Part shown: in pieces, positions 1 through 64,000 of the stretch
Layout: each line of letters opens with the position of its first letter
How positions within the stretch are numbered: the stretch's first letter is position 1
Origin: a phage
Assembly: GCA_024572335.1 (NCBI GenBank)
Contig: GCA_024572335.1_3052.1
DNA: 64,000 nucleotides
Direction: 5' to 3' (one strand)
Made by a program: the position numbers and the translations under genes
The notes under the pieces: model-generated
What the model saw: the letters and a program-made list of their open reading frames with translations, nothing else
Told to the model about the DNA's origin: nothing
The model's database searches: none

Positions 1-109
1 TAAATGATACCGATAGTTTAATTCTACACCATTAGATTTAAAAGCGGTATCATACGGATTTTCTGGATCAATATCAATGTCAAGAGCTAAAACTTCCCTG
101 AGATACATT
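1..109 (-). CDS. 5' end of an ORF running off the window edge (MYLREVLALDIDIDPENPYD...), product unknown
   Basis: ATG at 107-109 (complement), frame open to position 1; no clear SD; partial. Confidence 0.3.
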
Positions 110-166
110 TTAAGTAAATAGGGAATAGCTTCAACTTCAGGTATTTCTTCCAAGAATCCGGAGAGG

Positions 167-730
167 TTAATCGTTAGCCTCATATAAAAAATCCAAACTA
201 GGAGAATCGTCTACAACACTTTTCTTTTCAGCCCCCGGTGTTCTATAGGTTGATTCTTCGTAATGCGTCATTTTATCGTAGATGTCTTGAATAAAAGTTT
301 CATCTACTAACGCAACCATATCGTCGTCACGACTGTCATAGACATTGTGAACGAAGTAACTGTATTTCTTTGCAACTTCCTTACGTTCTTTTTTAATACG
401 TTGGACGAATGCATTAAAACAAGCTTGAGTTATATATGCATGTGGGTTTTTATATTTCGTTTCATCAAAATTATGAAGCCCCTTAATAGAAGCTTCTATA
501 CCATCTGCAATCATTTCTTGTTTCCAAGACTGGGTGTATCCTGAAAAGTTGAAACGCTTAGATAAGCCTTCTGCAATAAGCATAATGGCTAATCCGATAG
601 TATCATTCTGACGAACTACTTTATTTGGGTCTTTATTATTTGCTAATTCTGTTTTCCAATCAATAATAGCTTGTAAAAGCTCTTTATTGTTTACGTAATT
701 ATATTTAGGCTTAGTTTCTGACATTTTCAC
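167..730 (-). CDS. 55: late-transcription sigma factor gp55
   Basis: 187-aa ORF; after the first two residues the sequence matches my recollection of T4 gp55 ([23 protein letters not shown]...); conserved position downstream of nrdG/nrdD. Confidence 0.9.
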
Positions 731-802
731 CTCTTAGCTCAATTCATAGATCTATTATATCATAATATTTGAAGATCTATCTTAAAGCATAGAGGATATC
801 AG

Positions 803-1072
803 TTATCTAAGTAAGCAGTATGCTTGGAATACTTTCTCCATCATCTTTTTAAATTCATGAATATCTATATAATGACTAGTTAGATCAGCATGATATAAAA
901 AGTCTAAAAACTTTTCATGTGTGCTAACATATTCGCTTTCATTTAATTCAGAAACATGGCTTTCCCAATATCCAACACCAGTCTTATTTGGGAAAAATGA
1001 AATTTTCATGTATTGGTCAACATAGAAAATGCCATAATTTTCAATAGTAATAGAAATATTAATAAATTTCAT
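803..1072 (-). CDS. hypothetical protein (89 aa)
   Basis: ORF in operon-like array downstream of terminator/promoter module; no recognisable motif. Confidence 0.45.
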   Translation of the reverse strand: MKFINISITIENYGIFYVDQYMKISFFPNKTGVGYWESHVSELNESEYVSTHEKFLDFLYHADLTSHYIDIHEFKKMMEKVFQAYCLLR

Positions 1073-1284
1073 ACATTCATCAACTTAGCCGCTTCAAGAG
1101 CTGCATCTAGTGAATCAAATTGATCGACATATTCAATCAGTTCGCCATAATTGGCATATAACCACCATTGGCTAAATTCATACTCAAGGATGAATCCGTT
1201 TCCTTCAATTTGAGTTAAACCAATGCCATTTGTATTTACTTCATACCCAGCAAGACGCAAATCGTTAATAAGAGCTTCGTTCAT
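1069..1284 (-). CDS. hypothetical protein (71 aa)
   Basis: ORF with 4-nt stop/start overlap with neighbour (T4-style coupling). Confidence 0.45.
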   Translation of the reverse strand: MNEALINDLRLAGYEVNTNGIGLTQIEGNGFILEYEFSQWWLYANYGELIEYVDQFDSLDAALEAAKLMNV

Positions 1285-1286
1285 AA

Positions 1287-1613
1287 TTATACCTTAGTAA
1301 TTTTCAGGTCTGCAAATTTTTTCTTGCGTTGATTTTTCATGCGACGAATAGTTTTATCGGAAATTTCATGCTTTTGATAAGCTTTAGATTCTACACCAAA
1401 AGCTTTAACATCAAATTCTGACAAGATATATTGAACCAGCAATTCACGGACAGTATTGCGTCCAATCTTCTGATCATTCTGTTTCATCGTCTGATGAAGC
1501 TCTTTTTCCCATTTATCCAAAATTTGAGGAGTTACAATATCGCCTTTTTCTAGCAGAGAAACTACTTTATCATATGCATAAGAATTGATGGCGTTTTTAA
1601 TTTGAATAGTCAT
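1287..1613 (-). CDS. hypothetical protein (108 aa), basic C-terminus
   Basis: ORF; lysine/arginine-rich tail NQRKKKFADLK. Confidence 0.45.
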   Translation of the reverse strand: MTIQIKNAINSYAYDKVVSLLEKGDIVTPQILDKWEKELHQTMKQNDQKIGRNTVRELLVQYILSEFDVKAFGVESKAYQKHEISDKTIRRMKNQRKKKFADLKITKV

Positions 1614-1640
1614 ACATTATCCTCAATTACATTAAAATTT

Positions 1641-1667
1641 TATTATCCAAAAAGGGCCGAAGCCCTT
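1641..1667 (-). terminator. intrinsic terminator (UUCG tetraloop hairpin + U tract)
   Basis: minus-strand AAGGGC-UUCG-GCCCUU followed by UUUGG. Confidence 0.55.
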
Positions 1668-1866
1668 AGCTAAACTGTTTGGCACCCTTCCAGCCTTCAT
1701 ACATCATTGCGACTGACAATGACAAAGCTCCTTCACATGCTGCATACTTATTATTCCAGAACCAATTTAGAAAAACTTCATCCTCAATACCATTGTGTTT
1801 CATGTTCTGGAAAAATTTGGCGCGTTCTTCACGAAGCTTTTGCGATAATTTAGATTCAGGATTCAT
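1666..1866 (-). CDS. hypothetical protein (66 aa)
   Basis: ORF followed by hairpin terminator at 1652-1667. Confidence 0.4.
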   Translation of the reverse strand: MNPESKLSQKLREERAKFFQNMKHNGIEDEVFLNWFWNNKYAACEGALSLSVAMMYEGWKGAKQFS

Positions 1867-1998
1867 TTAAATTTCCCAATTACCATTTTCATCAATAAAT
1901 TTAATCCAGTCATTTACTGACCACTTGGTCGTATCGCCTTTTGGAGCAACATTTAAAGTGTATAATCCTTGTTTAAAAAGCATTCGTTTGATATTCAT
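1867..1998 (-). CDS. hypothetical small protein (44 aa)
   Basis: ATG at 1996-1998 (complement) preceded by GAGGAAA SD; ORF-track start at 2082 is upstream of this SD. Confidence 0.35.
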   Translation of the reverse strand: MNIKRMLFKQGLYTLNVAPKGDTTKWSVNDWIKFIDENGNWEI

Positions 1999-2005
1999 AT
2001 TTTCC

Positions 2006-2299
2006 TCAGCTGTAACGATAGCACTCGTTTGATTTGCGCTTAGCAACTCGTTGAGAAGTATTGTAATCAAAATCATCGTCAATGTAAACTGATTTTTTCA
2101 ACTTTCTTACTTCACCACGTAATTGGCGATTTAGCTCATCTTTAACTTCTGAATCAATACCTTTCATTCTACGCCATTTATCAGAGCGAAAAATGTTTTC
2201 AACCATATCTTTATGACTTACCCCATCAGGAGCTTTACGCTTTCCGAAATAGTCATAATCACGCACTTTTAAGTCTTTACGACGATACGTTTTACCCAT
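2006..2299 (-). CDS. hypothetical highly basic protein (97 aa)
   Basis: ATG at 2297-2299 (complement) overlaps stop of upstream ORF; K/R-rich sequence. Confidence 0.45.
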   Translation of the reverse strand: MGKTYRRKDLKVRDYDYFGKRKAPDGVSHKDMVENIFRSDKWRRMKGIDSEVKDELNRQLRGEVRKLKKSVYIDDDFDYNTSQRVAKRKSNECYRYS

Positions 2300-2474
2300 G
2301 GAGTTTAATTTCCTTAGCAACTGAACTAAATACAGCACGATCGCAAATCATGCGTTTATGTAACTTGAGTATAATATAGCAAACTTCAAAACTATTTACA
2401 TGAGTAACACGAACAGCATTACCATTAATGAGATAATACTGCCCCTTTTTAATTTCTTTATCAACCATAACCAT
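2292..2474 (-). CDS. hypothetical protein (60 aa)
   Basis: first ORF downstream of early promoter at 2505-2534. Confidence 0.4.
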   Translation of the reverse strand: MVMVDKEIKKGQYYLINGNAVRVTHVNSFEVCYIILKLHKRMICDRAVFSSVAKEIKLHG

Positions 2475-2504
2475 ATCAATTCCTCAAAGGCAATTCATAT
2501 GTTA

Positions 2505-2534
2505 ATAATACCACAGTTTGAGCTTGTTGTAAAC
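2505..2534 (-). promoter_or_regulatory. sigma70-type early promoter (T4 early consensus-like)
   Basis: on minus strand GTTTAC (2529-2534) - 18 bp - TATTAT (2505-2510); flanking tgtaaacaactttgtgaaa repeat. Confidence 0.6.
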
Positions 2535-2599
2535 AACTTTGTGAAAATTATTTTAGGGAATGATAAGAAGGGAACGATAGCTTAGAATGGTAATATACA

Positions 2600-2630
2600 G
2601 AATGTGAGAAAGAAAGGCCCAGAGGGCCCG
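2600..2630 (-). terminator. intrinsic terminator
   Basis: minus-strand GGGCCC-UCU-GGGCC followed by UUUCUUUCU. Confidence 0.55.
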
Positions 2631-2632
2631 TC

Positions 2633-3055
2633 TTAGTCTTCTATGATATCTCTATCATATCCAAGTGAAATGAGAGTTTCTTTGAAGTGTTTAATGTTCT
2701 TTTGTCTAGAATCATTAATGAAAATGACTGGATAACGAATGTTAAGAGATGTGAATCCAGCGCGTTTAGCAAGAGATACAATCAGCGGACGATCATACTC
2801 AATCTTACCGTTATTTGTAAGAACTTTATAGAAAGTAAAAGGAGCATTAAGCTCCTTTAGAAGTTTTGTAACTGATTGACATCCAGGACAACGACCTACT
2901 TCTTCGGGGATGCCATAGATTTCAATCTTATTCTTTAAATTCGAGTTTTGTTCCACGAGAAATAATTCCTTGATAAGCCCAGTATGGCGGGTTAACAGAA
3001 TCCTCACCAGAGTTTTCTTCAGGAAAATAAACCTGGATAACGAAGCCGGATTCAT
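2633..3055 (-). CDS. glutaredoxin/NrdH-like redoxin (CPGC active site); start uncertain
   Basis: CPGCQ CxxC motif within IEIYGIPEEVGRCPGCQ...; the domain has no internal Met and its frame overlaps the upstream ORF; only ATG is at 3053-3055 with no SD. Confidence 0.45.
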   Translation of the reverse strand: MNPASLSRFIFLKKTLVRILLTRHTGLIKELFLVEQNSNLKNKIEIYGIPEEVGRCPGCQSVTKLLKELNAPFTFYKVLTNNGKIEYDRPLIVSLAKRAGFTSLNIRYPVIFINDSRQKNIKHFKETLISLGYDRDIIED

Positions 3056-3239
3056 CAAAGGTGAAATAAGTAGTAGGCAGTTCACCTAACAAATCGGCAC
3101 GAGCGTTGATTTCTTCGAGGTCTTGTTCACGTCCAGCCCAGAAGCTTGGGTTCAGACTACATTCATAGAAATAATAGTCATTACCGAACATATCAAAACC
3201 ATTCCAACTCTCTACTACATACCGCTCAAAACTAATCAT
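2928..3239 (-). CDS. hypothetical protein (103 aa)
   Basis: ORF; stop lies inside the redoxin reading frame (see finding). Confidence 0.45.
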   Translation of the reverse strand: MISFERYVVESWNGFDMFGNDYYFYECSLNPSFWAGREQDLEEINARADLLGELPTTYFTFDESGFVIQVYFPEENSGEDSVNPPYWAYQGIISRGTKLEFKE

Positions 3240-3241
3240 AA

Positions 3242-3457
3242 TTAAGCCTTTTTATCAAGAACAGCATTCAGCTTGTTAGTAATTTTATCCAGACGCTTAT
3301 TGAACTCACTAGAAGATAAGCCCTTTTCTGGAGAAATTAAACTAATAACGAAAAATACAACAATAAAAGGAATAAGAAAAATAGCTCCAACTGCCATAAA
3401 CAAAAAGAACGTTACAGTTGTAAGAAAATCAGCTAAACCTTTACGAAATTTATACAT
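3242..3457 (-). CDS. small membrane protein (71 aa, one TM helix)
   Basis: hydrophobic stretch VTFFLFMAVGAIFLIPFIVVFFVISLI. Confidence 0.45.
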   Translation of the reverse strand: MYKFRKGLADFLTTVTFFLFMAVGAIFLIPFIVVFFVISLISPEKGLSSSEFNKRLDKITNKLNAVLDKKA

Positions 3458-3572
3458 ATTTTACCCTTAATTGATTAACCAAGCATTGATAAGCACTAAA
3501 CTATATTGGGAATAAAATTCTGGACCAAAATGAAAAATCATATCATTTATAGTATCCATAATGTAATTCAGT

Positions 3573-4043
3573 TTAATCATGTTTCCACACCCCATCGGTA
3601 TTTGACCAAAGTCGCTGATTATCTGATCCTCGCCACAGCTTTTTGGTCGGAAGATTTTTCTCATACTTCCCATCAATAATAACATCAACATATTTAAGCA
3701 TTTCTAGTTGTTTAATATCTTCAAACTTATATCCTGTCCACAACCAAATGCTTTTATTGGGATAAAGATTTTTAACTGTTTGAACGATGCAATGAATCAC
3801 GTCTCTGTTATCAGGATAAAGAGGGTCACCTCCGGTTATAGTTAATCCTTCTATATAATCATTATTCAAACATTCAATTAATTGTTCTAGTGTTTCACCA
3901 GTGAATGGAATACCATTTCTAGCATTCCATGTTGATTTATTATAACACCCTTCACATTTATGCAAACAACCTGTAACGAAAAGAACGGTCCTGCAGCCAG
4001 GACCATTAACAAAATCGCAAGGATAAAATCTATCATAATTCAT
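3573..4043 (-). CDS. nrdG: anaerobic ribonucleotide reductase activating protein (radical SAM)
   Basis: 156 aa; CxxxCxxC cluster motif (CLHKCEGC); ATGA overlap with nrdD stop. Confidence 0.9.
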   Translation of the reverse strand: MNYDRFYPCDFVNGPGCRTVLFVTGCLHKCEGCYNKSTWNARNGIPFTGETLEQLIECLNNDYIEGLTITGGDPLYPDNRDVIHCIVQTVKNLYPNKSIWLWTGYKFEDIKQLEMLKYVDVIIDGKYEKNLPTKKLWRGSDNQRLWSNTDGVWKHD

Positions 4044-5857
4044 TGGTGCTTAACCCTATGCATGATTTCTTTATTTTTGCCGAGATTAAATCCGCGTTCG
4101 TTCGGATTTCCAAGATAGCCGCATGTTCTTCTTATTGTGTTCATCTTTTTAGGATCAGTTTCTCCACAGATAGAACAAACAAATCCGTTTTCAGTAGGAG
4201 TCATTTCATGGGTGCTTCCGCATGTAAAACATTTATCTACTGGCATATTAACACCAAAATAATCTAAATGTTGTGCAGCATAATCCCATACAGCCTCAAG
4301 GCCTTTTAGGTTATTTTTCATATCAGGAAGTTCAACATAAGAAATGTGACCACCTGTCGCAATGAAATGATATGGCGCTTCACGAGAAATCTTTTCAAAC
4401 GGAGTAATATTTTCTTCTACTGAAACATGGAAACTGTTAGTGTACCATCCTTTATCGGTAACATCTTTTACACTTCCATATTTTTCTGTATCAAGTTTAC
4501 AGAAGCGATAACAAAGGTTTTCAGCAGGAGTCGAATACAAACTAAAAGCAAACCCAGTTCTTTCAGCCCACTGTTTAAGACGAGCATTCATTTTAGTTAA
4601 AATTTCTTGTCCAATGTCACGACCGACAAGAATATTCAATTCATGAATACCAATGTATCCTAAAGACACTGAACTTCTACCGTTTTTAAATAACTCAATT
4701 ATGTCGTCATCAGGTTTAAGACGAACCCCGAATGCACCTTCTTGGTAAAGAATAGGAGCAACAGTAGCTTTAACTCCTTTTAAGGAACTAATTCTACACA
4801 TCAAAGCTTCAAAACACAAATCCATACGTTCATTGAATAATTCAACAAATTTCTGTTCATTGAACTGTGTTCCAATATAAGAATCCAACGCGATGCGAGG
4901 AAGATTCAGTGTTACAACACCAAGATTATTACGTCCATCAAGAATTTCATTACCAGTCGAATCTTTCCATACGCTCAAGAAACTACGGCAACCCATTGGA
5001 GAAACAGGAATAGATGAACCGGTGATAGCTTTATTATTCTTAACTGAAATAATATCAGGATACATCCTTTTGCTTGCACACTCTAGAGCAAGCTGCTTAA
5101 TATCATAGTTCGGATCGTCTTTATAAAGATTAACGCCTTCTTCAACGAACATAACAAGTTTAGGAAAAATAGGAGTTATCCCATCACGACCAAGACCTTT
5201 AATACGATTTTTCAGAATTGCTTTCTGAATCATTCGTTCAGTCCAGTCAGTTCCCGTACCAAATGTAATTGTTACAAAGGGAGTCTGTCCGTTTGAACTA
5301 AAGAGAGTATTTACTTCATATTCATAAGCTTGGAATGCATCGTATACGTCTTTTTCTGTTTTAGATTGGGCATAATTCAGTGCATCGGCGATTTGCCATT
5401 TTTCTGCGTCCTCGATATGTTTTGCATAGGTGCGTTTAACATAAGGAGAAAGTACTTTATCTACATTCGCAAAAGTCGTTCCGCCGTATTGGTGAGAAGC
5501 AACCTGTGCGGTAATTTGTGCCATAATTGCAGTAGCAACGCCAATTGATTTAGGAGTTTCAATCTGTGCATTACCAAGCTTAAATCCGTTTTCAAGCATT
5601 CCTTTTAAATCTACTAAACAACAATTAGTAAATGGAAGAGCAGGGGAATAATCAATATCATGGAAATGAATAATTCCGCTTTCATGCGCTTTCATAATAA
5701 AAGACGGGACCATATTTTTGGCAATGTGTTTAGACACAATACCAGCCATAAGGTCCCGTTGAGTTGGAAAAACACGAGAATCTTTATTAGCATTCTCGTT
5801 TAAAAGGTCTTTATTAGTTTTATGAATCAATCCTTCAATTTCTTTTTCAATTGTCAT
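4040..5857 (-). CDS. nrdD: anaerobic ribonucleoside-triphosphate reductase (class III, glycyl radical); uninterrupted
   Basis: 605-aa continuous ORF; C-terminal zinc-ribbon CxxC...CxxC and glycyl-radical region; nrdD-nrdG-49 synteny. Confidence 0.93.
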   Translation of the reverse strand: MTIEKEIEGLIHKTNKDLLNENANKDSRVFPTQRDLMAGIVSKHIAKNMVPSFIMKAHESGIIHFHDIDYSPALPFTNCCLVDLKGMLENGFKLGNAQIETPKSIGVATAIMAQITAQVASHQYGGTTFANVDKVLSPYVKRTYAKHIEDAEKWQIADALNYAQSKTEKDVYDAFQAYEYEVNTLFSSNGQTPFVTITFGTGTDWTERMIQKAILKNRIKGLGRDGITPIFPKLVMFVEEGVNLYKDDPNYDIKQLALECASKRMYPDIISVKNNKAITGSSIPVSPMGCRSFLSVWKDSTGNEILDGRNNLGVVTLNLPRIALDSYIGTQFNEQKFVELFNERMDLCFEALMCRISSLKGVKATVAPILYQEGAFGVRLKPDDDIIELFKNGRSSVSLGYIGIHELNILVGRDIGQEILTKMNARLKQWAERTGFAFSLYSTPAENLCYRFCKLDTEKYGSVKDVTDKGWYTNSFHVSVEENITPFEKISREAPYHFIATGGHISYVELPDMKNNLKGLEAVWDYAAQHLDYFGVNMPVDKCFTCGSTHEMTPTENGFVCSICGETDPKKMNTIRRTCGYLGNPNERGFNLGKNKEIMHRVKHQ

Positions 5858-6327
5858 TTTAAACTCTTTCTAAGCTGCTTCTTAAATGAAGCTATTAATT
5901 GTGTTTTGGTGTCAAATTCATTATATTCAAATCCTCTTTGAAGCATCTCAGCCATCATTTCCTCTTTTCCTAAACGAGAAAATTCCTTTGATTTATCTCC
6001 AACGAAGTTAGGGTGAATATTATTTTGGGTGTAATCGGATTTTAAATAAGTAAGTAAATTTTCTAACCATTCAAGATAATCAACACCCTGTCCCTTTAAT
6101 CCAGAACGATTAAATTTATGCTTCATTTGACCTTCTGCAGCATTGCAGAGATTACAGAGCAATCCACGTACCTTTCCTGCTTTTGGTCCATTTAATTCAT
6201 GGTCATGGTCGAGGTGATTAGCTTGAACATCAGGATTTAGTTCTCGTTGGCAAATTAAACATTTACCATTTTGTGCATCATAAAATTTCTGTTTTTCTTC
6301 TTTATATAATTTGCCAGTCAATAACAT
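5854..6327 (-). CDS. 49: recombination endonuclease VII (Holliday junction resolvase)
   Basis: 157 aa; CLICQ...HLDHDHE...CNLCN His-Cys box; size and position match T4 gp49. Confidence 0.9.
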   Translation of the reverse strand: MLLTGKLYKEEKQKFYDAQNGKCLICQRELNPDVQANHLDHDHELNGPKAGKVRGLLCNLCNAAEGQMKHKFNRSGLKGQGVDYLEWLENLLTYLKSDYTQNNIHPNFVGDKSKEFSRLGKEEMMAEMLQRGFEYNEFDTKTQLIASFKKQLRKSLK

Positions 6328-6368
6328 AATAAACCCTTACCTTAAATAGATAAGGGTATTTATTATTT

Positions 6369-6854
6369 TCAAGTATTGTAAAACATTTGATTCAATCGCT
6401 TATATTGCCGAATCTTTTGGTCAGAAAAAGAAATTTGAGTTTCAAGCCATTCAATGTACTCTGCGGCAGCTTGCATTAAATTTCCTTCATAGCCATCGTT
6501 ATTTTCTTGTGCAGCTAATTTAGCTAATGCGTATGGAATACGTTCACCTTGAAAATCGGCTTTAGGCTTCTGAACAACTTGATTAGTTCTCTCTACAACT
6601 TCTTCAATTTCGCCATTTTCGACTGATTCAGTATTCCACAAGCACCAATACGTAATTGGCTTATCGTAGATATTAATAATCTTTCCATCAGAAAGTTCAA
6701 TTTCAATAATTCCAGTAACAGGTTCTATATCATCTTCACATTCTTTTGCAAGTTCACGAACTTTAAAGACAGTACCTGCACTAAGTTCCGGCCAGTAATT
6801 ACACAGCCCTGTATCAGCACGATTAATTCTAAACCACTTATCTACTGTAATCAT
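6369..6854 (-). CDS. pin: putative protease inhibitor Pin-like protein
   Basis: 161 aa from ATG at 6852-6854 (complement); located between 49 and nrdC as in T4; identity by position and size only. Confidence 0.5.
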   Translation of the reverse strand: MITVDKWFRINRADTGLCNYWPELSAGTVFKVRELAKECEDDIEPVTGIIEIELSDGKIINIYDKPITYWCLWNTESVENGEIEEVVERTNQVVQKPKADFQGERIPYALAKLAAQENNDGYEGNLMQAAAEYIEWLETQISFSDQKIRQYKRLNQMFYNT

Positions 6855-6973
6855 GTCCCATCTCCATATCAATTAAGTCATTTATCGTTGGTTCATTATA
6901 TACTGTTTCTTCATCAGTGTAAACCGGTTCTTCCGGCTCTGGCTCTACAGTTTCCCATCTAGCCGCCCACCAA

Positions 6974-7147
6974 GGTTTAACCCCGAAGCTTATTAAGTTC
7001 TTCATAATCAATCCAGGATTCTAATCCTGATGGCAGGTCACATTCAATTTCCCAAAGAAGTTCTTCAATTTTATGAAGACGATCTAATTCTTCAACAGGA
7101 ATAGTAACCATTGATGGAGCTCTTGCTGCACTAATATCGTATATCAT
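6974..7147 (-). CDS. hypothetical small protein (57 aa)
   Basis: ATG 7145-7147 (complement) just after stop of upstream ORF; below ORF-track size cutoff. Confidence 0.25.
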
Positions 7148-7149
7148 AT

Positions 7150-7365
7150 TTACCCCAATTTAACCATACAATCGCCATATTTCCACTTAGAAATAGACTT
7201 TTCACCATTAGAATAATAAACTTCGAGTTTAGCACGATTATTTTTAATTTGAATAACCTTGGCTGTCATCAAAGTTCCATACCCATAATAAACTGCAACT
7301 TCATCACCTACATATACCGCGCTTCCGCGGTAATCATGAATATAGTCAGTTCCTTCAAGCATCAT
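7150..7365 (-). CDS. hypothetical protein (71 aa)
   Basis: ORF overlapping nrdC stop by 4 nt. Confidence 0.45.
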   Translation of the reverse strand: MMLEGTDYIHDYRGSAVYVGDEVAVYYGYGTLMTAKVIQIKNNRAKLEVYYSNGEKSISKWKYGDCMVKLG

Positions 7366-7625
7366 TTAAAATATTCTCGCAATTGGTCAAATCCACCAAT
7401 ATGACTTCCATCAGGAGCAAATACCTGAGGCATTGTCAAGCCGATTTGAGTATCACGACCTAGTTTAGTCAGAAGCTCAGCAATTTTCTCATCATCAAAA
7501 ACACCTTTTTCTGGCATAATGTTGATAAATTCAAATGGCTGTTTCTTCACGGTCAAAAGACGTTTTGCATTATCGCAATACACACATTTATGGATGTTGC
7601 TATCATAACCATATACTTTAAACAT
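7362..7625 (-). CDS. nrdC: thioredoxin/glutaredoxin (NrdC)
   Basis: 87 aa; VYCDNA active-site CxxC in a glutaredoxin-like fold; T4 nrdC position. Confidence 0.85.
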   Translation of the reverse strand: MFKVYGYDSNIHKCVYCDNAKRLLTVKKQPFEFINIMPEKGVFDDEKIAELLTKLGRDTQIGLTMPQVFAPDGSHIGGFDQLREYFK

Positions 7626-7626
7626 A

Positions 7627-7884
7627 TTATTCCTTAATTCCTAGTACTTGTTTAAAAGTCTCGTCGTAATCAAGACTTTGGCCCGTTTGTTCTTTATGTT
7701 TGTATATAATATCACTTACTTCTGATAGCATATTTTTATATGAACGAGTTAAAGCAGATTTAAGCACGCTGTATCTATCAGGAAATTTACCATGTTCATT
7801 ATAATACGCTATTGCTAATTCACGGACTGCCTTTTCAGCAGTCTCCATATATTCTTTACGCTTTGTCATTTTCTTCTCGGTCAA
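7627..7884 (-). CDS. hypothetical protein (85 aa)
   Basis: ORF, first of 11 ORFs between nrdC and the rI region. Confidence 0.45.
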
Positions 7885-8173
7885 ATCGGTGTTTACAATG
7901 ACGACATTTATAACGAAGATTACTAGTCTGCCAATGAACTAATTGTACCTGTTCAGTACCGCATTCAGGACAATTAGGAACGCTTTTAGAAGCCCTTTCG
8001 CGACGTTCAACCATAGCCATAATGGCATCCCAAGCTGGAGGTTTAAAATCTAAATCATCACAACCGTGAATCTTTCCACGCATTTCCAGATCGTCTTCTT
8101 CACCAGCCATAATAATTTTAATTAGACTGGAATTACTTGAAGCTGCAATATCTTCTAATAGACGCTTTTTCAT
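7856..8173 (-). CDS. zinc-ribbon protein (105 aa)
   Basis: CPECG...CRHCKH four-cysteine zinc ribbon. Confidence 0.5.
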
Positions 8174-9093
8174 TTCAGTACCTCAATAGCATCACGTAAA
8201 CCATTTGCTTTGGCGGTTAAAGCCTTAATAACTTTAGTATGCTCTTCAATCTGTTTTTCAACTTCAATCAAACGGGCACTGAGATATTCGCGTTCTTCTT
8301 TCATAGTATCATTCCCATGATTGGGCTTTGGCGTAGATTTAAATTTACTAGGGTCCTTTAACTTAATAACAACTTTAGTTTCAAACAGTGAAAGACCATA
8401 ATTCGTATTATCATCAAAGGATTCAACTACGTCCATTTTAGACAATAACGTACGAAGATTATAAGTCAAAGAACGAATCGTTTTATTATGTTTATTAGCT
8501 TCGCATGGTTTCATATATGGAAGATTTTTATATATTTCATGTGGAGCACAAACAATAATTGACAATTCAACTGGTCCATTCTGCGATGGAATGAATTTAG
8601 CCGTAACCCAATCTTTTACATTTACATTAATAGTACGGTCATCGCCATGACAAAACAGTCTACGAGAATGCTTAAAAAGCATATTCACATTATTATTAAA
8701 TTCGTGTGAAAACTCACTAGCAAATTTTTCTTTACTATTTTTAGAAAACCATTCTTCTAAATAAGTTCTTTTCACGTCATTAATAATATTAAATGTAACA
8801 ACATTAGCATTTGATACATTAGTCTCAATGTAGCTTGGATACATAAATTTTTTAACATTATTAACAGCTATCACAGAAGATAGTAATCGGGAACGTTTAA
8901 ACCATTCAAGCAAATTGCCTAACGAATGAGAATAAGCGTTTTGAGTATCTTTACAGATATGATTTTCCTGACCAACATATTGAAGGAAATCACGAAGAAT
9001 ATTATTGATTACTGCTCTGTGCCCGATCTGATAATTACGGTGTTTAGTAATAAGACTGTCAAAATAATCAATATAATGTTTACGAGTTTTCAT
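8170..9093 (-). CDS. hypothetical protein with C-terminal coiled coil (307 aa)
   Basis: N-terminus MKTRK...; heptad-like tail [42 protein letters not shown]. Confidence 0.55.
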   Translation of the reverse strand: MKTRKHYIDYFDSLITKHRNYQIGHRAVINNILRDFLQYVGQENHICKDTQNAYSHSLGNLLEWFKRSRLLSSVIAVNNVKKFMYPSYIETNVSNANVVTFNIINDVKRTYLEEWFSKNSKEKFASEFSHEFNNNVNMLFKHSRRLFCHGDDRTINVNVKDWVTAKFIPSQNGPVELSIIVCAPHEIYKNLPYMKPCEANKHNKTIRSLTYNLRTLLSKMDVVESFDDNTNYGLSLFETKVVIKLKDPSKFKSTPKPNHGNDTMKEEREYLSARLIEVEKQIEEHTKVIKALTAKANGLRDAIEVLK

Positions 9094-9145
9094 ATTCTTC
9101 TCACTTGGTTAATGGTTTATACTCCGAGCCATCCTTGGCTTTAAA

Positions 9146-10147
9146 TTACTTAATTAACTGTAAAGCTTGTTCAAGACGATCAAGACGATTAACGGATTCT
9201 TCCCAAATCTTTTTAGCCTGCTCATATTCTTTCTGCGCTTTATTAGAAATTTCTAGAACTTCTTTATAAGCTTTTTCTAGTGCAATAACTTCTGGACGAA
9301 TTTCTACCGGTTCAGGTGAATCGTCAAGATTATCCATTAGTTCCTCAAGGGTAGTTTCTTCTTTAGGAGTATTCACAATTTCCTCACATTTTTGTTGATA
9401 AATTTCTTTATCAGTAGGTGAATAAGCACATTTCACTTCACGAAGACTAATTACAATTTTATATCCTTCCCATCCGCATATATTCTTAAAAGGATATGTA
9501 TGAATATTTTCTACTGTTTCCATACAAAGTAATGCAGTCTCTAACTGACGAGTTATAGTGCTAGCAATTGAGAAAAATTTATTAATATTCTTTTGGTTAG
9601 TTTCTGGTGTAAAAAATCCATAATTCACAAAAATAGCTACTTTATTTTTATCAAGCTCATATTCTTTTACGATAATCATATCAGAAGCCAAAGGATGAAT
9701 TTGACGATAATCGCCATAACATAATTTAGAAGCTGATTTTAGAATTTGTCCTTTGAAAAGTCTGAAATTACTAATCCAACGACGAGTAAAAATATTCTCA
9801 GGGTCTTCTTTATTATTAAGATGATAAGAATTAACATCACCGAACCAATTATATCCTACTACATCTTTAGTTCGTTTAATTTCTTTCCCAAAATTACCAA
9901 GAATATCCCGATTAACCAAATATGAAAGAAGACGAGACTCTTTAAAAGTTTTTTTGATAACATCTTTATCTACACGGCTAGAAATTTTACGAATTTCATG
10001 AATAAATTTAGTAGAAGAAACAATACTTGCATCAACACTATTGAGCCATTGATTGATAATAGAAAGAACGATATTTTGACCAAACATCGGTATAGCTTTA
10101 TCATCAATAACGCTATTGAATGATTTGATATATTCGTTACGAGTCAT
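9146..10147 (-). CDS. hypothetical protein with C-terminal coiled coil (333 aa)
   Basis: start at MTRNEY (ATG 10145-10147, complement) preceded by GAGGAG SD; coiled-coil tail ...QAKKIWEESVNRLDRLEQALQLIK. Confidence 0.55.
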   Translation of the reverse strand: MTRNEYIKSFNSVIDDKAIPMFGQNIVLSIINQWLNSVDASIVSSTKFIHEIRKISSRVDKDVIKKTFKESRLLSYLVNRDILGNFGKEIKRTKDVVGYNWFGDVNSYHLNNKEDPENIFTRRWISNFRLFKGQILKSASKLCYGDYRQIHPLASDMIIVKEYELDKNKVAIFVNYGFFTPETNQKNINKFFSIASTITRQLETALLCMETVENIHTYPFKNICGWEGYKIVISLREVKCAYSPTDKEIYQQKCEEIVNTPKEETTLEELMDNLDDSPEPVEIRPEVIALEKAYKEVLEISNKAQKEYEQAKKIWEESVNRLDRLEQALQLIK

Positions 10148-10178
10148 AATAATAATCTCCTCAGTAGAAAGTAAGAAC

Positions 10179-10208
10179 ATTATACCACATCCTTGTGGCA
10201 ATGTAAAC
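10179..10208 (-). promoter_or_regulatory. early promoter
   Basis: GTTTAC (10203-10208) - 18 bp - TATAAT (10179-10184) on minus strand. Confidence 0.55.
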
Positions 10209-11227
10209 TAGTTCAGTGCATTTAGTGCATTGTTCAGTTTAGAACGTTGCTTCGTAAGATTTTTGACTTTTTCTTGAGCTTTTTCCAACATCTTTTCAGC
10301 TTCTAGCACTTCATTAGTTGCTTTAACGAGTTCATCATCTACTGCCTTAAGGGACTTCTCAATCGCATCCGCGTGCCATTTTTCAACAGGTTTAAGACTC
10401 GGATTTTCAATAGGAAGAAAATTCACTTTATTGAATTTCCATGCATCTTTATTACCTGAACTATACATCCAAAATTTAGGATCATTTGACGAGTAATTAG
10501 ATAAATTTAAGGTATCTTGTACTTCCTGCTTTTTCTCTTGTGTAACTTCGTCCTTTCTCAAAAAATCGTATTTAAATGAAACGATCATATCAAGTTCATA
10601 TGTTGTTGTGTCTAATTTAAATCGTTCGAAATGCTGTGAAATCTTAGACTGAACTGCAGCAACAACATCCATATACTTAAATGCTTCTGTCAGCTGTGAT
10701 TTAAGGCATTCACAAATTGAAAGAGAATTTTTTGTATTAGGTTTAAAGCTAATTCGTGCAGTTCTATTATTTTCTTTTAATGGTCTTACTTCCATCTGAA
10801 GAGTATAACCATCAAATTTCAGATTCTTTAAGTTAATATCAGAGCCTTTTAATCGACTAGCCGTCGACAAAATTTGCTTTAATTGTTTACGGAATAGAGC
10901 AATAAATCTCCACTCAAGACGATAATGATTTGGATTAAAAAATCCAGATGATAAATCGACCTTACTCTGACCAACACCTTGAACAAACAGAGGATTTTTA
11001 TAATCAATAGTTTTACAGAAATCGGTGAGCTGCTCACGAGCAGTCATTTGTGTAATATACCCCGCTTTACTAAAATGACGTAACCATTCACTGCTATTCA
11101 TATATTTAAAGTGAATATCACGATTAACTTTATCAGGGTCTAAATTATTTTGGCACAAAAATGTCATAACATCACGAGTATAGCTGGCATTACGAACCAT
11201 ATCTTCAATTTGAGAACGAGTTTTCAT
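10208..11227 (-). CDS. hypothetical protein with C-terminal coiled coil (339 aa)
   Basis: N-terminus MKTRSQ...; tail ...EKMLEKAQEKVKNLTKQRSKLNNALNALN. Confidence 0.55.
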   Translation of the reverse strand: MKTRSQIEDMVRNASYTRDVMTFLCQNNLDPDKVNRDIHFKYMNSSEWLRHFSKAGYITQMTAREQLTDFCKTIDYKNPLFVQGVGQSKVDLSSGFFNPNHYRLEWRFIALFRKQLKQILSTASRLKGSDINLKNLKFDGYTLQMEVRPLKENNRTARISFKPNTKNSLSICECLKSQLTEAFKYMDVVAAVQSKISQHFERFKLDTTTYELDMIVSFKYDFLRKDEVTQEKKQEVQDTLNLSNYSSNDPKFWMYSSGNKDAWKFNKVNFLPIENPSLKPVEKWHADAIEKSLKAVDDELVKATNEVLEAEKMLEKAQEKVKNLTKQRSKLNNALNALN

Positions 11228-11235
11228 GGTGTTCC

Positions 11236-12138
11236 TTAAGATTTAAGTAAATCGACAATTTTAATTAACTTTTCACGCTCAGATTTAGCTTTACTACTCA
11301 ATCCAGATAGTCTGAAAATTTCATCGTCATACTGTTGAATAGAAATATTCAGCTCTTCAATTTGCTTATTAAAATAATCAATTTGTTCAGAATGTTTTTC
11401 ATTACTACGAACTGGTACAGGTTTTGTAGGTAATTTAGATGAACTGGATTCATCCGGGCGATAAATTAAAATACAACTTGAACCAATCGGGCATTTAGCA
11501 CCAGATGAATATTCTAATGTTCCGACTTCTTTTAAAACTTCAAAAGCTAAACAGAGATGATGCCCCATATTAACATAATCTGTAGAGCGAGCTCTGATGT
11601 AATAATCATCTCCGCGAATACTAAATTTAAAGCATTTAAGGTCTTCTGTATTATTGGTCTTAAAAATCATTTGTTTATCTAGACCTTTAGCTAATCGAGC
11701 GCCTAATGCTAATAATCGTCGTTGATTTTCCCACAAATCCGCAATCATTTGGTCAAATGATAATTTCGGCATTAGTCGACCATAAAGGTCGTATCCTTTA
11801 TTATAATTGCGAAGGATTTCACTCGCGTTAATACGAGACAATGCTCCAATTTTATTAAGTGCTTTCATAATGCGATTAGATAAACTCATTCCAGATCCGT
11901 TTGTTCGCTGTAAATGTTTTTCTAATCCAAATCCAATATCAACTTTAAATTTATCTAAAATTTCAGCATGAACATCTCTGTCAATAACATTCAAATCCAA
12001 AGTTGGGTTAAATCTATGAAAAAATTTATCTGGCTCTCCACGACGAAGTACAGTCCATTCATTTAATTTTTTATTAACTAAAGATTTAATTACTGCATTG
12101 ACATTATTAATTACTACTGACATATTTTTCTCACTCAA
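11236..12138 (-). CDS. hypothetical protein with C-terminal coiled coil (300 aa)
   Basis: tail ...IDYFNKQIEELNISIQQYDDEIFRLSGLSSKAKSEREKLIKIVDLLKS. Confidence 0.55.
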   Translation of the reverse strand: MSEKNMSVVINNVNAVIKSLVNKKLNEWTVLRRGEPDKFFHRFNPTLDLNVIDRDVHAEILDKFKVDIGFGLEKHLQRTNGSGMSLSNRIMKALNKIGALSRINASEILRNYNKGYDLYGRLMPKLSFDQMIADLWENQRRLLALGARLAKGLDKQMIFKTNNTEDLKCFKFSIRGDDYYIRARSTDYVNMGHHLCLAFEVLKEVGTLEYSSGAKCPIGSSCILIYRPDESSSSKLPTKPVPVRSNEKHSEQIDYFNKQIEELNISIQQYDDEIFRLSGLSSKAKSEREKLIKIVDLLKS

Positions 12139-12539
12139 TTTTCAATTTTACTAAATACACAGAATATGATGGAAAAGACTATATAAGCACCGCATACAGA
12201 TTGAACTAATACCATTCCAAAGAACCAAACAATATTATCAAACAATGTCTGTTTTACGTCGAAAGGACGTAAACTTACAGTAATATTATCGCCTTTTTCT
12301 ATTGATGAATACATCTCTGGTGAAATATATTCACTAAATCTATAACCGTCTTTGAGTTCATATACGGCAATAAACGATAAACTAGACCCCTTTCCTTGAG
12401 TTCCTGTAAGGGTATTAACTACAGTAACATCATAATCTTTATAATGCATATAATCATTAATTGCGTAATAACCATATGCAATTACTACACATAAACAACA
12501 TATCAATAAATTCAATCTTTTAATTATCAACTGTTTCAT
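12135..12539 (-). CDS. membrane protein (134 aa, N- and C-terminal TM helices)
   Basis: hydrophobic segments LNLLICCLCVVIAYGYYAI and IVWFFGMVLVQSVCGAYIVFSIIFCVF; preceded by TGGTATAAT extended -10. Confidence 0.5.
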   Translation of the reverse strand: MKQLIIKRLNLLICCLCVVIAYGYYAINDYMHYKDYDVTVVNTLTGTQGKGSSLSFIAVYELKDGYRFSEYISPEMYSSIEKGDNITVSLRPFDVKQTLFDNIVWFFGMVLVQSVCGAYIVFSIIFCVFSKIEN

Positions 12540-12594
12540 AATAATCTCAATTAAAAGGGCTTAGAACCATTATACCATCCTTGGTATAAAGCGG

Positions 12595-13122
12595 TTATGC
12601 GAGTACCGTCTTTAACCGTTCTTCAAACTTCCGAAGAGTATTTTGGCGTTCAGCTCTTTGCTTTTTGTAAGTTTCAATACGCTCTGAAATGAGAGTGTAT
12701 CGCTCATTTACTGATTCTTTCATAAAATCAGGAATTTCACGAGAAGCTTTAATCTCGTCAAATTTATCAATAACAGCTTGCTCTTCAGCAATTAAGTTAT
12801 CATACATTAAAATATCTTTCTTGATAAACTCAATATCTTCTTGAGTTACACGAGATAATTTAGATGCTTTATCCTTTTTGTACTGTTCGTTAGTATCACG
12901 AGACCAGTGTAATGTACGATTTTTATTCGTGTTCTTGTAAATTTCTACAATACCAATCTCATCGATAATAACGATCCAATTCCAACGGGATTTGTAAATT
13001 TGTCCTCCATCAACAGTGATTTCACCACCGATTGAGACATCATTAAAGAACTTGCTTTGAGCTTCAGATTTAAATTTACCATCGTTATAATTTATCAGGT
13101 TGAAAATATCTTTAGCGTTCAT
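12595..13122 (-). CDS. hypothetical protein with C-terminal coiled coil (175 aa)
   Basis: tail ...ERYTLISERIETYKKQRAERQNTLRKFEERLKTVLA; early promoter 13150-13179 upstream. Confidence 0.5.
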   Translation of the reverse strand: MNAKDIFNLINYNDGKFKSEAQSKFFNDVSIGGEITVDGGQIYKSRWNWIVIIDEIGIVEIYKNTNKNRTLHWSRDTNEQYKKDKASKLSRVTQEDIEFIKKDILMYDNLIAEEQAVIDKFDEIKASREIPDFMKESVNERYTLISERIETYKKQRAERQNTLRKFEERLKTVLA

Positions 13123-13149
13123 TTTTGTTCCTCCGTAGTTGATAGTTGC

Positions 13150-13179
13150 ATAGTACCACAGAGGAACGGTCTTGTAAAC
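13150..13179 (-). promoter_or_regulatory. early promoter
   Basis: GTTTAC (13174-13179) - 18 bp - TACTAT (13150-13155). Confidence 0.55.
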
Positions 13180-13181
13180 AA

Positions 13182-13496
13182 CTAAAAGAAACTTCTTTCA
13201 CAATTTTTTCCACTGAACCAAGCGCTCACTGCTTTCTTAGTCTCAGGAGCAGTGTTATCCATAAACCATTCAAAGGCAGCCTTTTTATGATTCTGGAGGG
13301 CTTCTCGGGCTTTAATCTGCTCACGGTCTATTAACACTAACATATGAGCCTTTCTTGTCACCAAAGGCTTCTTATGATTTTTTGAATACTCCCAATCATT
13401 TGTCCAACGCATTGTCGTTGCGAACTGATGAACCGCGTCTTTAATTTTAGTTTCATAAATTTCACGAGCTTTTGAGTATAACATCTTTACCTCCAT
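13182..13496 (-). CDS. hypothetical protein (104 aa)
   Basis: ORF. Confidence 0.45.
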   Translation of the reverse strand: MEVKMLYSKAREIYETKIKDAVHQFATTMRWTNDWEYSKNHKKPLVTRKAHMLVLIDREQIKAREALQNHKKAAFEWFMDNTAPETKKAVSAWFSGKNCERSFF

Positions 13497-13585
13497 TTAC
13501 CAGTTTAATTCTAGTCATCTTTTTAATGGCAGTCCATATAATCTATTTCTGAACTGCCTTTTTGTCTTAGAAGTCCTCTTATGAA

Positions 13586-14566
13586 TTATTTCAGAAGAGT
13601 AACCTCAGCGATTTCTTCCCAACCGTTTTTGTCGGTCATAATAAAGTCAGCAAGATAAAGCGCAGTACGCAGTGAAACATTGCGTAAACGATTAACATTG
13701 ACTTTCATCCATGATAATGCTTTATAAGTTTCTTCATCAGAAAGACCGCGCTTTTGCATCATGTCAGTTGAAAGAATAACATCTTCAACCCTGACCATAA
13801 TTTCTTCATTAGTGTGAACACCCAAATCCAAATAAACTGAGCGGGACACTAATGCTTGTAAATGCGGAGCAAGTTTAGTACCACGGTCTAATTCGCGGTC
13901 AATGTCAACGTTTGTGATAAAAACAATCGTTCCTTTAAATTCAAACTCACGCTCAATGCCTTTTTCTTCTAAGTAAGAAGATGTGGTGCTCCAGCAGACT
14001 TTACGGGTCTCTCCAGTGTCCAGAGCAGCTTTCAGAAGATTAAGAATGTCCATATCAGAGAAAACATCCACATCATCAATCAAAAGGACAGAATTCTCTT
14101 CACGATTATTCCAAAGCTGTTCATAAAGACCAATACCAGAGATTTTACCATTAATGCTTTTATATTCAATGTATCCAATATCATTTGCTTTATTTAAAGC
14201 TTTATCTAAAGAATACGTTTTACCAATACCCGCCGCACCAGAGATAATTAATGAACGAATGTTTCCGTTAATAATACCATTCGTCATCATTCCCATAACA
14301 TTAAATCTTTTATTAATGCGGGTTTTCATATCTTCATACGATTCTTTAACTTCTTCAACTTTTACACCATCATATGAAATGTCTGATTTATAAACCCAAA
14401 CACCGCGACGTTTACCGTCAATTTCAACAAAAACTTTACCATCTCCTTGTGCATCTACCGGAGCATTATCTGGGAACCATTCGCCTAAGAGCTCAAAAGT
14501 TCCAGAGATTTCTTTACCGAAGTAGATACCCTTATTGATAGTTACAGTTTTCATTTTATTCTCCAA
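13586..14566 (-). CDS. AAA+/P-loop ATPase
   Basis: Walker A GAAGIGKT, Walker B VLLIDDVD, sensor-like TIVFITN; 326 aa. Confidence 0.7.
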   Translation of the reverse strand: MENKMKTVTINKGIYFGKEISGTFELLGEWFPDNAPVDAQGDGKVFVEIDGKRRGVWVYKSDISYDGVKVEEVKESYEDMKTRINKRFNVMGMMTNGIINGNIRSLIISGAAGIGKTYSLDKALNKANDIGYIEYKSINGKISGIGLYEQLWNNREENSVLLIDDVDVFSDMDILNLLKAALDTGETRKVCWSTTSSYLEEKGIEREFEFKGTIVFITNVDIDRELDRGTKLAPHLQALVSRSVYLDLGVHTNEEIMVRVEDVILSTDMMQKRGLSDEETYKALSWMKVNVNRLRNVSLRTALYLADFIMTDKNGWEEIAEVTLLK

Positions 14567-14588
14567 ATCCGTATCAGTTGATAGTTGT

Positions 14589-14618
14589 ATAGTACCATAA
14601 AGCTTTATGCTTGTAAAC
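14589..14618 (-). promoter_or_regulatory. early promoter
   Basis: GTTTAC (14613-14618) - 18 bp - TACTAT (14589-14594); AAAGCTTT palindrome in spacer. Confidence 0.55.
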
Positions 14619-14640
14619 CGTTTTGTGAAAAATTTTTGAA

Positions 14641-14667
14641 ATAAAAAAGGGAGCCCGAAGGCTCCCT
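14641..14667 (-). terminator. intrinsic terminator
   Basis: minus-strand GGGAGCC-UUCG-GGCUCCC followed by UUUUUUAU. Confidence 0.65.
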
Positions 14668-14668
14668 A

Positions 14669-15682
14669 TCATTTATAATAACTTCGGTGGTTTTCAAGAT
14701 AAACCCTCTCAAGGAAGTCATCCCAAAAACCCATGTCTACTTTTTGCTGCATACCGTTCTTAGAAGCTTCAATAGATGCTGCTTCTACTTGATCGACCAC
14801 ATCTTCCAAAAACTCTTGAACAGTTTTAAATGGGTGTTTACCCAGCTTCACGTCGAGAATAAATGGAGCGTCTTGAAGTGGATAGACTAAGTCACCAGTT
14901 TTGTAAATTTCCAATAGTTGGAGTCCACCACGACAAGCATGACTCAGAGCTTTCCAGTCAATGCCCTCATTCGCTTCAGCCTTACGAGCACGTTCGCCGT
15001 ATTCAGCATCAAGTTTATTCAAAGACTGCTTAAGCTCAATAAGAGAAAGTGTTGTCTGATATTTACGACCCAACACAGTGTAGAACGTTTGTGGACCGGT
15101 TTTCTCATGATTATGGAATACCCATTCACAAAACTCGTTTTCAGGGAGTCGGTGTTTGATATCTTCTACCTTAGTTCGGCGTAAACGATCTGGAATTCCC
15201 TCTTGGTAATCAACCCACTGGTCAGGGATTTGATTAACTACTTTCAATACATCACGTAATGCGGCCAAACGAGAACCCTTGACACCGTATTTAGAAGCTT
15301 GCTTGCGGACATATCCTAAATAGGATTTCATGTTAGTCGTATAAAAACGAGAACGGTTGTCTTGAATAAACTTCCACACATCAGGCAAATCAGATTTAAC
15401 CACTAGTTCAGGTGGAGTGTGAAGCATATCCAATGCTACAGTTTCACCATCTGCTGCTAATTTAAAGAAATATTTAAGACTGTATAGTTCATGGTCAATA
15501 TCATCTTTAGTGTTTTTAGATGATGTGTTGTTAGTGTTTTTACTCATGTGCTCTTTGACATTTCCGATAAGAATATCGCGGGCAGGAGGAACAAAGATTT
15601 CTTTAAAATCTACATCAGATTCTGGGGTAGAAGTTCCATAAAGATGACTACCAAAATAGCTTTTCATTACTGTTTTCATCAT
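14669..15682 (-). CDS. Pol-beta superfamily nucleotidyltransferase-like protein
   Basis: GSHLYGTSTPESDVDF (hG[GS]x9-13 DxD) minimal NTase motif near N-terminus; 337 aa. Confidence 0.55.
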   Translation of the reverse strand: MMKTVMKSYFGSHLYGTSTPESDVDFKEIFVPPARDILIGNVKEHMSKNTNNTSSKNTKDDIDHELYSLKYFFKLAADGETVALDMLHTPPELVVKSDLPDVWKFIQDNRSRFYTTNMKSYLGYVRKQASKYGVKGSRLAALRDVLKVVNQIPDQWVDYQEGIPDRLRRTKVEDIKHRLPENEFCEWVFHNHEKTGPQTFYTVLGRKYQTTLSLIELKQSLNKLDAEYGERARKAEANEGIDWKALSHACRGGLQLLEIYKTGDLVYPLQDAPFILDVKLGKHPFKTVQEFLEDVVDQVEAASIEASKNGMQQKVDMGFWDDFLERVYLENHRSYYK

Positions 15683-16140
15683 TCAGCCTTATATTCAATA
15701 ACAGGACATACTTTAGCTTTACGAGCTTTTAAAAATTCAACGATAATCGATTTCTTGGGTTGAATAGGAGGTAAACCTTTATTTTTCCTATCAATGTTTT
15801 CTACGTGTAAAGCATAATCCTTTTTCCATTTATAATCTTTATATTTTTCACGCAAATGTGCAGGAATAACAAATGAACCGATAATAAGTAAAACAACCAA
15901 AAGCGCAAGTATAAATGCCGATGGAAGAAGAGCCCATAAACTACCGAAAATAAGCCAACGTTGTAGGCTTTCTGCACAAATAATTGTTAACCCTACGAGT
16001 ATAGCACACCCAAAAATAGAAACGAAAAATGTAGGTATGGCAATAGACCAAAAATATGCGCATAGTGTCTTAGGTCGTTGCCATTCATCGTTAAACAATT
16101 TGAATAATTTATAGTGCCAAGAGTTTTCATTAATAATCAT
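15679..16140 (-). CDS. integral membrane protein (153 aa, about 3 TM)
   Basis: long hydrophobic segments (AIPTFFVSIFGCAILVGLTIICA; LIFGSLWALLPSAFILALLVVLLIIGSFVI). Confidence 0.5.
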   Translation of the reverse strand: MIINENSWHYKLFKLFNDEWQRPKTLCAYFWSIAIPTFFVSIFGCAILVGLTIICAESLQRWLIFGSLWALLPSAFILALLVVLLIIGSFVIPAHLREKYKDYKWKKDYALHVENIDRKNKGLPPIQPKKSIIVEFLKARKAKVCPVIEYKAE

Positions 16141-16142
16141 AA

Positions 16143-16664
16143 TTATCCTTTCATTGAAGGCGTAACGGTTGTTAAATACTTAATCATAGCTTCAGCTTCT
16201 GATTTTGATAGTGAAATTTCTTCACCGTTTTGGCGAATAGAAACAAAATCTGGATGACGATCACCACCAGCTTTTAAAACACACATATAAGTATCAGCTT
16301 CGCCTTCAATATTTGAAATGATTGAAGCAGTTCCACACGAATGTGGTTTTTGATAAATCAATACAGCTTTTCTTCCACCATTTGACTGTTCATAGGCTTT
16401 TAATACATCAAACAAATCAGTTCTTTTATCAATAGCTAAAATGTTATTTTCATCTTCAATGTTAAATCCTTCGGATACTTCATAAAGCGTTACCCATAAA
16501 TCGCCAATATCAATAACAGCATTTACTTTTCCACGGCTTTCAAGAGTATGACAAATTTTCTTGATTTCGTCATAACTCATTTTAATAATATCATCTCCTT
16601 GACTAAGAAAGATGTCATTTTTAAATTCAACACGAATTAAACCACTTCCACTTGAAATAAACAT
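16143..16664 (-). CDS. hypothetical protein, paralog of the 16671-17228 product
   Basis: shared blocks GFNIEDE vs GFNIESE and C-terminal SKSEAEAMIKYLTTVTPSM vs TKDEAIALKTYLDSVIPTM. Confidence 0.5.
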   Translation of the reverse strand: MFISSGSGLIRVEFKNDIFLSQGDDIIKMSYDEIKKICHTLESRGKVNAVIDIGDLWVTLYEVSEGFNIEDENNILAIDKRTDLFDVLKAYEQSNGGRKAVLIYQKPHSCGTASIISNIEGEADTYMCVLKAGGDRHPDFVSIRQNGEEISLSKSEAEAMIKYLTTVTPSMKG

Positions 16665-16670
16665 ATTTCC

Positions 16671-17228
16671 TCACTTTGAAATCATAGTTGGAATAACAGA
16701 ATCAAGATAAGTCTTTAGTGCAATAGCTTCGTCTTTGGTAAATGTGACAATATGTGCTCGAAAATCGTCAATTTGACGAATAGTTAAGACATCTCCTTCT
16801 TCATAACATTTTGATACGTTTAAAACAGTTTCATCATTCTGATTGCAAGCGTTAGTAATAATAGCATTGCAATTTTTAAACCATTTTAAACTATGTTTTC
16901 TTTCATTAGAATAATAAAAATATTTAATCTTATCTATAAAACTATCCCAATGGATAACTGATAAGCATATTGACTCGCTTTCAATATTAAATCCTGGGCA
17001 TGAAGAATAAAAATGAATTTTATGCTCATCATTAATGCTTACAATTTTATCAGTATAAGGATTTTCAATTTTGGTTAAATGAATGATTTCACTAGGCGTA
17101 AAATATAACATGTCATCTTCTTGCGTCAAACGATACATGTTATTTACTTTTTCTATAGCCAATTCACCAAAAAGTGGACTAACTTCTAATACTAATCGTT
17201 TCATATTGATTCTCTTCGACTCGCTCAC
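16671..17228 (-). CDS. hypothetical protein, paralog of the 16143-16664 product
   Basis: see paralog; early promoter at 17364-17393 upstream. Confidence 0.5.
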   Translation of the reverse strand: MSESKRINMKRLVLEVSPLFGELAIEKVNNMYRLTQEDDMLYFTPSEIIHLTKIENPYTDKIVSINDEHKIHFYSSCPGFNIESESICLSVIHWDSFIDKIKYFYYSNERKHSLKWFKNCNAIITNACNQNDETVLNVSKCYEEGDVLTIRQIDDFRAHIVTFTKDEAIALKTYLDSVIPTMISK

Positions 17229-17363
17229 AATTACATACTCCTTTGAATAATATCAATAATGTTGTTCACCAGATTATAGGTAAACAAAGGATAATTATAT
17301 TGAATCATCACATACACAACAAACAAAATTTTCATTCTCTTCTCCTCAGTAGTTGACAAGATT

Positions 17364-17393
17364 ACTATACCATAACCTTGCCAACTTGTAAAC
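17364..17393 (-). promoter_or_regulatory. early promoter
   Basis: GTTTAC (17388-17393) - 18 bp - TATAGT (17364-17369). Confidence 0.5.
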
Positions 17394-17558
17394 CATTAAA
17401 TGACGTTTTCGATAAAATTCTGAAGCTTTGTATGAGCATCAACCATGATTTTCATTTCTTCTTTAGCGAAAGCTGTGCCTCTTTCTCGAGAAGAACATTC
17501 ATAGTCAGAAACTGCGTTAGCATATTCTTCAATTAGTTTCATTAAAAACATCTGCTTT

Positions 17559-17753
17559 TCAGTTTTCATTATTCCACCTAATCATTTCAAGATATTGAAC
17601 TAACTTAGCTTTAGATTTATCCAAATCCTTTTTAGCTGTTTCTATACCGTCGTATGAATATCCTTCACAATGCTCAACCGCTAATTGATATGAATCTATT
17701 TCAATATCACGTGCTAATTTAATGATTTTTTCAAACTGTTCGCGTGTTAGCAT
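17559..17753 (-). CDS. hypothetical small protein (64 aa)
   Basis: ORF; resembles adjacent small ORF (EQFEKIIKLARDIE vs EQADKIKELVASIRKADEE). Confidence 0.4.
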   Translation of the reverse strand: MLTREQFEKIIKLARDIEIDSYQLAVEHCEGYSYDGIETAKKDLDKSKAKLVQYLEMIRWNNEN

Positions 17754-17755
17754 AC

Positions 17756-17959
17756 TTAAACTCTCGTATTATGATCGATAATTTCATCAAGAAACATATC
17801 TAACGCTTCTATAGCATTATCCACTTTAGTTTCAAAGTCTTTAATGCCTTTATTCGAAATACCCGATGAATACCAAGCAAAGTCAATCAGCTCTTCATCT
17901 GCTTTACGAATTGAAGCCACTAATTCCTTGATTTTATCTGCTTGCTCTATACTAATCAT
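17756..17959 (-). CDS. hypothetical small protein (about 67 aa)
   Basis: probable start MISIEQ (ATG 17957-17959, complement), abutting the upstream ORF stop. Confidence 0.4.
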   Translation of the reverse strand: MISIEQADKIKELVASIRKADEELIDFAWYSSGISNKGIKDFETKVDNAIEALDMFLDEIIDHNTRV

Positions 17960-18147
17960 TATTCCACCACATATGACAGAGAGAATATTGCACACGCCAT
18001 GTGAGTTGCAACTTCATCACACATATTATAACGTTTCTTAAGAAGTTCTACAAGTTCTTCACTAGTAACTTCATCCATGTCGACGAAAAAATCACCATTA
18101 ATGATGACGTAGATATTTCCTTCTTGATTGAGCGCTTCAATTTTCAT
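17959..18147 (-). CDS. hypothetical small protein (63 aa)
   Basis: ATG 18145-18147 (complement) preceded by GAGGAGAA SD; early promoter 18177-18205. Confidence 0.45.
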
Positions 18148-18176
18148 GATGTTCTCCTCTTTATCTAATAGTTGTA

Positions 18177-18205
18177 TAGTATCACAGCTCAAACGGAAAG
18201 TAAAC
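18177..18205 (-). promoter_or_regulatory. early promoter
   Basis: GTTTAC (18200-18205) - 17 bp - TACTAT (18177-18182). Confidence 0.55.
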
Positions 18206-18210
18206 CGGTA

Positions 18211-18238
18211 AAATGAAAAAAGTCTCCCGAAGGAGACT
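18211..18238 (-). terminator. intrinsic terminator
   Basis: minus-strand AGUCUCC-UUCG-GGAGACU followed by UUUUUCAUUU. Confidence 0.65.
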
Positions 18239-18242
18239 AATG

Positions 18243-18629
18243 TTATTCGAGGGAAAGAAGATACTTACTCTGGTAAAACATTCCAGTAATATCATCTATC
18301 GTGCTTTGAATGGCTGGAGGCATTTCTTTATAAATGCTGTTAGATTGGTCTAGTATGCGATCAATCATTTTAATTGTGTCGGTAGGAAGTTTACTGGCAT
18401 CTGGAATTGAAGGCGTGTATTTTCTACCAGAATACCCCAAATATTGCTCACCAAATTTATCAATCAAATCTGGCAACTCGGAGAAAATAAAATCGTATGC
18501 TTTGTGTCTAGCATAACTTTTAGTTTCAAAATGCGCAGAATGAAAATAAGCTTGTGCAGCCATTAATAAACCTAAGTATTCATCTGCCTTTGAAGGTTTT
18601 CCACTTTGTGAAAAGTCGCTGAATTTCAT
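18243..18629 (-). CDS. hypothetical protein (128 aa) downstream of rI
   Basis: ORF overlapping rI stop; followed by hairpin terminator 18221-18238. Confidence 0.5.
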
Positions 18630-18919
18630 TCAGTCTCCAATTTAATGTTCATAATTCTAGCGTATGATTGTGCCATCTCCGCGCCTCGTTCTATACATTC
18701 AAAATCAGAAGAGCACGGGTCATTTTTATAGGTCGTTCTCATAAAACTATAGAACTGTTCAGATGATTCTACGCTTTTATTTTCAAAAAGCATATAAACA
18801 TGTCTAATACCAGATTCCATAAATTTATCAAAATGAGGATCGACATTCGCTTCAATTGATGGAGATAAAGCAAATGACAATCCTAGCATGGCAAAAAGTG
18901 CCGTTGCTTTTAAGGCCAT
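18626..18919 (-). CDS. rI: lysis inhibition regulator rI (periplasmic, signal-anchored)
   Basis: 97 aa; N-terminal signal-like MALKATALFAMLGLSFALSPSIEA; matches my recollection of T4 RI almost residue for residue. Confidence 0.85.
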   Translation of the reverse strand: MALKATALFAMLGLSFALSPSIEANVDPHFDKFMESGIRHVYMLFENKSVESSEQFYSFMRTTYKNDPCSSDFECIERGAEMAQSYARIMNIKLETE

Positions 18920-18931
18920 AAAGGCCTCCTA

Positions 18932-19144
18932 TCATTTTTGTCCTGTATTTACTTTATGCCGGTGCACGGCCTTAACTTTATCAAGGTATTTTTCAAAATT
19001 TCGCAATCTAGTATAGTCTGCCGGAGATTGGTTGAGTGATACTTCTCGACGCAAAGCTGAAATGATATTTCCAACTTCCCTACGAATTTCATCTAATTGA
19101 AGCACAGTAAGATTGCGAAGTTGCTTTTCAGTTAATTGTAGCAT
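18932..19144 (-). CDS. hypothetical protein (70 aa)
   Basis: ORF between tk and rI. Confidence 0.45.
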
Positions 19145-19186
19145 ATATACCCCTTTAGTTAGATAAACCTATTTATAACTTTTGCA

Positions 19187-19768
19187 CTAACCGAGCTTTT
19201 TAGTTAATTCGTTCCAGTGTTTTCTACACAAAGAAACATAAATTTCATCACCAATACAGATTTGATTACCTTCTTTAACTGGTGTTCCATCTTCCATTAA
19301 TCGAGCTGTCATAATCGCTTTTTTACCACAATGACAAACTGCCTTTAGTTCAATAAGTTTATCTGCAATCGCTAAAAGTTCTTTAGAACCTTCAAACAAT
19401 TTTCCAGCGAAATCAGTCCTTAATCCATAAGCCATAACAGGAACATTATATGTATCAACAATTCGGCTCAATTGATGCACTTGTTCAGTTTTTAAAAACT
19501 GAGCTTCATCTACAAATACACAATGAATATCTTTTTGTGCTTCAGCCCATTTATAGAACTCGAAAATATCCATATCATCTGTAATAATATTCGCTTCCTG
19601 CTTAATTCCAATGCGAGAAACAACTTCACAGACAGAATCGCGAGTATCAATAGCAGGCTTAAGAACTAATACACCCATTCCACGTTCTTTATAATTATGT
19701 GCAGCAGTCAAAAGAGAAGCAGATTTTCCAGCATTCATTGCTGCATAAGTAAAAATTAAACTCGCCAT
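19187..19768 (-). CDS. tk: thymidine kinase
   Basis: 193 aa; P-loop YAAMNAGKS, C-terminal zinc-binding CxxC...CxxH typical of type II thymidine kinases. Confidence 0.9.
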   Translation of the reverse strand: MASLIFTYAAMNAGKSASLLTAAHNYKERGMGVLVLKPAIDTRDSVCEVVSRIGIKQEANIITDDMDIFEFYKWAEAQKDIHCVFVDEAQFLKTEQVHQLSRIVDTYNVPVMAYGLRTDFAGKLFEGSKELLAIADKLIELKAVCHCGKKAIMTARLMEDGTPVKEGNQICIGDEIYVSLCRKHWNELTKKLG

Positions 19769-19777
19769 ATCACCTTC

Positions 19778-19963
19778 TTAAAGCGTATTCACATAAGCTA
19801 TTAATTCATTTTCTTTCTTATCAAACCGATCAGCAAATTCTTCCTGCTGTTCGGGAGATAGCGGGCCGTATTCATCATAAAAGGTGTTTGCTTCTGTATG
19901 CTCATCTAGAAGTTCATGGATAAGCTCAAACAATTTATCTTTTTGTTCTTTACTCAGACTCAT
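19778..19963 (-). CDS. hypothetical acidic protein (61 aa)
   Basis: ORF immediately upstream of tk. Confidence 0.45.
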   Translation of the reverse strand: MSLSKEQKDKLFELIHELLDEHTEANTFYDEYGPLSPEQQEEFADRFDKKENELIAYVNTL

Positions 19964-20129
19964 ATATTAATTTCCAGGAGTTTTAAAATAATTCGCTTTT
20001 GCTTAAATATTTCCATAGTTAAATGATCAGTATCTTTTTGACCAATTCCAATGGCAAAACCTTTATTAGCAGCGAGTTCAATTAAATTATCAAGCTCACG
20101 TAACACTTCGTATTGTAACTCAAAACTAT

Positions 20130-20357
20130 TCATTTTGGTTTACCTTCTTTAACGAAATCTGGATAAGGATAAAATCCCGAATAAAATCCTTCACCTTTAT
20201 GATTGATACATCCTTTATTAGAACAATAGCACCAATAATCGAAATCACAAGTCATTTCATCGTTGCATAAAGCAAAAACAACCGGCCACTTACACTTTTC
20301 ACAGTGGGCATTTTTAAGAATGCTAGTTTGGCTCATAACCATGTCACCTTTAAGCAA
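20130..20357 (-). CDS. cysteine-rich small protein (putative metal-binding)
   Basis: multiple CxxC pairs: CEKCKW...CNDEMTCDFDYWCYCSNKGC. Confidence 0.45.
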   Translation of the reverse strand: MLKGDMVMSQTSILKNAHCEKCKWPVVFALCNDEMTCDFDYWCYCSNKGCINHKGEGFYSGFYPYPDFVKEGKPK

Positions 20358-20545
20358 TATTCTTCTACGTGCTGTTTACGACCTTTCTTATCAATAAAGG
20401 TATATTCAACGAATGTTCCAATGTAGTCTTTATCTACATCATGTGGACTATTAATTGGACATTTAGTACGGCAAATGCGTTCCCATTGACGAATAATTAC
20501 TGCTTTGTTTTTAGGATCAAACGGATGCGGGTAATGTACTTTCAT
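20333..20545 (-). CDS. hypothetical protein (70 aa)
   Basis: ORF. Confidence 0.4.
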   Translation of the reverse strand: MKVHYPHPFDPKNKAVIIRQWERICRTKCPINSPHDVDKDYIGTFVEYTFIDKKGRKQHVEEYCLKVTWL

Positions 20546-20996
20546 AATCCACCACTATTAAATCAATATCAGGAGTAAACATGTCAATTAATTTAGAAAC
20601 CTTATCCCAATCGCCGCCAGCGATACCACAACCTATGCGTGGAATGTAAATTACTGGTTTGAACAAAAGGGTTTCTGCCTGTAGATTTAATTCTATCATG
20701 CAGTTTACTAAAGCACCATAATCAAGATTAGGACCTGGTTCGTATTGCGTATACAGGTTATAGCATATACCAAATCCCGTAGGACTATGTTTAAAAACAA
20801 TAGACATATCGCCTAATTTATCACGAGAACCGTACTCAGTAGTGGTTTTATCTATTTCTAAAATTTTGGGATAGGCTCTTGCTAATTGACCCGCTACACC
20901 TGAACCCATAGTATGAAAACAATTGCACCCGTGCGCAATAATATTACCTTGAAGAAATAGGGCGACAATATCGCCCTTGATATATTTTACAATCAT
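20517..20996 (-). CDS. macro-domain-like protein (putative ADP-ribose binding/processing)
   Basis: KGDIV...NIIAHGCNCFHTMGSGVAGQLARAYP and C-terminal IPRIGCGIAGGDW resemble macro-domain signatures (GDIT...NAAN..GGGV..AI and G-x-G-x-G). Confidence 0.5.
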   Translation of the reverse strand: MIVKYIKGDIVALFLQGNIIAHGCNCFHTMGSGVAGQLARAYPKILEIDKTTTEYGSRDKLGDMSIVFKHSPTGFGICYNLYTQYEPGPNLDYGALVNCMIELNLQAETLLFKPVIYIPRIGCGIAGGDWDKVSKLIDMFTPDIDLIVVDYESTLPASV

Positions 20997-21334
20997 CTAG
21001 TACTCAATCCTCGATTATAAGAATCTACCAAACGGTCAACCATTGAATGACAAGCGGCTTTATCTTTCTCCTCCGCAACTGAACATTCTAAGGTATTCCA
21101 CTTTTTAGCATATCGTTTTAACAATGTATCATTTTTGTATCTGCTTGATTTATCTCTTTCTCCGTCTTTATATGCATATATTAATTTCTGCGCAAATTCA
21201 GCTTGGCATGCTTTATTTTTCCCGCAATAATCCGCTGCAGTACGGTTTACATACTCTCTAATTTCAGTATATGATGTATCTGCTAACGCAGAAAATGAAA
21301 TTAATCCTATACATAAAACCAAAATTTTAGTCAT
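20993..21334 (-). CDS. secreted cysteine-containing small protein (signal peptide)
   Basis: N-terminal signal peptide MTKILVLCIGLISFSALA; 4 Cys. Confidence 0.45.
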   Translation of the reverse strand: MTKILVLCIGLISFSALADTSYTEIREYVNRTAADYCGKNKACQAEFAQKLIYAYKDGERDKSSRYKNDTLLKRYAKKWNTLECSVAEEKDKAACHSMVDRLVDSYNRGLSTR

Positions 21335-21872
21335 TTACTATTTCCAAAAGTTTATTATTTTTAAGGTAATTAGCCTTTTCTAGGACTTCAGAAGCATATT
21401 TAGAACCTGCTTTAACATTCCATCCCGAATTATAAGAGGATATTGCTTTTCTTATATCGCCCTTATGTATATTTAACCAATAAGAAAGTTCAATGTACGC
21501 CCAGGAAGCTGAATTGGACCGTTTATTCAACATTCTTTTTATTTCAGCATCGGTCATATTATAACCAAGTTCCTTAACTCTTGCTCGCATAGTAGGCAAA
21601 TAATTTTGGAACATTCCATAAGCGTGATGCTTTGGTTTAGATTTTAAATTAACTCCGCCAGAGCTTTCTTGCCATAAAATAGCAGCCATTATATGACCTA
21701 ATCCGCTCTTGTGGATATTTTTGTGTGTTTTATATTTTCCATCCTTAGAAAATTGTTCCCCGAATTGATACGCGTAACGCATGTTATCGAGTTGGACATT
21801 ACTGAAAGTATGCTCGGAGCTATGTGCCATCATTGAAATGGCCAATAGACCAGCGAGTAGTGCTTTTCTCAT
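21327..21872 (-). CDS. secreted lytic transglycosylase (SLT domain)
   Basis: signal peptide MRKALLAGLLAISMMAHS; SLT motifs QESSGG, YGMFQ, SYNSG. Confidence 0.65.
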   Translation of the reverse strand: MRKALLAGLLAISMMAHSSEHTFSNVQLDNMRYAYQFGEQFSKDGKYKTHKNIHKSGLGHIMAAILWQESSGGVNLKSKPKHHAYGMFQNYLPTMRARVKELGYNMTDAEIKRMLNKRSNSASWAYIELSYWLNIHKGDIRKAISSYNSGWNVKAGSKYASEVLEKANYLKNNKLLEIVND

Positions 21873-21879
21873 GCTTACC

Positions 21880-22341
21880 TCATTGAGTTTTAATTACTGC
21901 TTTAGAAGCCTTTCCTGGTAAACGACGACTGTTGATAATTGCCATCCTACATTGAAGTGACGGGTCTTTGAACTTCGCATTAGGTTTACAAACTGTAAAT
22001 CCAAGCCAAAGATTTCCATTTGTGATTTCTAAACGTCCAGGACGGTATTCAACCCCATCAATAAAATCCTCGTCAATGTCAGGACGCGGAGGCATACTCA
22101 GGAATTCATTAACTTCTAAAACATGGTCTTTTATTTTATGGAATAATTCAAAAACGTATGTCTCATCAATCTCCCGTTGAATTGCACGATCAAGAAGATG
22201 TTGAGAATATTTTAGATGAAACGATGAGACTCCTTCTGCTTTTGATGCTTCACGAATCTCATTGTTAATTTGACGAAACTCCGACTCAAAGTGACGACGA
22301 AGCTTATTTCGACGGATAAAAACTTCTGTATTGATAGTCAT
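21880..22341 (-). CDS. regB: site-specific endoribonuclease RegB
   Basis: 153 aa; sequence matches recollection of T4 RegB (MTINTEVFIRRNKLRRHFESEF...); early promoter at 22369-22398. Confidence 0.8.
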   Translation of the reverse strand: MTINTEVFIRRNKLRRHFESEFRQINNEIREASKAEGVSSFHLKYSQHLLDRAIQREIDETYVFELFHKIKDHVLEVNEFLSMPPRPDIDEDFIDGVEYRPGRLEITNGNLWLGFTVCKPNAKFKDPSLQCRMAIINSRRLPGKASKAVIKTQ

Positions 22342-22368
22342 GTTATTCTCCTCTTAACTGATAGAAAA

Positions 22369-22398
22369 ATTATACCACAGTCAAGAGGAAAAGTAAAC
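22369..22398 (-). promoter_or_regulatory. early promoter upstream of regB
   Basis: GTTTAC (22393-22398) - 18 bp - TATAAT (22369-22374). Confidence 0.6.
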
Positions 22399-22400
22399 AG

Positions 22401-22679
22401 TTATTCTTTAAATCTAATCAATTTATTCATAGACTTTGAAACTTCTGCACGAACCTCATGTAAGTTTTTAAGCTGTTCAAGACGCTGCTCATAGTAAGCA
22501 ATTTCATCTTCTTCGAGACAGTCCTGTGAATCTTCTTTAAGATAACGTGCATAGTCCTGAAAAGCTTTACGGACTACTTCCTGAAAGTCATCAAGACTTT
22601 GAATTTTCTTAGGAGCGGCAGATACACGACGAGGTGCAGTATAATACTCATAACCAAACCCTGCACTTAATTGAGCCAT
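22401..22679 (-). CDS. hypothetical helical protein (92 aa from MAQLSAG)
   Basis: probable start at internal ATG abutting upstream ORF stop. Confidence 0.4.
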
Positions 22680-22981
22680 TAGTATTTTTCCTCTGGTTGG
22701 AACACTGCACGACAAGCCCACATACTGGCTTCTTTGAGTTTCGTTTTAGCAATAGTTAACTGATCGAGGCTTTCAGCATAATTCTTCGCGAGTTCATAGT
22801 CTTCACAGCTATTAAATGCTTCCCAAAATTCATCGTATAAAGCATCAAAGATAAGTCCTAAACGAACTTCAGCGTCTTTGATAGCATTCACTTTACCGAT
22901 TTTCTCTTCAGTATGCGGCTTATAACTTTTAATGTCTTCAATCATATTTGACTTCCTCACCAGTACATAAATCATATTCAA
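22679..22981 (-). CDS. hypothetical protein (88-100 aa)
   Basis: ORF; true start may be MIEDIK at 22945. Confidence 0.4.
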
Positions 22982-23159
22982 CTAAACGAATAGGTTCATG
23001 AATGCCATATCCTTGAACAGAAATTTCTGTCGTAGGATAAATTCCATCAATATCACCCATATTCCAGGCTTCGTTAAATTGCTGTTCGCCTGAATTACTA
23101 AACCACTCGGCGAAAGCATTTAGCACATCTTTAGAACCTTCAATAATTATCTTTGCCAT
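22938..23159 (-). CDS. hypothetical protein (73 aa)
   Basis: ORF, ATGA-type overlap with the GrcA-like gene. Confidence 0.4.
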   Translation of the reverse strand: MAKIIIEGSKDVLNAFAEWFSNSGEQQFNEAWNMGDIDGIYPTTEISVQGYGIHEPIRLVEYDLCTGEEVKYD

Positions 23160-23521
23160 TACAAACTCTCAGTAAAGGTACGAGCGATAACGTCGCGCTG
23201 CTGTTCCGGAGTCAGAGAGTTAAAGCGAACTGCATATCCGGATACACGGATGGTCAGCTGCGGATATTTTTCCGGATGCTTAACTGCATCTTCCAGAGTT
23301 TCGCGACGCAGAACGTTAACGTTCAGGTGTTGACCACCTTCAATTTTAACTGTAGGCTGTTGCTCAATTTCAATTTCACGGGCATGCAAACCGTAGAAAA
23401 TTTCTGGGTCTACAAAAGAGTCCTCTTTAAAGGTTTTGGAGACAATAATTCGTGCTTGAATACCATCTTCAAAATAAATAGTACCTTTATGTGTGCCTTC
23501 AAGAATTTGATATGCTTTCAT
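23159..23521 (-). CDS. autonomous glycyl radical cofactor (GrcA/YfiD-like)
   Basis: C-terminal ~60 aa [60 protein letters not shown] carries the RVSGY glycyl-radical signature, as in E. coli GrcA. Confidence 0.85.
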
Positions 23522-23528
23522 ATAAACC

Positions 23529-23855
23529 TCAATTAGAAAATAAATTTATCCAAGATTGTTCTTTAATTAAAAATGGCTCAGAATCATATGCCATTAAACT
23601 CTGTGTGATTAGTCCTTTAAAAGGCCCATCAATAAATTCCATGGTAAAATATGGAATTTTATTCATTAGCCGTGCATTAGGAGCAGTACATAAAACTCTG
23701 CATCCTTTGAATACGCCTTTTTGTAATTTGTATTGCTTAGGATAAAATTCGCTTAAAATGTTATTTTTTGCCAAAATTTCAAAATGATTCACCAATTTAT
23801 TTTTAATAGTTTTTGGCGAAAAATAAAGATATTCGAAAAGCTGAGTGTCTGTCAT
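23529..23855 (-). CDS. hypothetical protein (about 108 aa)
   Basis: probable start at MMTDTQ, abutting the upstream stop. Confidence 0.4.
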
Positions 23856-24394
23856 CATTGCATTCCAATCACAAAAAATTGAGGACGAGTAATACCACCA
23901 ATGCAACATTTACTATTACAGCAGTAGTGTACAGTGTCAATATGGACACTATAAATCTTATCCATATCAGGAGATTTGACAGGCTCATCAATTATATACA
24001 AAATTCGCGAAAGCGATAAACCTCTGAACTTGCTTCCTTTATTACCAATAAAACTGCGCACAGAATCAGTAAATAAACGAAAACGTATATCATCATTAGA
24101 ATAACGCGAAAATTCCTTTTTAATGTTATTTGCAGAAATTTTAGCGTAAGCTGAAGTATTAGAAAGAACAATAACTGTTCCGCCATCATACAGCCAATTA
24201 GCAGCAAAGTTAGTCACAGCAATTGATTTACCAGATTGACGTCCACCGTCTAGTCGAAGTGTGCAATACTGCTTAAATAATTCTTCAAATGGCGGGATAT
24301 ATTCGTTTTTACAAATTTCTTCTACTCTAGCATCAGAATGGTGTGTAAAAGCATTCATCAGGGATAGATAAGGACCAGTTAAAAATGTTCTCAT
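23855..24394 (-). CDS. stand-alone P-loop ATPase resembling the terminase large-subunit ATPase core
   Basis: Walker A LDGGRQSGKS and Walker B ILYIIDEP about 90 aa apart, compare gp17 in this window (SRQLGKT ... MIYIDECAF); ATG 24392-24394 (complement). Confidence 0.5.
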   Translation of the reverse strand: MRTFLTGPYLSLMNAFTHHSDARVEEICKNEYIPPFEELFKQYCTLRLDGGRQSGKSIAVTNFAANWLYDGGTVIVLSNTSAYAKISANNIKKEFSRYSNDDIRFRLFTDSVRSFIGNKGSKFRGLSLSRILYIIDEPVKSPDMDKIYSVHIDTVHYCCNSKCCIGGITRPQFFVIGMQ

Positions 24395-24535
24395 TTTATT
24401 CTCTCTAGGTTTGGGCCATTCCGTGGCGCATGAATTGTCCATTTCTGTATTTACCCATTACCGCACTTGGGCTCGACCTTATTACAGGTTGGCGGGAATC
24501 CCTCATAGAATCATGAGGTCCAGTTTGTTCCCATA

Positions 24536-25009
24536 TTATTTGAACGATTTAACGTACTGAATAGAACCCTTACTATTCACAAAGGCAATTTTACCATTTT
24601 TATTATACATGGTAGCAGTACGCTGATAACCATAGGTTTGTTTACCAGATTGATAACCAACTAATGCAAAATTATCTTCACCCATTTTATTCTGTTTAGC
24701 GCGAATGCGTTCATGACCATGTGCCATAAGAACCTTAGCATCACCAGTTGCAATGGATCGACGAGTTTTTTCATCTTCAACTGCATTAACAAAGTCGTCA
24801 AATGAATCAAATTTAGCATGAGATTTATTATACAATTTTCCATCTACTGCATAATTATATCCCTGTACATCCATCTCAACTTCTGTACCATCATCCAATA
24901 CAGCAGTAATTTTTTGACCTTTTTTAAATTTCAAAAGATCAGTAAAAGATTCAGCAATAATTTGAGAATTAATAGCTGCTTCAGTGATAAATTCTTGATA
25001 TGTTTTCAT
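24536..25009 (-). CDS. internal-protein-like head protein with capsid targeting sequence
   Basis: N-terminus MKTYQEFITE|A matches the T4 IP leader MKTYQEFIAE ending at a gp21 cleavage site; early promoter 25064-25093. Confidence 0.7.
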   Translation of the reverse strand: MKTYQEFITEAAINSQIIAESFTDLLKFKKGQKITAVLDDGTEVEMDVQGYNYAVDGKLYNKSHAKFDSFDDFVNAVEDEKTRRSIATGDAKVLMAHGHERIRAKQNKMGEDNFALVGYQSGKQTYGYQRTATMYNKNGKIAFVNSKGSIQYVKSFK

Positions 25010-25063
25010 GGGTTTCCTTTAAATATTTTAATTAGTAATTTGTCTCTTCAAGCAACTGTGAAT

Positions 25064-25093
25064 ATACTATCACAATTCTAGGAGAAAGTAAAC
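25064..25093 (-). promoter_or_regulatory. early promoter upstream of the IP-like gene
   Basis: GTTTAC (25088-25093) - 18 bp - TAGTAT (25064-25069). Confidence 0.5.
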
Positions 25094-25097
25094 AACT

Positions 25098-26066
<969 letters not shown>

Positions 26067-26070
<4 letters not shown>

Positions 26071-26555
26071 TTTAATTTCCTGCATTCAGTGATAAAGTTA
26101 TTTAAATTTTGAGTGTATTTCTTTTCATCAAAAATCTTTTGCTGTCTGCGTAGCCGCCATGGCATTTCAATGAACACGCACCATATCCCAGATAATATTG
26201 CTGCAGTAAAAATATTAACAAGTATGGTTAAAAGAATCCAATCTCCTATTCTGTCCATTGGATTTTTTATAAAAAAGTAAAATACGAATGATGTCACAGG
26301 AAGACTAATAATATACCACAGAATCATAATTTTATCTGTGAACCAATCAGCGTTCGTTAACTTAGCGCGACCATTATGAATACACACGAATTTATCATCT
26401 GTTATAATAGATGGCTTAGCTGCTTGATATCCCATTCTAAACTCACTAATCAACAAATTTTTCATATCTTCGGAACAACCATTCCAGTCAACTCTATCAA
26501 CTGAAATGCCATCATCCCCATCATCTAAATCATACCAGCGAGTTTTTAAAATCAT
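26067..26555 (-). CDS. membrane protein (162 aa, 2 TM)
   Basis: hydrophobic segments IMILWYIISLPVTSFVFYFFI and WILLTILVNIFTAAILSGIWCVFI. Confidence 0.45.
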
Positions 26556-26914
26556 TTAATTTTCCTACAATCACTCACAAACTCTTCCATTGATTCTTTT
26601 TCAATATAAGACATGTAGCTATTATATTCCTTTAATTGTATTTTGTAATCTTTTTTTCTTTGCCAATTTATTTTAAAATTATCATAATGAAAATATAACA
26701 TGGTACCAAAGAATGAAAATAATGAAATAATTTTAGTATAGTGAAGTTCACTCCAAACTTCTATTATATTTACTGTGCCGTCAATGTTTAAAATAAGACA
26801 GTCAATTAACAATCCAAAAAGACTACCCGCAAGAGCTGCAGCCAACGCTACAGCAAAAATTAAAAATGACTCAGGAAGAGAATATTTGACTTTATTTAGT
26901 TTTGGCTTTTGCAT
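26552..26914 (-). CDS. membrane protein (120 aa, 2 TM)
   Basis: hydrophobic segments FLIFAVALAAALAGSLFGLLIDCLIL and IISLFSFFGTMLYF. Confidence 0.45.
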   Translation of the reverse strand: MQKPKLNKVKYSLPESFLIFAVALAAALAGSLFGLLIDCLILNIDGTVNIIEVWSELHYTKIISLFSFFGTMLYFHYDNFKINWQRKKDYKIQLKEYNSYMSYIEKESMEEFVSDCRKIK

Positions 26915-27309
26915 CGTGATTCCTTAACAAATTTCATAATTTCATCAAATTCATGCGCAGCAAGTTTAAGCTGATGTTCCTTTTTAATCTTTTTACACTG
27001 AGCTTTCCAATCACGTACACGTTTACGATAGTGTCTTCCTTGATACCAATATCCTATCCAATTTATAGGTACTAATAAAAGCGGAACTACCAATGGAAGA
27101 ATTAGTGTTGCTCCAAATATTGCACCAGATTCAATATCAGTCATAACGTCTATAACTATTCCAGCAATCAACAGAATCACAAATGATACGGCTACCACAG
27201 GACCTATTAACACATCAGTAGAAATTATCTGACGCTTTAATTCATACTTTAAGGGTTTACTTGGAAGATACATTGATGGCTTTGACATATTCTCTACATT
27301 CCTTAACAA
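26896..27309 (-). CDS. membrane protein (about 130 aa, 2 TM); start uncertain
   Basis: hydrophobic segments LIGPVVAVSFVILLIAGIVIDV and IFGATLILPLVVPLLLVPINWIGYW. Confidence 0.45.
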   Translation of the reverse strand: MLRNVENMSKPSMYLPSKPLKYELKRQIISTDVLIGPVVAVSFVILLIAGIVIDVMTDIESGAIFGATLILPLVVPLLLVPINWIGYWYQGRHYRKRVRDWKAQCKKIKKEHQLKLAAHEFDEIMKFVKESRCKSQN

Positions 27310-27862
27310 ATTTTTCTAATAATAAATCGCTTTCAAAATTAGGATTTTCCACGAATTTATCAAAAAGATCATCGACAACAGTTAAGATATTCTTTTTATT
27401 AAGAATACGCTTATTTTCATATTTTGTTTCAGAGTCAACTATAAGAGTAAAGAAATATTTCTTTCCCTGAAATTTTACCGTAGTATCAATATAGAACAAA
27501 TTTGACTTTTGTAAATTACGTTTAAACCATGCGTCACTTAAACTGTAAACGCCAAGATAATCATAATCGTCATTTAAATAACAAACTGTCCATTCAGGAG
27601 AAATGAAATCAGTAAATTCAACATCAAAATCACACGTCAATGAATGAATTGATTCAATACTTTTAATGAGTATTCCAGGACGTATTAAAGACTTTTTACC
27701 TTTATAAAATCCAGAAAGACTTTCATCAGTTTCGTATGAAGACCCCCAATAATAATTACGTCCTTCTGCCATATGTTTAAGAGCATTTAGTAATTGATCT
27801 GGAACATCAACCTGTCTTTGGAACTCTTCAAACATTGAATTGAAATCACTTTGCATTTTCAT
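27257..27862 (-). CDS. hypothetical protein (201 aa)
   Basis: ORF. Confidence 0.45.
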   Translation of the reverse strand: MKMQSDFNSMFEEFQRQVDVPDQLLNALKHMAEGRNYYWGSSYETDESLSGFYKGKKSLIRPGILIKSIESIHSLTCDFDVEFTDFISPEWTVCYLNDDYDYLGVYSLSDAWFKRNLQKSNLFYIDTTVKFQGKKYFFTLIVDSETKYENKRILNKKNILTVVDDLFDKFVENPNFESDLLLEKFVKECREYVKAINVSSK

Positions 27863-27903
27863 TCCTATTTACTCCAAGTAATAGGGGCCGAAGCCCCTTA
27901 TCA

Positions 27904-28497
27904 TTATTTCAGAGAATTAATATATTCCTGAACATCGGCAGAGGTAGTTTCAACCCCAGAAATATTGCCATTAAAGGTTTCAACTCGGGCAAGAGTATCT
28001 TCAATATCAACCTTAGTCAGCGCTGCAATTTCAACTACATCATCAGCAGTACTAATTCCGAGGGCATTCGCGGCGCGAGTTTCACGGATATATTCCAATT
28101 TAACTGCAAGTTCTTGGCGAGCATCATCTAACTCAACTACTTTCTTGGCGATTTCAATTCGCATTTCAGCATAACCATCAGCTTTAGTAGTCAACTGCTC
28201 AGCTGTTCGACGATATAGTAAACCAAGTTTAGCATGCATTGTTACATCTTGACCTTCCGAAAGAAGCTTGCGAATTTCACGCTCTTTTGATTCGGCCTGC
28301 TTATTCTTTTCGACAATAAGTTCACGAATACGCTTTTCTTCATTAATAGATTTAACAGAAGCAGTTTTTAGATCTTTAATCTTATCAAGTAGTTTTGCTG
28401 CTGCAGCAGTATACTGTTCTTCAACAGATAGATTTTTAGCCATAGCAGAACCAAGTTTAGTGCGAATAAACTCAACAATTTTCTTCAGTGTGTTCAT
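27904..28497 (-). CDS. coiled-coil protein, possibly PspA/IM30-like
   Basis: 197 aa, predicted all-helical; weak resemblance to PspA ([37 protein letters not shown]); early promoter 28542-28571. Confidence 0.35.
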
Positions 28498-28541
28498 AGC
28501 ATTTCCTTTAGTTAATTAAGGGTTTTATAATCCGTGGGAGT

Positions 28542-28571
28542 ATTATACTCTACTCCCAAGAGTTTGTAAAC
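28542..28571 (-). promoter_or_regulatory. early promoter with -10 embedded in an inverted repeat
   Basis: GTTTAC (28566-28571) - 18 bp - TATAAT (28542-28547); inverted repeat gggagta/tactccc at 28536-28557. Confidence 0.55.
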
Positions 28572-28904
28572 TTATTCTTCGTCCAATTCATCAATAAATT
28601 TATCGATACTACTATTAATAGACTCATCGATGATTAACAAAGCATCATCATCTATAATATTAATATTTTCTAAAGCATCAATATAAGCTTGATTGACTAT
28701 AGACCATGCCCTTTGAAAATATGGGGTTTCATCATCAGGACTGAACCAACGTACACCTTCAAAGATACGTTTAGCATAATCCAACACCCATTGTACAGGC
28801 ATGTTTTGAGAGCGTTCATTAAACTCTTCAAAGTCCTTAGATTCAAAAAGCTCTTCAGGATAATAATTTCTATTACAAAAAGCTTTACTAAAGTTACGTT
28901 TCAT
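28572..28904 (-). CDS. hypothetical acidic protein (110 aa)
   Basis: ORF with GAGGAGAA SD; early promoter 28931-28960. Confidence 0.45.
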   Translation of the reverse strand: MKRNFSKAFCNRNYYPEELFESKDFEEFNERSQNMPVQWVLDYAKRIFEGVRWFSPDDETPYFQRAWSIVNQAYIDALENINIIDDDALLIIDESINSSIDKFIDELDEE

Positions 28905-28930
28905 AATGTTCTCCTCAAAGTTATAGGCTC

Positions 28931-28960
28931 ATAATATCTCAATCATGAGCCTGTGTAAAC
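28931..28960 (-). promoter_or_regulatory. early promoter with -10 embedded in an inverted repeat
   Basis: GTTTAC (28955-28960) - 18 bp - TATTAT (28931-28936); inverted repeat aggctcat/atgagcct at 28925-28952. Confidence 0.55.
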
Positions 28961-29224
28961 TTATTTCATATTATTGAAATATTCTTCAGCAATTTCATCA
29001 TTATCATGATAAACTTTAGAAGACAGTTTAACATAACTTTCAGCAGTGAACATGTTAATCACAACCTTTACAGTATACCACTGACCATCTTCATTACCCA
29101 TTACTGCGTAAGTTTCAAACAACGGATGATCAGGACCGATAACTTTAATATCATTCACTGTACGACCGAAATCTTCTGAAACACATTTCATAAAGAAGTT
29201 GAACAGTTCGCCGTAATTATCCAT
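28961..29224 (-). CDS. hypothetical protein (87 aa)
   Basis: ATG 29222-29224 (complement) after GGAGAA SD; ORF-track start at 29287 would lie inside promoter 29268-29297. Confidence 0.45.
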   Translation of the reverse strand: MDNYGELFNFFMKCVSEDFGRTVNDIKVIGPDHPLFETYAVMGNEDGQWYTVKVVINMFTAESYVKLSSKVYHDNDEIAEEYFNNMK

Positions 29225-29267
29225 TTCGTTCTCCAAGTTGTTTTCTGTATCAGTAGTTGATAGTTGT

Positions 29268-29297
29268 ATAGTACCATGGAAGGACAAGGATGTAAAC
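29268..29297 (-). promoter_or_regulatory. early promoter
   Basis: GTTTAC (29292-29297) - 18 bp - TACTAT (29268-29273). Confidence 0.55.
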
Positions 29298-29440
29298 CGT
29301 TTTGTGAAAAAATTTTTAAAAAGTTTTGGGGAATTCTAGGGCAGGGAGGGGAAATCAAAGGATAGGATAATATATTATAAAGGGTAGAAACTAAATGATG
29401 TCTAGAGAGGCCTGGAAAGGCCTAGATACCAAAAAGCCCC

Positions 29441-29467
29441 AACCTTTCGGCTAGGGCTAAGAATGTT
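29441..29467 (-). terminator. intrinsic terminator, copy B of a duplicated 31-bp element
   Basis: minus-strand GCCCUAGCC-GAAA-GGUUGGGGC + UUUUU; one substitution relative to 29986-30012. Confidence 0.65.
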
Positions 29468-29939
29468 ATTTGATTTGTTTAGCAGACCAAATGCGGTCTT
29501 TAATAATTTTTTGGATGTCTTCAACATACTCAAGAGAGTGAGCATGTGGGTTATCTTTGAAACTATAAGCACGAGCTAACTTTTGACCTTCAGTTTTGAT
29601 TACTAAAAGCTCTTTAAGGATAGCTTCATATTTGGAGATAATTCCTTTAACAATATTTTTCTCTTGTGCGACTTTAGGATCTGCTTTAGGAGCAGGTTTA
29701 CCCGAAGCCTTTGCAAAAGCAGCGCCAGTAGCAACTAAACTTTTCCAGGCCATACTAACTGCATTTCCCGTAAATCCTTCTGCTTTCATGTCGCGAGCAA
29801 ATTGGAATCGTGATTCATCAGAAGCATCTTTATAGGAATATTTACCCGCTGCAATGGCTGCTTTTGCGACAGCTTGAATTTCGGTGCTAGACGCTTCATT
29901 TAACACCGCTTCATTTAAAAATTGAGTATATGATTTCAT
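29466..29939 (-). CDS. candidate packaged internal protein with variant capsid targeting sequence
   Basis: N-terminus MKSYTQFLNE|A (variant of MKTYQEFIAE); own TATAAATA late promoter 29976-29983 and AGGAAA SD; flanked by duplicated terminators. Confidence 0.6.
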   Translation of the reverse strand: MKSYTQFLNEAVLNEASSTEIQAVAKAAIAAGKYSYKDASDESRFQFARDMKAEGFTGNAVSMAWKSLVATGAAFAKASGKPAPKADPKVAQEKNIVKGIISKYEAILKELLVIKTEGQKLARAYSFKDNPHAHSLEYVEDIQKIIKDRIWSAKQIK

Positions 29940-29975
29940 CTTATTTCCTGTTTTAATTTGTAGATTTAATATACT

Positions 29976-29983
29976 TATTTATA
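29976..29983 (-). promoter_or_regulatory. late promoter (TATAAATA) of the CTS-protein gene
   Basis: minus-strand TATAAATA about 37 bp upstream of ATG 29939. Confidence 0.55.
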
Positions 29984-29985
29984 CT

Positions 29986-30012
29986 AAAAAGCCCCAACCT
30001 TTCGGCTGGGGC
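29986..30012 (-). terminator. intrinsic terminator, copy A, ending the tRNA/stable-RNA transcription unit
   Basis: minus-strand GCCCCAGCC-GAAA-GGUUGGGGC + UUUUU. Confidence 0.65.
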
Positions 30013-30018
30013 TAAGCC

Positions 30019-30320
30019 TTGCGGCAACCTTGTCGGGGTTCCACCTGCTAAGGCAAGTGTTTGTACGAAACGCCGGGATTCGAACCCGGTTATCAAGCAG
30101 TTGACGCTACTCAATATTTTTAAAAGGCCATATCTCGACCATATCCGAACGTTCCGTCAAAAACGCTACTCGGCTTACGGCAAAGATATTTCCTCGAATC
30201 GATAATTCGGTGCGCCGTTTCTGCTGTGATATAAGGGGACATTAACAAAACATAAAGATTTATTAATGCCAGTCCTTAAACAGGGAACATCAGTCCGACG
30301 ACTTACCGGTAGCGACCCGG
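30019..30320 (-). ncRNA. candidate small stable RNA(s) with a tRNA-like T-arm (compare T4 species 1/2 RNAs)
   Basis: non-coding 300 bp between an ORF and terminator; perfect T-arm CCGGG-TTCGAAT-CCCGG at 30071-30090 but no pairing acceptor stem or anticodon arm. Confidence 0.35.
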
Positions 30321-30324
30321 TTTC

Positions 30325-30675
30325 TTAATATTCTTTTAAAGCATCAATCTGTTCACGGCGTTTACGCCATAAATCAATTGCTTCATACGCAGATTCAGCA
30401 TTTCGAATTAGCCGGCATTTATGTAAAGACTTATGATTTTGATATTGTGTAGATAATGGAATTGTATCTAAAAGGTCTTTACGATCAAAGTATTCGTAAC
30501 CATCTAAACCAAATGAACGATTTTTGAGAAATTGCCAATGGCCAAATTCATTTTCAACATAAACATAATCTGCATGCTGATAAAGTAAATTAATTACACG
30601 TTCAGAAATAGCAGTATCATTATGATTAAAATAGAATGTTAAATCATGAACTACTAAATAAACATTACCTTTCAT
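30325..30675 (-). CDS. hypothetical protein (116 aa) between the tRNA cluster and the stable-RNA region
   Basis: ATG 30673-30675 (complement) after GAGGAAA SD; the ORF-track TTG start at 30723 would overlap tRNA-Arg. Confidence 0.45.
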   Translation of the reverse strand: MKGNVYLVVHDLTFYFNHNDTAISERVINLLYQHADYVYVENEFGHWQFLKNRSFGLDGYEYFDRKDLLDTIPLSTQYQNHKSLHKCRLIRNAESAYEAIDLWRKRREQIDALKEY

Positions 30676-30693
30676 ATTTTCCTCACTTATAAT

Positions 30694-30770
<77 letters not shown>

Positions 30771-30777
30771 TATTTTG

Positions 30778-30849
30778 CGGACGTGATAGGATTCGAACCT
30801 ATAACCAATCGCTTAACAGGCGATCGCTCTGCCATTGAGCTACACATCC
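30778..30849 (-). tRNA. tRNA-Asn (anticodon GUU)
   Basis: acceptor GGATGTG/CACGTCC, anticodon arm ATCGC-CTGTTAA-GCGAT, T-loop TTCGAAT; no encoded CCA. Confidence 0.75.
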
Positions 30850-30853
30850 AAAT

Positions 30854-30940
30854 TGGTGGGGAGTGGTGGAGTCGAACCACCCGAGTCGCAATGACAATGA
30901 ATTTACAGTCCACACCGCTACCTCTACGGGATAACTCCCC
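30854..30940 (-). tRNA. tRNA-Tyr (anticodon GUA), class II with long variable arm
   Basis: acceptor GGGGAGT/ACTCCCC, anticodon loop CTGTAAA (as in E. coli tRNA-Tyr), T-arm GGTGG-TTCGACT-CCACC, CCA; D-arm atypical. Confidence 0.6.
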
Positions 30941-30949
30941 AAATTAATT

Positions 30950-31024
30950 TGGTGGCCCTGGGTGGAATTGAACCACCATCTGGCGATTATGAGTCGCTTG
31001 CTTGAACCTTCCAGCTACAGGGCC
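30950..31024 (-). tRNA. tRNA-Ile (anticodon CAU, probably lysidine-modified, AUA-reading)
   Basis: acceptor GGCCCTG/CAGGGCC, anticodon stem-loop GCGACTCATAATCGC resembling E. coli ileX, CCA encoded. Confidence 0.75.
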
Positions 31025-31025
31025 T

Positions 31026-31101
31026 TGGTGCTGATTAACGGAATCGAACCGCCGACCTTCTCATTACAAGTGAGTTGCTCTACCTACTGAGCTAAATCAG
31101 C
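31026..31101 (-). tRNA. tRNA-Thr (anticodon UGU)
   Basis: acceptor GCTGATT/AATCAGC, anticodon loop CTTGTAA, T-loop TTCGATT, CCA. Confidence 0.8.
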
Positions 31102-31106
31102 AAAAC

Positions 31107-31196
31107 TGGCGGAGGCGATAGGATTTGAACCTATGAGTCGCCGGAGCGACTGCCGGTTTTCAAGACCGGTGCATTAAACCACTCTGCCACGCCTCC
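31107..31196 (-). tRNA. tRNA-Ser (anticodon UGA), long variable arm
   Basis: acceptor GGAGGCG/CGCCTCC, anticodon arm CCGGT-CTTGAAA-ACCGG, T-loop TTCAAAT, CCA. Confidence 0.8.
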
Positions 31197-31198
31197 AG

Positions 31199-31273
31199 TC
31201 TCCATACAAGGATTTGAACCTTGGACCTCCTGATCCCAAATCAGGCGCTCTACCAAACTGAGCTACACGGAGT
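31199..31273 (-). tRNA. tRNA-Pro (anticodon UGG)
   Basis: anticodon arm CCTGA-TTTGGGA-TCAGG, T-arm CAAGG-TTCAAAT-CCTTG; 2 nt from tRNA-Ser; no encoded CCA. Confidence 0.75.
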
Positions 31274-31282
31274 AAATTAAAT

Positions 31283-31356
<74 letters not shown>

Positions 31357-31361
31357 AAATT

Positions 31362-31448
31362 TGGTGCGAGAAGTGGGACTCGAACCCACAAGGAAATCAT
31401 TCCGCAGCATTTTAAGTGCTGTGCCTTTACCAATTTGACCATTCTCGC
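31362..31448 (-). tRNA. tRNA-Leu (anticodon UAA), long variable arm
   Basis: acceptor GCGAGAA/TTCTCGC, anticodon arm CAGCA-CTTAAAA-TGCTG, T-loop TTCGAGT, CCA. Confidence 0.8.
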
Positions 31449-31449
31449 G

Positions 31450-31522
31450 CTGGGAATAAAGGACTCGAACCTTTGCATCCTGGAATCAAAATCCAGTGCC
31501 TTACCAACTTGGCTAATTCCCA
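31450..31522 (-). tRNA. tRNA-Gln (anticodon UUG)
   Basis: acceptor TGGGAAT/ATTCCCA, anticodon arm CTGGA-TTTTGAT-TCCAG, T-loop TTCGAGT; 1 nt from tRNA-Leu. Confidence 0.8.
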
Positions 31523-31619
31523 ATTATTAACAAAGGCTCTCAAGCAAGAACCCTTGATGATAGAGGGTATTAATCAGTGCGGTATGAGTTAATAATAACA
31601 AATAATTCTTAAAGCATAT

Positions 31620-31907
31620 TTACCATTTATGATAATACATATTTACGATGCACTCAAGACCCAAAGGATTCTTGAAAATATCATATTCAAGAGGACCTTT
31701 TTCTGTTTCAATAAAGAAATCAAAATTTACTGTATTAAATTTACGGTCTTCCTTCACTAATTTAACTTGAGAAGATGAACGGTCAACATAAACCTTTTCA
31801 ACTTCAAAACATGTTAAAACGCCATAATCATCAATCAAGGCTTTAGCCGCGTCTTGATCATATTTATATCCATTTTCAATGGACGATACTTTAGCATAAA
31901 GAATCAT
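31620..31907 (-). CDS. hypothetical protein (95 aa)
   Basis: ORF. Confidence 0.45.
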   Translation of the reverse strand: MILYAKVSSIENGYKYDQDAAKALIDDYGVLTCFEVEKVYVDRSSSQVKLVKEDRKFNTVNFDFFIETEKGPLEYDIFKNPLGLECIVNMYYHKW

Positions 31908-31909
31908 TA

Positions 31910-32290
31910 TTACCCTTCATCAACAATAGTATGAGTGTGGGCATTTACAATTTGCCACCAATCAAAGCGATTAGAACCATACATTGGTTTGTTCTCATTT
32001 TCTTTGATAATGTCACGGAGTTCATCTTCGGTAGCGGCTTTCGCGATTAAATCAGCATATCCACCGCGAGGATAATAATTATCACCTGCAAAAAGTAAAA
32101 AGTTTGGTTTAATGTTATTGAACTCTTCAAGAGTAATAACTGTTCCACCAGGTTGAACAATATCTACATAACTATATCCTAATTTTTGAGCAGCATCTAC
32201 TGCTTCAAGCAGGGTATCATGAGCCCATCCAATTTGGCAATCTGGCTTTTCAGATGGATTAGCCTGATAATCCGCGTACACTTTATACAT
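31910..32290 (-). CDS. hypothetical protein (127 aa)
   Basis: start MYKVYAD at ATG 32288-32290 (complement), abutting upstream ORF stop. Confidence 0.45.
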   Translation of the reverse strand: MYKVYADYQANPSEKPDCQIGWAHDTLLEAVDAAQKLGYSYVDIVQPGGTVITLEEFNNIKPNFLLFAGDNYYPRGGYADLIAKAATEDELRDIIKENENKPMYGSNRFDWWQIVNAHTHTIVDEG

Positions 32291-32291
32291 T

Positions 32292-32477
32292 CTATTCACC
32301 TTTAGAAATTTTATCCATAACGATAGCAATTAAACCAATTAAAAATGCTACTACAAGTGAAAATACATTTTCTGCTGTAGTTAATAATCCGCATATAAAT
32401 CCAACAAACATTGAAAAACTAAAAGCAGAAGCAGAAATTGCAATAGCAACATTTCGAATTAATTCACAACGTTTCAT
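32292..32477 (-). CDS. small membrane protein (61 aa)
   Basis: GAGGAGAA SD; two hydrophobic helices; early promoter 32506-32535. Confidence 0.45.
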   Translation of the reverse strand: MKRCELIRNVAIAISASAFSFSMFVGFICGLLTTAENVFSLVVAFLIGLIAIVMDKISKGE

Positions 32478-32505
32478 TTTATTCTCCTCAGTAGTTGATA
32501 GGGTA

Positions 32506-32535
32506 ATAGTATCACAACTAAAACCCTATGTAAAC
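32506..32535 (-). promoter_or_regulatory. early promoter
   Basis: GTTTAC (32530-32535) - 18 bp - TACTAT (32506-32511). Confidence 0.55.
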
Positions 32536-32553
32536 AACTTTGTGAAAAATTTA

Positions 32554-32838
32554 TTACAAAAGATTTTTAGCAATAATTTTAAGCTGAGCTACTGAAATAT
32601 GCTTGGCTTTAAACAAAGCAGTTTCTTCAGCAGGGGAGATAACGATTGTAGCACCATCTTTCTTAGCGGACCATCCATCACCCAGGTAAACAGTACCTTT
32701 GACTTCTTCGCCATCAACCAGGCTAATCATCGGTTTACCTTCACGTCCTTTGTTTGCTTTAATAACTTCAGAAGTAAGGGTCGCTTCAGTCAAAGTAGAA
32801 GCGTTAGTGGTTGAAGTGAATTCTTGATAAGTTTTCAT
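32554..32838 (-). CDS. internal-protein-like head protein with capsid targeting sequence (ipI-locus position)
   Basis: N-terminus MKTYQEF...LTE|A; gene sits upstream of 57B as T4 ipI does; early promoter 32869-32898. Confidence 0.65.
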   Translation of the reverse strand: MKTYQEFTSTTNASTLTEATLTSEVIKANKGREGKPMISLVDGEEVKGTVYLGDGWSAKKDGATIVISPAEETALFKAKHISVAQLKIIAKNLL

Positions 32839-32868
32839 TTTATTTTCCTAATTAATTTTGATGAGGTA

Positions 32869-32898
32869 ATAGTATCACTACCTCATCAGCATGTAAAC
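32869..32898 (-). promoter_or_regulatory. early promoter of the ipI-locus gene, -10 in the loop of a 9-bp inverted repeat
   Basis: GTTTAC (32893-32898) - 18 bp - TACTAT (32869-32874); arms gatgaggta (32860-32868) / tacctcatc (32879-32887). Confidence 0.55.
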
Positions 32899-32910
32899 AA
32901 CTTTGTGAAA

Positions 32911-33595
<685 letters not shown>

Positions 33596-33596
<1 letters not shown>

Positions 33597-34321
33597 TATA
33601 GTACCTTTAGTGTATTTTTAATTTTAGAAAAAAGTTCTTCAAGAGAACCATCGTTTGTAATTACTAAATCACCATCACGAATTGGCAATCCAGCTTCTGT
33701 AATATGTGTATCATTGGATTTTTGACCAGGACGAACTACATGAATTACTGTAGCACCCATCGCCCTAGCCGCATCCATTTCATGATCTTGACGGGTATCA
33801 GGAACGATATAATAATCATAACCTGAGTTAAATTTATCAAGATAATCTAAAGCAAATAATTTTACCCAGTACATGCGGTCGAAGTTATTAACAATCAAAT
33901 CCGTACCTAGGGCTTGCATCAGACGACGGACTGACCATTGATCTTCAATATTATTTATAACGTCAATAATCTTGTTAAATGCTACGGAATTAACTGATTC
34001 TTGTCCTTCGTCATCAAAAACAAACACACCCTTAATTGGGCTTTTACCATTAAGATAGCAAAATGCTTGTTCCATAATCGTGATTACTTCTAATTTAGTC
34101 AGATTTAAATTAGTCTCACGATCATAGTCAATTCCTTCAAACTCTTTACGAGTTAAGCAAGGATAGCCAGTGTTTGCTGCAAATACTCCCCATGCATAAG
34201 CCAATGCATCCTTAATAGGACCAGCAAGTTGGTATTTAACTGCAGAATAATTGCTCATGATAAAATCAGCAGTAGTATCTTTTCCACTACGCTTTACACC
34301 GCTTAAAAAGATTAGTTTCAT
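33596..34321 (-). CDS. 1: deoxynucleoside monophosphate kinase gp1
   Basis: 241 aa from MKLIFLSGVKRSGKDTT (P-loop) with GAGGAGAA SD; ORF-track start lies upstream of the SD. Confidence 0.85.
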
Positions 34322-34370
34322 GTGTTTCTCCTCAAATTTAATTAAGATTATAACACACAAAACTGAAGCA

Positions 34371-34901
34371 TTAAACTTCTGCTATAATTTTTCCATCTTT
34401 TTCTACTTGAAAATAGGTGTAAGGAATCGTTGCAGTACATACTAAAGCCGGGTCTGAATCTTCCGTATAGCTAAATTCTACTTCAGATAGGTCAGAAACC
34501 CAAGGCTTATAAAAATTTATTGACATCACGATTTCAGTTTTGCTATTATCTAAGATGTAAAGCGTAATGTACTCAGGACCTGTTTTTTGGGCAGTATTTT
34601 CACCTGTAAGATAGTTGCTAGTTCCTAGCATCCATTCATACATTCCTATCCATGACTTAAGTTCTTCATCAACTATAAATCTCACAATGAGTGGATCATA
34701 CTCAAATGTAACACCTGGACGTTGTGCTCGGCCCAGTCCAAACGGCCCAGTCACGGTATCAGTAACAGGTATTCTAATTCCTGGAATAGGAACTGACTGA
34801 GCATTTAAAGTAAAAGCAGATGTAGTATTACTATGTGGTATTGATACTACAAAGTTAGTTGTATTTGCTTGGTTAAAAATTTGTTGCAGAGCTTGCGACA
34901 T
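34371..34901 (-). CDS. 3: tail sheath stabiliser/tail completion protein gp3
   Basis: 176 aa from MSQALQQIF with GAGGAA SD; size matches T4 gp3. Confidence 0.8.
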   Translation of the reverse strand: MSQALQQIFNQANTTNFVVSIPHSNTTSAFTLNAQSVPIPGIRIPVTDTVTGPFGLGRAQRPGVTFEYDPLIVRFIVDEELKSWIGMYEWMLGTSNYLTGENTAQKTGPEYITLYILDNSKTEIVMSINFYKPWVSDLSEVEFSYTEDSDPALVCTATIPYTYFQVEKDGKIIAEV

Positions 34902-35007
34902 ATATTCCTCATAATGCTTTATAACTGTTGGTGGTATAATGGGTCTAAGTCCCTTCCATTCAATTCCATTTAGAACAAACAATAGAAAAGAATGGAAGAT
35001 AATAGAA

Positions 35008-35832
35008 TTAGATATTTGACCAGACTTTGTTTGCAGAGAAACGTTTTCCTTTTGAAACGAACTGCTGAAGTGGCATCAACACAACGTTCGCCCAGTCTTT
35101 CGGGGCGATTTCAACAAGGCTACCCATAATATTACCGGGTATATATGCCTTAATCATTTGGTCTGCACCCCTAAATCCTTTCACTTGACTCCAATCAATT
35201 TTTAATTTCGTTTTATTAGTAATAGTAGGTGTATTTGAATATTGCTTTAAAAGCTCTTCTAGAAATTGCTGACGAGCTTTAGGTGGAATATAGTGCAAGT
35301 TCAATCCGTACATTAAATTATGCTTACCTAAACCAAGGTAAATTATCAAAGGAAATTTATCCCAGTAAGGAAGAGTTTCCTTGTGTTTAGCATCATAAGC
35401 AAAAGCATATATTCGTCCCGGCTGCGGGCGAACAACTTTATGTCCTTTTACTTGCTTAATAGTTTCGGCAAACCATTTTCTGGTTTTATTATTAATTGCT
35501 GCACCTTCATTACGAATTTTATCGCGCAATGTTTGTCTGAATGAATTTATCATAAGCAGTTGTCTTTCTTGCTTATTGAGCTTATTCATTGGTTTTGATT
35601 CAAGCTTTTGAATCTTTTCAGCCGTTTTAATTCCCGAAGCATATTTTGACATTGCCGAAGTAAACGTAGAGTATTTGATTCCTCTTTCTTCAGCAAATTG
35701 CTTTCCTGTCATTCCTTTTGCTTTGGCCTTTTTATATTCAAGACCTATCTGAATCCATTTCTTTTCGTTTAATGATTGCTTAACCTTTGGAACTTGGGGA
35801 GTGCTTTCATTAATTATTTGAAAAATAGCCAT
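35008..35832 (-). CDS. 2: DNA end-protector protein gp2
   Basis: 274 aa, size and position between 3 and 4 as in T4. Confidence 0.8.
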
Positions 35833-36284
35833 TATGCCCCCTTAAAGCCAAGAGCTCGTAATCCATCTTCTGTTAGAATTCTAAATTTTATTCCACGCTT
35901 TTCAGCTAAAGATTGTGCTGCTTTCCATTTGTCAGTATTAACTGAATATGTATAAATTTCATTCATAAATCTTTTCTTCGCTGCAGTTGTTAGATGTGCT
36001 GGTTTAACTGGTGGTTGTGTTTCTTTTTTAGGCTTTATTTCAATAAAAAATTCTTGTCCAGAAGAATCTTTCATCCAAATATCCATGAAGTATCTACGTT
36101 TTTTCCCTTCTGCATTACAAAAATAAGGAATTACTGCTGTTTCACTACCCCATGCAATAATTTCTGGATTTTTATCTAACCATTCAAAAAAGAATTTTTC
36201 CCAATTTGATCTATACGTAATTTTTTTAGGGTCACCTCTATATTTTGATATATTTTTAGGAACCCATTTTCCAGAATATGCCAT
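35832..36284 (-). CDS. 4: head completion protein gp4
   Basis: 150 aa; minus-strand TATAAATA late promoter 36311-36318 upstream. Confidence 0.8.
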
Positions 36285-36295
36285 TGGATTCTCCT

Positions 36296-36303
36296 TATAA
36301 ATA
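36296..36303 (+). promoter_or_regulatory. late promoter for gene 53
   Basis: TATAAATA about 30 bp upstream of ATG. Confidence 0.6.
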
Positions 36304-36310
36304 GATAATA

Positions 36311-36318
36311 TATTTATA
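36311..36318 (-). promoter_or_regulatory. late promoter for gene 4 (divergent from gene 53 promoter)
   Basis: minus-strand TATAAATA. Confidence 0.55.
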
Positions 36319-36331
36319 AACAGGAGGGCCC

Positions 36332-36922
36332 ATGCTCTTTACATTTTTTGATCCGATTGAATATGCGGCCAAAACGGTGAATAAAAACGCGCCGACTATT
36401 CCTATGACAGATATTTTTAGAAACTATAAAGACTATTTTAAACGCGCTCTTGCGGGATACCGCTTACGTACTTATTATATCAAAGGTTCACCACGCCCGG
36501 AAGAATTAGCAAATACTATATATGGAAATCCACAGTTGTATTGGGTTTTATTGATGTGTAATGATAATTATGATCCATATTATGGATGGATTACTTCGCA
36601 AGAAGCTGCTTATCAAGCATCTATACAAAAATACAAAAACGTAGGTGGAGACCAAATAGTATATCATGTGAATGAGAACGGTGAAAAATTTTATAATTTA
36701 ATATCATACGATGATAATCCATATGTTTGGTATGACAAAGGTGATAAAGCTAGAAAATATCCTCAATATGAAGGAGCACTTGCTGCGGTCGATACGTATG
36801 AAGCTGCTGTTCTTGAAAATGAAAAACTTCGTCAAATAAAAATAATAGCAAAATCAGACATTAATTCATTTATGAACGACCTTATACGTATAATGGAGAA
36901 ATCTTATGGAAATGATAAGTAA
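36332..36922 (+). CDS. 53: baseplate wedge protein gp53
   Basis: 196 aa; plus-strand TATAAATA at 36296-36303; precedes gp5. Confidence 0.8.
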   Translation: MLFTFFDPIEYAAKTVNKNAPTIPMTDIFRNYKDYFKRALAGYRLRTYYIKGSPRPEELANTIYGNPQLYWVLLMCNDNYDPYYGWITSQEAAYQASIQKYKNVGGDQIVYHVNENGEKFYNLISYDDNPYVWYDKGDKARKYPQYEGALAAVDTYEAAVLENEKLRQIKIIAKSDINSFMNDLIRIMEKSYGNDK

Positions 36923-38633
36923 TAACCTTAATTGGTTTGTTGGTGTTGTTGAAGATAGAATGGACCCATTAAAATTAGGTCGTGTTCGTGTTCGTGTTGT
37001 TGGTCTGCATCCACCTCAAAGAGCACAAGGTGATGTAATGGGTATTCCAACTGAAAAATTACCATGGATGTCAGTTATTCAACCTATAACTTCTGCAGCG
37101 ATGTCAGGAATTGGAGGTTCTGTTACAGGGCCAGTAGAAGGAACTAGAGTTTATGGTCATTTTTTAGACAAATGGAAAACTAATGGAATTGTCCTTGGCA
37201 CGTATGGTGGAATAGTTCGCGAAAAACCGAATAGACTTGAAGGATTTTCTGATCCAACTGGGCAATATCCTAGACGTTTAGGAAATGATACGAACGTATT
37301 AAACCAAGGCGGAGAAGTAGGATATGATTCCTCTTCTAACGTTATTCAAGATAGTAACTTAGACACCGCAATAAATCCCGATGATAGACCACTATCAGAG
37401 ATTCCAACCGATGATAATCCAAATATGTCAATGGCTGAAATGCTTCGCCGTGATGAAGGATTAAGATTAAAAGTTTATTGGGATACCGAAGGATATCCGA
37501 CAATTGGTATTGGTCATCTTATCATGAAGCAGCCAGTTCGTGATATGGCTCAAATTAATAAAGTTTTATCAAAACAAGTTGGTCGTGAAATTACAGGAAA
37601 TCCAGGTTCTATTACAATGGAAGAGGCGACGACTTTATTTGAGCGTGATTTGGCTGATATGCAACGTGACATTAAATCACATTCTAAAGTAGGACCAGTC
37701 TGGCAAGCTGTCAACCGTTCTCGTCAAATGGCGTTAGAAAATATGGCATTTCAGATGGGTGTTGGTGGTGTAGCTAAATTTAACACAATGTTAACTGCTA
37801 TGTTAGCAGGAGATTGGGAAAAAGCGTATAAAGCCGGTCGTGATTCATTGTGGTATCAACAAACAAAGGGTCGTGCATCCCGTGTTACCATGATTATTCT
37901 TACGGGAAATTTGGAATCATATGGTGTTGAAGTGAAAACACCAGCTAGGTCTTTATCTGCAATGGCTGCTACTGTAGCTAAATCTTCTGACCCTGCTGAT
38001 CCTCCTATTCCAAATGACTCGAGAATTTTATTCAAAGAACCAGTTTCTTCATATAAAGGTGAGTATCCTTATGTGCATACGATGGAAACTGAAAGTGGAC
38101 ATATCCAAGAATTTGATGATACCCCTGGGCAAGAACGATACAGATTAGTTCATCCAACTGGAACTTATGAAGAAGTATCACCGTCAGGAAGAAGAACAAG
38201 AAAAACTGTTGATAATTTGTATGATATAACAAATGCTGATGGTAATTTTTTGGTAGCCGGTGATAAAAAGACTAACGTCGGTGGATCAGAAATTTATTAC
38301 AACATGGATAATCGTTTACATCAAATCGATGGAAGCAATACAATATTTGTACGTGGCGATGAAACTAAGACGGTTGAAGGTAATGGAACTATCCTAGTTA
38401 AAGGTAATGTTACTATTGTAGTTGAAGGTAATGCTGACATTACAGTTAAAGGAGATGCTACCACTTTAGTTGAAGGTAATCAAACTAATACAGTAAATGG
38501 AAATCTTTCTTGGAAAGTTGCTGGGACAGTTGATTGGGACGTTGGTGGTGATTGGACAGAAAAAATGGCATCTATGAGTTCTATTTCATCTGGTCAATAC
38601 ACAATTGATGGATCGAGGATTGACATTGGCTAA
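36906..38633 (+). CDS. 5: baseplate hub/tail lysozyme gp5
   Basis: 575 aa; internal lysozyme domain (MAEMLRRDEGLRLKVYWDTEGYPTIGIGHL, paralogous to gene e) and C-terminal VEGN beta-helix repeats. Confidence 0.93.
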   Translation: MEMISNNLNWFVGVVEDRMDPLKLGRVRVRVVGLHPPQRAQGDVMGIPTEKLPWMSVIQPITSAAMSGIGGSVTGPVEGTRVYGHFLDKWKTNGIVLGTYGGIVREKPNRLEGFSDPTGQYPRRLGNDTNVLNQGGEVGYDSSSNVIQDSNLDTAINPDDRPLSEIPTDDNPNMSMAEMLRRDEGLRLKVYWDTEGYPTIGIGHLIMKQPVRDMAQINKVLSKQVGREITGNPGSITMEEATTLFERDLADMQRDIKSHSKVGPVWQAVNRSRQMALENMAFQMGVGGVAKFNTMLTAMLAGDWEKAYKAGRDSLWYQQTKGRASRVTMIILTGNLESYGVEVKTPARSLSAMAATVAKSSDPADPPIPNDSRILFKEPVSSYKGEYPYVHTMETESGHIQEFDDTPGQERYRLVHPTGTYEEVSPSGRRTRKTVDNLYDITNADGNFLVAGDKKTNVGGSEIYYNMDNRLHQIDGSNTIFVRGDETKTVEGNGTILVKGNVTIVVEGNADITVKGDATTLVEGNQTNTVNGNLSWKVAGTVDWDVGGDWTEKMASMSSISSGQYTIDGSRIDIG

Positions 38634-39162
38634 TATACTTCCAATGAGCGCTGATTTAGGAGAATCCATGGAAGGTTCTTCTATCGACGTCACCTTTACC
38701 GCTCAATTAGAAACAGGTGAAACGTTAGTATCTATAAATATAACTAGTTACGAAGAAACTCCTGGGGTTTTAGTAGAAGAAAATCGCTTATATGGAACAT
38801 ATGAATCTGTGTTTGGATTTGGAGATGACGCGTTGAAATATCGTTTAGGCGATGAATTTAAAACTGCTGCTTCATGGGAAGAACTTCCTACTGATTCTGA
38901 TACTCAGTTGTATTTGTGGAAAGCTCCTCAAAATCTCCAGAAGACATTCACTTACGAAGTAACATTAATATATGACTACCAAGAACAAAGTGAATCTGGA
39001 GGTTCTGGCAGTAATTCTAGGTCATCTTCTGATACTACTGAACCGACGGATCCTCCTGCTCCAGTAAGAAAAACTCTCGTTAAAAATTATACTAAAACTA
39101 TAGTTGGAAATTGGAGTCGTTGGGCTAATAAATTGAGAAGCTATGTGTATGAGAGGCCATAA
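38605..39162 (+). CDS. hypothetical protein between genes 5 and 5.4 (5.1-like); start uncertain
   Basis: ORF; TTG/ATG start candidates at 38605/38608/38644. Confidence 0.5.
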
Positions 39163-39456
39163 ATGTCAGGATTAAGTTATGATAAGTGTGTTACTGCTGG
39201 CCATGAAGCGTGGCCTCCAACAGTTGTGAATGCTACACAAAGTAAAGTATTCACTGGAGGAATTGCTGTTCTAGTAGCAGGCGATCCAATTACAGAACAT
39301 ACAGAAATTAAAAAGCCATATGAAACACATGGCGGAGTGACACAACCTAGAACATCTAAGGTATATGTCACGGGAAAGAAAGCTGTTCAAATGGCTGATC
39401 CAATATCATGCGGTGATACTGTGGCTCAGGCATCATCTAAAGTATTCATTAAATAG
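39163..39456 (+). CDS. 5.4: PAAR-repeat spike tip protein gp5.4
   Basis: 97 aa; PAAR-like architecture, position directly before gene 6. Confidence 0.8.
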
Positions 39457-39464
39457 GATTTAAA

Positions 39465-41447
39465 ATGGCAAATACCCCTGTAAATTATCAATTAACAAGA
39501 ACAGCAAATGCTATTCCCGAGATATTCGTCGGGGGTACGTTTGCTGAAATAAAACAAAACCTCATTGAATGGCTTAATGGCCAAAATGAATTTTTGGATT
39601 ATGATTTTGAAGGCTCAAGATTAAACGTTCTGTGTGACCTTTTAGCTTATAATACATTATACATTCAGCAGTTTGGTAATGCTGCTGTGTATGAAAGCTT
39701 TATGCGTACTGCTAACTTACGAAGTTCAGTTGTTCAAGCTGCACAAGATAACGGATATTTACCTACTTCAAAATCCGCTGCGCAGACCGAAATTATGTTA
39801 ACATGCACCGACGCATTGAATAGGAATTACATTACTATTCCTCGCGGAACTCGCTTTTTAGCATATGCAAAGGATACTTCTGTTAATCCTTATAACTTTG
39901 TATCTACCGAAGATGTTATTGCTATTCGTGATAAAAATAACCAATATTTTCCACGATTGAAATTGGCCCAGGGACGTATAGTAAGAACTGAAATCATTTA
40001 TGATAAATTAACACCTATTATCATTTATGATAAAAATATTGATAGAAACCAGGTTAAATTATATGTTGATGGAGCGGAATGGATTAACTGGACGAGAAAG
40101 TCAATGGTTCATGCTGGTTCAACATCAACGATTTACTATATGCGTGAAACTATTGATGGAAACACTGAATTCTATTTTGGCGAAGGTGAAATTTCTGTTA
40201 ATGCTTCTGAAGGAGCTTTGACCGCTAATTATATCGGAGGTCTTAAACCTACCCAGAACTCTACGATTGTTATTGAGTACATCAGTACTAACGGTGCAGA
40301 TGCGAATGGCGCAGTCGGATTTTCATATGCAGATACATTAACAAATATAACTGTCATCAATATTAATGAAAATCCAAACGATGACCCAGATTTTGTTGGT
40401 GCTGATGGTGGTGGTGATCCAGAAGATATTGAACGTATTCGTGAATTGGGTACTATTAAGCGTGAAACTCAGCAGCGATGTGTAACTGCGACAGATTATG
40501 ATACATTTGTCTCAGAAAGATTTGGTTCTATTATTCAAGCTGTTCAAACTTTCACTGATTCTACTAAACCTGGGTATGCATTCATTGCTGCCAAACCTAA
40601 ATCAGGTCTGTATTTAACTACCGTACAGCGTGAAGATATTAAAAATTATCTCAAAGACTATAATTTAGCTCCTATTACGCCATCAATTATTTCTCCTAAT
40701 TATCTTTTTATTAAGACTAATTTAAAAGTCACATATGCTTTAAATAAACTGCAAGAATCCGAGCAATGGCTTGAAGGTCAAATAATTGATAAAATTGATC
40801 GCTATTATACAGAAGATGTAGAAATTTTTAACTCATCTTTCGCTAAATCTAAGATGTTGACATATGTAGATGATGCAGATCATTCTGTCATTGGTTCATC
40901 AGCGACTATTCAAATGGTTCGTGAAGTACAAAACTTCTATAAAACGCCTGAAGCGGGTATTAAATACAATAATCAAATAAAAGATCGTTCTATGGAATCT
41001 AATACGTTTTCATTTAATTCTGGACGAAAGGTTGTAAATCCTGATACTGGTTTAGAAGAAGATGTATTATATGACGTTCATATAGTATCAACAGACCGAG
41101 ATTCTAAAGGAATTGGCAAAGTTATTATTGGTCCATTTGCTTCTGGCGATGTTACAGAAAATGAAAACATTCAGCCATATACAGGCAATGATTTTAATAA
41201 ATTAGCAAGTTCCGATGGACGTGACAAATACTATGTTATCGGTGAAATAAATTATCCAGCTGACATGATTTATTGGAATATCGCTAAAATTAATTTAACA
41301 TCCGATAAATTTGAGGTTCAGACTATTGAGCTATATTCTGATCCAATAGACGATGTTATTTTCACGCGCGATGGTTCACTGATTGTATTTGAAAATGATT
41401 TACGTCCACAATACTTAACTATCGATTTGGAGCCTATATCACAATGA
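39465..41447 (+). CDS. 6: baseplate wedge protein gp6
   Basis: 660 aa, same length as T4 gp6; synteny. Confidence 0.9.
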   Translation: MANTPVNYQLTRTANAIPEIFVGGTFAEIKQNLIEWLNGQNEFLDYDFEGSRLNVLCDLLAYNTLYIQQFGNAAVYESFMRTANLRSSVVQAAQDNGYLPTSKSAAQTEIMLTCTDALNRNYITIPRGTRFLAYAKDTSVNPYNFVSTEDVIAIRDKNNQYFPRLKLAQGRIVRTEIIYDKLTPIIIYDKNIDRNQVKLYVDGAEWINWTRKSMVHAGSTSTIYYMRETIDGNTEFYFGEGEISVNASEGALTANYIGGLKPTQNSTIVIEYISTNGADANGAVGFSYADTLTNITVININENPNDDPDFVGADGGGDPEDIERIRELGTIKRETQQRCVTATDYDTFVSERFGSIIQAVQTFTDSTKPGYAFIAAKPKSGLYLTTVQREDIKNYLKDYNLAPITPSIISPNYLFIKTNLKVTYALNKLQESEQWLEGQIIDKIDRYYTEDVEIFNSSFAKSKMLTYVDDADHSVIGSSATIQMVREVQNFYKTPEAGIKYNNQIKDRSMESNTFSFNSGRKVVNPDTGLEEDVLYDVHIVSTDRDSKGIGKVIIGPFASGDVTENENIQPYTGNDFNKLASSDGRDKYYVIGEINYPADMIYWNIAKINLTSDKFEVQTIELYSDPIDDVIFTRDGSLIVFENDLRPQYLTIDLEPISQ

Positions 41448-44400
41448 CAGTAAAAGCACCTTCAGTCACTAGTCTCAGAATTTCCAAGTTATCCGCAAAT
41501 CAGGTGCAAGTACGCTGGGATGACGTTGGTGCTAATTTCTACTATTTTGTAGAAATCGCTGAGACAAAAACAAACTCGGGAGAAAATCTCCCGAGCAATC
41601 AATACAGATGGATTAACTTAGGATATACTGCAAATAACAGCTTCTTTTTTGATAATGCTAATCCATTAACATCGTACATTATTAGAGTAGCTACAGCTGC
41701 GCAGGATTTTGAGCAGTCTGATTGGATTTATACTGAAGAGTTTGAAACTTTTGCTACGAATGCTTACACATTTCAAAACATGATTGAAATGCAATTAGCC
41801 AATAAATTCATTCAGGAAAAGTTTACTCTTAACAATTCTAATTATGTCAATTTTAATAATGACACTATAATGGCTGCATTGATGAATGAATCGTTCCAAT
41901 TCAGCCCATCATATGTTGATGTTTCATCAATCAGTAATTTTATTATTGGTGAAAATGAGTATCATGAAATACAAGGTTCCATTCAGCAAGTATGTAAGGA
42001 TATTAACCGAGTTTATTTGATGGAATCAGAAGGGATTCTATATCTTTTTGAGCGTTATCAACCCGTGGTTAAAGTATCTAATGATAAAGGACAAACCTGG
42101 AAAGCTGTAAAGCTCTTCAATGACCGTGTAGGATATCCTTTATCTAAGACAGTATATTACCAATCTGCGAACACTACATACGTTCTAGGATACGACAAGA
42201 TTTTCTATGGCCGCAAATCTACTGATGTTAGATGGTCAGCTGATGATGTCAGATTCAGTTCACAGGATATAACATTCGCTAAACTTGGCGACCAATTACA
42301 TTTAGGATTTGATGTAGAAATTTTTGCCACTTATGCGACTTTACCAGCGAATGTATACCGCATTGCAGAAGCTATTACTTGCACCGATGATTACATTTAC
42401 GTTGTCGCCAGAGACAAAGTTAGATACATAAAAACGAGTAATGCACCTATAGATTCTGATCCATTATCTCCAACATATTCGGAAAGACTTTTTGAACCTG
42501 ATACCATGACTATAACCGGAAATCCTAAAGCAGTATGCTATAAAATGGATTCTGTTGGTGATAAAGTTTTTGCTCTTATTATTGGTGAAGTTGAAACATT
42601 AAATGCCAATCCTAGAACATCAAAAATAATTGATTCTGCTGATAAAGGAATATATGTTTTAAACCATGATACGAAAACGTGGAAAAGAGTTTTCGGTAAT
42701 ACCGAAGAAGAAAGAAGACGTATTCAACCCGGATATGCGAATATGTCAACTGACGGTAAATTAGTTTCTCTATCTTCGAGTAATTTTAAATTTTTAAGTG
42801 ATAACATTGTTAATGACCCTGAAACTGTGGTGAAATATCAGTTAATCGGTGCTGTTAAATATGAATTTCCTCGTGAATGGTTAGCTGATAAGCATTATCA
42901 TATGATGGCATTTATAGCGGATGAAAAATCTGATTGGGAGACTTTTACTCCTCAACCAATGAAATACTACGCAGAACCGTTCTTTAACTGGTCTAAAAAA
43001 TCTAACACACGATGTTGGATAAACAACTCTGATAGAGCTGTAGTAGTTTATGCTGATTTAAAATACACTAAAGTTATAGAAAATATTCCAGAAACATCAC
43101 CAGATAGATTAGTTCATGAATACTGGGATGATGGTGATTGCACGATAGTAATGCCAAATGTTAAATTCACCGGATTTAAAAAATACGCATCAGGAATGCT
43201 TTTCTACAAATCTTCTGGCGAAATAATTTCTTATTATGATTTTAACTATCGTGTGAGAGATACAGTAGAAATTATTTGGAAGCCAACTGAAGTATTTTTA
43301 AAAGCATTTTTACAAAACCAAGAGCGCGAAACTCCTTGGTCACCAGAAGAAGAACGTGGATTAGCTGACCCTGATTTAAGACCATTAATTGGCACAATGA
43401 TGCCTGATTCTTACTTGTTACAAGATTCTAATTTTGAGGCATTTTGTGAAGCATATATTCAATATCTTTCTGACGGATATGGAACTCAGTATAACAATTT
43501 ACGAAATTTAATTCGTAACCAATATCCACGAGAAGAGCATGCGTGGGAATATTTGTGGTCAGAGATATATAAAAGAAACATTTATTTAAATGCTGATAAA
43601 CGTGATGCTGTTGCGAGATTCTTTGAATCACGTAGCTATGATTTTTATTCTACTAAAGGAATTGAAGCATCATACAAGTTTCTTTTTAAAGTTCTTTATA
43701 ATGAAGAAGTTGAAATTGAAATTGAATCTGGGGCCGGTACTGAATATGACATAATCGTTCAATCTGATTCTTTGACTGAAGATTTAGTAGGACAAACGAT
43801 TTATACGGCAACAGGAAGATGTAATGTTACTTATATAGAAAGAAGCTATTCTAATGGTAAATTGCAATGGACCGTAACTATTCATAATCTTTTAGGACGA
43901 TTAATTGCTGGTCAAGAAGTTAAAGCAGAAAGACTCCCTGGTTTTGAAGGCGAAATTATTCGTGGGGTTAAAGGAAAGGATTTGCTTCAAAACAATATAG
44001 ACTATATTAATAGAAGTAGATCATACTATGTAATGAAAATTAAATCCAATTTACCTTCTTCCCGTTGGAAATCTGACGTTATTCGTTTTGTTCATCCAGT
44101 AGGATTTGGATTTATAGCAATTACCCTTTTAACGATGTTTATTAATGTTGGTTTAACTCTTAAACACACAGAGACTATAATTAATAAATACAAAAACTAT
44201 AAATGGGATTCTGGATTGCCTACTGAATATGCTGATAGAGTAGCTAAATTAACTCCAACCGGTGAAATTGAGCATGATTCAGTAACAGGCGAAGCAATTT
44301 ATGAGCCTGGCCCAATGGCTGGTGTAGAATATCCTCTTCCTGATGACTATAATGCTGAAAATAATAATTCAATATTTCAAGGTCAATTGCCGTCTGAACG

Positions 44401-44542
44401 ACGTAAATTAATGAGTCCTTTATTTGATGCATCTGGAACAACATTTGCGCAATTTAGAGATTTAGTTAATAAACGTCTAAAAGATAATATAGGAAATCCA
44501 AGAGACCCTGAAAATCCAACACAGGTTAAAATAGATGAATGA
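41444..44542 (+). CDS. 7: baseplate wedge initiator gp7
   Basis: 1032 aa, same length as T4 gp7; overlapping stop/start with 6 and 8. Confidence 0.9.
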   Translation: MTVKAPSVTSLRISKLSANQVQVRWDDVGANFYYFVEIAETKTNSGENLPSNQYRWINLGYTANNSFFFDNANPLTSYIIRVATAAQDFEQSDWIYTEEFETFATNAYTFQNMIEMQLANKFIQEKFTLNNSNYVNFNNDTIMAALMNESFQFSPSYVDVSSISNFIIGENEYHEIQGSIQQVCKDINRVYLMESEGILYLFERYQPVVKVSNDKGQTWKAVKLFNDRVGYPLSKTVYYQSANTTYVLGYDKIFYGRKSTDVRWSADDVRFSSQDITFAKLGDQLHLGFDVEIFATYATLPANVYRIAEAITCTDDYIYVVARDKVRYIKTSNAPIDSDPLSPTYSERLFEPDTMTITGNPKAVCYKMDSVGDKVFALIIGEVETLNANPRTSKIIDSADKGIYVLNHDTKTWKRVFGNTEEERRRIQPGYANMSTDGKLVSLSSSNFKFLSDNIVNDPETVVKYQLIGAVKYEFPREWLADKHYHMMAFIADEKSDWETFTPQPMKYYAEPFFNWSKKSNTRCWINNSDRAVVVYADLKYTKVIENIPETSPDRLVHEYWDDGDCTIVMPNVKFTGFKKYASGMLFYKSSGEIISYYDFNYRVRDTVEIIWKPTEVFLKAFLQNQERETPWSPEEERGLADPDLRPLIGTMMPDSYLLQDSNFEAFCEAYIQYLSDGYGTQYNNLRNLIRNQYPREEHAWEYLWSEIYKRNIYLNADKRDAVARFFESRSYDFYSTKGIEASYKFLFKVLYNEEVEIEIESGAGTEYDIIVQSDSLTEDLVGQTIYTATGRCNVTYIERSYSNGKLQWTVTIHNLLGRLIAGQEVKAERLPGFEGEIIRGVKGKDLLQNNIDYINRSRSYYVMKIKSNLPSSRWKSDVIRFVHPVGFGFIAITLLTMFINVGLTLKHTETIINKYKNYKWDSGLPTEYADRVAKLTPTGEIEHDSVTGEAIYEPGPMAGVEYPLPDDYNAENNNSIFQGQLPSERRKLMSPLFDASGTTFAQFRDLVNKRLKDNIGNPRDPENPTQVKIDE

Positions 44543-45539
44543 TTCAAGTGTTATCTATCGTGCGATAGTTACTTCAAAATTTAGAACAGAAAAAATGTTG
44601 AATTTTTATAATTCAATTGGAAGTGGTCCGGATAAAAACACTATCTTTATCACATTTGGAAGATCAGAACCGTGGTCATCAAATGAAAATGAGGTGGGCT
44701 TTGCCCCACCTTATCCAACTGATTCTGTATTAGGCGTAACTGACATGTGGACGCATATGATGGGAACAGTAAAGGTTCTTCCATCAATGCTTGATGCTGT
44801 TATTCCTCGTCGAGATTGGGGAGATACTAGATATCCGGATCCATACACATTTAGAATTAACGATATTGTAGTGTGTAACTCAGCTCCTTACAATGCTACT
44901 GAATCAGGCGCAGGCTGGTTAGTATATCGTTGTTTAGATGTTCCTGATACTGGAATGTGTTCAATAACATCTTTAACTGATAAGGATGAATGCCTCAAAT
45001 TAGGTGGAAAATGGACACCTTCTGTTAGGTCAATGACTCCGCCTGAAGGCCGAGGAGATGCTGAAGGAACAATTGAACCCGGAGACGGGTATGTGTGGGA
45101 ATATCTTTTTGAGATTCCGCCTGATGTATCTATAAATAGATGCACGAATGAATATATCGTGGTTCCTTGGCCTGAGGAATTAAAAGAAGACCCGACTAGA
45201 TGGGGGTATGAAGATAATCTCACTTGGCAACAAGATGATTTTGGATTAATTTACCGTGTTAAGGCAAATACTATCCGTTTTAAAGCATATTTAGATTCAG
45301 TTTATTTTCCTGAAGCTGCATTGCCGGGAAATAAAGGATTTAGACAAATATCAATAATTACGAATCCTCTTGAAGCTAAAGCTCATCCAAATGACCCAAA
45401 CGTTAAAGCTGAAAAGGATTATTATGACCCAGAAGATTTAATGAGGCATTCGGGTGAAATGATTTATATGGAAAATAGGCCACCTATTATTATGGCAATG
45501 GATCAAACAGAAGAAATCAATATTCTGTTTACATTTTAA
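44535..45539 (+). CDS. 8: baseplate wedge protein gp8
   Basis: 334 aa; followed by terminator hairpin 45545-45570. Confidence 0.9.
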   Translation: MNDSSVIYRAIVTSKFRTEKMLNFYNSIGSGPDKNTIFITFGRSEPWSSNENEVGFAPPYPTDSVLGVTDMWTHMMGTVKVLPSMLDAVIPRRDWGDTRYPDPYTFRINDIVVCNSAPYNATESGAGWLVYRCLDVPDTGMCSITSLTDKDECLKLGGKWTPSVRSMTPPEGRGDAEGTIEPGDGYVWEYLFEIPPDVSINRCTNEYIVVPWPEELKEDPTRWGYEDNLTWQQDDFGLIYRVKANTIRFKAYLDSVYFPEAALPGNKGFRQISIITNPLEAKAHPNDPNVKAEKDYYDPEDLMRHSGEMIYMENRPPIIMAMDQTEEINILFTF

Positions 45540-45544
45540 ATTAA

Positions 45545-45570
45545 GGGAGCCCATGGGCTCCCTTTTTCTT
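45545..45570 (+). terminator. intrinsic terminator after gene 8
   Basis: GGGAGCCC-AUG-GGCUCCC followed by UUUUUCUU. Confidence 0.6.
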
Positions 45571-45578
45571 TATAAATA
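45571..45578 (+). promoter_or_regulatory. late promoter for gene 9
   Basis: TATAAATA. Confidence 0.6.
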
Positions 45579-45602
45579 CTATAAACTCATAAGGAAACCG
45601 CT

Positions 45603-46469
45603 ATGTTCATTCAAGAACCAAAGAAATTGATTGATACCGGCGAAATTGGTAACGCTTCTACTGGTGATATCTTATTCGACGGTGGTAATAAAATTAATAG
45701 TGATTTTAACGCAATTTATAATGCGTTTGGCGATCAGCGTAAAATGGCAGTAGCAAATGGCACCGGAGCTGATGGTCAAATTATCCATGCTACTGGATAT
45801 TATCAAAAACACTCTATTGCTGAGTATGCAACTCCAGTAAAAGTTGGCACTAGACATGATATTGATACCTCTACTGTAGGTGTTAAAGTTATCATTGAAA
45901 GAGGAGAACTTGGCGATTGTGTTGAATTCATTAATTCTAATGGATCAATATCAGTTACTAATCCTTTAACGATTCAGGCTATTGATTCAATTAAAGGTGT
46001 TTCAGGTAATTTGGTAGTAACTACTCCATATAGTAAAGTTACTTTACGCTGTATTTCATCTGATAATTCTACGTCGGTTTGGAATTATTCTATTGAAAGC
46101 ATGTTTGGTCAAAAGGAATCACCAGTTGAAGGTACGTGGAATATTTCTACATCTGGATCAGTTGACATTCCATTGTTTCATCGCACTGAATATAACATGG
46201 CTAAATTGTTAGTTACATGCCAGTCAGCAGATGGAAGAAAAATTAAAACAGCAGAAATAAATATTCTTGTGGATATTGTTAATTCAGAGGTCATTTCTTC
46301 TGAATATGCTGTCATGCGAGTTGGGAATGAAACCGAAGAAGACGAAATCGCTAATATTGCATTTAGTATTAAAGAAAATTATGTAACGGCGACTATAAGT
46401 TCTTCAACTGTCGGTATGAGAGCAGCAGTTAAAGTTATCGCTACGCAGAAAATCGGGGTGGCTCAATAA
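45603..46469 (+). CDS. 9: baseplate wedge/long-tail-fibre socket protein gp9
   Basis: 288 aa; late promoter 45571-45578. Confidence 0.9.
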   Translation: MFIQEPKKLIDTGEIGNASTGDILFDGGNKINSDFNAIYNAFGDQRKMAVANGTGADGQIIHATGYYQKHSIAEYATPVKVGTRHDIDTSTVGVKVIIERGELGDCVEFINSNGSISVTNPLTIQAIDSIKGVSGNLVVTTPYSKVTLRCISSDNSTSVWNYSIESMFGQKESPVEGTWNISTSGSVDIPLFHRTEYNMAKLLVTCQSADGRKIKTAEINILVDIVNSEVISSEYAVMRVGNETEEDEIANIAFSIKENYVTATISSSTVGMRAAVKVIATQKIGVAQ

Positions 46470-48274
46470 TGAAACAAAATATTAATATCGGTAATGTTGT
46501 AGATGATGGTACCGGTGACTACCTGCGTAAAGGTGGTATAAAAATAAATGAAAACTTTGATGAGCTTTATTACGAGCTTGGTGACGGTGATGTTCCATAT
46601 TCAGCTGGTGCCTGGAAAACTTATAATGCTTCATCAGGACAAACATTAGCAGCAGAATGGGGAAAATCATATGCCATTAACACTTCATCTGGAAGAGTAA
46701 CTCTACAACTTCCTAAAGGAACAGTTAATGATTATAATAAAGTAATTAAAGCTAGGGATGTATTTGCAACATGGAATGTTAATCCAGTTACTCTAGTAGC
46801 CGCTTCTGGTGATACTATTAAAGGATCATCGTCATCAGTTGAAATTAATGTTCAATTTAGCGATTTAGAGTTAGTTTATTGTGCTCCAGGACGTTGGGAA
46901 TATGTCAAAAACAAACAAATTGACAAAATTATTAGTTCAGATATTAGTAATGTAGCACGTAAAGAATTTTTAGTCGAAGTTCAAGGACAAACAGACTTTT
47001 TAGATGTTTTCCGTGGAACTAGCTATAATGTTAATAACATCCGAGTAAAACACCGCGGTAATGAATTATATTACGGCGATGTATTTAGTGAAAACAGTGA
47101 CTTTGGCTCTCCTGGGGAAAATGAAGGAGAATTGATTCCTCTTGATGGATTTAATATTAGGTTAAGACAGCCTTGTAATATTGGTGACACTGTTCAAATT
47201 GAAACATTTATGGATGGTGTATCACAATGGAGAAGTTCATATACAAGACGCCAAATAAAAGTATTAGATTCAAAATTAACGTCAAAAACTTCTTTAGAAG
47301 GAAGTATTTACGTTACTGATTTATCAACAATGAAATCAATTCCATTCTCTGCATTTGGATTAATTCCTGGAGAACCTATTAATCCTAATTCTCTTGAAGT
47401 TCGTTTTAATGGAATTTTACAACAACAAGCTGGAACAGCCGGATATCCTCTGTTTTTGTGTGAAGGTGCTAATTCAGATACGCAAGCAGGATGTATATCT
47501 CTTGGTGGTGAATGGAAAGAATCGAATACAGATTATTCTATAGAATATGAAGATGGAAAACCTGTCAGTCTTTTATTTGATAGAAAATTTGAATCTGGCG
47601 ATATAATCGTTATAACATGGTTCAATAATGATTTAGGAACTCTTTTAGAAAAAGATGACATTATTGAATTAACTGATGACCGTTATGTTAGTAAAGGATC
47701 ATCTACTGAAGTTACTGGTGATGTAGCCTTAACAGATTTTGATAAAATCGGTTGGCCAAATGTTGAAAAAGTTGATTCTTATACTAGAACGTATAATTCA
47801 ATATCATCTATTTTCGACAGCATTTATCCTGTTGGTTCAATTTATGAAAATGCTATAAACCCAAATAATCCGGTGACTTATATGGGATTTGGTTCATGGA
47901 AATTATTTGGTAAAGGGCAGGTTTTAGTAGGATGGAATGATGATGTCACAGATCCAAACTTTGCATTAAACAATAATGATTTAGATTCTAGCGGAAATCC
48001 TTCACATACCGCCGGCGGAACAGTTGGTACAACATCAGTAACGCTTGAAAACGCAAATCTTCCTGCGACTAAAACCGATGAAAGAGTTTTAATTGAAGAC
48101 GAAAATGGATCAGTTATTATTGGAGGATGTCAATATGACCCAGACGAAACTGGTCCTATATATACAAAATATCGTGAAGACTACGCAACAACAAACTCTT
48201 CACATACTCCTCCTGCTAATATTAGTAATATTCAACCGTCTATTACTGTATACCGTTGGATAAGGATTGCATAA
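46469..48274 (+). CDS. 10: baseplate wedge protein gp10
   Basis: 601 aa; TAATG overlap with gene 11. Confidence 0.9.
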
Positions 48275-48933
48275 TGAGTTTACTTAATAATAAAGCGGGA
48301 GTTATTTCCCGCTTAGCAGATTTTCTTGGTTTTAGAACTAAGAAAAATGATATTTCGGTTATGAATAATCAGCCAGTAGGTGCTGTAACAATTTCACAAA
48401 TAGCAAAAGGTTTTTATGACCCAAATGTAGAATCTGCTATCAATGATGTTAGAAATATGGCAGAGCAACAGGTTGGAGCTGTATTAGTTAATATAAGTGG
48501 CGTATCTCCTACTGGAGTGCAACAAACAGACTACTGGTCATTTGAAGGAACTGTCAATGATACTTCAGCCAAACCAGGTGACCCAGTTATTGTTAATATG
48601 TTTGGCATTCCTGTTAAAGCTACTAATGGAATGACTTCAATCGAATTTACCAGTGCCGTTAGAACAGCTCTGCAGGAAATGGTTGCAAAATTTATTGCAA
48701 TTGATTCATTTGAAGACCATCCTACCATAGGAAATAAAATACAAGTTAAGTATTTAGATAACCAAGAACATATCTTAGAACAATACTCTGATAAAGGAAT
48801 TACTTTCAAACAAGAAATAATTTCTCCTTCTAAACCCGGATACGGAACTTGGCAATTATTAGGTGCGCAAACTGTTACGCTAGATAGTCACACACAACCT
48901 ACGGTATTTTATTATTTTGAGAGAATAGCATGA
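48274..48933 (+). CDS. 11: baseplate wedge protein gp11 (short-tail-fibre attachment)
   Basis: 219 aa from [20 protein letters not shown]; ORF-track start at 48256 is a TTG upstream of the true ATG. Confidence 0.9.
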
Positions 48934-50480
48934 GTAACAATACATATCAGCACGTATCAAATGAATCAAAATATGTTAAATTCGATCCTACTGGATCGAA
49001 TTTTCCTGACACTGTCACGACAGTGCAGTCTGCATTATCAAAAATAAGTAATATCGGCGTAAATGGTATTCCTGATGCAACTATGGAAGTTAAAGGAATA
49101 GCAATGATTGCGTCAGAGCAAGAGGTTTTAGATGGAACTAATAATTCTAAAATCGTTACACCAGCTACATTAGCAACAAGATTATTGTATCCAAATGCTA
49201 CTGAAACTAAGTATGGTTTAACGCGCTATTCAACAAATGAAGAAACATTAGAAGGCTCAGATAATAATTCATCAATAACGCCGCAAAAACTGAAATACCA
49301 TACTGATGATGTGTTCCAAAATAGATATTCGTCTGAGTCGTCAAACGGGGTTATTAAAATATCATCAACACCTGCAGCTTTGGCTGGAGTTGATGATACT
49401 ACGGCAATGACTCCATTAAAAACCCAAAAACTTGCAATAAAATTAATTTCACAAATAGCTCCTTCCGAAGATACTGCATCAGAATCTGTGAGAGGTGTAG
49501 TTCAATTATCTACTGTTGCGCAAACTCGTCAAGGAACTCTCCGCGAAGGATATGCAATTTCTCCGTATACCTTTATGAATTCTGTTGCAACACAAGAATA
49601 TAAGGGTGTTATACGTTTAGGAACACAATCGGAAATTAACAGTAATTTAGGAGATGTTGCAGTAACAGGTGAAACACTAAATGGTCGAGGAGCTACCGGT
49701 TCTATGCGTGGGGTAGTAAAATTAACGACGCAAGCCGGTATTGCCCCTGAAGGTGATAGCTCTGGAGCATTAGCATGGAACGCAGATGTAATTAATACTC
49801 GTGGTGGACAAACTATTAATGGTTCTTTAAATTTAGACCATCTTACAGCAAACGGAATTTGGTCGCGCGGCGGAATGTGGAAAAATGGCGATCAACCTGT
49901 TGCCACTGAAAGATATGCGTCCGAAAGAGTTCCAGTTGGAACTATTATGATGTTTGCGGGTGATTCAGCACCTCCGGGTTGGATTATGTGCCACGGTGGA
50001 ACAGTGTCAGGAGATCAATATCCTGATTATAGAAACACAGTTGGAACAAGATTTGGTGGTGATTGGAATAATCCAGGGATTCCTGATATGCGAGGTCTTT
50101 TCGTCAGAGGAGCTGGCACAGGAGGTCATATTTTAAATCAACGAGGACAAGATGGTTACGGGAAGGATAGACTTGGTGTAGGATGTGACGGAATGCATGT
50201 CGGCGGTGTTCAGGCACAACAAATATCATACCATAAACATGCTGGCGGTTGGGGAGAATACCAAAGACATGAAGCTCCATTTGGCGCGTCCGTTTATCAA
50301 GGATATCTTGGAACTAGAAAATATGCCGACTGGGATAATGCTTCATACTTCACTAATGATGGATTTGAATTAGGTGGACCGAGAGATGCCCTTGGTACAC
50401 TTAATCGTGAAGGATTAATTGGTTATGAAACTAGACCATGGAATATATCATTAAACTATATTATTAAAATTCATTACTAA
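48930..50480 (+). CDS. 12: short tail fibre protein gp12
   Basis: 516 aa; position between 11 and wac; about 11 aa shorter than my recollection of T4 gp12. Confidence 0.9.
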
Positions 50481-50489
50481 GGATTACAA

Positions 50490-51947
50490 ATGATTGAATT
50501 AAAAGATTTACCTTTTGTTGATAGCGTTCCTGGCGAAGGTCAGGAACGTATTTCATGGATTAAAAATGGTGAAGAAATACTAGGAGCTAGTACTAAGTAT
50601 GGAAACGATGGATCAATGAATAGACCAACTGTGTCCGTATTTAAAAATGTTGAGGTTCTTGATGAAAATATAGGAATTCTTAAAACTGCCGTTGAAACAT
50701 CACAGGAAGATATTAAAACAATTCAAGGCATTTTGGATGTATCTGGAGATATCGAAGCACTATCACAGATTAGCGTTAATAAAAATGACATATCAAATTT
50801 AAAGACGCTTACGAATGAACACACTGATATATTAAATGGTACAAATACTACGGTTGATAATATTCTTTCTGATATTGGTCCATTTAATTCGCAAGCAAAT
50901 TCAGTTTATAGAACGATTAGAAATGATTTGTTATGGATTAAAAGGGAATTAGGACAATATGCTGGGCAAGATATTAATGGTCTTCCTGTTGTAGGAAATA
51001 GCAGCACGGGGATGAAGCACCGTATCATTAATAATACAGATGCTATAACTTCCCAAGGAATACGTCTAAGTGATTTGGAAGAAAAATTTATTGAATCTGA
51101 TGTAGGTTCACTGACAATTGAAGTCGGAAATCTTAGACAAGAACTTGGACAAAGACCATCTTCATTTAGTGAAAGCATATATTCACGTGTGCATAATTTA
51201 GATCAATCACAGATTAATCTTAGTTCCGAAATTAAATCTATCAAAACTTCTATTGGATATCCAGGAAATACTTCAATAATCACAGATGTCAATGTCAACA
51301 GTCAAGAAATTTCAGCTTTAAATGATGAACTAAATAAAAGTGGCGGCGTTAAACAGCGATTAACTGTTATTGAAACATCGATTGGTTCAGATGATATTCC
51401 TTCTAGTATTAAAGGTCAAATTAAAGATAATACCACTTCTATTGAATCTTTAAATGGAATTGTAGGTGAAAACACCTCGTCCGGTTTAAGAGCTAACGTT
51501 TCATGGTTAAATCAGATAGTTGGAACTGATTCTAGCGGAGGTCAACCTTCTCCTCCGGGGTCTCTTTTAAATAGAGTTTCAACAGTTGAAACCTCTGTTA
51601 ATAGACTTAACAATGATGTTCAAAACTTACAGGTTGAAATTGGTAATAACAATTCCGGAATTAAAGGACAAGTTGTAGCATTAAATAAATTAGTAAATGG
51701 AACAAATCCAAATGGCTCAACTGTCGAAGAACGCGGATTGACTAATTCAATAAAAGCTAATGAGACTAACATTGCTTCAATTAATCAAGAGATTCGTAGC
51801 ATTAAAAGCGATGTATCTTCATTACAAAGGGATGTTCAGACTTTACAGGAAGCAGGTTATATCCCTGAAGCTCCAAAAGATGGCCAAGCTTACGTTCGTA
51901 AAGACGGCGAATGGGTACTACTTTCTACCTTTTTATCACCAGCATAA
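50490..51947 (+). CDS. wac: fibritin (whisker antigen control)
   Basis: 485 aa, long segmented coiled coil with C-terminal foldon-like [27 protein letters not shown]. Confidence 0.93.
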
Positions 51948-51978
51948 CATGGGGCCGCAAGGCCCTAAAGGATTTTAA

Positions 51979-53680
<1,702 letters not shown>

Positions 53681-53721
53681 TAAATATTATAAACTAATTA
53701 AAGCCCAGATTAGGAGAAATC

Positions 53722-56859
<3,138 letters not shown>

Positions 56860-56864
56860 ATATA

Positions 56865-56872
56865 TTAAAGCA
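56865..56872 (+). promoter_or_regulatory. late promoter for gene 18
   Basis: TATAAATA. Confidence 0.6.
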
Positions 56873-56890
56873 TATTAAAGAGGATTAAAA

Positions 56891-58870
56891 ATGACTTTAT
56901 TATCTCCGGGCATTGAGCTCAAAGAAACTACGGTTCAAAGCACCGTGGTTAATAACTCTACTGGTACAGCAGCTTTGGCCGGTAAATTCCAGTGGGGTCC
57001 TGCTTTTCAGATCAAACAGGTTACAAATGAAGTAGATTTAGTTAATACTTTTGGTCAACCTACAGCTGAAACTGCTGACTATTTTATGTCTGCAATGAAT
57101 TTCTTACAATATGGAAATGATTTGCGAGTTGTGCGCGCTGTCGATAGAGATACCGCTAAAAACTCATCTCCGATTGCTGGTAATATTGAATACACAATTT
57201 CTACCCCAGGTAGTAACTACGCGGTTGGAGATAAAATCACGGTCAAATATGTTTCAGAAGATGTTGAAACAGAAGGTAAAATTACCGAAGTAGATGCTGA
57301 TGGAAAAATTAAGAAAATTAATATTCCTACTGCAAAAATTATTGCTAAAGCTAAAGAAGTTGGCGAATACCCAACATTAGGTTCTAACTGGACTGCAGAA
57401 ATTTCTTCATCTTCTTCCGGTTTAGCTGCAGTAATAACTCTTGGAAAAATTATTACTGATTCTGGTATTTTATTAGCTGAAATTGAAAATGCTGAAGCTG
57501 CTATGACAGAGGTTGACTTTCAAGCAAATCTCGAAAAATACGGAATTCCAGGAGTAGTAGCTCTTTATCCAGGCGAATTAGGCGATAAAATTGAAATTGA
57601 AATCGTATCTAAAGCTGACTACGCAAAAGGGGCTTCTGCATTACTGCCAATTTATCCAGGCGGTGGTACTCGTGCATCTACTGCTAAAGCTGTGTTTGGA
57701 TATGGACCACAAACTGATTCACAGTACGCTATTATAGTTCGTCGCAATGATGCTATTGTTCAAAGTGTTGTTCTTTCAACTAAGCGTGGTGAAAAAGATA
57801 TTTACGATAGTAACATCTATATCGATGACTTTTTCGCAAAAGGTGGTTCAGAATATATTTTTGCAACTGCACAAAACTGGCCAGAAGGCTTCTCTGGAAT
57901 TTTAACTCTGTCTGGTGGATTATCATCAAATGCTGAAGTAACAGCAGGAGATTTAATGGAAGCCTGGGACTTCTTTGCTGACCGTGAATCTGTTGACGTT
58001 CAGTTGTTTATTGCGGGTTCTTGTGCCGGTGAATCTTTAGAAACAGCATCTACTGTCCAAAAACACGTCGTTTCAATTGGGGATGCTCGCCAGGATTGCT
58101 TAGTATTGTGCTCACCACCGCGCGAAACTGTAGTTGGAATTCCTGTAACTCGCGCTGTTGATAACTTAGTCAATTGGAGAACCGCAACAGGTTCATACAC
58201 TGATAATAACTTTAATATCAGTTCAACCTATGCAGCAATTGATGGTAACTACAAATATCAGTATGACAAATATAATGATGTCAATCGCTGGGTTCCATTA
58301 GCAGCTGATATTGCCGGTTTATGTGCAAGAACCGATAACGTTTCTCAGACTTGGATGTCTCCAGCTGGTTATAATCGCGGCCAGATTCTTAACGTTATTA
58401 AACTTGCTATTGAAACTCGCCAGGCTCAGCGCGACCGTTTATACCAAGAAGCTATCAACCCGGTAACTGGTACAGGTGGTGATGGTTACGTATTGTATGG
58501 TGATAAAACAGCTACTTCTGTTCCTTCTCCATTTGATCGTATTAACGTTCGTCGTCTGTTTAATATGTTGAAAACGAATATCGGACGTAGTTCAAAATAT
58601 CGTTTGTTCGAATTAAACAACGCGTTTACTCGTTCTTCATTCCGTACAGAAACTGCTCAGTACTTGCAAGGAATTAAAGCTCTTGGCGGAATTTATGAAT
58701 ATCGTGTAGTTTGCGATACAACAAATAACACTCCGTCAGTAATTGATAGAAATGAGTTTGTTGCAACATTCTACATCCAACCGGCGCGCAGTATAAATTA
58801 TATCCAGCTTAACTTCGTTGCGACTGCTACTGGTGCAGATTTCGATGAGTTAACTGGTCTTGCTGGTTAA
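56891..58870 (+). CDS. 18: tail sheath protein gp18
   Basis: 659 aa; late promoter 56865-56872. Confidence 0.93.
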   Translation: MTLLSPGIELKETTVQSTVVNNSTGTAALAGKFQWGPAFQIKQVTNEVDLVNTFGQPTAETADYFMSAMNFLQYGNDLRVVRAVDRDTAKNSSPIAGNIEYTISTPGSNYAVGDKITVKYVSEDVETEGKITEVDADGKIKKINIPTAKIIAKAKEVGEYPTLGSNWTAEISSSSSGLAAVITLGKIITDSGILLAEIENAEAAMTEVDFQANLEKYGIPGVVALYPGELGDKIEIEIVSKADYAKGASALLPIYPGGGTRASTAKAVFGYGPQTDSQYAIIVRRNDAIVQSVVLSTKRGEKDIYDSNIYIDDFFAKGGSEYIFATAQNWPEGFSGILTLSGGLSSNAEVTAGDLMEAWDFFADRESVDVQLFIAGSCAGESLETASTVQKHVVSIGDARQDCLVLCSPPRETVVGIPVTRAVDNLVNWRTATGSYTDNNFNISSTYAAIDGNYKYQYDKYNDVNRWVPLAADIAGLCARTDNVSQTWMSPAGYNRGQILNVIKLAIETRQAQRDRLYQEAINPVTGTGGDGYVLYGDKTATSVPSPFDRINVRRLFNMLKTNIGRSSKYRLFELNNAFTRSSFRTETAQYLQGIKALGGIYEYRVVCDTTNNTPSVIDRNEFVATFYIQPARSINYIQLNFVATATGADFDELTGLAG

Positions 58871-58886
58871 TACGGTGCATTCTAAA

Positions 58887-58904
58887 GGCCTGTTTCGACA
58901 GGCC
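58887..58904 (+). other. stable UUCG-tetraloop hairpin after gene 18 (RNA 3'-end stabiliser or partial terminator)
   Basis: GGCCUGU-UUCG-ACAGGCC, no U tract; directly followed by a late promoter. Confidence 0.4.
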
Positions 58905-58905
58905 A

Positions 58906-58913
58906 TATAAATA
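58906..58913 (+). promoter_or_regulatory. late promoter for gene 19 (distal)
   Basis: TATAAATA. Confidence 0.55.
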
Positions 58914-58964
58914 CACTATATCCTTAATTCTTTAATTCTATATGCCCTAGGTTAAACATAGGGA

Positions 58965-58972
58965 TATAAATA
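58965..58972 (+). promoter_or_regulatory. late promoter for gene 19 (proximal)
   Basis: TATAAATA. Confidence 0.6.
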
Positions 58973-58986
58973 CTACAGAGGCTAAT

Positions 58987-59478
58987 ATGTTTGTAGATGA
59001 TGTAACACGAGCGTTTGAATCTGGTGATTTTGCTCGACCTAACTTATTCCAAGTAGAAATTTCTTATCTTGGACAAAATTTTACGTTCCAATGTAAAGCC
59101 ACTGCTTTACCAGCTGGTATTGTAGAAAAAATTCCAGTCGGATTTATGAACCGTAAAATTAATGTAGCAGGAGACCGTACATTCGATGATTGGACTGTTA
59201 CAGTGATGAATGATGAAGCTCATGATGCTCGTCAGAAGTTTGTTGATTGGCAAAGCATTGCTGCTGGTCAAGGAAACGAAATTACTGGTGGAAAACCTGC
59301 AGAGTATAAAAAGAGCGCTATTGTTCGCCAATATGCTCGTGATGCTAAAACAGTAACAAAAGAAATTGAAATTAAAGGTCTATGGCCTACTAACGTGGGT
59401 GAACTTCAATTAGATTGGGATTCAAACAATGAAATCCAAACATTTGAAGTAACTCTTGCTCTCGATTATTGGGAATAA
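58987..59478 (+). CDS. 19: tail tube protein gp19
   Basis: 163 aa; two TATAAATA boxes upstream (58906-58913, 58965-58972). Confidence 0.93.
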   Translation: MFVDDVTRAFESGDFARPNLFQVEISYLGQNFTFQCKATALPAGIVEKIPVGFMNRKINVAGDRTFDDWTVTVMNDEAHDARQKFVDWQSIAAGQGNEITGGKPAEYKKSAIVRQYARDAKTVTKEIEIKGLWPTNVGELQLDWDSNNEIQTFEVTLALDYWE

Positions 59479-59483
59479 AATGA

Positions 59484-61135
<1,652 letters not shown>

Positions 61136-61136
<1 letters not shown>

Positions 61137-61372
61137 TGGAAGGTTTAATTGAAGCTATTAAATCAAACGACCTCGTAGCCGCTCGTAAATTATTTGCTGA
61201 AGCCATGGCTGCAAGAACGACTGATTTAATCAAAGAAGAAAAAATCACTATCGCTCGTAATTTCTTAATCGAGGGTGAAGAACCTGATGACGAGGATGAC
61301 GACGAAGATAGCGATGATGATAAAGACGACAAAAAAGACAAAGACTCTGACGATGACGAGGATGATGAATAA
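61136..61372 (+). CDS. 67: prohead core protein gp67
   Basis: 78 aa with poly-acidic tail [31 protein letters not shown]. Confidence 0.85.
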
Positions 61373-61797
61373 TGATTCTAATCCCTGAAACTCATGAATT
61401 AGTTCTCGAGAATGTCGAAGCACTTATTCCTGAAGCACAGGGTCGCTTTGACGAGTTGTCTTCTGCTTTAAATAAAGACGATATAAATAAAATTATCGAG
61501 AATATGCTTGATGATGAAACTGATTTAGCGGTTGCATTAGCTTCTATTAATGAAAATATGCCGTTAAATGAATTTATCGTTAAACATGTTTCTGCCCGTG
61601 GTGAAATTACTCGCACTAAAGATCGCAAAACCCGCGAACGTAATGCATTTCAAACTACCGGGTTGTCTAAAGCAAAACGTAGACAAATTGCTCGTAAAGC
61701 TACCAAAACGAAGATTGCCAATCCAGCAGGTCAATCTCGTGCTCAGCGTAAGCGTAAAAAAGCTCTTAAACGCCGTAAAGCATTAGGATTAAGCTAA
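61372..61797 (+). CDS. 68: prohead core protein gp68
   Basis: 141 aa, basic C-terminus; ATGA overlaps with 67 and 21. Confidence 0.85.
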
Positions 61798-62435
61798 TGA
61801 ATGAACCCCAATTGCTAATTGAAACTTGGGGTCAACCTGGCGAAATTATTGATGGTGTGCCAATGCTTGAATCCCATGATGGGAAAGACTTAGGTTTAAA
61901 ACCTGGTTTATACATCGAAGGAATATTCATGCAAGCAGAAGTCGTCAATAGAAATAAACGTCTTTATCCAAAACGTATATTAGAAAAAGCGGTAAAAGAC
62001 TATATTAATGAGCAAGTTTTAACTAAACAAGCTCTCGGAGAATTAAATCATCCTCCACGCGCTAATGTTGACCCGATGCAAGCCGCTATCATTATAGAAG
62101 ATATGTGGTGGAAAGGAAATGACGTATACGGACGAGCTCGTGTTATTGAAGGTGACCATGGTCCTGGAGATAAATTAGCAGCTAATATTCGTGCCGGATG
62201 GATTCCAGGAGTTTCTTCTCGTGGATTAGGTTCATTGACTGACACAAATAAAGGTTATCGTATCGTAAACGAAGGATTCAAATTAACTGTAGGTGTTGAT
62301 GCAGTATGGGGTCCAAGTGCTCCAGATGCATGGGTAACTCCTAAGGAAATTACCGAATCACAGACGGCGGAAGCCGATACAAGTGCCGATGACGCCTATA
62401 TGGCTCTCGCAGAGGCCATGAAAAAAGCGTTATAA
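61797..62435 (+). CDS. 21: prohead core protease gp21
   Basis: 212 aa; position between 68 and 22. Confidence 0.9.
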   Translation: MNEPQLLIETWGQPGEIIDGVPMLESHDGKDLGLKPGLYIEGIFMQAEVVNRNKRLYPKRILEKAVKDYINEQVLTKQALGELNHPPRANVDPMQAAIIIEDMWWKGNDVYGRARVIEGDHGPGDKLAANIRAGWIPGVSSRGLGSLTDTNKGYRIVNEGFKLTVGVDAVWGPSAPDAWVTPKEITESQTAEADTSADDAYMALAEAMKKAL

Positions 62436-62438
62436 ATA
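62431..62438 (+). promoter_or_regulatory. late promoter for gene 22
   Basis: TATAAATA. Confidence 0.6.
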
Positions 62439-62465
62439 TTATTATCTAAACAACAGGACTACAAA

Positions 62466-63275
62466 ATGCTTAAAGAACAACTGATTGCCGAAGCGCAGAA
62501 AATTGATGCTTCCGTTGCTCTTGATAGTATTTTCGAATCAGTTAATATTTCTCCGGAAGCAAAAGAAACTTTCGGCACTGTATTCGAAGCTACCGTCAAG
62601 CAGCACGCCGTTAAATTAGCTGAATCTCATATCGCTAAAATTGCTGAAAAAGCAGAAGAAGAAGTAGAAAAAAATAAAGAAGAAGCCGAAGAAAAAGCTG
62701 AGAAGAAAATCGCTGAGCAAGCTTCTAAATTCATTGACCATCTTGCAAAAGAATGGCTCGCTGAAAATAAATTAGCAGTTGATAAAGGCATCAAAGCCGA
62801 ACTGTTTGAATCCATGCTTGGTGGATTAAAAGAGCTCTTTGTTGAACACAACGTTGTTGTTCCAGAAGAATCAGTTGATATTGTAGCTGAAATGGAAGAA
62901 GAGCTGCAAGAACATAAAGAAGAATCAGCTCGTCTGTTCGAAGAACTCAATAAGCGTGACGCATATATCAATTATGTGCAGCGTGAAGTGGCATTGAGCG
63001 AAAGTACTAAAGATCTGACTGAGTCTCAAAAAGAAAAAGTCTCTGCTCTGGTCGAAGGTATGGATTATTCAGATGCATTCTCAAGTAAATTGAGTGCAAT
63101 CGTAGAAATGGTGAAGAAATCTAATAAAGATGAAAGCACTATTACTGAGAGTATAAATACTCCTGATACTGAAGCAGCCGGACTGAATTTCGTCACTGAA
63201 GCTGTAGAAGATAAAGCTGCACAGGGTGCAGAAGATATTGTAAGTGTATATGCGAAAGTCGCATCTCGTTTCTAA
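62466..63275 (+). CDS. 22: prohead core scaffold protein gp22
   Basis: 269 aa, acidic helical; late promoter 62431-62438. Confidence 0.9.
   Translation: MLKEQLIAEAQKIDASVALDSIFESVNISPEAKETFGTVFEATVKQHAVKLAESHIAKIAEKAEEEVEKNKEEAEEKAEKKIAEQASKFIDHLAKEWLAENKLAVDKGIKAELFESMLGGLKELFVEHNVVVPEESVDIVAEMEEELQEHKEESARLFEELNKRDAYINYVQREVALSESTKDLTESQKEKVSALVEGMDYSDAFSSKLSAIVEMVKKSNKDESTITESINTPDTEAAGLNFVTEAVEDKAAQGAEDIVSVYAKVASRF
63152..63159 (+). promoter_or_regulatory. late promoter for gene 23 inside gene 22
   Basis: TATAAATA about 140 bp upstream of ATG 63294. Confidence 0.55.
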
Positions 63276-63293
63276 TTTTAAAGGTTAACACAA

Positions 63294-64000
63294 ATGACTA
63301 TCAAAACTAAAGCTGAACTTTTGAACAAATGGAAGCCATTACTGGAAGGTGAAGGTTTACCGGAAATTGCTAATAGCAAACAAGCGATTATCGCTAAAAT
63401 CTTTGAAAACCAGGAAAAAGATTTCCAGACAGCTCCGGAATATAAAGACGAAAAAATTGCTCAGGCATTCGGTTCTTTCTTAACAGAAGCTGAAATTGGT
63501 GGTGACCACGGTTACAATGCTACTAACATCGCTGCAGGTCAGACTTCTGGCGCAGTAACTCAGATTGGCCCAGCTGTTATGGGTATGGTACGTCGTGCTA
63601 TTCCTAACCTGATTGCTTTCGATATTTGTGGTGTTCAGCCAATGAACAGCCCGACTGGCCAGGTATTCGCGCTGCGCGCGGTATATGGTAAAGATCCGAT
63701 CGCTTCCGATGCTAAAGAAGCATTCCACCCAATGTATGGTCCAGACGCAATGTTCTCTGGTCAGGGTGCTGCTAAGAAATTCCCAGCTCTGGCTGCTAGC
63801 ACACAAACCACAGTAGGTGATATCTATACTCACTTCTTCCAGGAAACTGGTACTGTATATCTGCAAGCTTCTGTTCAAGTAACAATCGATGCTGGCGCGA
63901 CTGACGCAGCTAAATTAGATGCTGAAATTAAGAAACAAATGGAAGCTGGTGTACTGGTAGAAATCGCTGAAGGTATGGCTACTTCTATCGCTGAACTTCA
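63294..64000 (+). CDS. 23: major capsid protein gp23 (N-terminal part, runs off window)
   Basis: ATG 63294 after AAGG SD; MTIKTKAELLNKWKPLLEGEGLPEIANSKQAIIAKIFENQ... matches T4 gp23 N-terminus; TATAAATA at 63152-63159 inside gene 22. Confidence 0.93.
   Translation, partial: MTIKTKAELLNKWKPLLEGEGLPEIANSKQAIIAKIFENQEKDFQTAPEYKDEKIAQAFGSFLTEAEIGGDHGYNATNIAAGQTSGAVTQIGPAVMGMVRRAIPNLIAFDICGVQPMNSPTGQVFALRAVYGKDPIASDAKEAFHPMYGPDAMFSGQGAAKKFPALAASTQTTVGDIYTHFFQETGTVYLQASVQVTIDAGATDAAKLDAEIKKQMEAGVLVEIAEGMATSIAEL

Follow-up and report, generated by a model that had tools for sequence, protein, structure and literature searches.

Host-identical DNA inside the T4-type phage gene vs.6 points to copying of its glycyl-radical domain from enterobacterial grcA

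The T-even phage gene vs.6 encodes an autonomous glycyl-radical spare part, the radical domain of which has very probably been overwritten by host grcA DNA at least twice, and recently. Allele comparisons point to E. coli as the donor for Tequatrovirus and Mosigvirus and to K. pneumoniae as the donor for Jiaodavirus. The gene was analysed in a window of 64,000 nucleotides of phage DNA (assembly GCA_024572335.1, contig GCA_024572335.1_3052.1). Neither the gene nor the biochemistry of its product is new; what we consider a worthwhile addition is a host-identical, host-tracking tract of 171 nt inside it. The literature searched, including PMC2993671, contains no account of such a tract at the nucleotide level, although most subscription journals were out of reach and a prior mention is possible.

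The vs.6 locus

The vs.6 coding sequence, the orthologue of T4 vs.6/Y06I, is an ATG-to-TAA open reading frame of 120 aa on the minus strand (23159..23521). A Shine-Dalgarno sequence, GAGG (23527..23530, minus), is read from the sequence 7 nt upstream and is overlapped by the TGA stop (23529..23531) of the ORF at the vs.7 position (23529..23909, minus). At the other end, the vs.6 TAA and the ATG of a 73-aa ORF at the vs.5 position (22938..23159, minus) overlap as TAATG. None of the products encoded at the vs.5, vs.7 and vs.8 positions has a Pfam match. A scan of positions 22300..25200 for promoter and terminator consensus sequences gave no signals above shuffled expectation, so that vs.6 is probably co-transcribed and translationally coupled with its neighbours, within a run of small co-oriented genes that are probably co-translated.

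The 3.6 kb around vs.6 are 97-99% identical to many Tequatrovirus (T4-type) genomes, in which the gene is annotated as vs.6 or 'autonomous glycyl radical cofactor'. The order vs.8-vs.7-vs.6-vs.5...regB, with e and Ip4 upstream and regB downstream, is kept in hundreds of Tequatrovirus genomes, and the window is that of a Tequatrovirus. It is collinear with the T4 nrdG-nrdD ... tk-vs-regB-vs.x-Ip4-e region, and the T4-type lysozyme gene e is intact at its expected place (25098..25592, minus). The vs.7 position holds an ORF of up to 126 aa, which shares 55 nt with the end of the vs.8-position ORF (23855..24442, minus); vs.7 is annotated as 102-109 aa in related phages, and its true start is therefore probably an internal ATG. 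The anaerobic ribonucleotide reductase NrdD (4040..5857, minus; Pfam NRDD, 2.2e-171, and Gly_radical) and its activase NrdG (3573..4043, minus; Fer4_12 and Radical_SAM) are encoded in the same window, as an earlier note on this DNA, made without database searches, had stated.

A phage subfamily of GrcA-like proteins

The same note had read the product of vs.6 as a homologue of GrcA/YfiD, and profile searches bore this out. Pfam Gly_radical (PF01228) matches with E=2.5e-18 and 67 bits (cut-off 22.2), and the glycyl-radical fingerprint RVSGYAVRF, of the RVxG[FWY] type, occupies residues 92-100 (23222..23248, minus), with Gly95 as the radical glycine. Of the PDB entries, E. coli GrcA/YfiD (6OWR) scores best (E=9e-42, residues 22-120), ahead of the PflB C-terminus (E=5e-26; residues 58-120 on PflB 697-759), while PHROG 1209 matches with E=5.7e-63. 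The top NCBIfam model is the GrcA equivalog TIGR04365, which aligns residues 20-120 to model positions 25-126. At 154.9 bits, the protein falls short of the curated cut-off of 170 because the N-terminal half has diverged. The vs.6 protein is, thus, a member of a phage subfamily and not a strict bacterial GrcA equivalog. With its own Shine-Dalgarno sequence, ATG and stop, it is a stand-alone protein of about 14 kDa, and its alignment to PflB is confined to the last ~63 residues.

The near-identity to E. coli GrcA claimed for the C-terminal 60 residues proved to be complete, with residues 61-120 matching GrcA 68-127 at 60 of 60 positions. The N-terminal half is divergent, also as claimed: 15 of its 59 aligned codons give the same residue as GrcA (about 25% amino acid identity). 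HMMs can nevertheless align this half from residue ~20 onwards (ARIIVSK versus ARCIVAK), which argues that the whole of vs.6 is a diverged grcA homologue and was not assembled from unrelated parts.

The gene and its function are already known from T4, and the description of vs.6 as conserved biology stands, given its syntenic position in hundreds of Tequatrovirus genomes. Between this protein and T4 Y06I, 119 of 120 residues agree (99.2%; Q54 here and P54 in T4), and many Tequatrovirus proteins are 100% identical to it. Wagner et al. (2001), as cited in PMC8683613, showed in vitro that PFL activase acts on E. coli YfiD as well as on T4 Y06I and that both proteins restore O2-fragmented PFL. Later work on YfiD shows that residues 61-127 share the fold of PflB 693-759 and that binding to cPFL and efficient installation of the radical depend on the disordered residues 1-60 (PMC8683613). 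The repair of PFL by a spare module, which had been proposed from the letters of the window, is in this sense established in vitro for Y06I, and the 99% identity suggests that the protein encoded here would likewise be activated by PflA and rescue O2-cleaved PFL.

A 2006 comparison of six T4-like genomes noted the gene as conserved in every one (PMC1524935), and we detected vs.6 homologues in 1589 phage records, T5-like and jumbo phages included. Its presence in all T4-like genera marks vs.6 as an old gene, so that a recent host origin is limited to the internal 171-nt tract; the earlier suggestion of recent capture from the host, therefore, holds for this tract and fails for the gene as a whole. 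The same gene is variously annotated as hypothetical protein, pyruvate formate-lyase, 2-ketobutyrate formate-lyase, acetyltransferase-related protein, ribonucleotide reductase subunit or GrcA.

A host-identical tract with sharp edges inside the gene

At the nucleotide level, vs.6 falls into three parts. Codons 1-60 (gene nt 1-180; 23342..23521, minus) are of phage lineage and 40.7% identical to E. coli grcA, which is the random level; this part corresponds to the disordered, cPFL-binding half of YfiD. Codons 61-117 (EGGQHLNV...RTFT; gene nt 181-351; 23171..23341, minus), corresponding to GrcA residues 68-124, are identical to the K-12-type grcA allele at 170 of 171 positions, far more than the motif-level similarity that would have spoken against a host origin. 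The sole difference is GGT -> GGA at the codon of the radical glycine (23237..23239, minus). At the 3' edge of the host tract, the last three codons (gene nt 352-360) and the stop, together 23159..23170 (minus), are phage-type again: GAG AGT TTG and TAA here and GAG AGT CTA in Mosigvirus and Slopekvirus, versus GAA AGC CTG in E. coli.

Codon alignment shows both edges to be sharp and to lie inside the ORF. The 5' edge is identical in three genera, and the converted marker GGT/GGC lies 6 nt from the 5' end of the phage-host homology; on the 3' side, the resemblance to the E. coli locus does not extend past the stop codon. All 5426 complete E. coli genomes contain a grcA that matches gene nt 179-363 at 97.8%, and the T4 tract agrees with the major E. 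coli allele at 171 of 171 positions (5156 genomes at at least 99%). At gene nt 217-219, the present phage has CGC, as do about 1249 E. coli genomes, and T4 has CGT. Compared with T4 vs.6, the gene shows six synonymous differences and one non-synonymous difference, among them this K-12-type CGC and a private GGA at the radical glycine codon.

Residue 54 (23360..23362), which lies six codons ahead of the tract, is hypervariable (Q/P/T/R/H) among otherwise near-identical phages (loci L002, L083-L088 and L163-L178), and phage OES_C-2 has a two-codon deletion adjoining it (EIE--TQP). This variability may reflect a tolerant linker or the scar of junction-proximal recombination.

The composition of the tract is host-like and foreign to the phage. 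Its GC content is 50.3%, against 35.6+/-4.2% for 171-nt coding windows, none of which (0 of 1295) is as high; the window as a whole has 36% GC, and the N-terminal part of the gene, with 34% GC and a GC3 of 0.23, is typical of it. Codon usage, for which a comparison had been proposed, agrees: GC3 rises to 0.44 in the tract, and all five of its leucine codons are CTG, a codon that accounts for 5.6% of leucine codons in the window.

Two other bacterial genes, pflB and tdcE, were considered as donors and rejected, with 73-80% nucleotide identity. E. coli grcA has diverged as much in its N-terminal as in its C-terminal part from the grcA of Escherichia sp., Citrobacter and Salmonella, which indicates that the DNA moved from host to phage and led us to reject the opposite direction. 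Several 'viral' contigs in the collection that proved to be bacterial, carrying pflB (L152-L162) or grcA (L111), were set aside.

Phages of different hosts carry the alleles of those hosts

Jiaodavirus, a sister genus of Klebsiella phages, carries a tract with the same 5' boundary, in which 150-152 of 171 positions agree with E. coli and the protein sequence includes the variant LLDAVEH. In a scan of 80 species, K. pneumoniae not among them, the best matches to the Jiaodavirus tract reached 87-90%. A metagenome scan with a Jiaodavirus 26-mer then returned 27 bacterial grcA loci of about 57% GC, and the protein of the one checked (L179) is exactly GRCA_KLEP7, of the K. pneumoniae complex. The Jiaodavirus tracts are 165-167/171 identical to this K. 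pneumoniae grcA; their first 126-156 nt are identical to it, and their 3' end is phage-type.

To separate the two alleles, we used a diagnostic set of 20 sites that distinguish E. coli from K. pneumoniae grcA. All 22 Tequatrovirus and Mosigvirus genes have the E. coli state at 18-20 of these sites (19 in the present phage), and Jiaodavirus has the K. pneumoniae state at 16-18 of the 20, a count subject to ascertainment bias because the K. pneumoniae loci had been found with a Jiaodavirus-derived 26-mer. Outside the search 26-mer, 12 of 15 diagnostic sites in Jiaodavirus are still Klebsiella-type. Searches free of this conditioning gave the same picture. The K. pneumoniae tract as query found 106 Klebsiella phage records at 95-98%, with Escherichia phages at 86-89%; for the E. 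coli tract, identity is at least 95% in 643 Escherichia-type phage records and 86-89% in Klebsiella phages.

The E. coli allele is retained in Tequatroviruses whose isolation host was Hafnia, Citrobacter or Yersinia, which suggests that conversion is not fast relative to host switching and is slow relative to the laboratory host range.

Two bacterial records met during these searches deserve mention. A full-length enterobacterial grcA lies on the 275-kb plasmid unnamed4 of Klebsiella sp. WOUb02 (L025), and an enterobacterial-type grcA occurs in an assembly labelled 'Vagococcus sp. WN89Y' (L033), a Firmicute, where it is probably the product of contamination or mislabelling.

Continuing exchange or discrete captures

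On balance, we tend to the view that the radical domain of vs.6 is re-copied, in an ongoing manner, from the chromosomal grcA of the current enterobacterial host by a process akin to marker rescue. A comparison of 13 Tequatrovirus with 8 Mosigvirus loci bears on this point. Fixed or nearly fixed differences between the two genera are dense in vs.7 and vs.5, and 12 of them fall in nt 1-180 of vs.6, the last at nt 170; from nt 171 to nt 357 there are no fixed differences, and they resume at nt 358/360. At third positions, nine fixed differences in 60 codons compare with none in 57, for which our own arithmetic gives p roughly 1e-4 under equal synonymous divergence. The variation within the tract is all of low frequency in these loci, and the CGC/CGT polymorphism at nt 219 is common to both phage genera and to E. 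coli. Among the phage records, 377 of about 645 have a tract within one base of the E. coli allele, while only 40 of 546 have an N-terminal part within one base of that of T4.

A single discrete capture in each lineage, followed by spread from phage to phage with no further donation by the host, is the strongest competitor, although we judge it rather unlikely. Under this scenario, the tract would be homogeneous because the stretch most similar between co-infecting phages is a recombination hotspot. Phage-phage recombination is real at this locus: the vs.6 of Escherichia phage Pu-Krd-SF6 (L175, 1501..1863), which combines Mosigvirus-type variants at nt 57-117 of the N-terminal part with a locus that is otherwise Tequatrovirus-like, looks like a recombinant between the two genera, with the exchange inside the gene. 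The E. coli allele kept by Tequatroviruses from hosts other than E. coli would also be expected if the host no longer donates. Even so, at least two host-to-phage events, from E. coli and from Klebsiella, are needed, and in 21 of 21 genomes the tract is directly flanked on either side by fixed differences between the genera. The T4 tract is, moreover, an allele of living E. coli, and the host polymorphism CGC/CGT recurs in both genera. Simple phage-to-phage spread is further weakened by a report that RB69, a Mosigvirus, is unable to recombine with T4 and the other RB phages (PMC6024577).

Host-to-phage conversion, for which the evidence is comparative, would most likely proceed by homologous, marker-rescue-like recombination of vs.6 with fragments of the host chromosome during infection. 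T4 readily performs marker rescue from cloned homologous DNA. The conserved C-terminal domain would supply the homology, and the diverged N-terminal half would limit the extent of conversion. Two features sit less easily with this route. With the converted marker only 6 nt from the end of the homology, a classical double crossover would have no evident place to anchor on the 5' side, and T4 degrades cytosine-containing host DNA, so that such transfers should be rare.

A role in infection

During infection, host PflA may install the radical on Gly95, as shown for Y06I/YfiD, after which the structured C-terminal domain could dock into PflB that has been cleaved by O2 at Gly734 and restore the conversion of pyruvate to acetyl-CoA and formate. 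Host expression is shut off by T4, and damaged PflB or GrcA could then not be replaced by the cell; a part supplied by the phage would keep fermentative energy metabolism running in micro-aerobic or anaerobic infection. PFL repair in infection fits the phage's own NrdD/NrdG. In this way, vs.6 may benefit the phage in vivo.

A main role other than PFL repair, either by acting as a decoy, whether titrating host PflA or occupying PflB, or in nucleotide metabolism with NrdD/NrdG, seems improbable to us, but several observations would accommodate it. Nucleotide metabolism was proposed on the basis of the common Gly_radical domain (PMC1524935); T4-like genera have conserved the phage-specific N-terminal half, which is unlike that of GrcA, the corresponding half of YfiD controls binding and activation (PMC8683613), and the papers searched describe no in vivo phage phenotype. 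The radical domain, however, copies grcA and not nrdD, being identical in amino acid sequence to GrcA and 79% identical to the PflB C-terminus, and the in vitro restoration of O2-fragmented PFL by T4 Y06I, as cited in PMC8683613, speaks for repair.

Identity without recent exchange

An ancient shared origin or capture, with the nucleotide identity maintained by purifying selection on the protein and at the codon or RNA level, is very improbable. The 60 C-terminal residues are extremely conserved across Enterobacterales, and grcA is highly expressed with strong codon bias, which would be the basis for such an explanation. Yet Citrobacter, Mangrovibacter, Serratia, Pectobacterium and others share the same 61 residues with only 82-92% nucleotide identity to E. 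coli, and Slopekvirus encodes these residues with 100% amino acid identity but with 29 synonymous differences, its core agreeing at 144 of 171 nt; identity of the protein, thus, does not force identity of the DNA. The tract also uses codons that are rare in the phage, such as the CTG codon noted above, and phages of different hosts track host-specific alleles, so this explanation is effectively refuted. An assembly or contamination artefact, in which host reads were merged into the phage contig, would account for the bare identity to host DNA and nothing more, and it is excluded by the same in-frame mosaic with the same boundaries in >600 independently sequenced phage genomes, including T4, T2 and RB69, and by the purification and study of the T4 protein (PMC8683613).

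Relation to known systems

The closest known system is T4 Y06I, which is the same gene at the same locus with an E. coli-identical tract. E. coli GrcA/YfiD is, like the vs.6 product, a small autonomous protein, and it has been shown to share its activase and target with the T4 orthologue; the N-terminal half of the phage protein is, however, 7 residues shorter, and vs.6 lies in an operon of a virulent phage and does not adjoin ung. The C-terminal domain of PflB (1H16 and others) has the same fold and motif, at about 79% amino acid identity, but the vs.6 protein is without the catalytic barrel and without Cys418/419.

Homologous glycyl-radical proteins of 120-127 aa are encoded by the GrcA-like genes of T5-like phages (Demerecviridae), Slopekvirus and Karamvirus, which, unlike vs.6, have no host-identical tract and show 70-83% nucleotide identity to any sampled bacterium even where the residues are identical. 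The T5-like siphoviruses (L125-L150) encode versions of 121-127 aa; identity is about 52% over the whole protein and about 79% in the radical domain, and the DNA, at 70-73% nucleotide identity, lacks a host-identical tract.

The psbA/psbD mosaics of cyanophages are another case in which auxiliary metabolic genes of T4-like phages exchange segments with the host homologue and track the host. In comparison with them, the tract described here is short, identical to a living host allele and contained within a 363-nt gene, and it is found in the best-studied virulent coliphage, a destroyer of host DNA.

Significance

A practical consequence concerns detection. A 2026 paper selects grcA as a PCR/qPCR marker gene for Straboviridae (PMC12845203), and because half of its sequence is also that of the chromosomal grcA of E. 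coli, primers located in this half would amplify host DNA.

The tract offers a clean natural marker for the frequency at which DNA is copied from the host by a strictly lytic, host-DNA-degrading phage. The mosaic structure suggests that the radical domain must match host PflB and PflA exactly and that the N-terminal half retained by the phage does something phage-specific. If the radical domain is indeed re-copied from the current host, the spare part would always match the resident PflB and PflA while the phage N-terminal half is retained, and T4 would provide a natural, ongoing case of gene conversion from a host to a virulent phage despite the degradation of host DNA.

Follow-up and report, generated by a model that had tools for sequence, protein, structure and literature searches.

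The DNA that lies between the lysozyme gene e and the small genes vs.8, vs.7 and vs.6 of this phage is very likely the T2/RB14-type allele of the polymorphic internal-protein locus of Tequatrovirus, in which the cassette difference from phage T4 is confined to the body of a single gene, ip4. The locus is already catalogued, as one known allele of a hypervariable site that is represented in hundreds of sequenced phages. Positions in this report are those of the window, by which we mean the whole 64-kb stretch of phage DNA that was analysed (64,000 nucleotides), and every gene between 20 and 29 kb of the window is on the minus strand. Read along that strand, the order is nudE (25630-26085, the upstream neighbour of e), e (25098-25592), ip4 (24536-25009), vs.8 (23855-24394), vs.7 (23529-23858) and vs.6 (23159-23521). 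The e gene, which is the upstream anchor of the locus, encodes the 164-aa T4 lysozyme (Pfam Phage_lysozyme) with 96.3% identity to its T4 counterpart.

A megablast search with positions 23000-25700 against 50,697 phage records yielded matches in 902 records, and in 429 of these 80% or more of the query is covered by a single place in the record. Among the 50,697 records, Escherichia phage vB_EcoM-G157lw matches best (99.3%). Phages T2, RB14 and AR1 are colinear with the 2.7-kb stretch at about 97%, and they belong to a larger number of sequenced phages that are colinear with the locus at 97-99%; the annotations of these three name the genes nudE, e, Ip4 (IpIV), vs.8, vs.7 and vs.6. In the T4 reference record the genes run e, ipIII, ipII, denV, vs.8, vs.7, vs.6, vs.5, vs.4, vs.3, regB. 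The original prediction for this region had placed only ipIII, ipII and denV between e and regB of T4, while allowing that this gene order might be mistaken, and it was indeed in error, as vs.8, vs.7, vs.6, vs.5, vs.4 and vs.3 all lie between denV and regB. The three ORFs that it described, of 157, 179 and 108 aa, do exist with the coordinates and lengths that it gave, and they correspond to Ip4, vs.8 and vs.7, respectively; the last two had been taken for foreign ORFs because that T4 order omitted vs.3 to vs.8.

The 157-aa product of ip4 begins with MKTYQEFITEA, of which residues 1-10 (MKTYQEFITE, encoded at 24980-25009 on the minus strand) are the capsid targeting sequence (CTS), identical to the T4 CTS at 9 of 10 residues. 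The protein had been regarded as novel, but it is the internal head protein precursor Ip4 (IpIV), a name that appears in the annotations of T2, RB14, AR1 and PST. It is 99.4% identical to T2 IpIV and to RB14 Ip4, from which it differs at one of 157 residues through an A/T substitution at residue 76. Its gene is directly downstream of e in T2, RB14 and AR1, as in the window, and directly upstream of vs.8 in those of T2, RB14, AR1 and PST where vs.8 is annotated (in T2 that gene is a pseudogene). Residues 1-157 match profile positions 1-158 of 158 of the Pfam family PF24183, DUF7412 (E 9.4e-96; 318.7 bits, compared with a gathering cut-off of 27), and the protein also matches phrog_3155, "internal virion protein" (E 1e-101). 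Encoded in 471 phage records, Ip4 is the commonest internal protein at the e-vs.8 locus. BLASTP similarity to T4 IPIII is limited to 13 aa at the CTS, and the match to T4 IPII (31% over 77 aa, E 7e-7) comes mostly from the N-terminus; judged by these alignments, Ip4 is unrelated to either T4 protein beyond the CTS.

The other two ORFs were originally described as unrelated, which did not hold up, since they are T4 vs.8 (92%) and vs.7 (100%), the genes directly downstream of denV in T4. The gene for vs.8 is upstream of vs.7, as it is in T4, and the protein is 92.3% identical to vs.8 of T4 and 98.4% identical to vs.8 of RB14 (values computed with the 195-aa ORF rather than the 179-aa form), with a match to phrog_1488 (E 9.6e-79). 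The vs.7 protein is 100% identical to its T4 counterpart over 109 aa and matches phrog_2049 (E 6e-54), beyond which no family was detectable. It had also been considered that the neighbours of ip4 might be diverged copies of denV or ipII; BLASTP gave no match of either vs.8 or vs.7 to those genes, and this candidate explanation was rejected. Against this background, it is exceedingly improbable that the region represents a newly remodelled internal-protein locus, composed of a novel CTS protein and two ORFs foreign to the T4 content at this place. Such a reading can draw on the dissimilarity of Ip4 to IPIII and IPII outside the CTS and on the lack of denV, but it has to contend with a protein that is named and widespread, with two neighbours that are T4 genes in their T4 positions and with colinearity of the whole 2.7-kb stretch with T2, RB14 and AR1. 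What stands of the idea of remodelling is that ipIII, ipII and denV are replaced by one different CTS protein beside e; vs.8 and vs.7 are not part of the replacement. We return, then, to the T2/RB14-type allele and to the boundaries of its cassette.

The blastn breakpoints between the window and T4 define a cassette-specific segment of 441 bp, the Ip4 body (24537-24977, minus strand), which takes the place of 1,441 bp of T4 DNA comprising the ipIII body, ipII and denV; T4 thus carries two other internal proteins plus denV where the window carries one Ip4 body. The downstream breakpoint, window position 24536 (3443 of the T4 locus), falls on the final base of the stop codon of ip4, and its counterpart is the stop codon of T4 denV, with 96% homology up to that point. 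The upstream breakpoint, position 24978 (4885 of the T4 locus), falls inside the CTS-coding 5' end of ip4, which corresponds to the 5' end of T4 ipIII, and from here homology resumes at 94%. On both sides the T4 ipIII-ipII-denV locus has the same flanks as the window, with e upstream and vs.8, vs.7 and vs.6 downstream, and T4 ipIII shares with ip4 of the window the ribosome-binding site, the CTS start and an upstream hairpin. A tblastn search of the window for remnants of denV, ipII and ipIII matched the CTS alone.

Each breakpoint adjoins a conserved segment that could serve as an arm for homologous recombination. The 5' arm (24978-25026, minus strand) is a block of about 49 bp that contains the ribosome-binding site and the CTS-coding sequence; it is common to the ip genes compared, with 40 of 49 columns invariant among six ip gene starts from five phages. 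The 3' arm (24395-24535, minus strand) is the conserved spacer, about 140 bp long, that separates the cassette from vs.8; it hardly varies among T4, T2, NBEco003 and PST, irrespective of which gene, ip4 or denV, comes last in the cassette. We attach no significance to this near-invariance of the spacer, because it equals the overall identity of these genomes (96-97%). The presence of a structured RNA in the ip4-vs.8 spacer was considered and rejected, as the segment has no Rfam match and folds no better than shuffled sequence (z = 0.40). Based on the positions of the breakpoints, T-even phages that infect the same cell might swap cassettes, with the two flanking arms providing the homology for recombination, and exchange of this kind would explain why the arrangements e-ip4, e-denV-ip4, e-ipIII-ip4 and e-ipX-ipIII remnant-ip4 occur at one and the same place. 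The original description of ip polymorphism is reportedly that of Repoila et al. in 1994. Exchange of this kind is in keeping with the published account of the ip loci as polymorphic sites (Repoila et al. 1994, as cited in PMC12373910).

Several sequenced relatives exemplify these alternative arrangements. In phage PST the order is e-ipIII-ipIV, and in NBEco003 it is e-denV-ip4. In the latter genome (NC_055831), denV occupies 2319-2735, between e and ip4. It thus precedes the ip gene there but follows ipII in T4; given this difference in position, denV appears to behave as a mobile cassette within the same locus. Phage VEc74 (MT932213) has e, a different CTS protein, an ipIII remnant and ip4, in that order. 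The segment between e and ip4 of VEc74 (2419-3317) encodes the 105-aa CTS protein, MKTYQEFIAESAAGQRVEGG..., followed by a copy of ipIII that lacks the CTS and the first ~30 residues, and this CTS-less ipIII looks like the footprint of a recombination event within the CTS block, to judge by its sequence. On the other side of e, the window contains an ORF for a predicted membrane protein of 162 aa, e.2 (26067-26555, minus strand), which is also present in RB14. Most of e.2 (26097-26551) has no T2 counterpart, the alignment of the window with T2 being broken between 26096 and 26552, so that e.2 is another small presence/absence polymorphism near the ip locus.

The spacer between e and ip4 contains an inverted repeat, GAATTGTGA...TCACAGTT (25051-25079, minus strand), which is conserved and appears as a hairpin in the predicted fold. 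It aligns with the e-ipIII and ipIII-ipII spacers of T4, that is, the element recurs before T4 ipIII and again before T4 ipII. The fold energy of the 101-nt e-ip4 spacer around the hairpin is not significant in comparison with shuffled sequence (z = -0.78). Two exact matches to the T4 late-promoter motif, TATAAATA, lie upstream of e (25606-25613 and 25619-25626, minus strand) and none was found between e and ip4, for which reason co-transcription of e and ip4 is likely and the late motifs upstream of e would probably also drive late transcription of ip4. A scan for sigma-70 promoters and terminators returned counts that were not above those for shuffled sequence.

The lack of denV extends beyond the ip locus. 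The original prediction had found no ORF resembling endonuclease V in the window, which agrees with our tblastn search with T4 denV, where no match was obtained in the 64 kb even at E<=10. Repeated at E<=1 on the closest relative, vB_EcoM-G157lw, whose complete genome (167 kb) aligns with most of the window at 94-98%, the search was again negative, and no denV is present in the annotated e-to-vs.8 interval of T2. From the lack of the gene in both the window and the G157lw genome, it appears very probable that the phage is without denV, the gene for endonuclease V (a pyrimidine-dimer glycosylase), altogether. The natural lack of the v gene in T2 is the classical explanation for the higher sensitivity of T2 than of T4 to UV. 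The absence of denV thus predicts that the phage would show a T2-like UV sensitivity, above that of T4, which would be relevant to handling the phage or inactivating it by UV.

Downstream of the cassette, the ORF that contains vs.8 spans 23855-24442 on the minus strand, and an internal methionine codon at 24394 yields the 179-aa form. This is taken to be the real start of the gene, because all of the homologs in our alignment (18/18) begin at MRTF or MKTF. In T4, vs.8 is annotated as a protein of 219 aa, with 40 N-terminal residues more than vs.8 of the window. The extension (3291-3413 of the T4 locus) coincides with an upstream ORF, of 33 codons in the window (24405-24506, minus strand), within the spacer that precedes vs.8; the T4 annotation joins this ORF to vs.8. 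An ORF of 33-34 codons, closed by a stop codon immediately ahead of the ribosome-binding site of vs.8, is present at this place in the window, T2, RB14 and PST, and from these reading frames it would seem that the T4 reference annotation of vs.8 is probably 40 residues too long at its N-terminus. In T2 (LC348380, 3359-3891) the gene has two 2-bp deletions relative to the window, so that it is spread over three reading frames and is a pseudogene. The broken frame implies that T2, at least, can do without this conserved P-loop protein in the laboratory.

The suggestion that the 179-aa protein is a P-loop ATPase holds at the level of sequence motifs, and the predicted fold points the same way at modest scores; vs.8 may be described as a conserved, single-domain protein that is P-loop NTPase-like. 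Its sequence has both the Walker A (GxxxxGK[ST]) and the Walker B (hhhhDE) patterns of ASCE-type P-loop proteins. Walker A (DGGRQSGK[ST]) is invariant among 18 homologs with identities down to 40%, and in Walker B (IIDEP) all residues are invariant in the same homologs except the Asp, which is conserved in at least 90%. An AF2 model (pLDDT 81, pTM 0.82) returned as its top Foldseek matches in the PDB, at modest scores (E 3e-4, TM 0.38-0.52), only ASCE ATPases, among them the SLFN11 helicase domain, a poxvirus helicase, a terminase ATPase, KaiC and F1. There is also a Pfam AAA_14 match below threshold, and over the P-loop region the protein is matched, weakly and in part, by PHROG profiles of the terminase large subunit and by PADLOC profiles of HerA.

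The ORF for vs.7 spans 23529-23909 (minus strand), and two conserved methionine codons, at 23858 and 23855, would give proteins of 109 and 108 aa. The vs.7 ATG overlaps the stop codon of vs.8 (ATGA), and T4 has the same order of the two genes with the same overlapping stop and start codons; the overlap suggests that translation of the two may be coupled. Next in line, vs.6 encodes a 120-aa glycyl-radical protein (Pfam Gly_radical, E 2.5e-18) that is 98.3% identical to T4 vs.6 and is a conserved downstream neighbour of the locus. It is a phage-encoded homolog of the autonomous glycyl-radical cofactor GrcA/YfiD of E. coli, a known and striking cargo beside the ip locus. The role of GrcA/YfiD is that of a spare part for oxygen-damaged pyruvate formate-lyase.

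Insights into what Ip4 might do can be drawn from its processing sites and from the better-known internal proteins of T4. Two sites of the type cut by the prohead protease gp21 are recognizable in the Ip4 sequence, ITE/A at residues 8-10 and IAE/S at residues 18-20, the latter ending at E20, whose codon is at 24950-24952 on the minus strand. In 14 Ip4 family members compared (identities down to 61%, with homologs from Klebsiella, Salmonella and Serratia phages included), E10 and E20 are invariant, and three residues ahead of each of them stands I, L or M without exception; the second possible site of the original prediction, IIAE/S, is real and conserved as a sequence motif. The predicted mature protein would have 137-147 residues, 15.5-16.5 kDa and a pI of 9.1-9.3. 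The precursor of T4 IPI has 95 residues. Its mature form has 76 residues (PMC3012670). Because the IPI-type ORF of the window has the same kind of two-step propeptide, and because ~19 residues are removed from T4 IPI, use of the second site in Ip4 is plausible. This is the only other ORF in the 64 kb that bears a CTS (32554-32838, minus strand), and it lies at the ipI locus, close to gene 57B; its product, MKTYQEFTSTTNASTLTE/ATLTSEV..., is an IPI-type internal protein of 94 aa. The propeptide of 18 residues consists of the CTS and then a second L-x-E site, in the same layout as in Ip4, and by analogy with T4 IPI* this protein is expected to inhibit the CT596-type GmrS/GmrD enzyme.

We propose that Ip4 would be made late in infection and carried by its MKTYQEFITE capsid targeting sequence into the scaffolding core of the prohead, where gp21 would cut it after E10 and probably also after E20, leaving a basic protein of ~15.5 kDa with a pI of ~9.3. 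The trimmed protein might then be injected with the DNA and would most likely neutralise one specific host defence nuclease. This sequence of packaging, cleavage, injection and inhibition of defence is the most likely course of events by analogy with T4, in which Ip1, Ip2 and Ip3 are specific inhibitors, each of a single GmrSD type IV restriction enzyme (PMC12373910). It also fits the view of the ip loci as hypervariable sites with anti-defence cargo, a point on which the original prediction and the published accounts concur (PMC3012670; PMC12373910). Ip4 resembles T4 IPI*, Ip2 and Ip3 in having a CTS, gp21-type sites and a small basic mature form and in being encoded at a non-conserved accessory locus, but it has no sequence similarity or detectable fold similarity to them. 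T4 Ip1, Ip2 and Ip3 also have GmrSD targets, whereas Ip4 was negative in published tests against 15 GmrSD groups. In our search of the literature we found no paper that assigns a function to Ip4.

The outcome of those tests, in which none of 15 representative GmrSD groups was reproducibly inhibited by ip4 to ip10 (PMC12373910 section 10, Suppl. Fig. 9), might mean that Ip4 is an injected inhibitor of a defence outside the GmrSD family, for instance an unrelated immune system or a different modification-dependent nuclease. Such a target is compatible with the predicted fold of Ip4, which resembles no known inhibitor. We nevertheless regard this possibility as rather unlikely, since the T-even internal proteins whose targets are known (Ip1, Ip2 and Ip3) all act on a GmrSD enzyme, and since the GmrSD family is very diverse and has only been sampled, with only eight of the tested systems being active against T-even phages (PMC12373910). 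Phage T2, which carries Ip4, is restricted by GmrSD-ECOR17 and GmrSD-ECOR21 (PMC12373910), and this, like the negative tests, counts against the role that we propose for Ip4.

The same lack of a GmrSD target for Ip4 in the published tests could be accommodated if the protein had no specific anti-defence target at all and were a basic head protein that serves as a counter-ion or packing component of the DNA, or that protects the DNA non-specifically. The pI of the mature protein (9.1-9.3) would suit such a role, as it does for IPII and IPIII, and in each T4 head ~1000 molecules of internal protein lie embedded in the DNA (PMC3012670). We consider this improbable, because all three of the T4 internal proteins that were once viewed in this way proved to be specific inhibitors (PMC12373910), because close relatives differ at the locus in which whole genes they possess, a variation that fits the cargo of an arms race better than a structural role, and because the good conservation of the Ip4 family (identities of 61-99%, and numerous invariant positions across the folded part) points to a specific fold and interaction. 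The reading that we prefer remains that of an injected protein directed against one specific host nuclease.

The Ip4-type allele, which is found in T2, RB14, AR1 and many other sequenced phages, is an example of the textbook cassette polymorphism of the T-even phages, and the very wide distribution of Ip4 makes it a sensible candidate for anti-defence screens. If its target should prove to lie outside the GmrSD family, the ip cassettes of the T-even phages would constitute a general anti-immunity toolbox of pre-made proteins that is not dedicated to type IV restriction.

Follow-up and report, generated by a model that had tools for sequence, protein, structure and literature searches.

The vs.8 gene and its genomic neighbourhood

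We analysed a stretch of 64,000 nucleotides of phage DNA (contig GCA_024572335.1_3052.1), which is called the window in the following. The window belongs to a T4-like (Tequatrovirus) genome, in which lysozyme e, nudE, an internal protein gene, regB, and gp17 to gp22 can be recognised. The gene under study is read on the minus strand from an ATG at 24394 to a TGA at 23857-23855, and the N-terminus of its product is MRTFLTG; the positions of all features are compiled in Table 1. The protein shares 98.3% of its amino acids with T4 vs.8 (NP_049732.1 / T4p119, annotated as 'hypothetical protein'), and the PHROGs family phrog_1488 covers it over its full length (E=7e-79; residues 3-179 on profile positions 2-177 of 177). 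Judged by these matches, the gene is orthologous to vs.8 of T4. Note that some annotation pipelines name vs.8 homologues 'terminase large subunit' or 'terminase-6 domain-containing protein'.

Table 1. Positions of the genes, protein motifs and RNA elements in the window.
Feature	Position	Strand	Remarks
vs.8 orthologue, CDS of a single-domain ASCE P-loop protein	23855..24394	-	179 aa plus stop; ORF translation
vs.7 orthologue, 109 aa	23529..23858	-	ATG overlaps the vs.8 stop (ATGA); phrog_2049
N-terminal helix LTGPYLSLMNAF, residues 5-16, family-specific	24347..24382	-	L5, Y9, L10, L12, M13, A15, F16 invariant
Walker A / P-loop GGRQSGKS, residues 50-57, including terminase-type Arg52	24224..24247	-	invariant in 18 relatives; aligned to gp17 S161-RQLGKT-167
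Arg124-Gly125, 7 residues ahead of the Walker B strand	24020..24025	-	invariant in the family; aligned to invariant gp17 R245-G246
Walker B LYIIDE, residues 132-137, putative catalytic Glu137	23984..24001	-	aligned to gp17 MIYIDE 251-256
C-terminal strand FFVIGMQ, residues 173-179, chain end	23858..23878	-	F173, G177, Q179 invariant; last AF2 strand E172-176
Conserved non-coding leader, Ip4 stop to vs.8 start	24395..24536	-	~97% identical to T4 and RB14
Structured RNA motif core, 57 nt	24446..24502	-	covariance-model match, 73.7 bits
gp17, authentic large terminase, comparison paralogue	55027..56859	+	610-aa ORF

The start codon deserves a comment. A longer in-frame start exists in the window (ATG at 24442, giving 195 aa), and the T4 annotation lists a product of 219 aa. 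Since an indel of 8 nt shifts the frame of the N-terminal extensions between the window phage and T4, the longer reading frames are not conserved, and we therefore take the start of the 179-aa product as the real one. The T4 extension is out of frame here.

The 6-kb neighbourhood of vs.8 is 97-99% identical to RB14-type phages. The downstream order is that of T4, namely vs.7, vs.6 (GrcA), vs.5, vs.4, vs.3, and regB; these neighbours as well as a conserved leader are common to the window and T4. The two differ upstream, where an Ip4-type internal protein gene is found in the window and in RB14, whereas T4 has denV-ipII-ipIII. A location between the e/internal-protein genes and regB was seen in T4, RB14, Klebsiella phage Roth01, phage EAWsc9, and Morganella phage vB_Mm5. 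The start codon of vs.7 overlaps the stop codon of vs.8 by 4 nt, and the same ATGA overlap occurs in T4, Roth01, and EAWsc9; from this arrangement, it appears that the two genes are probably translationally coupled. No vs.7 was found beside vs.8 in vB_Mm5.

Two further genes of this string are related to anti-phage immunity. The product of vs.4 is the CBASS sponge Acb2 (Pfam Acb2_Tad1_hairpin, E=2e-19), and vs.3 encodes TadIV-1, a sponge of type IV Thoeris (PMC13243611). Thus, vs.8 shares a co-directional early gene string with Acb2 and TadIV-1. The assignment of the gene to an early accessory locus, which had been made in a first-pass annotation of the DNA letters, is confirmed by published data: both vs.8 and vs.7 of T4 are classed as early at the RNA and at the protein level (PMC9697503, supplement). 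We found vs.8 in 1010 phage records, all of them enterobacterial T4-like phages, and a T4-type gp17 in 2153 records, which include cyanophages and phages of Vibrio, Aeromonas, and Acinetobacter; vs.8 is an accessory gene of enterobacterial T4-like phages. For relatives whose dS is not saturated (0.09-0.63), pairwise dN/dS values were between 0.04 and 0.13, which means strong purifying selection on the gene.

Relationship to the ATPase core of gp17

The first-pass annotation had described the 179-aa product as a stand-alone P-loop protein resembling the ATPase core of the terminase large subunit; it had not given the strand, which is minus. Sequence profiles and the predicted fold agree with this description. 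[quoted passage not shown] The insight was correct, and it is no longer new.

For the comparison we used gp17 of the window, which carries SRQLGKT at residues 161-167 and MIYIDE at residues 251-256. An hhalign comparison of the vs.8 family with the family of gp17 ATPase domains gave a probability of 97.4% (E=1.4e-11, 123 columns). Residues 30-156 of vs.8 were aligned to residues 140-274 of gp17, which placed Walker A on Walker A, the Arg-Gly pair on its counterpart, and Walker B on Walker B. With close vs.8 relatives only, the register was unchanged (87%, E=3.9e-6). The sequence identity over the aligned core is about 16-18%. A pairwise alignment with the gp17 core, as had been proposed earlier, is thus in register at the level of profiles, whereas plain BLASTP of vs.8 against gp17 gave matches which were tiny or out of register.

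The broad alignment of the vs.8 family contains 40 sequences, which were collected in an exhaustive search of 1.84 billion representatives. The best three matches of this profile among PDB sequences were T4 gp17 (E=9.5e-7, 1.8e-6, and 5e-6). The next best terminase, P74-26 TerL, reached E=0.049, and for the packaging-motor ATPases P74-26 TerL, Sf6 gp2, and phi29 gp16 the signal is far below that of gp17. The much weaker signal of P74-26 suggests an origin inside the T4-type terminase lineage. In PHROGs, vs.8 matched phrog_2, the terminase large subunit, with E=8.7e-6. The Pfam family Terminase_6N was touched by 16 of the 40 family members (best member, E=1.4e-4); vs.8 itself scored 12.7 bits (E=0.1), which is below the gathering threshold of 22, and its Pfam and NCBIfam searches gave no significant match. 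The close-family profile found no terminase among the PDB sequences, such that the broadened profile was required, and a one-pass HMM search of the 1.84 billion representatives returned 50 small proteins and zero full-length terminases. The broad profile also matched an archaeal FtsY with E=1.9e-5. This match indicates that part of the broad-profile signal is generic P-loop similarity.

The predicted model (AF2) is a single domain with five strands. Its nearest folds are nucleic-acid motor domains; among the SF2 helicases DDX1, Mfd, and RIG-I, only the first RecA-like domain is matched. SF2 helicases depend on a second RecA-like domain as well as on helicase motifs, whereas vs.8 consists of one domain, and the helicase sequence matches of its profile are weak (E-values of at least 0.088). 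The structure comparison suggested by the first-pass annotation was informative in part: the nearest folds are of the helicase/terminase type, whereas Foldseek against the PDB gave generic ASCE matches with TM-scores of about 0.45, which do not discriminate. According to the model, the predicted fold is that of a helicase/terminase-type ATPase, and it is the sequence profiles that point to a T4-type terminase.

These data also bear on the question of whether vs.8 belongs to an unrelated P-loop class, for example the nucleoside/nucleotide kinases or SIMIBI GTPases, and resembles terminases only superficially. The out-of-register BLASTP matches, the lack of a Pfam match above threshold, and the single archaeal FtsY would fit such an identity. 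However, profile-profile and profile-sequence searches ranked gp17 first with three motifs in register, kinases appeared solely at E>1, and the published PSI-BLAST search (PMC13601566) independently linked vs.8 to T4-like terminases. We consider this identity effectively refuted and extremely improbable; the unrelated P-loop family, which the first-pass annotation had named as the outcome speaking against its proposal, was not seen. That vs.8 is the T4 orthologue and homologous to the gp17 ATPase core is, in our view, close to certain. The sequence data are best explained by vs.8 having arisen from subdomain I of the ATPase of a large terminase of the T4 type.

The residues that vs.8 has kept are those of the nucleotide-binding core: Arg52, Lys56, and Ser/Thr57 of the P-loop, Arg124-Gly125, and Asp136-Glu137. 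Among 18 relatives with at least 40% identity, Asp49 to Lys56 (D49 G50 G51 R52 Q53 S54 G55 K56), Arg113, and R124 G125 are invariant, as are I134, I135, E137, and P138; D136 is kept in 17 of the 18. In total, 34 columns never vary among sequences down to 40% identity. [quoted passage not shown] Their spacing had been described as the same as in gp17. It is similar, not identical: K56 and E137 of vs.8 are separated by 81 residues, K166 and E256 of gp17 by 90.

A further detail of the first-pass annotation has to be corrected, namely the assignment of the adenine-binding glutamine to the Q of the R-Q-x-G-K sequence. In gp17, this role is played by Y142-Q143, which are located about 19 residues upstream of the P-loop. 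Mitchell et al. 2002 and Sun et al. 2007 are reportedly the sources for this role. The aligned positions of vs.8 are Y32-I33, which are variable in the family; the Tyr-Gln adenine motif is missing. The Q143A mutant of gp17 serves as the inactive subunit (PMC8589836).

The other losses concern whole domains. Compared with N-subdomain I of T4 gp17 (Terminase_6N; PDB codes 2o0h, 3cpe, 3ezk), which is accompanied by the adenine motif, subdomain II, the hinge, and the nuclease, vs.8 stops at the fifth core strand and lacks subdomain II, the hinge, and the RNase H-like nuclease / portal-binding domain. That it has no nuclease domain had been recognised before and is evident from its length (179 aa versus 610 aa of gp17). 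The profile alignment ends before T285-T-T287, the ATPase coupling motif of gp17, and the chain of vs.8 ends with the invariant G177-M-Q179. Judged from the topology of the model only, the FFVIGMQ strand may correspond to the motif III strand of gp17 (IIITTT; T285-T287). In gp17, the coupling between ATP hydrolysis and the movement of DNA is brought about by subdomain II, which also closes the cleft for ATP, and by the C-terminal domain, which carries the nuclease and the DNA groove (domain layout from PMC9958956). Having lost these domains, vs.8 cannot translocate or cut DNA on its own; its domain content rules out a function as packaging motor or nuclease.

In addition, vs.8 has gained elements without a gp17 counterpart, which are an invariant N-terminal helix (LTxPYLxLMxAF) and Arg113. 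In the predicted model the helix spans residues 6-29, and the hhalign match begins at residue 30. Residues 157-171 form a variable, cysteine-rich insert of low confidence. From the retained motifs, vs.8 is plausibly able to bind and hydrolyse ATP; for binding as such, we consider this likely. Seven distant family members have GH[ST] in place of GK[ST] and miss the Walker B glutamate. Four of these were looked up: three are on contigs too short for judging the context, and the fourth is on a 94-kb contig without recognisable T4-like neighbours. As a T4-like context was not seen for these four, we dropped the GH[ST] members as an argument for dispensable catalysis.

A conserved RNA motif in the vs.8 leader

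The leader of about 140 nt which precedes vs.8 shares about 97% of its nucleotides with T4 and RB14, even though in T4 it follows denV and not Ip4. The 8-nt indel shows that the leader is not a coding extension of the vs.8 N-terminus. It is much better conserved than the vs.8 coding sequence. Among 14 diverse T4-like phages whose vs.8 coding sequences are synonymously saturated, 63 columns of the leader are invariant. In T4-like phages of Klebsiella/Raoultella, part of the leader is 75-82% identical; the identity of the vs.8 protein is about 37-43% there, and the synonymous sites of its gene are saturated. Moreover, a core of about 43 nt recurs with 92-95% identity in unrelated coliphages (Vequintavirus A51.2, APECc02, phiWec190, and Ivi, 45 kb).

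In order to assess covariation, 28 distinct copies of the 57-nt core were aligned. Three pairs vary in a compensatory manner and show no unpaired combination: pair 13-46 (AU15/UA5/UG4/CG3/GC1), pair 12-48 (CG20/GC3/UA3/AU1/GU1), and pair 11-49 (CG24/GC4). The covariation score is 0.286 versus 0.062 in shuffles, none of which reached 0.286 in 500 trials; sliding the pairing partners gave a score of at most 0.069. The helix closing the invariant core covaries. A single-sequence fold of the leader was not more stable than shuffles (z=0.24).

The covariance model detected one copy in the window and one copy at almost every T4-like locus searched; two loci have tandem copies. In the T4-like sequences inspected, the motif immediately precedes the vs.8 start. 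In Klebsiella phage Roth01 the order is RNA motif, Ip gene, vs.8, and at the locus of Morganella phage vB_Mm5 the covariance model did not find the motif. In non-T4 phages, it is usually on the same strand as a tRNA cluster and lies inside the cluster or within a few hundred nt of it; two non-T4 loci (Ivi and L037) have no tRNA nearby, and in one non-T4 case an intrinsic terminator follows the motif.

No Rfam 15 family matches the leader or the motif, a tRNA search of the vs.8 leader found none, and a literature search for the core sequence gave nothing relevant. The motif had no match in 5,426 E. coli genomes. Among 185,579 bacterial/archaeal species it was not found beyond chance 18-mers: an 18-mer of the core occurs in 7 contigs, none of which has the flanking motif, and about 35 occurrences are expected by chance in 596 Gb. 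A scan for promoters and terminators upstream of vs.8 gave no more sites than shuffles. A small upstream ORF (PVIRSSPSAV) was rejected as an explanation of the leader, because an inspection of the sequences by eye showed in-frame stops in L025 and phage A51.2. The motif looks like an undescribed phage RNA, either a leader/switch or a processed small RNA; a switch that responds to a ligand or a protein and a stable small RNA are the candidates.

Possible functions of vs.8

So far, EcAvs2, a terminase sensor of the host, is the only partner that has been reported for vs.8. Evans et al. (bioRxiv May 2026; Nat Commun 3 Aug 2026) came upon vs.8 when they screened T4 proteins against EcAvs2 with AlphaFold 3, and found that co-expression of the two is toxic (PMC13601566). 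In their model (ipTM 0.84), vs.8 occupies the terminase pocket and the bridging ATP is retained (PMC13601566). The authors suggest that vs.8 may be an anti-defence protein which Avs2 evolved to recognise (PMC13601566). The non-terminase Avs2 activators Ksap1 and Ksap2 resemble vs.8 in being small and lineage-restricted, in having a terminase-like central sheet, and in their predicted placement in the Avs2 terminase pocket (PMC13601566). Their similarity is one of secondary structure only, whereas terminase sequence homology and Walker motifs were reported for vs.8 only (PMC13601566). They also stem from phage groups other than those of vs.8, namely Dhillonvirus and Stephanstirmvirinae.

We favour the following reading. 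Early in infection, vs.8 would be made as a single-domain P-loop protein, a small ATP-loaded module, which may show a partner a surface like that of the terminase ATPase, long before gp17, a late protein in T4, appears. It would act in the interplay of phage and host defence, where host factors directed at the terminase would meet it as a mimic or decoy; alternatively, it would be an anti-defence protein to which Avs2 has adapted its recognition. The reported partner, EcAvs2, is supported by the toxicity upon co-expression and by the AlphaFold 3 model. We favour a terminase-mimicking defence role because vs.8 shares its gene string with Acb2 and TadIV-1, which is circumstantial support. Against it stands that EcAvs2 is activated, not blocked, by vs.8, which on its face is harmful to the phage. 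In addition, the low dN/dS is unlike the signature of an arms-race interface, and the strict conservation of the presumed catalytic glutamate and of two arginines is suggestive of real turnover, for which a passive decoy would have no use. In the study on type IV Thoeris, Vs.3 to Vs.8 were each cloned, and the inhibitor named there, TadIV-1, is vs.3 (PMC13243611). The complete statement, consisting of the identity of vs.8, the terminase-mimicking ATP-loaded module, and the inferred defence role, is held tentatively, with a confidence that stays a little below even; the defence-related role taken by itself is possible, and we give it somewhat less credence. A more specific version, in which vs.8 is a purpose-built terminase mimic, produced minutes ahead of the terminase proper, that engages or pre-empts the terminase-sensing systems Avs1-3 and Upx and the anti-defence string from vs.8 to vs.3 is under the control of the leader RNA, seems quite unlikely to us.

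Several other functions have to be weighed against this reading. The protein might be an autonomous, minimal oligomeric ATPase that has nothing to do with defence and acts on DNA, RNA, or a host protein early in infection, with the activation of Avs2 being incidental and due to the common fold; the translationally coupled vs.7 would then possibly complete the ATPase. This proposal would account for the invariance of the Walker A lysine, the Walker B Asp-Glu pair, Arg113, and Arg124, for the strong purifying selection, and for the nucleic-acid motor domains among the nearest folds, and it is in agreement with the ATGA overlap with vs.7 kept in T4, Roth01, and EAWsc9. It is at odds with a lone RecA-like domain of 179 aa that has no recognisable nucleic-acid-binding or second domain; moreover, the restriction to enterobacterial T4-like phages fits an accessory better than a core function. 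We regard an autonomous enzyme as rather unlikely, albeit as a serious candidate. A modulator of packaging, which joins or caps gp17 pentamers or titrates gp16/portal and so holds back the ATPase/nuclease activity of the terminase until the heads are ready, is improbable. Here, one can argue that the part of gp17 to which vs.8 is homologous is precisely its motor-ring subdomain, that the Arg-Gly pair aligned to R245-G246 is retained, and that the T4 motor tolerates inactive subunits (PMC8589836). However, vs.8 is early and gp17 is late, an identity of about 16-18% makes preserved subunit interfaces unlikely, the coupling parts of the gp17 motor, subdomain II and the C-terminal domain, are missing (PMC9958956), and many T4-type phages with the same terminase do not possess vs.8.

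The first-pass annotation had also considered a remnant of a captured packaging ATPase. A decaying, functionless copy of a captured or duplicated terminase gene would explain why vs.8 is truncated relative to gp17 and lacks the nuclease domain. This idea is excluded by purifying selection (dN/dS 0.04-0.13), and the 34 invariant columns, the conservation of start and length in more than 1000 phage genomes, and the detection of the protein early during T4 infection speak against it as well. Selection and expression data thus refute a functionless remnant, to which we assign a negligible probability.

The question of the role of vs.8 has already been posed in the 2026 literature, and the window brings no new gene. 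Our additions are an independent confirmation of the homology, an account at the residue level of what was kept and lost, and a corrected start codon, as well as a conserved RNA leader which is apparently undescribed, given that Rfam has no match to it and that a literature search for its core sequence found none. This RNA leader could explain the regulation of the vs.8 operon. No phage protein is sensed more widely by bacterial immune systems than the terminase, and the existence of vs.8 raises the question of whether an early, nuclease-free second copy of the sensed domain is a decoy or anti-defence factor of the phage, or a liability that is exploited by the sensors.

Start of the vs.8 reading frame

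The beginning of vs.8 was assessed by comparing window 24395-24442 with the corresponding region of T4 (L001:3381-3500). Upstream ATG codons are used by the annotated T4 protein, which comprises 219 residues, and by a possible form of 195 residues in the window. Because of an indel of 8 nt, the frame of these upstream extensions differs between the two phages. The conserved product is the 179-residue protein that starts with MRTFL; therefore, the T4 annotation of vs.8 is probably too long.

Structured RNA preceding vs.8

The leader of vs.8 carries a conserved structured RNA motif, whose position is listed in the table together with those of the other features. Among 28 distinct copies compared, 25 columns are invariant; the closing helix shows covariation at three pairs, none of which has an unpaired cell. 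The motif has no match in Rfam, and searches of genome collections of bacteria, archaea, and E. coli did not find it. Unrelated coliphages do carry it, among them Vequintavirus, phages of about 46 kb, and Ivi; there, tRNA clusters usually adjoin it. On two T4-like contigs (L053 and L055), two copies stand in tandem; the second one has diverged and reaches covariance-model scores of 44.5 bits and 28.1 bits, respectively.

Repeat units of the form AGTGCYNTTWCCGTTGTG lie on either side of the motif and of nearby tRNA genes in five phage contigs of about 46-70 kb (L046, L048, L049, L054, L056). These repeats may serve the tRNA cluster as promoters or as signals for its processing.

The 3' part of the leader contains an invariant hairpin, the loop of which carries GGA. 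In T4-like phages, it is located approximately 10-20 nt 5' of the ribosome-binding region of vs.8. By its likeness, this hairpin resembles a CsrA-type binding site and is regarded as a candidate for this class.

Features of the vs.8 locus and tandem copies of the RNA motif
Feature	Coordinates	Strand	Description
vs.3	window 22404-22679	-	TadIV-1 orthologue; phrog_2037
vs.4	window 22682-22945	-	Acb2 orthologue; Pfam Acb2_Tad1_hairpin, E=2e-19
vs.6	window 23159-23521	-	autonomous glycyl-radical cofactor resembling GrcA/YfiD; Pfam Gly_radical, E=2.5e-18
Insert HYCCNSKCCIGGITR	window 23879-23926	-	vs.8 residues 157-171; cysteine-rich, hypervariable, low-confidence
Invariant hairpin	window 24403-24421	-	GCC-A(N)GGAA(Y)-GGC; 3' part of vs.8 leader
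Structured RNA motif	window 24395-24536, core 24446-24502	-	conserved; immediately 5' of vs.8
Ip4-type internal protein gene	window 24536-25009	-	DUF7412
Tandem RNA motif (n=2)	L053:5089-5256		T4-like contig, 5' of vs.8 homologue
Tandem RNA motif (n=2)	L055:9015-9183		T4-like contig, 5' of vs.8 homologue

Neighbouring genes

The Ip4-type protein begins with the capsid-targeting sequence MKTYQEFI. At this locus the window possesses this single gene, whereas T4 has denV, ipII, and ipIII at the position; the arrangement in RB14 is the same as in the window. Downstream of vs.8 and on the same strand (22404-22945), orthologues of two known anti-defence sponges, Acb2 and TadIV-1, are encoded. The C-terminal half of vs.6 is, as we presume, nearly identical to E. 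coli GrcA/YfiD.

Variation among vs.8-like proteins

The insert of vs.8 follows the last helix and precedes the last strand, and both its length and its sequence vary even in close relatives. Seven members of the family alignment A3 (P0056, P0058, P0060, P0064, P0066, P0067, P0068) form a distant subgroup; they are small proteins that resemble vs.8. The sole member with usable context (L010:6001-6486) resides on a metagenomic contig of 94 kb, where it is adjoined by a methyltransferase and a resolvase; no T4-like neighbours are recognisable on this contig. Because GK[ST] is replaced by GH[ST] and the Walker B glutamate is missing, the proteins of this subgroup are probably catalytically dead.

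Follow-up and report, generated by a model that had tools for sequence, protein, structure and literature searches.

A probable remote PspA homologue and tail-sharing neighbours in the e.2–e.6 gene block of a T4-like phage

Do five small consecutive genes of a phage, several of them apparently encoding membrane proteins, act together on the membrane of the infected cell? The question is raised by positions 26067–28497 of the window analysed here, a stretch of 64,000 nucleotides of phage DNA, where the original prediction, made from the sequence alone, had seen three small membrane proteins, a soluble protein and a coiled-coil protein with a weak resemblance to PspA. We identify this stretch as the minus-strand e.2–e.6 gene block of a T4-like phage, and find that its reading as a membrane-acting module is supported by remote homology of e.6 to PspA, by the transmembrane (TM) content of the block and by a C-terminal tail linked tightly and polarly to e.6.

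All five open reading frames (ORFs) lie on the minus strand at the coordinates originally given, and four correspond directly to T4 e.2 (26067–26555), e.3 (26552–26914), e.5 (27257–27862) and e.6 (27904–28497). The remaining ORF, 26896–27309, exists as well and is e.4, but its start had been placed too far upstream, at TTG 27309; we assign it to ATG 27288 (gene 26896–27288) because the T4 and AR1 annotations give a product of 130 aa and because the PHROG match covers residues 8–137 of the longer ORF. Consecutive frames overlap by 32, 19 and 4 nt for e.5/e.4, e.4/e.3 and e.3/e.2, respectively. Each of the five proteins has its PHROG family at E ≤ 1e-60, and in T4 all of e.2–e.6 are early transcribed, with products seen by mass spectrometry (PMC9697503 supplements), indicating that these are genuine genes, not chance ORFs. 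The block is dispensable in the laboratory.

An early sigma-70-type promoter of e.6 (28542–28570, minus strand; TTTACA-17-TATAAT, 11/12) is the top promoter-like site within 25000–29600 and agrees with the -35/-10 elements annotated 5′ of msp3 in the T4 record L13089.1; the T4 e.6 RNA is classed as early (PMC9697503 supplements). The 41-nt gap between e.6 and e.5 holds a GGGGC-UUCG-GCCCC hairpin (27883–27898, minus strand), a putative stem_loop in L13089.1, with no T-run after it on the coding strand. It may stabilise the mRNA or, as an attenuator, keep e.6 more abundant than its partners.

The 197-aa product of e.6 (msp3; phrog_1203) is 100% identical to T4 msp3, and its suspected resemblance to PspA/IM30 was upheld. 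Profile–profile comparison with PspA/Vipp1 by hhalign gave 94.7% (P = 6e-8) over 167 columns pairing e.6 1–175 with PspA 1–170, co-linear from Met1. The score of 49.8 compared with 17.5 for a reversed control, at most 22 for column-shuffled controls and at most 29 for block-shuffled ones. With the families split, the most distant e.6 subgroup matched Vipp1 alone at 93.7% (2e-7) and PspA alone at 59–64% (about 1e-4), and the alignment register was identical in every such comparison. An HMMER search of 177,635 PDB sequences with the e.6 profile led to Vipp1 chains, query 4–143 aligning with chain 4–145, at E values of 1–2.7. Other searches returned no PspA link: PF04012 had no match to e.6 at E ≤ 1, and a Pfam scan of 31 family members at E ≤ 10 brought up coiled-coil noise only, without PF04012; the NCBIfam PspA models, TIGR02977 included, had no match at E ≤ 10; the e.6 profile, run by HMMER against 1.84 billion representatives, recovered only 45 proteins of ~200 aa and no cellular PspA; and a PspA profile left e.6 undetected when compared by hhalign with single window ORFs. 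The literature search on T4 e.6 or a PspA link gave nothing for T4 itself; an HHpred result for phrog_1203 has been published independently (PMC9409062). We consider it highly probable that e.6 is homologous to PspA, the relationship being one of remote homology and e.6 a very diverged member of the PspA/IM30/ESCRT-III superfamily.

The AF2 prediction for e.6 is all-helical, as originally proposed (pLDDT 75, hairpin 85–97). The model comprises alpha0 (3–22), alpha1 (25–80), alpha2/3 (86–145), alpha4 (151–172) and alpha5 (186–196), so that the predicted fold contains the ESCRT-III-type layout, an alpha1–alpha2/3 hairpin followed by alpha4 and alpha5, and agrees with the helix layout of PspA, where alpha0 spans 1–22 and the hairpin 24–142 (PMC8281802). 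In Foldseek searches with this model, eight of the ten top PDB matches were Vipp1, followed by CdvB2, while the BFVD library returned family members first and then Snf7 and a phage PspA/IM30 protein. The alpha0 region is modelled as helices 3–14 and 16–22 at pLDDT ~40; residues 2–19 have a muH of 0.45 (PspA, 0.42; Vipp1, 0.57), a value reached by 5.9% of shuffles.

Kyte–Doolittle profiles place the membrane content of the block in e.2, e.3 and e.4. The expectation of two hydrophobic helices in each was borne out for e.2 (162 aa, phrog_2203), in which a 75-aa N-terminal domain precedes a hairpin of two clear TM helices (~76–97 and 102–132), and for e.4 (130 aa, phrog_2604; ~27–55 and 63–88), which has a basic, predicted cytoplasmic C-tail; e.3 (120 aa, phrog_2330) departs from it, with one long strong segment (11–48) and one weaker segment (62–76). 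The e.2 allele here is intact, and the annotated 102-aa e.2 of T4 is a frameshifted copy of it. The 201-aa e.5 (phrog_2607) has no TM segment, in line with its prediction as soluble, and e.6 has none either; a single-sequence AF2 model of e.5 was unusable (pLDDT 41.5). Small TM proteins often serve as defence effectors; the PADLOC anti-phage defence models matched none of the five proteins at E ≤ 1. Nothing significant came from NCBIfam for any of the five, nor from Pfam, where e.3 and e.4 had no match and the sole one of e.2 was DUF2269 (E = 0.03). The e.2, e.3 and e.4 proteins fall outside the Imm and Sp families, in PHROGs of their own that are annotated as unknown or 'membrane protein'.

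What unites e.2–e.5 is a C-terminal tail with the pattern [L/F/I]-x-x-F-[I/V]-x-x-C-[R/K]. It reads LEKFVKECR in e.5 (aa 182–190, nt 27293–27319), MEEFVSDCR in e.3 (nt 26564–26590) and LNNFITECR in e.2 (nt 26079–26105), and is degenerate in e.4 (IMKFVKESR, nt 26914–26940); in the 22,653 ORF residues of the whole window it was found three times, only in e.2, e.3 and e.5. Across phages, 35 of 37 e.6 loci have at least one tail ORF, and the strict tail is carried by the first ORF after e.6, a soluble one, in 12 of 14 non-redundant loci. Of 117 ORFs within 3.5 kb downstream of e.6, 33 carry the strict tail, against 5 of 243 elsewhere (Fisher, 3e-13). Around e.6, 121 tail ORFs lie downstream and 1 upstream, with 6 more encoded on the opposite strand. 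The tail is borne by 26 bodies that BLAST does not relate to one another, some half of which are 2-TM, and its linkage to e.6 is kept where e.6 has relocated, in Aeromonas phage 65, RB43/CfP1 and a Providencia phage.

We rejected the idea that the tail is a by-product of nucleotide signals such as SD sequences or overlap junctions, because the codons of its F, C and R vary freely and synonymously (TGT 53, TGC 50; six Arg codons) and its distance to the stop ranges from 0 to 25 residues. This sequence analysis shows selection on the tail at the protein level. It also shows e.6 behaving as a cassette: in Kuttervirus a single exact 1.43-kb indel comprises the e.6-like gene together with two TM ORFs. 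The C-terminus of e.6 itself, VQEYINSLK (V-x-E-Y-[IL]-x-S-L-K), is spaced like the tails of its presumed partners, a likeness noted post hoc. If the pattern is widened to take in e.7, e.8 and the C-terminus of e.6, seven consecutive window genes all fit it; this is a lead only, since the widening was done post hoc and the ORFs preceding e.6 in other phages fit inconsistently.

We propose that e.2–e.6 are one functional module, which we regard as likely. In this proposal e.6, made early from its own strong promoter, would be a cytoplasmic helical-hairpin protein that may polymerise on the inner membrane through its putative N-terminal amphipathic helix, like PspA or Vipp1, and the polymer could stabilise that membrane and keep the proton-motive force (PMF) up during infection. 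The soluble e.5 and the membrane hairpins e.4, e.3 and e.2, presumed N-in/C-in, are transcribed right after e.6 and would be its partners, each showing the same short cytoplasmic C-terminal peptide as a docking tag. The common partner of the tag would most simply be e.6, whose C-terminal helix it possibly mimics; specific docking of the tails on e.6 is put forward tentatively, and would be analogous to the recruitment of PspA or LiaH by PspB/PspC or LiaI. The phage may benefit through protection of the membrane or PMF, for instance from abortive-infection systems that depolarise membranes or from the damage of superinfection. Taken as a whole, this picture of a phage PspA-like e.6 with tail-tagged partners as a membrane-protection kit has, in our judgement, an even chance of being right. 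A bolder and rather doubtful extension is that the tag is a plug letting dozens of unrelated, fast-evolving phage proteins dock on a viral ESCRT-III/PspA-like polymer, perhaps by mimicking alpha5. If so, T4-like phages would carry a modular, diversifying membrane-repair or remodelling platform that counters membrane-targeting host immunity, and the best-studied phage would possess a viral ESCRT-III system, complete with an adaptor code of its own.

The tails could instead be real but unrelated to e.6, which would merely be a syntenic neighbour in a hyperplastic accessory region; they might then address a host partner (protease, chaperone, insertase or Psp machinery), mediate hetero-oligomerisation of tail proteins or act as a degron. 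Consistent with this, the TM neighbours of the e.6-like genes of Ackermannviridae have no tail, tail ORFs reach 5 kb downstream, mixed among other small ORF families, and the invariant Cys-Arg suggests a chemical role, be it metal binding, modification or recognition, more than a plain helix–helix contact. We nevertheless hold it to be somewhat unlikely, given a very tight polar linkage that persisted through relocation of e.6 to three genome neighbourhoods and the tailed first ORF in 12 of 14 lineages despite its unconserved body.

The evidence for homology of e.6 to PspA would also fit a decoy or manipulator in place of a protector. Such an e.6 might engage host Psp components (PspF, PspB/C) or membranes to silence or hijack the envelope-stress response, or might, with the TM proteins, remodel or perturb the inner membrane in superinfection exclusion, lysis timing or at DNA-entry sites. 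E. coli PspA is also a negative regulator of PspF (PMC9409062), e.6 is expressed early, when host-takeover functions are made, and PHROG assigns the family of e.2 to the category 'moron, auxiliary metabolic gene and host takeover'. The e.6 family, however, is found in phages whether or not their hosts have a classical PspF system (for example Aeromonas, Acinetobacter-type relatives and Erwinia), the TM proteins match no Imm or Sp family, and e.6, at only ~13% identity to E. coli PspA, shows no evident mimicry specific to the surface that binds PspF; we consider this reading improbable. Least likely, and by our estimate very much so, is that e.6 is a generic coiled-coil hairpin with a convergent or compositional PspA signal, beside unrelated accessory genes e.2–e.5 that form no module. 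Against it, the hhalign signal vanishes in order-dependent controls, independent partitions of both families give one register, Foldseek with two libraries and HMMER searches of PDB sequences all point to Vipp1, PspA and Snf7, and an HHpred analysis was published independently (PMC9409062); the shared tail and the cassette indel likewise argue against unrelated neighbours. The membrane-protection module remains the reading we prefer.

The universal machinery for repairing and remodelling membranes consists of PspA, Vipp1 and ESCRT-III proteins. Since the lethal action of many bacterial abortive-infection effectors is to depolarise the inner membrane or perforate it, a membrane stabiliser encoded by a phage could be a generic counter-defence. 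Such a role has already been hypothesised for one Kuttervirus (PMC9409062). A PspA in T4, the classical model phage, would make a virus's use of its own PspA testable with existing genetics. The shared tag gives a handle on at least seven T4 ORFans together (e.2–e.5 and many relatives), a mutable 9-residue target for interaction work and a simple sequence rule for annotating more than 100 hypothetical proteins in Straboviridae.

Compared with PspA/Vipp1 (IM30, PF04012, the bacterial ESCRT-III branch), e.6 has about the length of the PspA core, a putative N-terminal amphipathic helix, an alpha1–alpha2/3 hairpin with matching residue numbers and, towards the C-terminus, short helices, and its most conserved block, THAKLaLLYRR, aligns with the LAReALxRKk signature just past the hairpin turn. 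In contrast, e.6 is only ~13–17% identical and undetected by curated HMMs, lacks the AEDP motif between alpha0 and alpha1, has an alpha2/3 ~10 residues shorter and no alpha6, and comes from a lytic phage that expresses it early; its polymerisation and membrane binding are our inference. A described relative is Kuttervirus SeF3a Gp_125, a 'shock protein A' of the same PHROG family (phrog_1203), identified as a PspA homologue by HHpred and proposed to act against abortive infection by preventing PMF loss (PMC9409062, 2022). It too adjoins a membrane protein, whereas the Kuttervirus partners lack the CR tail; that study treats it as one Salmonella phage's peculiarity, with no link to T4 e.6 or Straboviridae and no partners.

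Like PspA–PspB/PspC of Enterobacteria and LiaH–LiaI of Bacillus, the block places the gene of a soluble PspA-like protein in one transcription unit with those of small membrane proteins whose tails are presumably cytoplasmic, and the proposed logic, membrane proteins that recruit or regulate the polymer, is the same. The context is analogous, not homologous: no homology to PspB (PF06667), PspC (PF04024), LiaI or LiaF is detectable in e.2, e.3 and e.4, the e.2–e.6 block holds no PspF-like regulator, and there are several interchangeable partners, soluble and membrane, from at least 26 unrelated families united only by a 9-residue C-terminal tag. In eukaryotic and archaeal ESCRT-III, short C-terminal motifs mediate interactions (MIM–MIT), and alpha5 is domain-swapped onto the neighbour's hairpin tip. 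Here the motif would lie on the partners instead of the ESCRT-III protein, and the cluster has no Vps4 or MIT protein; the idea that docking on an ESCRT-III-type subunit proceeds through a short helix or peptide at the C-terminus may nevertheless, by an analogy drawn post hoc, be common to both.

The window is Tequatrovirus DNA. Its stretch 25000–29000 has matches in 676 phage records, among them Shigella phage ESh31 (98.8% identity) and phage AR1 (96%). Gene names transferred from the AR1 and T4 annotation place five minus-strand genes here, e.2 (26067–26555), e.3 (26552–26914), e.4 (26896–27288), e.5 (27257–27862) and e.6 (27904–28497), flanked by nudE and the lysozyme gene e downstream and by e.7, e.8 and a tRNA cluster upstream. 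The e.4 ORF in the original prediction is real, but it starts at the ATG at 27288 rather than at an upstream TTG. T4 e.6, named msp3 in the old record L13089.1, is 100% identical to the 197-aa protein of the window. Each of the five proteins belongs to a separate PHROG family (E ≤ 1e-60; phrog_1203 for e.6), all annotated as of unknown function.

The tRNA cluster (30694–31522, minus strand, upstream of e.8–e.2) comprises 10 genes (Arg, Asn, Tyr, Met, Thr, Ser, Pro, Gly, Leu and Gln), unlike the set annotated in the compared AR1 stretch, which has tRNA-His. Three minus-strand ORFs (24536–25009, at the position of the annotated Ip4 gene of AR1; 29466–29939; and 32554–32838) start with MKTYQEF or MKSYTQF, which we take to resemble the capsid-targeting sequence of T4 internal head proteins; if this resemblance holds, several variable internal proteins would flank the e cluster.

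Curated models did not recognize e.6: Pfam PF04012, the PspA/IM30 family, matched neither e.6 nor any of 31 homologues, NCBIfam returned nothing for e.6, and when 1.84 billion representatives were searched exhaustively with a profile, only 45 proteins of approximately 200 aa came up and no cellular PspA. More sensitive tests, by contrast, converged on the PspA/IM30 resemblance that had been noted as weak. In a search of 177,635 PDB sequences with an e.6 HMMER profile, Vipp1 chains aligned co-linearly (query 4–143, chain 4–145) at E values of 1–2.7. The AF2 model built on a 31-sequence alignment (pLDDT 75) bore out the all-helical reading, with a confident hairpin (25–80 and 86–145) preceded by a short N-terminal helix and followed by helices at 151–172 and 186–196; these predicted helices show the same layout as Vipp1/PspA, in which α0 (aa 1–22) and a hairpin (aa 24–142) are followed by α4 and α5 (PMC8281802). 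Foldseek of the model against the PDB gave Vipp1 in eight of the ten top places, with archaeal CdvB2 next (E 3e-3 to 1e-1), and against BFVD the first matches beyond family members included a Megaviridae Snf7 and a PspA/IM30 protein of Acinetobacter phage ME3.

Alignment of 54 e.6 homologues with 24 PspA/Vipp1 sequences by hhalign yielded 94.7% probability (P = 6e-8, 167 columns), placing e.6 1–175 on PspA 1–170; the reference alignment was built from database sequences only, and E. coli PspA and Synechocystis Vipp1 were checked against database proteins carrying PF04012. The real pair scored 49.8, compared with approximately 17.5–18 when either alignment was reversed and maxima of 22 for column shuffles and 29 for 14-column block shuffles, and independent partitions of both sets left the register unchanged. 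The most distant e.6 subgroup matched Vipp1 alone (93.7%, 2e-7) and distant subgroups matched PspA alone (59–64%, approximately 1e-4); the T4-close subgroup was weak, reaching 17.8% with Vipp1 and giving no match to PspA. Together, these results make it probable that e.6 is homologous to PspA/Vipp1.

Hydropathy revealed no transmembrane (TM) segment in e.5 or e.6. Two such segments had been predicted in each of e.2, e.3 and e.4, and they were found in e.2 (approximately 76–97 and 102–132) and in e.4, with an acidic loop between them; e.3 has one long, strong segment (11–48), its second (62–76) being weaker. Because the TM hairpins are bordered by basic residues on their N- and C-terminal sides, the positive-inside rule suggests that these proteins are N-in/C-in, which would leave their C-terminal tails in the cytoplasm.

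These tails are alike. The 13-residue end of e.2 resembles the C-termini of e.3 (…SMEEFVSDCRKIK) and e.5 (…LLEKFVKECREYVK…) and, in degenerate form, of e.4 (…EIMKFVKESRCK…), and ORFs after e.6 in Aeromonas phage 65, RB43 and PEi20 have the same ending. At 40 e.6 loci from IMG/VR, a strict pattern, [FW][IVL]xxC[RK] within the last 35 residues, occurred on the first ORF after e.6 in 12 of 14 non-redundant lineages, and on 33 of 117 ORFs starting at most 3.5 kb downstream versus 5 of the 243 remaining ORFs on that strand (Fisher, 3e-13). With Y allowed at the first position, 121 tail ORFs were found downstream, compared with 1 upstream and 6 on the other strand; 35 of 37 full loci had one or more, with a median of 3 and a maximum of 5. 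The strict pattern occurs three times in the 22,653 ORF residues of the entire 64-kb window, once each at the C-terminal end of e.2, e.3 and e.5. The consensus, [L/F/I]-[E/N/D]-x-F-[I/V]-x-x-C-[R/K], follows a charged stretch, with between 0 and 25 residues left before the stop codon. Once the tails were cut off, the 126 tail proteins formed 26 clusters that BLAST does not relate to one another; roughly one half are 2-TM hairpins and the other half soluble. Synonymous codons vary (Cys TGT 53, TGC 50; Phe TTT 71, TTC 28; six different Arg codons), so the tail is conserved at the protein level and is not a mere by-product of Shine–Dalgarno or overlap junctions. These data show one common tail, conserved in protein sequence and probably exposed to the cytoplasm, whose linkage to e.6 is both tight and directional.

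A second C-terminal motif, W-[VI]-S-S-S-x-x-C or W-x-P-S-S-C (for example, …GAWVSSSEMC, …GGWVSSSMEC and …KIWYPSSC), ends arrays of 3 to 6 small ORFs (65–110 aa) downstream of the tail-bearing ORFs at five loci (L011, L012, L022, L025 and L031; approximately 7.5–9.3 kb in locus coordinates). This second family shares the hyperplastic region with the tail ORFs in non-T4 Tevenvirinae and is absent from the window.

The conserved C-terminus of e.6, V-x-E-Y-[IL]-x-S-L-K, has the spacing of the tails. [quoted passage not shown] The ends of the small, acidic e.7 (28572–28904, minus strand; …IDKFIDELDEE) and e.8 (28961–29224, minus strand; …AEEYFNNMK), upstream of e.6, also resemble it. A generalized tail pattern, built post hoc, matched all seven genes of the uninterrupted series e.8 to e.2 and nothing else among the 148 window ORFs (0.56 expected), and ORFs upstream of e.6 in other genera showed no consistent fit to it.

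The linkage of tail and e.6 holds where e.6 is relocated, adjoining gene 31 (Aeromonas phage 65) or between nrdD and nrdG (RB43 and CfP1), and in a Gualtarvirus with seven consecutive tail-bearing ORFs. Beyond Straboviridae, e.6 relatives occur in Ackermannviridae, where the TM proteins behind them have no CR tail. Salmonella phages Mooltan and Marshall have flanks at least 98% identical, and what Marshall lacks is exactly Mooltan 3458–4889, the block with the e.6-like gene and two TM ORFs behind it (together spanning 3489–4894), which indicates that the PspA-like gene travels together with its membrane neighbours, as a single cassette. Single partners are easily lost or broken while e.6 stays intact: in the close IMG/VR relative L007 (6636–7251; e.6 98% identical), e.5 is split into two ORFs of 145 and 92 aa, the second keeping the tail, and e.2 is absent, e.3 abutting nudE. 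T4 annotated e.2/msp7 (102 aa; L13089.1 2927–3420) is a frameshifted copy of the intact, 162-aa window e.2 (92% nucleotide identity over 490 nt); its +2 frame carries on with TM2 and a FITECRKLK tail, and the frameshift could be a lab-strain mutation or a reference-sequence error.

In T4, e.2–e.8 are all early-transcribed and detected by proteomics (PMC9697503 supplements), and all are 'Not Fit' in CRISPRi-ART knockdown, their function still being given as unknown in 2025 (PMC11879866 supplements); early expression and laboratory dispensability are thus shown. The region's best sigma-70-type site, TTTACA-17-TATAAT, lies directly upstream of e.6, in agreement with the annotated msp3 promoter. 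The 41-nt gap between e.6 and e.5 holds a GGGGC-UUCG-GCCCC hairpin (27883–27898; C(UUCG)G-type tetraloop) that lacks a following T-run on the coding strand and is annotated in T4 only as 'putative stem_loop', and e.5, e.4, e.3, e.2 and nudE overlap successively by 4 to 32 nt. From this arrangement of promoter, hairpin and overlaps we infer that e.6 would be made in excess over its translationally coupled partners. The ATG at 26085 that is annotated as the nudE start falls within the Glu-Cys codons of the e.2 tail, an overlap of 19 nt (26067–26085); a second in-frame ATG, five codons on, follows an AGGAAA Shine–Dalgarno made by the e.2 Arg-Lys codons and may be the true start.

The analyses show remote e.6–PspA/Vipp1 homology, membrane-hairpin partners and cassette inheritance, which, with the linked shared tail, support the membrane-acting module of the original prediction. 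We suggest that e.6 polymerizes on the inner membrane and stabilizes it, and that the tails would let the partners dock at one shared site, for which e.6 itself is the simplest candidate. It is unlikely, if still worth weighing, that the tails serve another partner; the tight, directional linkage speaks against this reading, and the tail-less Ackermannviridae neighbours speak for it. We give rather less credence to e.6 acting on the host Psp response, or on the membrane, as a decoy or manipulator, a reading that the PspA homology would equally accommodate. A generic coiled coil with unrelated neighbours is the least probable reading given the hhalign controls and the Mooltan/Marshall block. 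For the preferred reading, a stabilizing e.6 polymer with docked partners, the benefit would be membrane integrity or proton-motive force (PMF) kept during infection, for example, against depolarizing abortive-infection effectors.

PspA homology is not new for the phrog_1203 family: a Kuttervirus member, annotated in GenBank as 'shock protein A', was found PspA-homologous by HHpred, with a role against abortive infection, by preventing PMF loss, already proposed (PMC9409062, 2022). We found no source stating it for T4 e.6, and the tail-tag family is not described in the searched literature, Pfam, PHROG or NCBIfam; what appears to be new is the generality across Straboviridae, including T4, and this tail-tag 'adaptor' family. 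The pairing of a PspA-type effector with adjacent membrane partners is an arrangement already known from the Psp and Lia systems.

Follow-up and report, generated by a model that had tools for sequence, protein, structure and literature searches.

Stem-loops of the PeSL type over T4-type early promoters of a Tequatrovirus

In this study, we show that early promoters of a T4-like phage carry stem-loops at their -10 elements, and that these hairpin promoters are real, non-random and evolutionarily maintained. Five such sites, S1 to S5, are described in a stretch of 64,000 nucleotides of phage DNA (the window). Moreover, the way in which the arms vary among relatives indicates that the hairpin structure is selected as RNA, in transcripts that read through from the upstream gene. 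We interpret S1 to S5 as T-even promoter-early stem-loops (PeSLs), in which a hairpin lacking a U-tract would serve as an attenuator and as a protective 3' hairpin at the boundary of the upstream cistron, and we place the probability of this statement as a whole at about 0.6. The narrower proposition, that S1 to S5 are elements of the PeSL type whose helix belongs to the RNA level and is specific to read-through, is very likely correct.

The promoter/stem-loop class, its -10-overlapping subclass and its presence in T-even phages are already in the literature (Arbiol 2010, PMC2839356; Comeau 2014, PMC4122927). The novelty is therefore low, and S1 to S5 reveal no new kind of element. Evidence from covariation or wobble asymmetry, a demonstration that the ribosome-binding site (RBS) is not masked, and the possible general rule for the promoter spacer were not found in the available portions of PMC2839356 and PMC4122927. 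The present comparison adds evidence for selection on the T-even stems at the level of sense-strand RNA, and shows that they are without U-tracts and are predicted not to mask the next RBS; the remaining question is thereby narrowed to the means by which a transcript boundary could be set by a hairpin that has no U-tract.

Position and anatomy of the hairpin promoters

The window belongs to a Tequatrovirus (T4-like) genome whose early genes lie on the minus strand. Its closest match is phage FelixPlatter (96% identity), and the gene and intergenic names used below come from comparison with the annotated FelixPlatter and T4 records. The pattern GTTTAC-N16-19-TAnnAT (N18 in the promoters discussed here) has 16 matches in the window against 1.4 expected, and 14 of the 16 are on the minus strand. 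The initial annotation had reported inverted repeats at three promoters, our S1 to S3; all three are present where it placed them, are perfect, measure 8-10 bp and fall each in a GTTTAC-N18-TAnnAT match. S4 and S5 are two hairpin promoters beyond those three. All five hairpins, their promoters and the genes named with coordinates below are on the minus strand.

S1 (28535-28558) lies in the e.7/e.6 intergenic region and has an 8 bp stem, TGGGAGTA / TACTCCCA, around an 8-nt loop, gagTATAA; the 7-bp core described earlier (28536-28557) lies inside this stem. With the arms in square brackets, the minus-strand reading is GTTTAC-aaactct[TGGGAGTA]gagTATAA[TACTCCCA]. The early promoter concerned (28542-28571; -35 GTTTAC at 28566-28571, -10 TATAAT at 28542-28547) serves the e.6 homologue (27904-28497), and its -35 is abutted by the e.7 stop codon at 28572-28574 (gap 0 nt). 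S2 (28925-28952), between an e.8-like gene and e.7, also has an 8 bp stem, AGGCTCAT / ATGAGCCT, with a loop of 12 nt, and reads GTTTAC-ac[AGGCTCAT]gattgagaTATT[ATGAGCCT], its -10, TATTAT, lying partly within the 3' arm. At the corresponding e.7 early promoter (28931-28960; -35 at 28955-28960, -10 at 28931-28936) the -35 again follows immediately on a stop codon, that of the upstream ORF (28961-28963; gap 0 nt). The e.7 homologue itself (28572-28904), a gene missing in some relatives, thus has S2 upstream and S1 downstream.

S3 (32859-32888), in the 57B/ipI intergenic region, has the 10 bp stem TGATGAGGTA / TACCTCATCA and a 10-nt loop, gtgaTACTAT, which holds the whole -10; the reading is GTTTAC-atgc[TGATGAGGTA]gtgaTACTAT[TACCTCATCA]. 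The ipI early promoter (32869-32898; -35 at 32893-32898, -10 TACTAT at 32869-32874) is preceded by a conserved upstream element, TTTCACAAAGTT, and the upstream stop lies 15 nt before its -35. S4 (32498-32529), between ipI and trna.4, pairs ATAGGGT with ACCCTAT across an 18-nt loop that contains an inner 4-bp helix, and surrounds the -10 (32506-32511) of the trna.4 promoter (32506-32535). S5 (25054-25077), at the e/ipIII position, has the stem AATTGTGA / TCACAGTT (8 bp including one U.G pair) and surrounds the -10 (25064-25069) of a promoter at 25064-25093, with the stop of gene e 4 nt before. The homologue of ipI (internal head protein I; 32554-32838), a polymorphic gene, has S3 on one side and S4 on the other, and S5 sits at the second internal-protein (IP) locus. 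S3 and S4 have aaaataatttcacaaagtt; the sequence upstream of S1 and S2 is the coding end of the previous gene.

At S1 to S3 the 5' arm lies within the promoter spacer, and the 3' arm extends over the last part of the -10 and over the discriminator. Over all hairpin promoters, the left arm begins between -30 and -16, within the spacer; the end of the right arm falls between -1 and +7, where the upper limit depends in part on the search window. Loops measure 6-18 nt, and both their length and the position of the stem with respect to the -10 differ from site to site. Against the sigma-70 consensus the S1 promoter scores 11/12 and the S2 promoter 10/12. Predicted RNA folds reach -14.1 kcal/mol for S1 (z -2.5), -16.8 for S2 (z -4.6), -17.4 for S3 (z -4.1) and -16.9 for S4 (z -3.2); the fold of S5 is weak (-10.6 kcal/mol, z -1.5), and a control promoter gave z +1.2.

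The elements are tightly packed. Hairpin promoters have the upstream stop 0-18 nt before the -35 and an ATG at +21 to +49, with a Shine-Dalgarno (SD) sequence, and the intergenic gaps that contain them measure 56-88 nt in total. Promoters with a gap of at least 38 nt (-35 at 14618 and 18205; nrdC.10 and mobD.5 of T4) have a canonical tetraloop terminator with a T-run upstream and no hairpin at the -10. This complementary distribution of terminators and -10 hairpins according to the gap suggests that the embedded hairpin does the job of the terminator hairpin where room is lacking. With intrinsic terminators S1 to S5 share a stable stem-loop right after a gene, but differ from them in having no U-tract: 0 of 18 hairpin promoters had 5 or more T in the 8-nt tail. 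A terminator scan of the window called none of S1 to S5 and found tetraloop terminators with T-runs at 29990-30013 and 29435-29458. In Rfam, at the gathering threshold, the window matched 9 tRNAs only, with no family at the hairpins.

Enrichment, conservation and covariation of the stems

At the 14 minus-strand promoters, perfect stems across the -10 reach at most 10, 8, 8 and 7 bp in four cases and 5 bp or less in the others. Stems of at least 7 bp over the -10 are present at 4 of the 14, against 0.28-0.37 expected under two shuffle nulls, namely shuffling within promoters and swapping of downstream halves between promoters (P ≤ 5e-4), and stems of at least 8 bp at 3 of the 14, against 0.07 expected; binomial comparison with random genomic 38-mers gave P values of 6e-4 and 1.4e-4. 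The definition of stem and loop behind these figures was set after the examples were known; the independent replication and the covariation are free of that choice. For the replication, 71 T4-type promoters were taken from related contigs after dereplication, with no promoter identical to one of the window; 17 of them had a stem of 7 bp or more (expected 2.07; at most 6 in the null) and 11 a stem of 8 bp or more (expected 0.43). It follows from the former count that about a quarter of T4-type early promoters share the design; about three quarters are without such a hairpin. A scan for TTCACAAARNNGTTTAC returned mostly chance matches, T4-like loci alone being useful.

Of the T4 counterparts, those of S3 and S4 agree with the window in every base, and that of S2 does so but for a single unresolved position (N) in the T4 record; S5 forms a perfect 8 bp stem in T4, and S1 is represented there by a weak AT stem of only 6 bp, which one relative has in broken form. 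A G.U variant of S3 occurs in FelixPlatter, and relatives have 9-11 bp versions of S4, TAGATAGGGTA/TACCCTATCTA. The metagenome scan with the e.6 alignment yielded at least 10 loci. Among e.6 homologues (IMG/VR, metagenomes) the stem stands at a constant place with the arms GGGAGTA/TACTCCC, GAGAGCA/TGCTCTC, GAGGACA/TGTCCTC or GGGAACAT/ATGTTCCC, and a contig whose e.6 is only 49% identical carries a 13-bp stem. Moreover, the cassette TTTAC-aaactctt-STEM-gagTATAAT-STEM'-nGGAT(T/A)ATAAA is dispersed in RB69-like contigs, where this S1-type cassette precedes at least three unrelated genes and its copies display further stems, GGGAGCA/TGCTCC(C/T) and GGGACCA/TGGTCC(C/T). The initial annotation had made its reading depend on conservation of the palindromes in relatives; there the stems are kept with compensatory changes, and the finding survives.

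In an ungapped alignment of 13 sequences of the e.6 cassette family (the orthologous promoter and dispersed paralogues), 94.2% of cells are paired, against 40-46% when the 3' partners are slid. Double-sided changes occur in 4 of the 8 pairs (17 cells), and the covariation score was reached by 0 of 500 shuffles. The orthologues of S2 are less variable; 94.4% of their cells are paired against 24-46% when slid, with 2 compensatory pairs, and 8 of 500 shuffles reached the score. That the stems have no function, being chance palindromes or hitch-hikers of a repeated promoter cassette, is very improbable in the light of these data. S5 and the T4 allele of S1 are indeed weak cases, and repeated cassettes could copy one origin many times. 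However, the stems are enriched against three nulls and in the independent set, copies of the same cassette carry different yet complementary arms, and the design is found also in the distant genus Krischvirus as well as in the 13-bp stem beside the 49%-identical e.6.

The selection acts on sense-strand RNA, because the arms covary and because their mispairs are mostly G.U and not A.C. Among hairpin promoters with one transition-type mispair, the mispair is G.U on the sense strand in 20 unique sequences and A.C in 3, which corresponds to roughly 9-10 versus 1-2 independent events. Selection on RNA of the sense strand predicts such an asymmetry, which neither a DNA cruciform nor an antisense RNA would produce. 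The promoter's own transcript cannot form the helix, since it would start at the 3' edge of the right arm. The initial annotation had suggested that the hairpin may act on RNA of the upstream gene while its DNA doubles as a promoter; as far as computation goes, the covariation, the G.U bias and the position of the start all support that suggestion, which agrees with the interpretation published for PeSLs. The variable register and loop length, in turn, make a precise contact with RNA polymerase at the promoter unlikely.

A second suggestion made at that stage, a protein operator, has fared badly, and it is extremely improbable that these are dyad-symmetric operators at which a phage or host DNA-binding protein represses the early promoter. 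The dyad is centred on the -10, and the mechanism of early-promoter shut-off is incompletely understood (PMC3014915), both of which would suit an operator. However, the arms differ at every site and change compensatorily among orthologues, with no conserved half-site, neither the register with respect to the -10 nor the size of the loop is constant, and most early promoters are without a dyad.

It is also quite improbable that the repeats act as DNA, either as a cruciform or DNA hairpin that promotes recombination (PeSL shuffling, with endonuclease VII as the enzyme whose target it would be) or by tuning promoter melting. Three facts speak for such a role: PeSLs have been tied to indels and mini-circle formation in the literature, five relatives lack the e.7 gene between their S2 and S1 cassettes, and ipI is flanked by S3 and S4. 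Against it, G.T mispairs on the sense strand are tolerated, and these would be A.C on the other strand. Stems of 7-10 bp with loops of 6-18 nt form cruciforms poorly, and recombination requires homology of the cassettes and not a stem, while homology in its turn requires no compensatory changes. No clean PeSL-by-PeSL recombination junction could be seen at the e.7 deletion, where the sequences rather suggest microhomology combined with another small deletion.

The early hairpin promoters of phage N4 are DNA structures read by the virion RNA polymerase. The sites in the window have in common with them an inverted repeat inside the promoter, but the polymerase and the level of action differ. A promoter of the N4 type was considered for the window and rejected; the promoter here is of the standard sigma-70 type and the signature of selection is on the RNA.

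Relation to PeSLs of RB49 and the T-even phages

The PeSL was defined in phages RB49 and phi1 as the succession of an upstream stop, an AT-rich stretch, an early promoter, a stem-loop, an SD and an ATG (Arbiol 2010, PMC2839356). Five positional subclasses were distinguished, a stem-loop 'overlapping the -10 box' being among the two commonest, and the stem-loops were inferred to be terminators or attenuators of upstream transcription (PMC2839356). Measurements of promoter, terminator/attenuator and mini-circle activity exist only for selected RB49/phi1 elements; one RB49 stem-loop reduced lacZ expression in a plasmid reporter as rrnB T1 did (PMC2839356). The assayed stem-loop is that of PeSL211/210, which on inspection of its sequence is also without a U-tract; it is GC-richer than the hairpins described here, and it is the only one with a functional assay.

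The window elements display every sequence-level feature of PeSLs that could be tested here: a sigma-70 promoter with its hexamers 17-18 nt apart, a stable stem-loop at the -10, an intergenic position between stop and SD/ATG, and dispersal as repeats in plastic regions. With the RB49/phi1 PeSLs they share the order of stop codon, early promoter, stem-loop, SD and ATG, the lack of a U-tract, the repetition and the association with variable small ORFs. Inspection of the RB49 sequences shows that the stem-loop encloses the -10 in PeSLs 226/225, 205/204, 227/226, 228/227, 199/198 and 186/185, and the stem of 226/225, GGGAGTA/TACTCCC around the -10, is the same as that of S1. The two groups differ in the -35, which is TTGACA in the RB49 PeSLs and GTTTAC in the window, and in the stems, which are often poly-G/poly-C in RB49 and of mixed composition in the T-evens.

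PeSL-like elements with T4 early promoters and weaker, AT-rich stem-loops have been described at T-even internal-protein loci (Repoila 1994, according to PMC2839356), and S3, S4 and S5 lie at exactly those loci. PeSLs were later extended to T4 and PST, with the promoter consensus TTTACW-N17-TAYWAT and variable stems of the form 'AGNA-loop-TCNT' (Comeau 2014, PMC4122927). The phage studied here belongs to the same group, its promoters match the consensus and the stem of S1, ..AGTA/TACT.., fits the AGNA-loop-TCNT type; the PST stem-loops are placed 'just upstream of the promoter' in the legend of PMC4122927, whereas here the stems enclose the -10. The idea behind PeSL-type cassettes is that each small early gene, having its own promoter and boundary, becomes autonomous and swappable; this has been proposed to drive the shuffling of genes in T4-like phages, among other places at the anti-restriction internal-protein loci.

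A possible role in read-through RNA

We propose that at each of S1 to S5 a strong sigma-70 early promoter of the downstream gene is overlapped by a stem-loop of 7-13 bp whose helix would fold only in RNA reading through from the upstream gene. In such RNA the hairpin would mark the 3' boundary of the upstream cistron and would act as an attenuator of incoming transcription that lacks a U-tract. An RNA ending at the hairpin, or trimmed back to it after a RegB or RNase E cut near the next SD, would keep an exonuclease-resistant 3' hairpin. Its place inside the promoter is probably owed to lack of room, with the stop abutting the -35 and no more than 56-88 nt in the whole intergenic gap. The cassettes would then be repeated, self-contained promoter/boundary units and hence also sites of gene swapping between phages.

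Both attenuation and 3' protection are deduced here from sequence comparison and precedent. Attenuation is preferred since it has the only experimental precedent and since the hairpins and canonical terminators are distributed in a complementary manner, and the chance that it is the main effect of the hairpin is a little below even. Efficient intrinsic termination needs a U-tract, and it is not to be expected at S1 to S5, from which the U-tract is missing; this is the chief argument against efficient termination. Delayed-early expression in T4 depends on read-through, and strong termination at every cassette would therefore be surprising. One might speculate that the -10 presented in the loop makes the incoming polymerase pause in a sigma-70-dependent manner, and that pause and hairpin in combination could stand in for the U-tract. 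No mapping of T4 transcription start sites or 3' ends usable for the hairpins was found in the literature.

Alternatively, the hairpin may be a pure 3' stabiliser with no effect on RNA polymerase, which would block RNase II, PNPase and RNase R after a RegB or RNase E cut near the next SD and thereby uncouple the stability of the upstream cistron from the inactivated downstream cistron. We consider this, the main rival reading, unlikely. The lack of U-tracts speaks for it and the sense-RNA signature fits it equally well. RegB is known to cut GGAG/U in early intergenic regions, producing new 3' ends that admit exonucleases (PMC3014915), and a GGAG or GGAU motif is present 10-25 nt past the S1, S2 and S4 stems (GAGGAG at S2 and S4, GGAUUAUAAA at S1). 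However, S3 is followed by AGGAAA only, with neither GGAG nor GGAU, and a pure stabiliser leaves the reduction of lacZ by the RB49 stem-loop unexplained. A reading of the conserved GGAUUAUAAA after S1 as an RNase E 'RAUUW' site was considered and dropped as a claim.

A third possibility at the RNA level concerns the downstream gene. The late promoters of T4 e, soc, 49 and I-TevI lie inside hairpins that mask the RBS. At those genes, as at S1 to S5, the promoter lies within a helix and only the longer RNA initiated upstream folds; they differ in that their 3' arm is the RBS itself, while S1 to S5 are predicted to leave the RBS untouched. This form of translational control in T4, with the promoter inside the hairpin, is also covered by a review (PMC3014915, section 29). 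By analogy, the hairpins of the window might insulate translation, or the RegB target, by masking the downstream RBS in read-through RNA in the style of e, soc and 49, or else by keeping it open. Predicted SD accessibility at S1 to S5 in read-through RNA is equal to or higher than that in promoter-proximal RNA, and thus no masking is seen. The SDs of S2 to S4 are predicted to be more accessible than those of shuffled promoter cores (0.62-0.86 against 0.33-0.60), which would suit the second version, but the effect is modest, with a fraction of 0.81-1.00 of shuffles at or below the observed value, and is absent for S1 and S5. An insulating role for S1 to S5 is thus improbable even though three other early promoters of the window, discussed below, are predicted to mask the SD in read-through RNA only. 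The preferred reading, attenuation with 3' protection, places the action of the hairpin at the end of the upstream cistron.

In the window, 8 early promoters have their -35 at a distance of 0-18 nt from the preceding stop codon, and all 8 have a predicted helix that involves the spacer. In 5 of them the spacer pairs with the -10 and discriminator, forming a local hairpin that leaves the next RBS open, and in the other three, the promoters of regB, nrdC.8 and nrdC.4, it pairs with the downstream SD. It is conceivable, though rather doubtful, that the spacer of tightly packed T4-type early promoters is systematically the 5' arm of a helix confined to read-through RNA, and that the transcript in this way 'knows' its promoter of origin. 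If this is true, the spacer-SD pairing at regB, nrdC.8 and nrdC.4 would silence translation and shield the SD from RegB.

As a separate observation, the promoters of regB, nrdC.8 and nrdC.4 are predicted to have the SD masked in read-through RNA only, which at most 2% of shuffles do as well, and by computation these early promoters resemble the design of T4 e, soc and 49.

Promoter position and folding of the read-through RNA

In this analysis, we found that the position of an early promoter relative to the upstream stop codon goes together with the structure predicted for the RNA that enters from the upstream gene. In the predicted folds of the window, the spacer forms the 5' arm of a helix specific to read-through RNA at all eight (8/8) minus-strand early promoters whose -35 element lies 0-18 nt past the upstream stop. 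These stop-adjacent promoters comprise five hairpins around the -10 element (S1-S5) and three helices in which the spacer pairs with a Shine-Dalgarno (SD) sequence. Neither type of structure was found at the two minus-strand early promoters of the window with a gap of at least 38 nt (-35 at 14618 and 18205), and a canonical terminator is located upstream of each.

The spacer:SD helices belong to the early promoters of regB (22350-22405), nrdC.8 (13130-13185) and nrdC.4 (10160-10210), all on the minus strand, where RNA folding predicts that the downstream SD pairs with the promoter spacer. At regB, the predicted helix is formed by CCTCTTGACTG and CAGTTAAGAGG (-16.2 kcal/mol, z -4.4). The predicted probability that the SD of these three genes is unpaired is 0.00-0.03 in read-through RNA versus 0.38-0.44 in promoter-started RNA, and equal masking occurred in no more than 2% of shuffled promoter cores; SD pairing is predicted to be limited to read-through RNA. 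The three helices resemble the hairpins at the late promoters of T4 genes e, soc and 49. RNA structure also shields GGAG from RegB.

Repeated promoter cassettes

A conserved TTTCACAAA(G/A)(T/C)(T/G) element adjoins the -35 on its upstream side (-35 at 32898, 32535, 29297, 14618 and 2534), and the initial transcribed sequence ACAACTATCAACTAC is conserved after TACTAT at several window promoters, which together indicate that the promoters are repeated cassettes. Directly 3' of the S1-type hairpin (S1 lies between e.7 and e.6), a GGAT(T/A)ATAAA motif is conserved where RNA initiated at this promoter is predicted to begin (28520-28534, minus strand), and it is also present in the S1-type cassettes of relatives L008-L061. 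Its GGAU is also a RegB-type motif. Some relatives carry the variants TATAAATC or TATAAATT, near matches to the T4 late-promoter box TATAAATA.

Cassettes in related phages

In L028, a distant T4-like contig whose e.6 homolog has only 49% identity, a GTTTAC promoter has a perfect 13-bp stem (TTTGCGCAGATGT/ACATCTGCGCAAA; 2860-2905, plus strand) around its -10 region. Five relatives (L005, L006, L021, L023 and L024) lack e.7 in the region upstream of e.6, approximately 110 nt before its start; next to the S2 promoter-hairpin (upstream of e.7 in the window), on its downstream side, lies a degraded S1 whose -35 and left arm have been lost. A gene has disappeared here from between two cassettes, and in its sequence the junction resembles microhomology more than a clean exchange of one cassette for another. 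In the T4 reference record (NC_000866, e.8/e.7 intergenic region, ~4330-4345), the S2 left arm contains an ambiguous base (aggctNatg).

Terminators and tRNA genes

The terminator scan gave two canonical minus-strand terminators (29990-30013 and 29435-29458) of near-identical sequence, AGCCC(C/T)AGCCGAAAGGTTGGGGCT followed by TTTT, flanking an ORF at 29466-29939; the two may be copies of one boundary on either side of an ORF that was inserted. Nine tRNA genes are clustered at 30697-31522 (minus strand) between the e.x genes and trna.2-4, the same position as the tRNA cluster of T4 relatives.

Follow-up and report, generated by a model that had tools for sequence, protein, structure and literature searches.

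Gene A, as we call an open reading frame of 157 codons lying between rnaC and e.8, is likely to be an unrecognised member of the internal protein (IP) class of T-even phages, carried as a self-contained late cassette at a third IP locus. We identified it in the window, that is, the whole 64,000-nucleotide stretch of phage DNA that was analysed. An earlier note, made from the same letters, had proposed the product as a candidate injected protein, and our analysis supports that reading with corrections; packaging, cleavage, injection and an anti-defence role are what we infer, and each is argued below at its own strength.

Genomic setting and expression signals

The window is Tequatrovirus (T4-like) DNA: bases 28900-30700 match 776 phage records, with Shigella phage SHBML-50-1 as the best match (98.6%). 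Along the minus strand lie, in this order, the tRNA cluster, an RB69ORF150c-like ORF, rnaD, rnaC, gene A, e.8, an e.7-like gene and e.6. The last gene of the tRNA/stable-RNA transcription unit is rnaC, and that unit is closed by the upstream copy of a terminator repeat whose second copy lies beyond gene A. Rfam returned only tRNAs across 28800-31700, with no family for rnaC/rnaD or for the terminator. The features of the locus are as follows.

30694-31522, minus strand: cluster of 10 tRNA genes
30064-30202, minus strand: rnaC (species 1 RNA), identical to the annotated T4 rnaC at 136/139 positions; RB68 annotates rnaC at the same relative position
29981-30016, minus strand: upstream 36-nt repeat copy, intrinsic terminator with stem-loop at 29990-30013, GAAA loop and U-run (-20.6 kcal/mol)
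29976-29983, minus strand: late promoter box of the T4 type, TATAAATA, immediately following the U-run of the terminator, about 36-40 nt before the ATG
29946-29949, minus strand: Shine-Dalgarno AGGA, 7 nt 5' of the ATG, read from the sequence
29466-29939, minus strand: gene A, candidate internal protein of 157 aa, translation starting MKSYTQFLNEAVLNEASS
29426-29461, minus strand: downstream 36-nt repeat copy, intrinsic terminator with stem-loop at 29435-29458 (-18.3 kcal/mol), starting 4 nt past the stop codon

Translation confirmed the reading frame that the earlier note had described, opening with MKSYTQFLNE/A (here and below the slash marks the putative cleavage site), and both the minus-strand late promoter and the Shine-Dalgarno sequence that it had listed are present. 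The gene corresponds to RB32ORF132c, RB51ORF140 and RB68_138, and belongs to PHROG 2280. A match to TATAAATA by itself is evidence of little weight (18 matches in the window for 10 expected, about 1.8-fold); its value comes from its position and its conservation. The same order of terminator and then TATAAATA, with the box about 40 nt ahead of the ATG, is found upstream of the homologues in fPS-65, phiKp_22 and fHe-Yen9-01, the fPS-65 box is annotated as 'predicted late promoter', and the PhAPEC2 homologue carries AATAAATA at the promoter position. Altogether the arrangement of terminator and late box occurs in four genera.

By tblastn, the protein is encoded in 512 phage records, and in 470 of these the match covers 80% of its length or more. 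Comparison with the Mosigvirus orthologue gave a dN/dS of 0.06, a value obtained with saturated dS, which indicates that gene A is under strong purifying selection. We rejected the idea that the reading frame is not a gene on the strength of this ratio, the number of records that carry it, and the detection of its peptides (see below).

The terminator repeat

The two repeat copies lie in direct orientation and are 94% identical according to the repeat finder, and each is a predicted intrinsic terminator with a 10-bp stem, a GAAA loop, a U-run and a folding z of about -3.7. The claim that a duplicated terminator brackets the gene thus stands, with some adjustment of its details. The element had been described as 31 nt long, upstream at 29986-30016 and downstream at 29441-29471; the upstream position is right, the downstream one is 10 nt off (29431-29461), and the repeat extends to 36 nt, with no overlap with the stop codon. 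We also considered whether these might be two independent look-alike terminators, and rejected this since the repeated sequence runs past the hairpin at either end and has no further counterpart in the window: no third copy with three or fewer mismatches was found in the 64 kb (shuffled sequences give an expectation of 0). Neither copy has a match to a sigma-70-like promoter. The repeat has been seen before, as the RB51 GenBank record already says 'flanked by 34 bp imperfect direct repeat'.

Empty and filled sites

The gap between e.8 and rnaC in T4 (NC_000866) measures 284 nt and holds exactly one terminator copy and no gene. The T4 flanks are as in the window (left, ...caaggttgccgcaa.ggttag; right, tttttggtatctaagcctttcc). 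The upstream copy in the window corresponds to the single terminator of T4, and the sequence that follows the downstream copy, ggtatctaggcctttcc, directly follows that single terminator in T4. The window can therefore be written as T4 plus a 555-bp unit made up of the late promoter, the Shine-Dalgarno sequence, gene A and the second terminator.

A comparison of the locus across T-even genomes, which had been suggested as a check, shows that some of them lack the cassette. The T4 junction is matched in one piece, as expected of an empty site, in T4, T2, RB3, Salmonella phage Manna, Sf24 and W143, and PST is also empty at rnaC-e.8. Filled sites, recognised as two-piece matches spanning about 836-840 nt, are the majority, and roughly two thirds of Tequatrovirus-like records carry gene A. 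Frameshifted alleles of the gene circulate. Gene A is non-essential in nature: T4, T2, PST and others are viable without it.

Outside Tequatrovirus, the Mosigvirus gene A (76% identity) lies between the tRNA/rnaC unit and e.8 just as in Tequatrovirus, and that of Jiaodavirus (about 40% identity, mainly in the N-terminal half) lies between tRNAs and e.8/e.6-like genes. Tegunavirus has a two-gene late operon near tRNA genes, with a B-like gene (see below) followed by an A-like one. The family is conserved across genera, unlike the IPs with their fast turnover, and this is as compatible with housekeeping or assembly as with an arms race.

A second cassette at the same locus

A second gene, which we call cassette B (RB69ORF149c / RB14ORF136 / fPS-65 g135c; 187 aa), uses the same locus and the same upstream terminator as gene A. 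It carries the same type of leader (MKTYAEFLTE/AAK...) and differs in its downstream terminator. Cassette B is present in 165 records, as against 512 for gene A. The locus thus exists in four states, empty, A, A+B and B, and in all of them the common right flank follows the T-run of the last terminator. With the terminators of the two types written as T1 and T2 and the late promoter as PL, the layout in fPS-65 and PhAPEC2 is T1-PL-A-T1'-B-T2, and that in RB69 is T1-B-T2.

BLASTP aligns A and B over the leader alone. Profile methods go further: PHROG 2280 is matched end to end by both A (2.9e-60) and B (2e-53), and hhalign aligned the two over 162 columns with a probability of 96% and an E value of 2e-9. 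By these sequence comparisons A and B are remote paralogues, and we rejected the view that they are unrelated on the basis of the common PHROG and the hhalign probability. Between Tequatrovirus and Mosigvirus, cassette B keeps about 97% identity, which implies recent horizontal spread and shows that cassettes at this site do move.

History of the cassette

The earlier note had read the cassette as inserted by recombination at a terminator. We find the reverse more probable: gene A was probably ancestral at rnaC-e.8 and lost by deletion in the T4, T2 and PST lineages. We read T4-type empty sites as deletions because the position of gene A is kept across genera and its divergence tracks them, a pattern that, with the dN/dS of 0.06, fits a long stay at the site and inheritance by vertical descent. 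In either direction, recombination could make use of the two homologous 36-nt terminator copies to add or remove the cassette.

Recent entry of the cassette into an empty site like that of T4 would account for the finding that the empty T4 site and the filled site differ by exactly one repeat unit plus the cassette, and the near-identity of cassette B between genera documents horizontal movement at this very site. We nevertheless consider it rather unlikely for gene A, which occupies the same position in three genera and lies near tRNA genes in a fourth, falls to 76% and then to about 40% identity in step with the genera, and is carried by most Tequatrovirus-like records; deletion between 36-nt direct repeats is also the simpler event. 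Ancestral presence followed by deletion is therefore the history that we prefer.

The leader as a probable capsid targeting sequence

The N-terminus of the gene A protein is the feature that links it to the IPs. A review of the work of Black reports that IPIII needs no more than its first 10 residues to be packaged; within this capsid targeting sequence (CTS), targeting depends chiefly on residues 4 and 7 and processing on residues 8 and 10 (PMC9026906). IPII and IPIII both start MKTYQEFIAE/A. The gene A leader has Y4, F7, L8 and E10, which are all four of the positions mapped in the IPIII CTS, and these are followed by an alanine.

29910-29939, minus strand: leader, codons 1-10 (MKSYTQFLNE), CTS-like propeptide ending at a gp21-type L-x-E/A site
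29892-29918, minus strand: 15-nt tandem duplication in the leader, with 12-nt exact repeats at 29892-29903 and 29907-29918

The duplication creates a second L-N-E/A motif (FLNEA-VLNEA), so that L8-N9-E10/A11 is followed by L13-N14-E15/A16; the five duplicated residues are missing from the Mosigvirus, Jiaodavirus and other homologues. The expected N-terminal peptides are SYTQFLNEAVLNEASSTEIQAVAK for the unprocessed protein (tryptic) and either AVLNEASSTEIQAVAK or ASSTEIQAVAK for the gp21-processed one (semi-tryptic).

All homologues share M1 and F7, and each of them has Y or F at position 4. The leader reads MKSYAEFLTE/Q in Mosigvirus, MKFKEFLAE/A in Jiaodavirus and MLEYSEFLKE/L in Tegunavirus, and in more distant proteins MLKFNEFLAE/G, MINFSDFLNE/G, MKSFSSFLNE/G and MATSFNEFLLSE/L. 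These more distant proteins come from an exhaustive profile search of 1.84 billion representative proteins, which gave only 13 hits, and in them identity outside the leader falls to 26-31%. Homologues lacking the leader, which the earlier note had held would argue against packaging, were sought; none was found among the full-length homologues of that search, even at 26-31% identity. The leader codons differ between orthologues, which argues that the peptide is conserved and not the DNA. From the identity at the mapped residues, we infer that the leader is a capsid targeting sequence, and the L-x-E followed by a small residue would provide a cleavage site for gp21.

Only three ORFs in the 64-kb window start with M-[KL]-x-[YF]-x-x-F, namely gene A and the two below.

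32554-32838: ipI homologue, PHROG 4363 'internal virion protein'
24536-25009: IpIV gene, PHROG 3155, annotated ipIV in PST

Reported particle association of an orthologue

The Yersinia phage fD1 (= phiD1, HE956711) encodes a protein, g140, that is 98.7% identical to the gene A protein. Table S3 of Skurnik and colleagues marks g140 as 'PPAP' (particle-associated) by LC-MS/MS, a label that, at the strict threshold applied, required two or more peptides and spectral counts averaging 2 or more in ultracentrifuge-purified virions, and the fD1 IpIV orthologue, g129, is likewise marked PPAP (PMC8309999). The same preparation held 137 of the 277 phage proteins together with 672 host proteins, and included DenV, NudE and Tk (thymidine kinase) (PMC8309999). 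The label 'particle-associated' is of low specificity in fD1 because so many non-structural phage proteins and host proteins were in the preparation. The virion proteomics that the earlier note called for hence gives a detection, of limited specificity: it proves that g140 is expressed, and is consistent with packaging while being no proof of it.

One could suppose that gene A encodes an ordinary late cytoplasmic protein, with a CTS-like N-terminus that is a relic of recombination with IP genes or reflects a preference in translation initiation, and with a mass-spectrometric signal that stems from contamination. The composition of the fD1 preparations, rich in non-structural phage proteins and with its 672 host proteins, would fit such a reading. 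The leader does not: it is kept while the codons and the remainder of the protein diverge (MKSYTQFLNE, MKFKEFLAE, MLEYSEFLKE, MINFSDFLNE, MKSFSSFLNE), which indicates selection on the peptide rather than a DNA relic. Moreover, the leader is compatible at all four experimentally mapped CTS positions, and expression from a late promoter would coincide with the assembly of proheads. We regard a purely cytoplasmic protein as very unlikely, and consider that the gene A protein is probably packaged and injected, as a candidate on present evidence.

Properties of the protein

The gene A protein is Lys-rich and basic. Its mature form would have a mass of 15.5-16 kDa, down from 17.3 kDa before cleavage, and a pI of 9.5-9.6, and the IPs of T4 and of the window have values of 9.0-9.65. 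Structure prediction, another of the proposed checks, gave an all-helical AF2 model with a pLDDT of 75, in which residues 5-15 fall below 50, so that the leader is predicted to be unstructured. Residues 18-71 form an N-domain of three helices in the model, a Pro/Lys linker follows, and the C-terminal part is a long helical hairpin.

The model led to no informative fold match. Foldseek searches with it returned nothing at E <= 0.001 from the PDB and only the protein's own orthologues from BFVD. In Pfam the best hit was Shikimate_dh_N, below threshold (E 0.12, 13 bits for a cut-off of 27), and we treated this identity as chance. PADLOC gave no match for gene A, and outside the leader we found no similarity in sequence or fold to characterised IPs or anti-defence proteins. 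Family, defence-system and fold searches were equally uninformative for the characterised IPs.

Proposed mechanism and function

Based on this analysis we can present a proposal for how the cassette works. The upstream terminator would end the tRNA/rnaC unit, and late gp55-RNA polymerase would then start at TATAAATA, giving a transcript that, judging by sequence and conservation, would cover gene A alone and end at the second terminator copy. By its identity at the CTS residues, MKSYTQFLNE would dock the precursor to the prohead core, the gp22 scaffold, and the gp21 prohead protease would presumably cut after Glu10, after Glu15 or after both. The mature all-helical basic protein would stay among the packaged DNA, a step partly backed by the fD1 proteome. 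It would be ejected with the DNA and could thus act before any phage gene is expressed.

As to what it might do there, the earlier note had named IPI* as the one functionally characterised protein with this leader. That no longer holds. Three proteins, Ip1, Ip2 and Ip3, block GmrSD type IV restriction enzymes, a different one in each case (Silas et al., 2025; PMC12373910), and Bas37_0260, a CTS-bearing protein encoded at the ipI locus of Bas37, inhibits McrBC (HIDEN-SEQ preprint, 2025). We propose type IV inhibition for gene A because the four CTS proteins with known targets that are cited here (Ip1, Ip2, Ip3 and Bas37_0260) all inhibit type IV enzymes. By this analogy, the most likely role would be that of a stoichiometric inhibitor of a host type IV nuclease or of another immediate-early defence. 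We put the chance that the protein inhibits a modification-dependent nuclease or another such defence at a little under even.

The main alternative to defence inhibition is a CTS-packaged protein that serves mainly in head assembly or DNA condensation, by neutralising the charge of the DNA or stabilising the core; it is suggested by a degree of conservation that is unusual among IPs. Under strong purifying selection, the family is kept at the same locus in Tequatrovirus, Mosigvirus, Jiaodavirus and Tegunavirus, while arms-race IPs are replaced wholesale; a Lys-rich basic protein with a long helical hairpin would suit such work, and loss of IPIII halves the rate of head assembly (PMC9026906). 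Yet T4, T2, PST and other phages without gene A are fully viable, frameshifted alleles are in circulation, and every CTS protein with an assigned target so far is an anti-restriction factor. We therefore judge a role mainly in assembly or condensation to be quite unlikely, and keep inhibition of a host defence as the favoured role.

A broader version of the defence hypothesis can be put forward tentatively. The members of PHROG 2280, A and B together, could be an ancient paralogous family of injected proteins at a third IP locus that neutralises a broadly conserved immediate-early host barrier, and so a new class of anti-defence protein. We think of a broad barrier rather than of one GmrSD subtype because the family is kept in at least four genera, whereas classical IPs turn over. 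This is a speculative suggestion, which we consider less likely than not.

Relation to known systems

The likeness of gene A to the T-even IPs lies in its leader of about 10 residues, of the form M-K-[ST]-[YF]-x-[EQ]-F-[LI]-x-E/A, on a small basic protein, and in its genetics: it is polymorphic for presence and absence, dispensable, without homology to other IPs past the leader, and bordered by repeated regulatory stem-loops through which genes can be shuffled. In 1994, Repoila et al. reportedly described diverse IP genes that share a conserved leader and are shuffled via flanking regulatory homologies. Unlike the T-even IP genes, gene A lies outside the two canonical loci (ipI next to 57B, and ipII/ipIII next to e), and has its own TATAAATA late promoter directly after a strong GC-rich terminator. 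It is also conserved in at least four genera rather than replaced, and is known here from sequence. IP genes were held to be absent outside the two recognised loci (Arbiol et al., 2010), and the Krisch-lab annotation of PST names IPs at those two loci only.

The cassette also resembles the PeSL (promoter-early stem-loop) elements, mobile regulatory cassettes of T4-like phages (Arbiol et al., 2010; Comeau et al., 2014), in which a unit of terminator stem-loop and promoter is repeated around a non-essential ORF in a hyperplastic region, and in which close relatives differ by exactly the cassette between the repeats. It differs from them in that its flanking unit bears the late gp55-type TATAAATA and not a sigma-70-like early promoter, and in that the repeat occurs in two copies only in the 64-kb window. 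With Bas37_0260 and Ip2/Ip3, the inhibitors of McrBC and GmrSD, gene A shares an N-terminal signal on an otherwise novel sequence and the character of a T-even accessory gene; no sequence or structural kinship to these proteins was found.

Previous annotation is generic. Among roughly 125 named members of the A/B cluster and the GenBank records, all but three bear only names such as hypothetical, uncharacterized or 'Phage protein'; a UniProt entry for a Klebsiella-phage homologue reads 'Internal head protein', and two cassette-B entries bear in addition the name 'isopenicillin N synthase-like dioxygenase'. Literature searches by locus tags and ORF names returned nothing relevant to gene A, Petrov (2010) makes no mention of it, and the HIDEN-SEQ preprint holds no data for it. 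Judged from the names in these records, gene A is probably an unannotated addition to the known IP class, at a third locus where none was expected. As a candidate for experiments it is a good one, though it brings no conceptual surprise.

Significance

Injected IPs act before phage gene expression, and each new CTS family is a candidate for finding the matching host defence. The gene A family is widespread; Bas36 and Bas43 carry it, and its carriers as a whole include therapeutic phages and phages of the BASEL collection. Its recognition would improve the annotation of hundreds of genomes and add a testable determinant of host range. In addition, the repeat of terminator and late promoter neatly illustrates how single-gene modules come and go in T-even phages. 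Finally, with gene A recognised as an IP, packaging by CTS would prove to have a wider reach than has been assumed.

A second cassette at the gene A site

The rnaC-e.8 site, where gene A (the candidate internal protein gene) sits, can also host a second leader-bearing cassette, cassette B, and in Tegunavirus relatives of the two genes share an operon:

L006 (phage fPS-65), 2000-2563: cassette B
L004, 3089-3652: cassette B
L007, 2741-3303: cassette B
L008 (phage fHe-Yen9-01, a Tegunavirus), 2340-3537: two-paralogue late operon, a B-like then an A-like gene, 9 nt between them

The 187-aa product of cassette B (RB69ORF149c / RB14ORF136) opens with the leader MKTYAEFLTE|AAK, the bar marking the predicted prohead protease cut site. 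The cassette is present in 165 records and is broken into ORF149c and ORF148c in RB69. Cassette B and gene A are remote paralogues: both belong to PHROG 2280, and hhalign pairs them with a probability of 96%. Between Tequatrovirus and Mosigvirus, cassette B is ~97% identical whereas gene A is 76% identical, which suggests that B moved horizontally in recent time. In the Tegunavirus operon, one terminator and one late promoter box (TATAAATA) lie upstream of both genes, whose order is the reverse of that in Tequatrovirus and Mosigvirus, where A precedes B.

The tRNA region of the window (30325-31522, minus strand) differs from that of T4: it holds ten tRNAs, with Asn and Tyr added, lacks the segB homing endonuclease gene and carries an extra ORF:

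30325-30723, minus strand: RB69ORF150c / RB51ncORF141c-like ORF, between tRNA-Arg and rnaD

In T4 and PST, segB goes with an empty gene A site, whereas in RB51 and RB68 the site is filled and the SegB-like gene is truncated, so how the gene A cassette is inherited might be affected by SegB-driven co-conversion.

Variation within gene A

29892-29918, minus strand: 15-nt tandem duplication inside the gene A leader (TTAAATGAAGCG twice, spacing 15 nt)

This duplication doubles the LNE|A protease motif (FLNEA-VLNEA), and could yield two alternative mature N-termini. Tequatrovirus alleles carry it; those of Mosigvirus, Jiaodavirus and more distant homologues do not.

Gene A is also recurrently cut by a frameshift at an A-run, as in fPS-65 (L006 1399-1737; CAAGAAAAAAAAATAT vs CAAGAGAAAAATATT in the window) and in proteins P0014, P0026 and P0040. 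The products, 97-112 aa long and ending in ...KELSLNMKLSLKSF, occur in both Tequatrovirus and Mosigvirus; they could stem from errors in sequencing the homopolymer, or the slippage and pseudogenisation could be real.

Other leader-bearing genes in the window

24536-25009, minus strand: IpIV gene, 157 aa, MKTYQEFITE|AAINS; in PHROG 3155 ('internal virion protein') and named ipIV in the PST annotation
25606-25626, minus strand: two TATAAATA boxes, 13 nt apart
32554-32838, minus strand: ipI homologue, closely similar to T4 IPI, with a long 19-residue leader, MKTYQEFTSTTNASTLTE|ATLTSEVIK

At the locus adjoining the lysozyme gene e, the window has the single IpIV gene where T4 has ipII and ipIII, and the 70 nt upstream of it are almost the same as the region upstream of T4 ipIII. 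The paired boxes fall within the 37 nt that separate nudE (25630-26085) from e (25098-25592), and may serve e as tandem late promoters. Counting the ipI homologue, this phage would carry three leader-bearing proteins, one at each of three loci.
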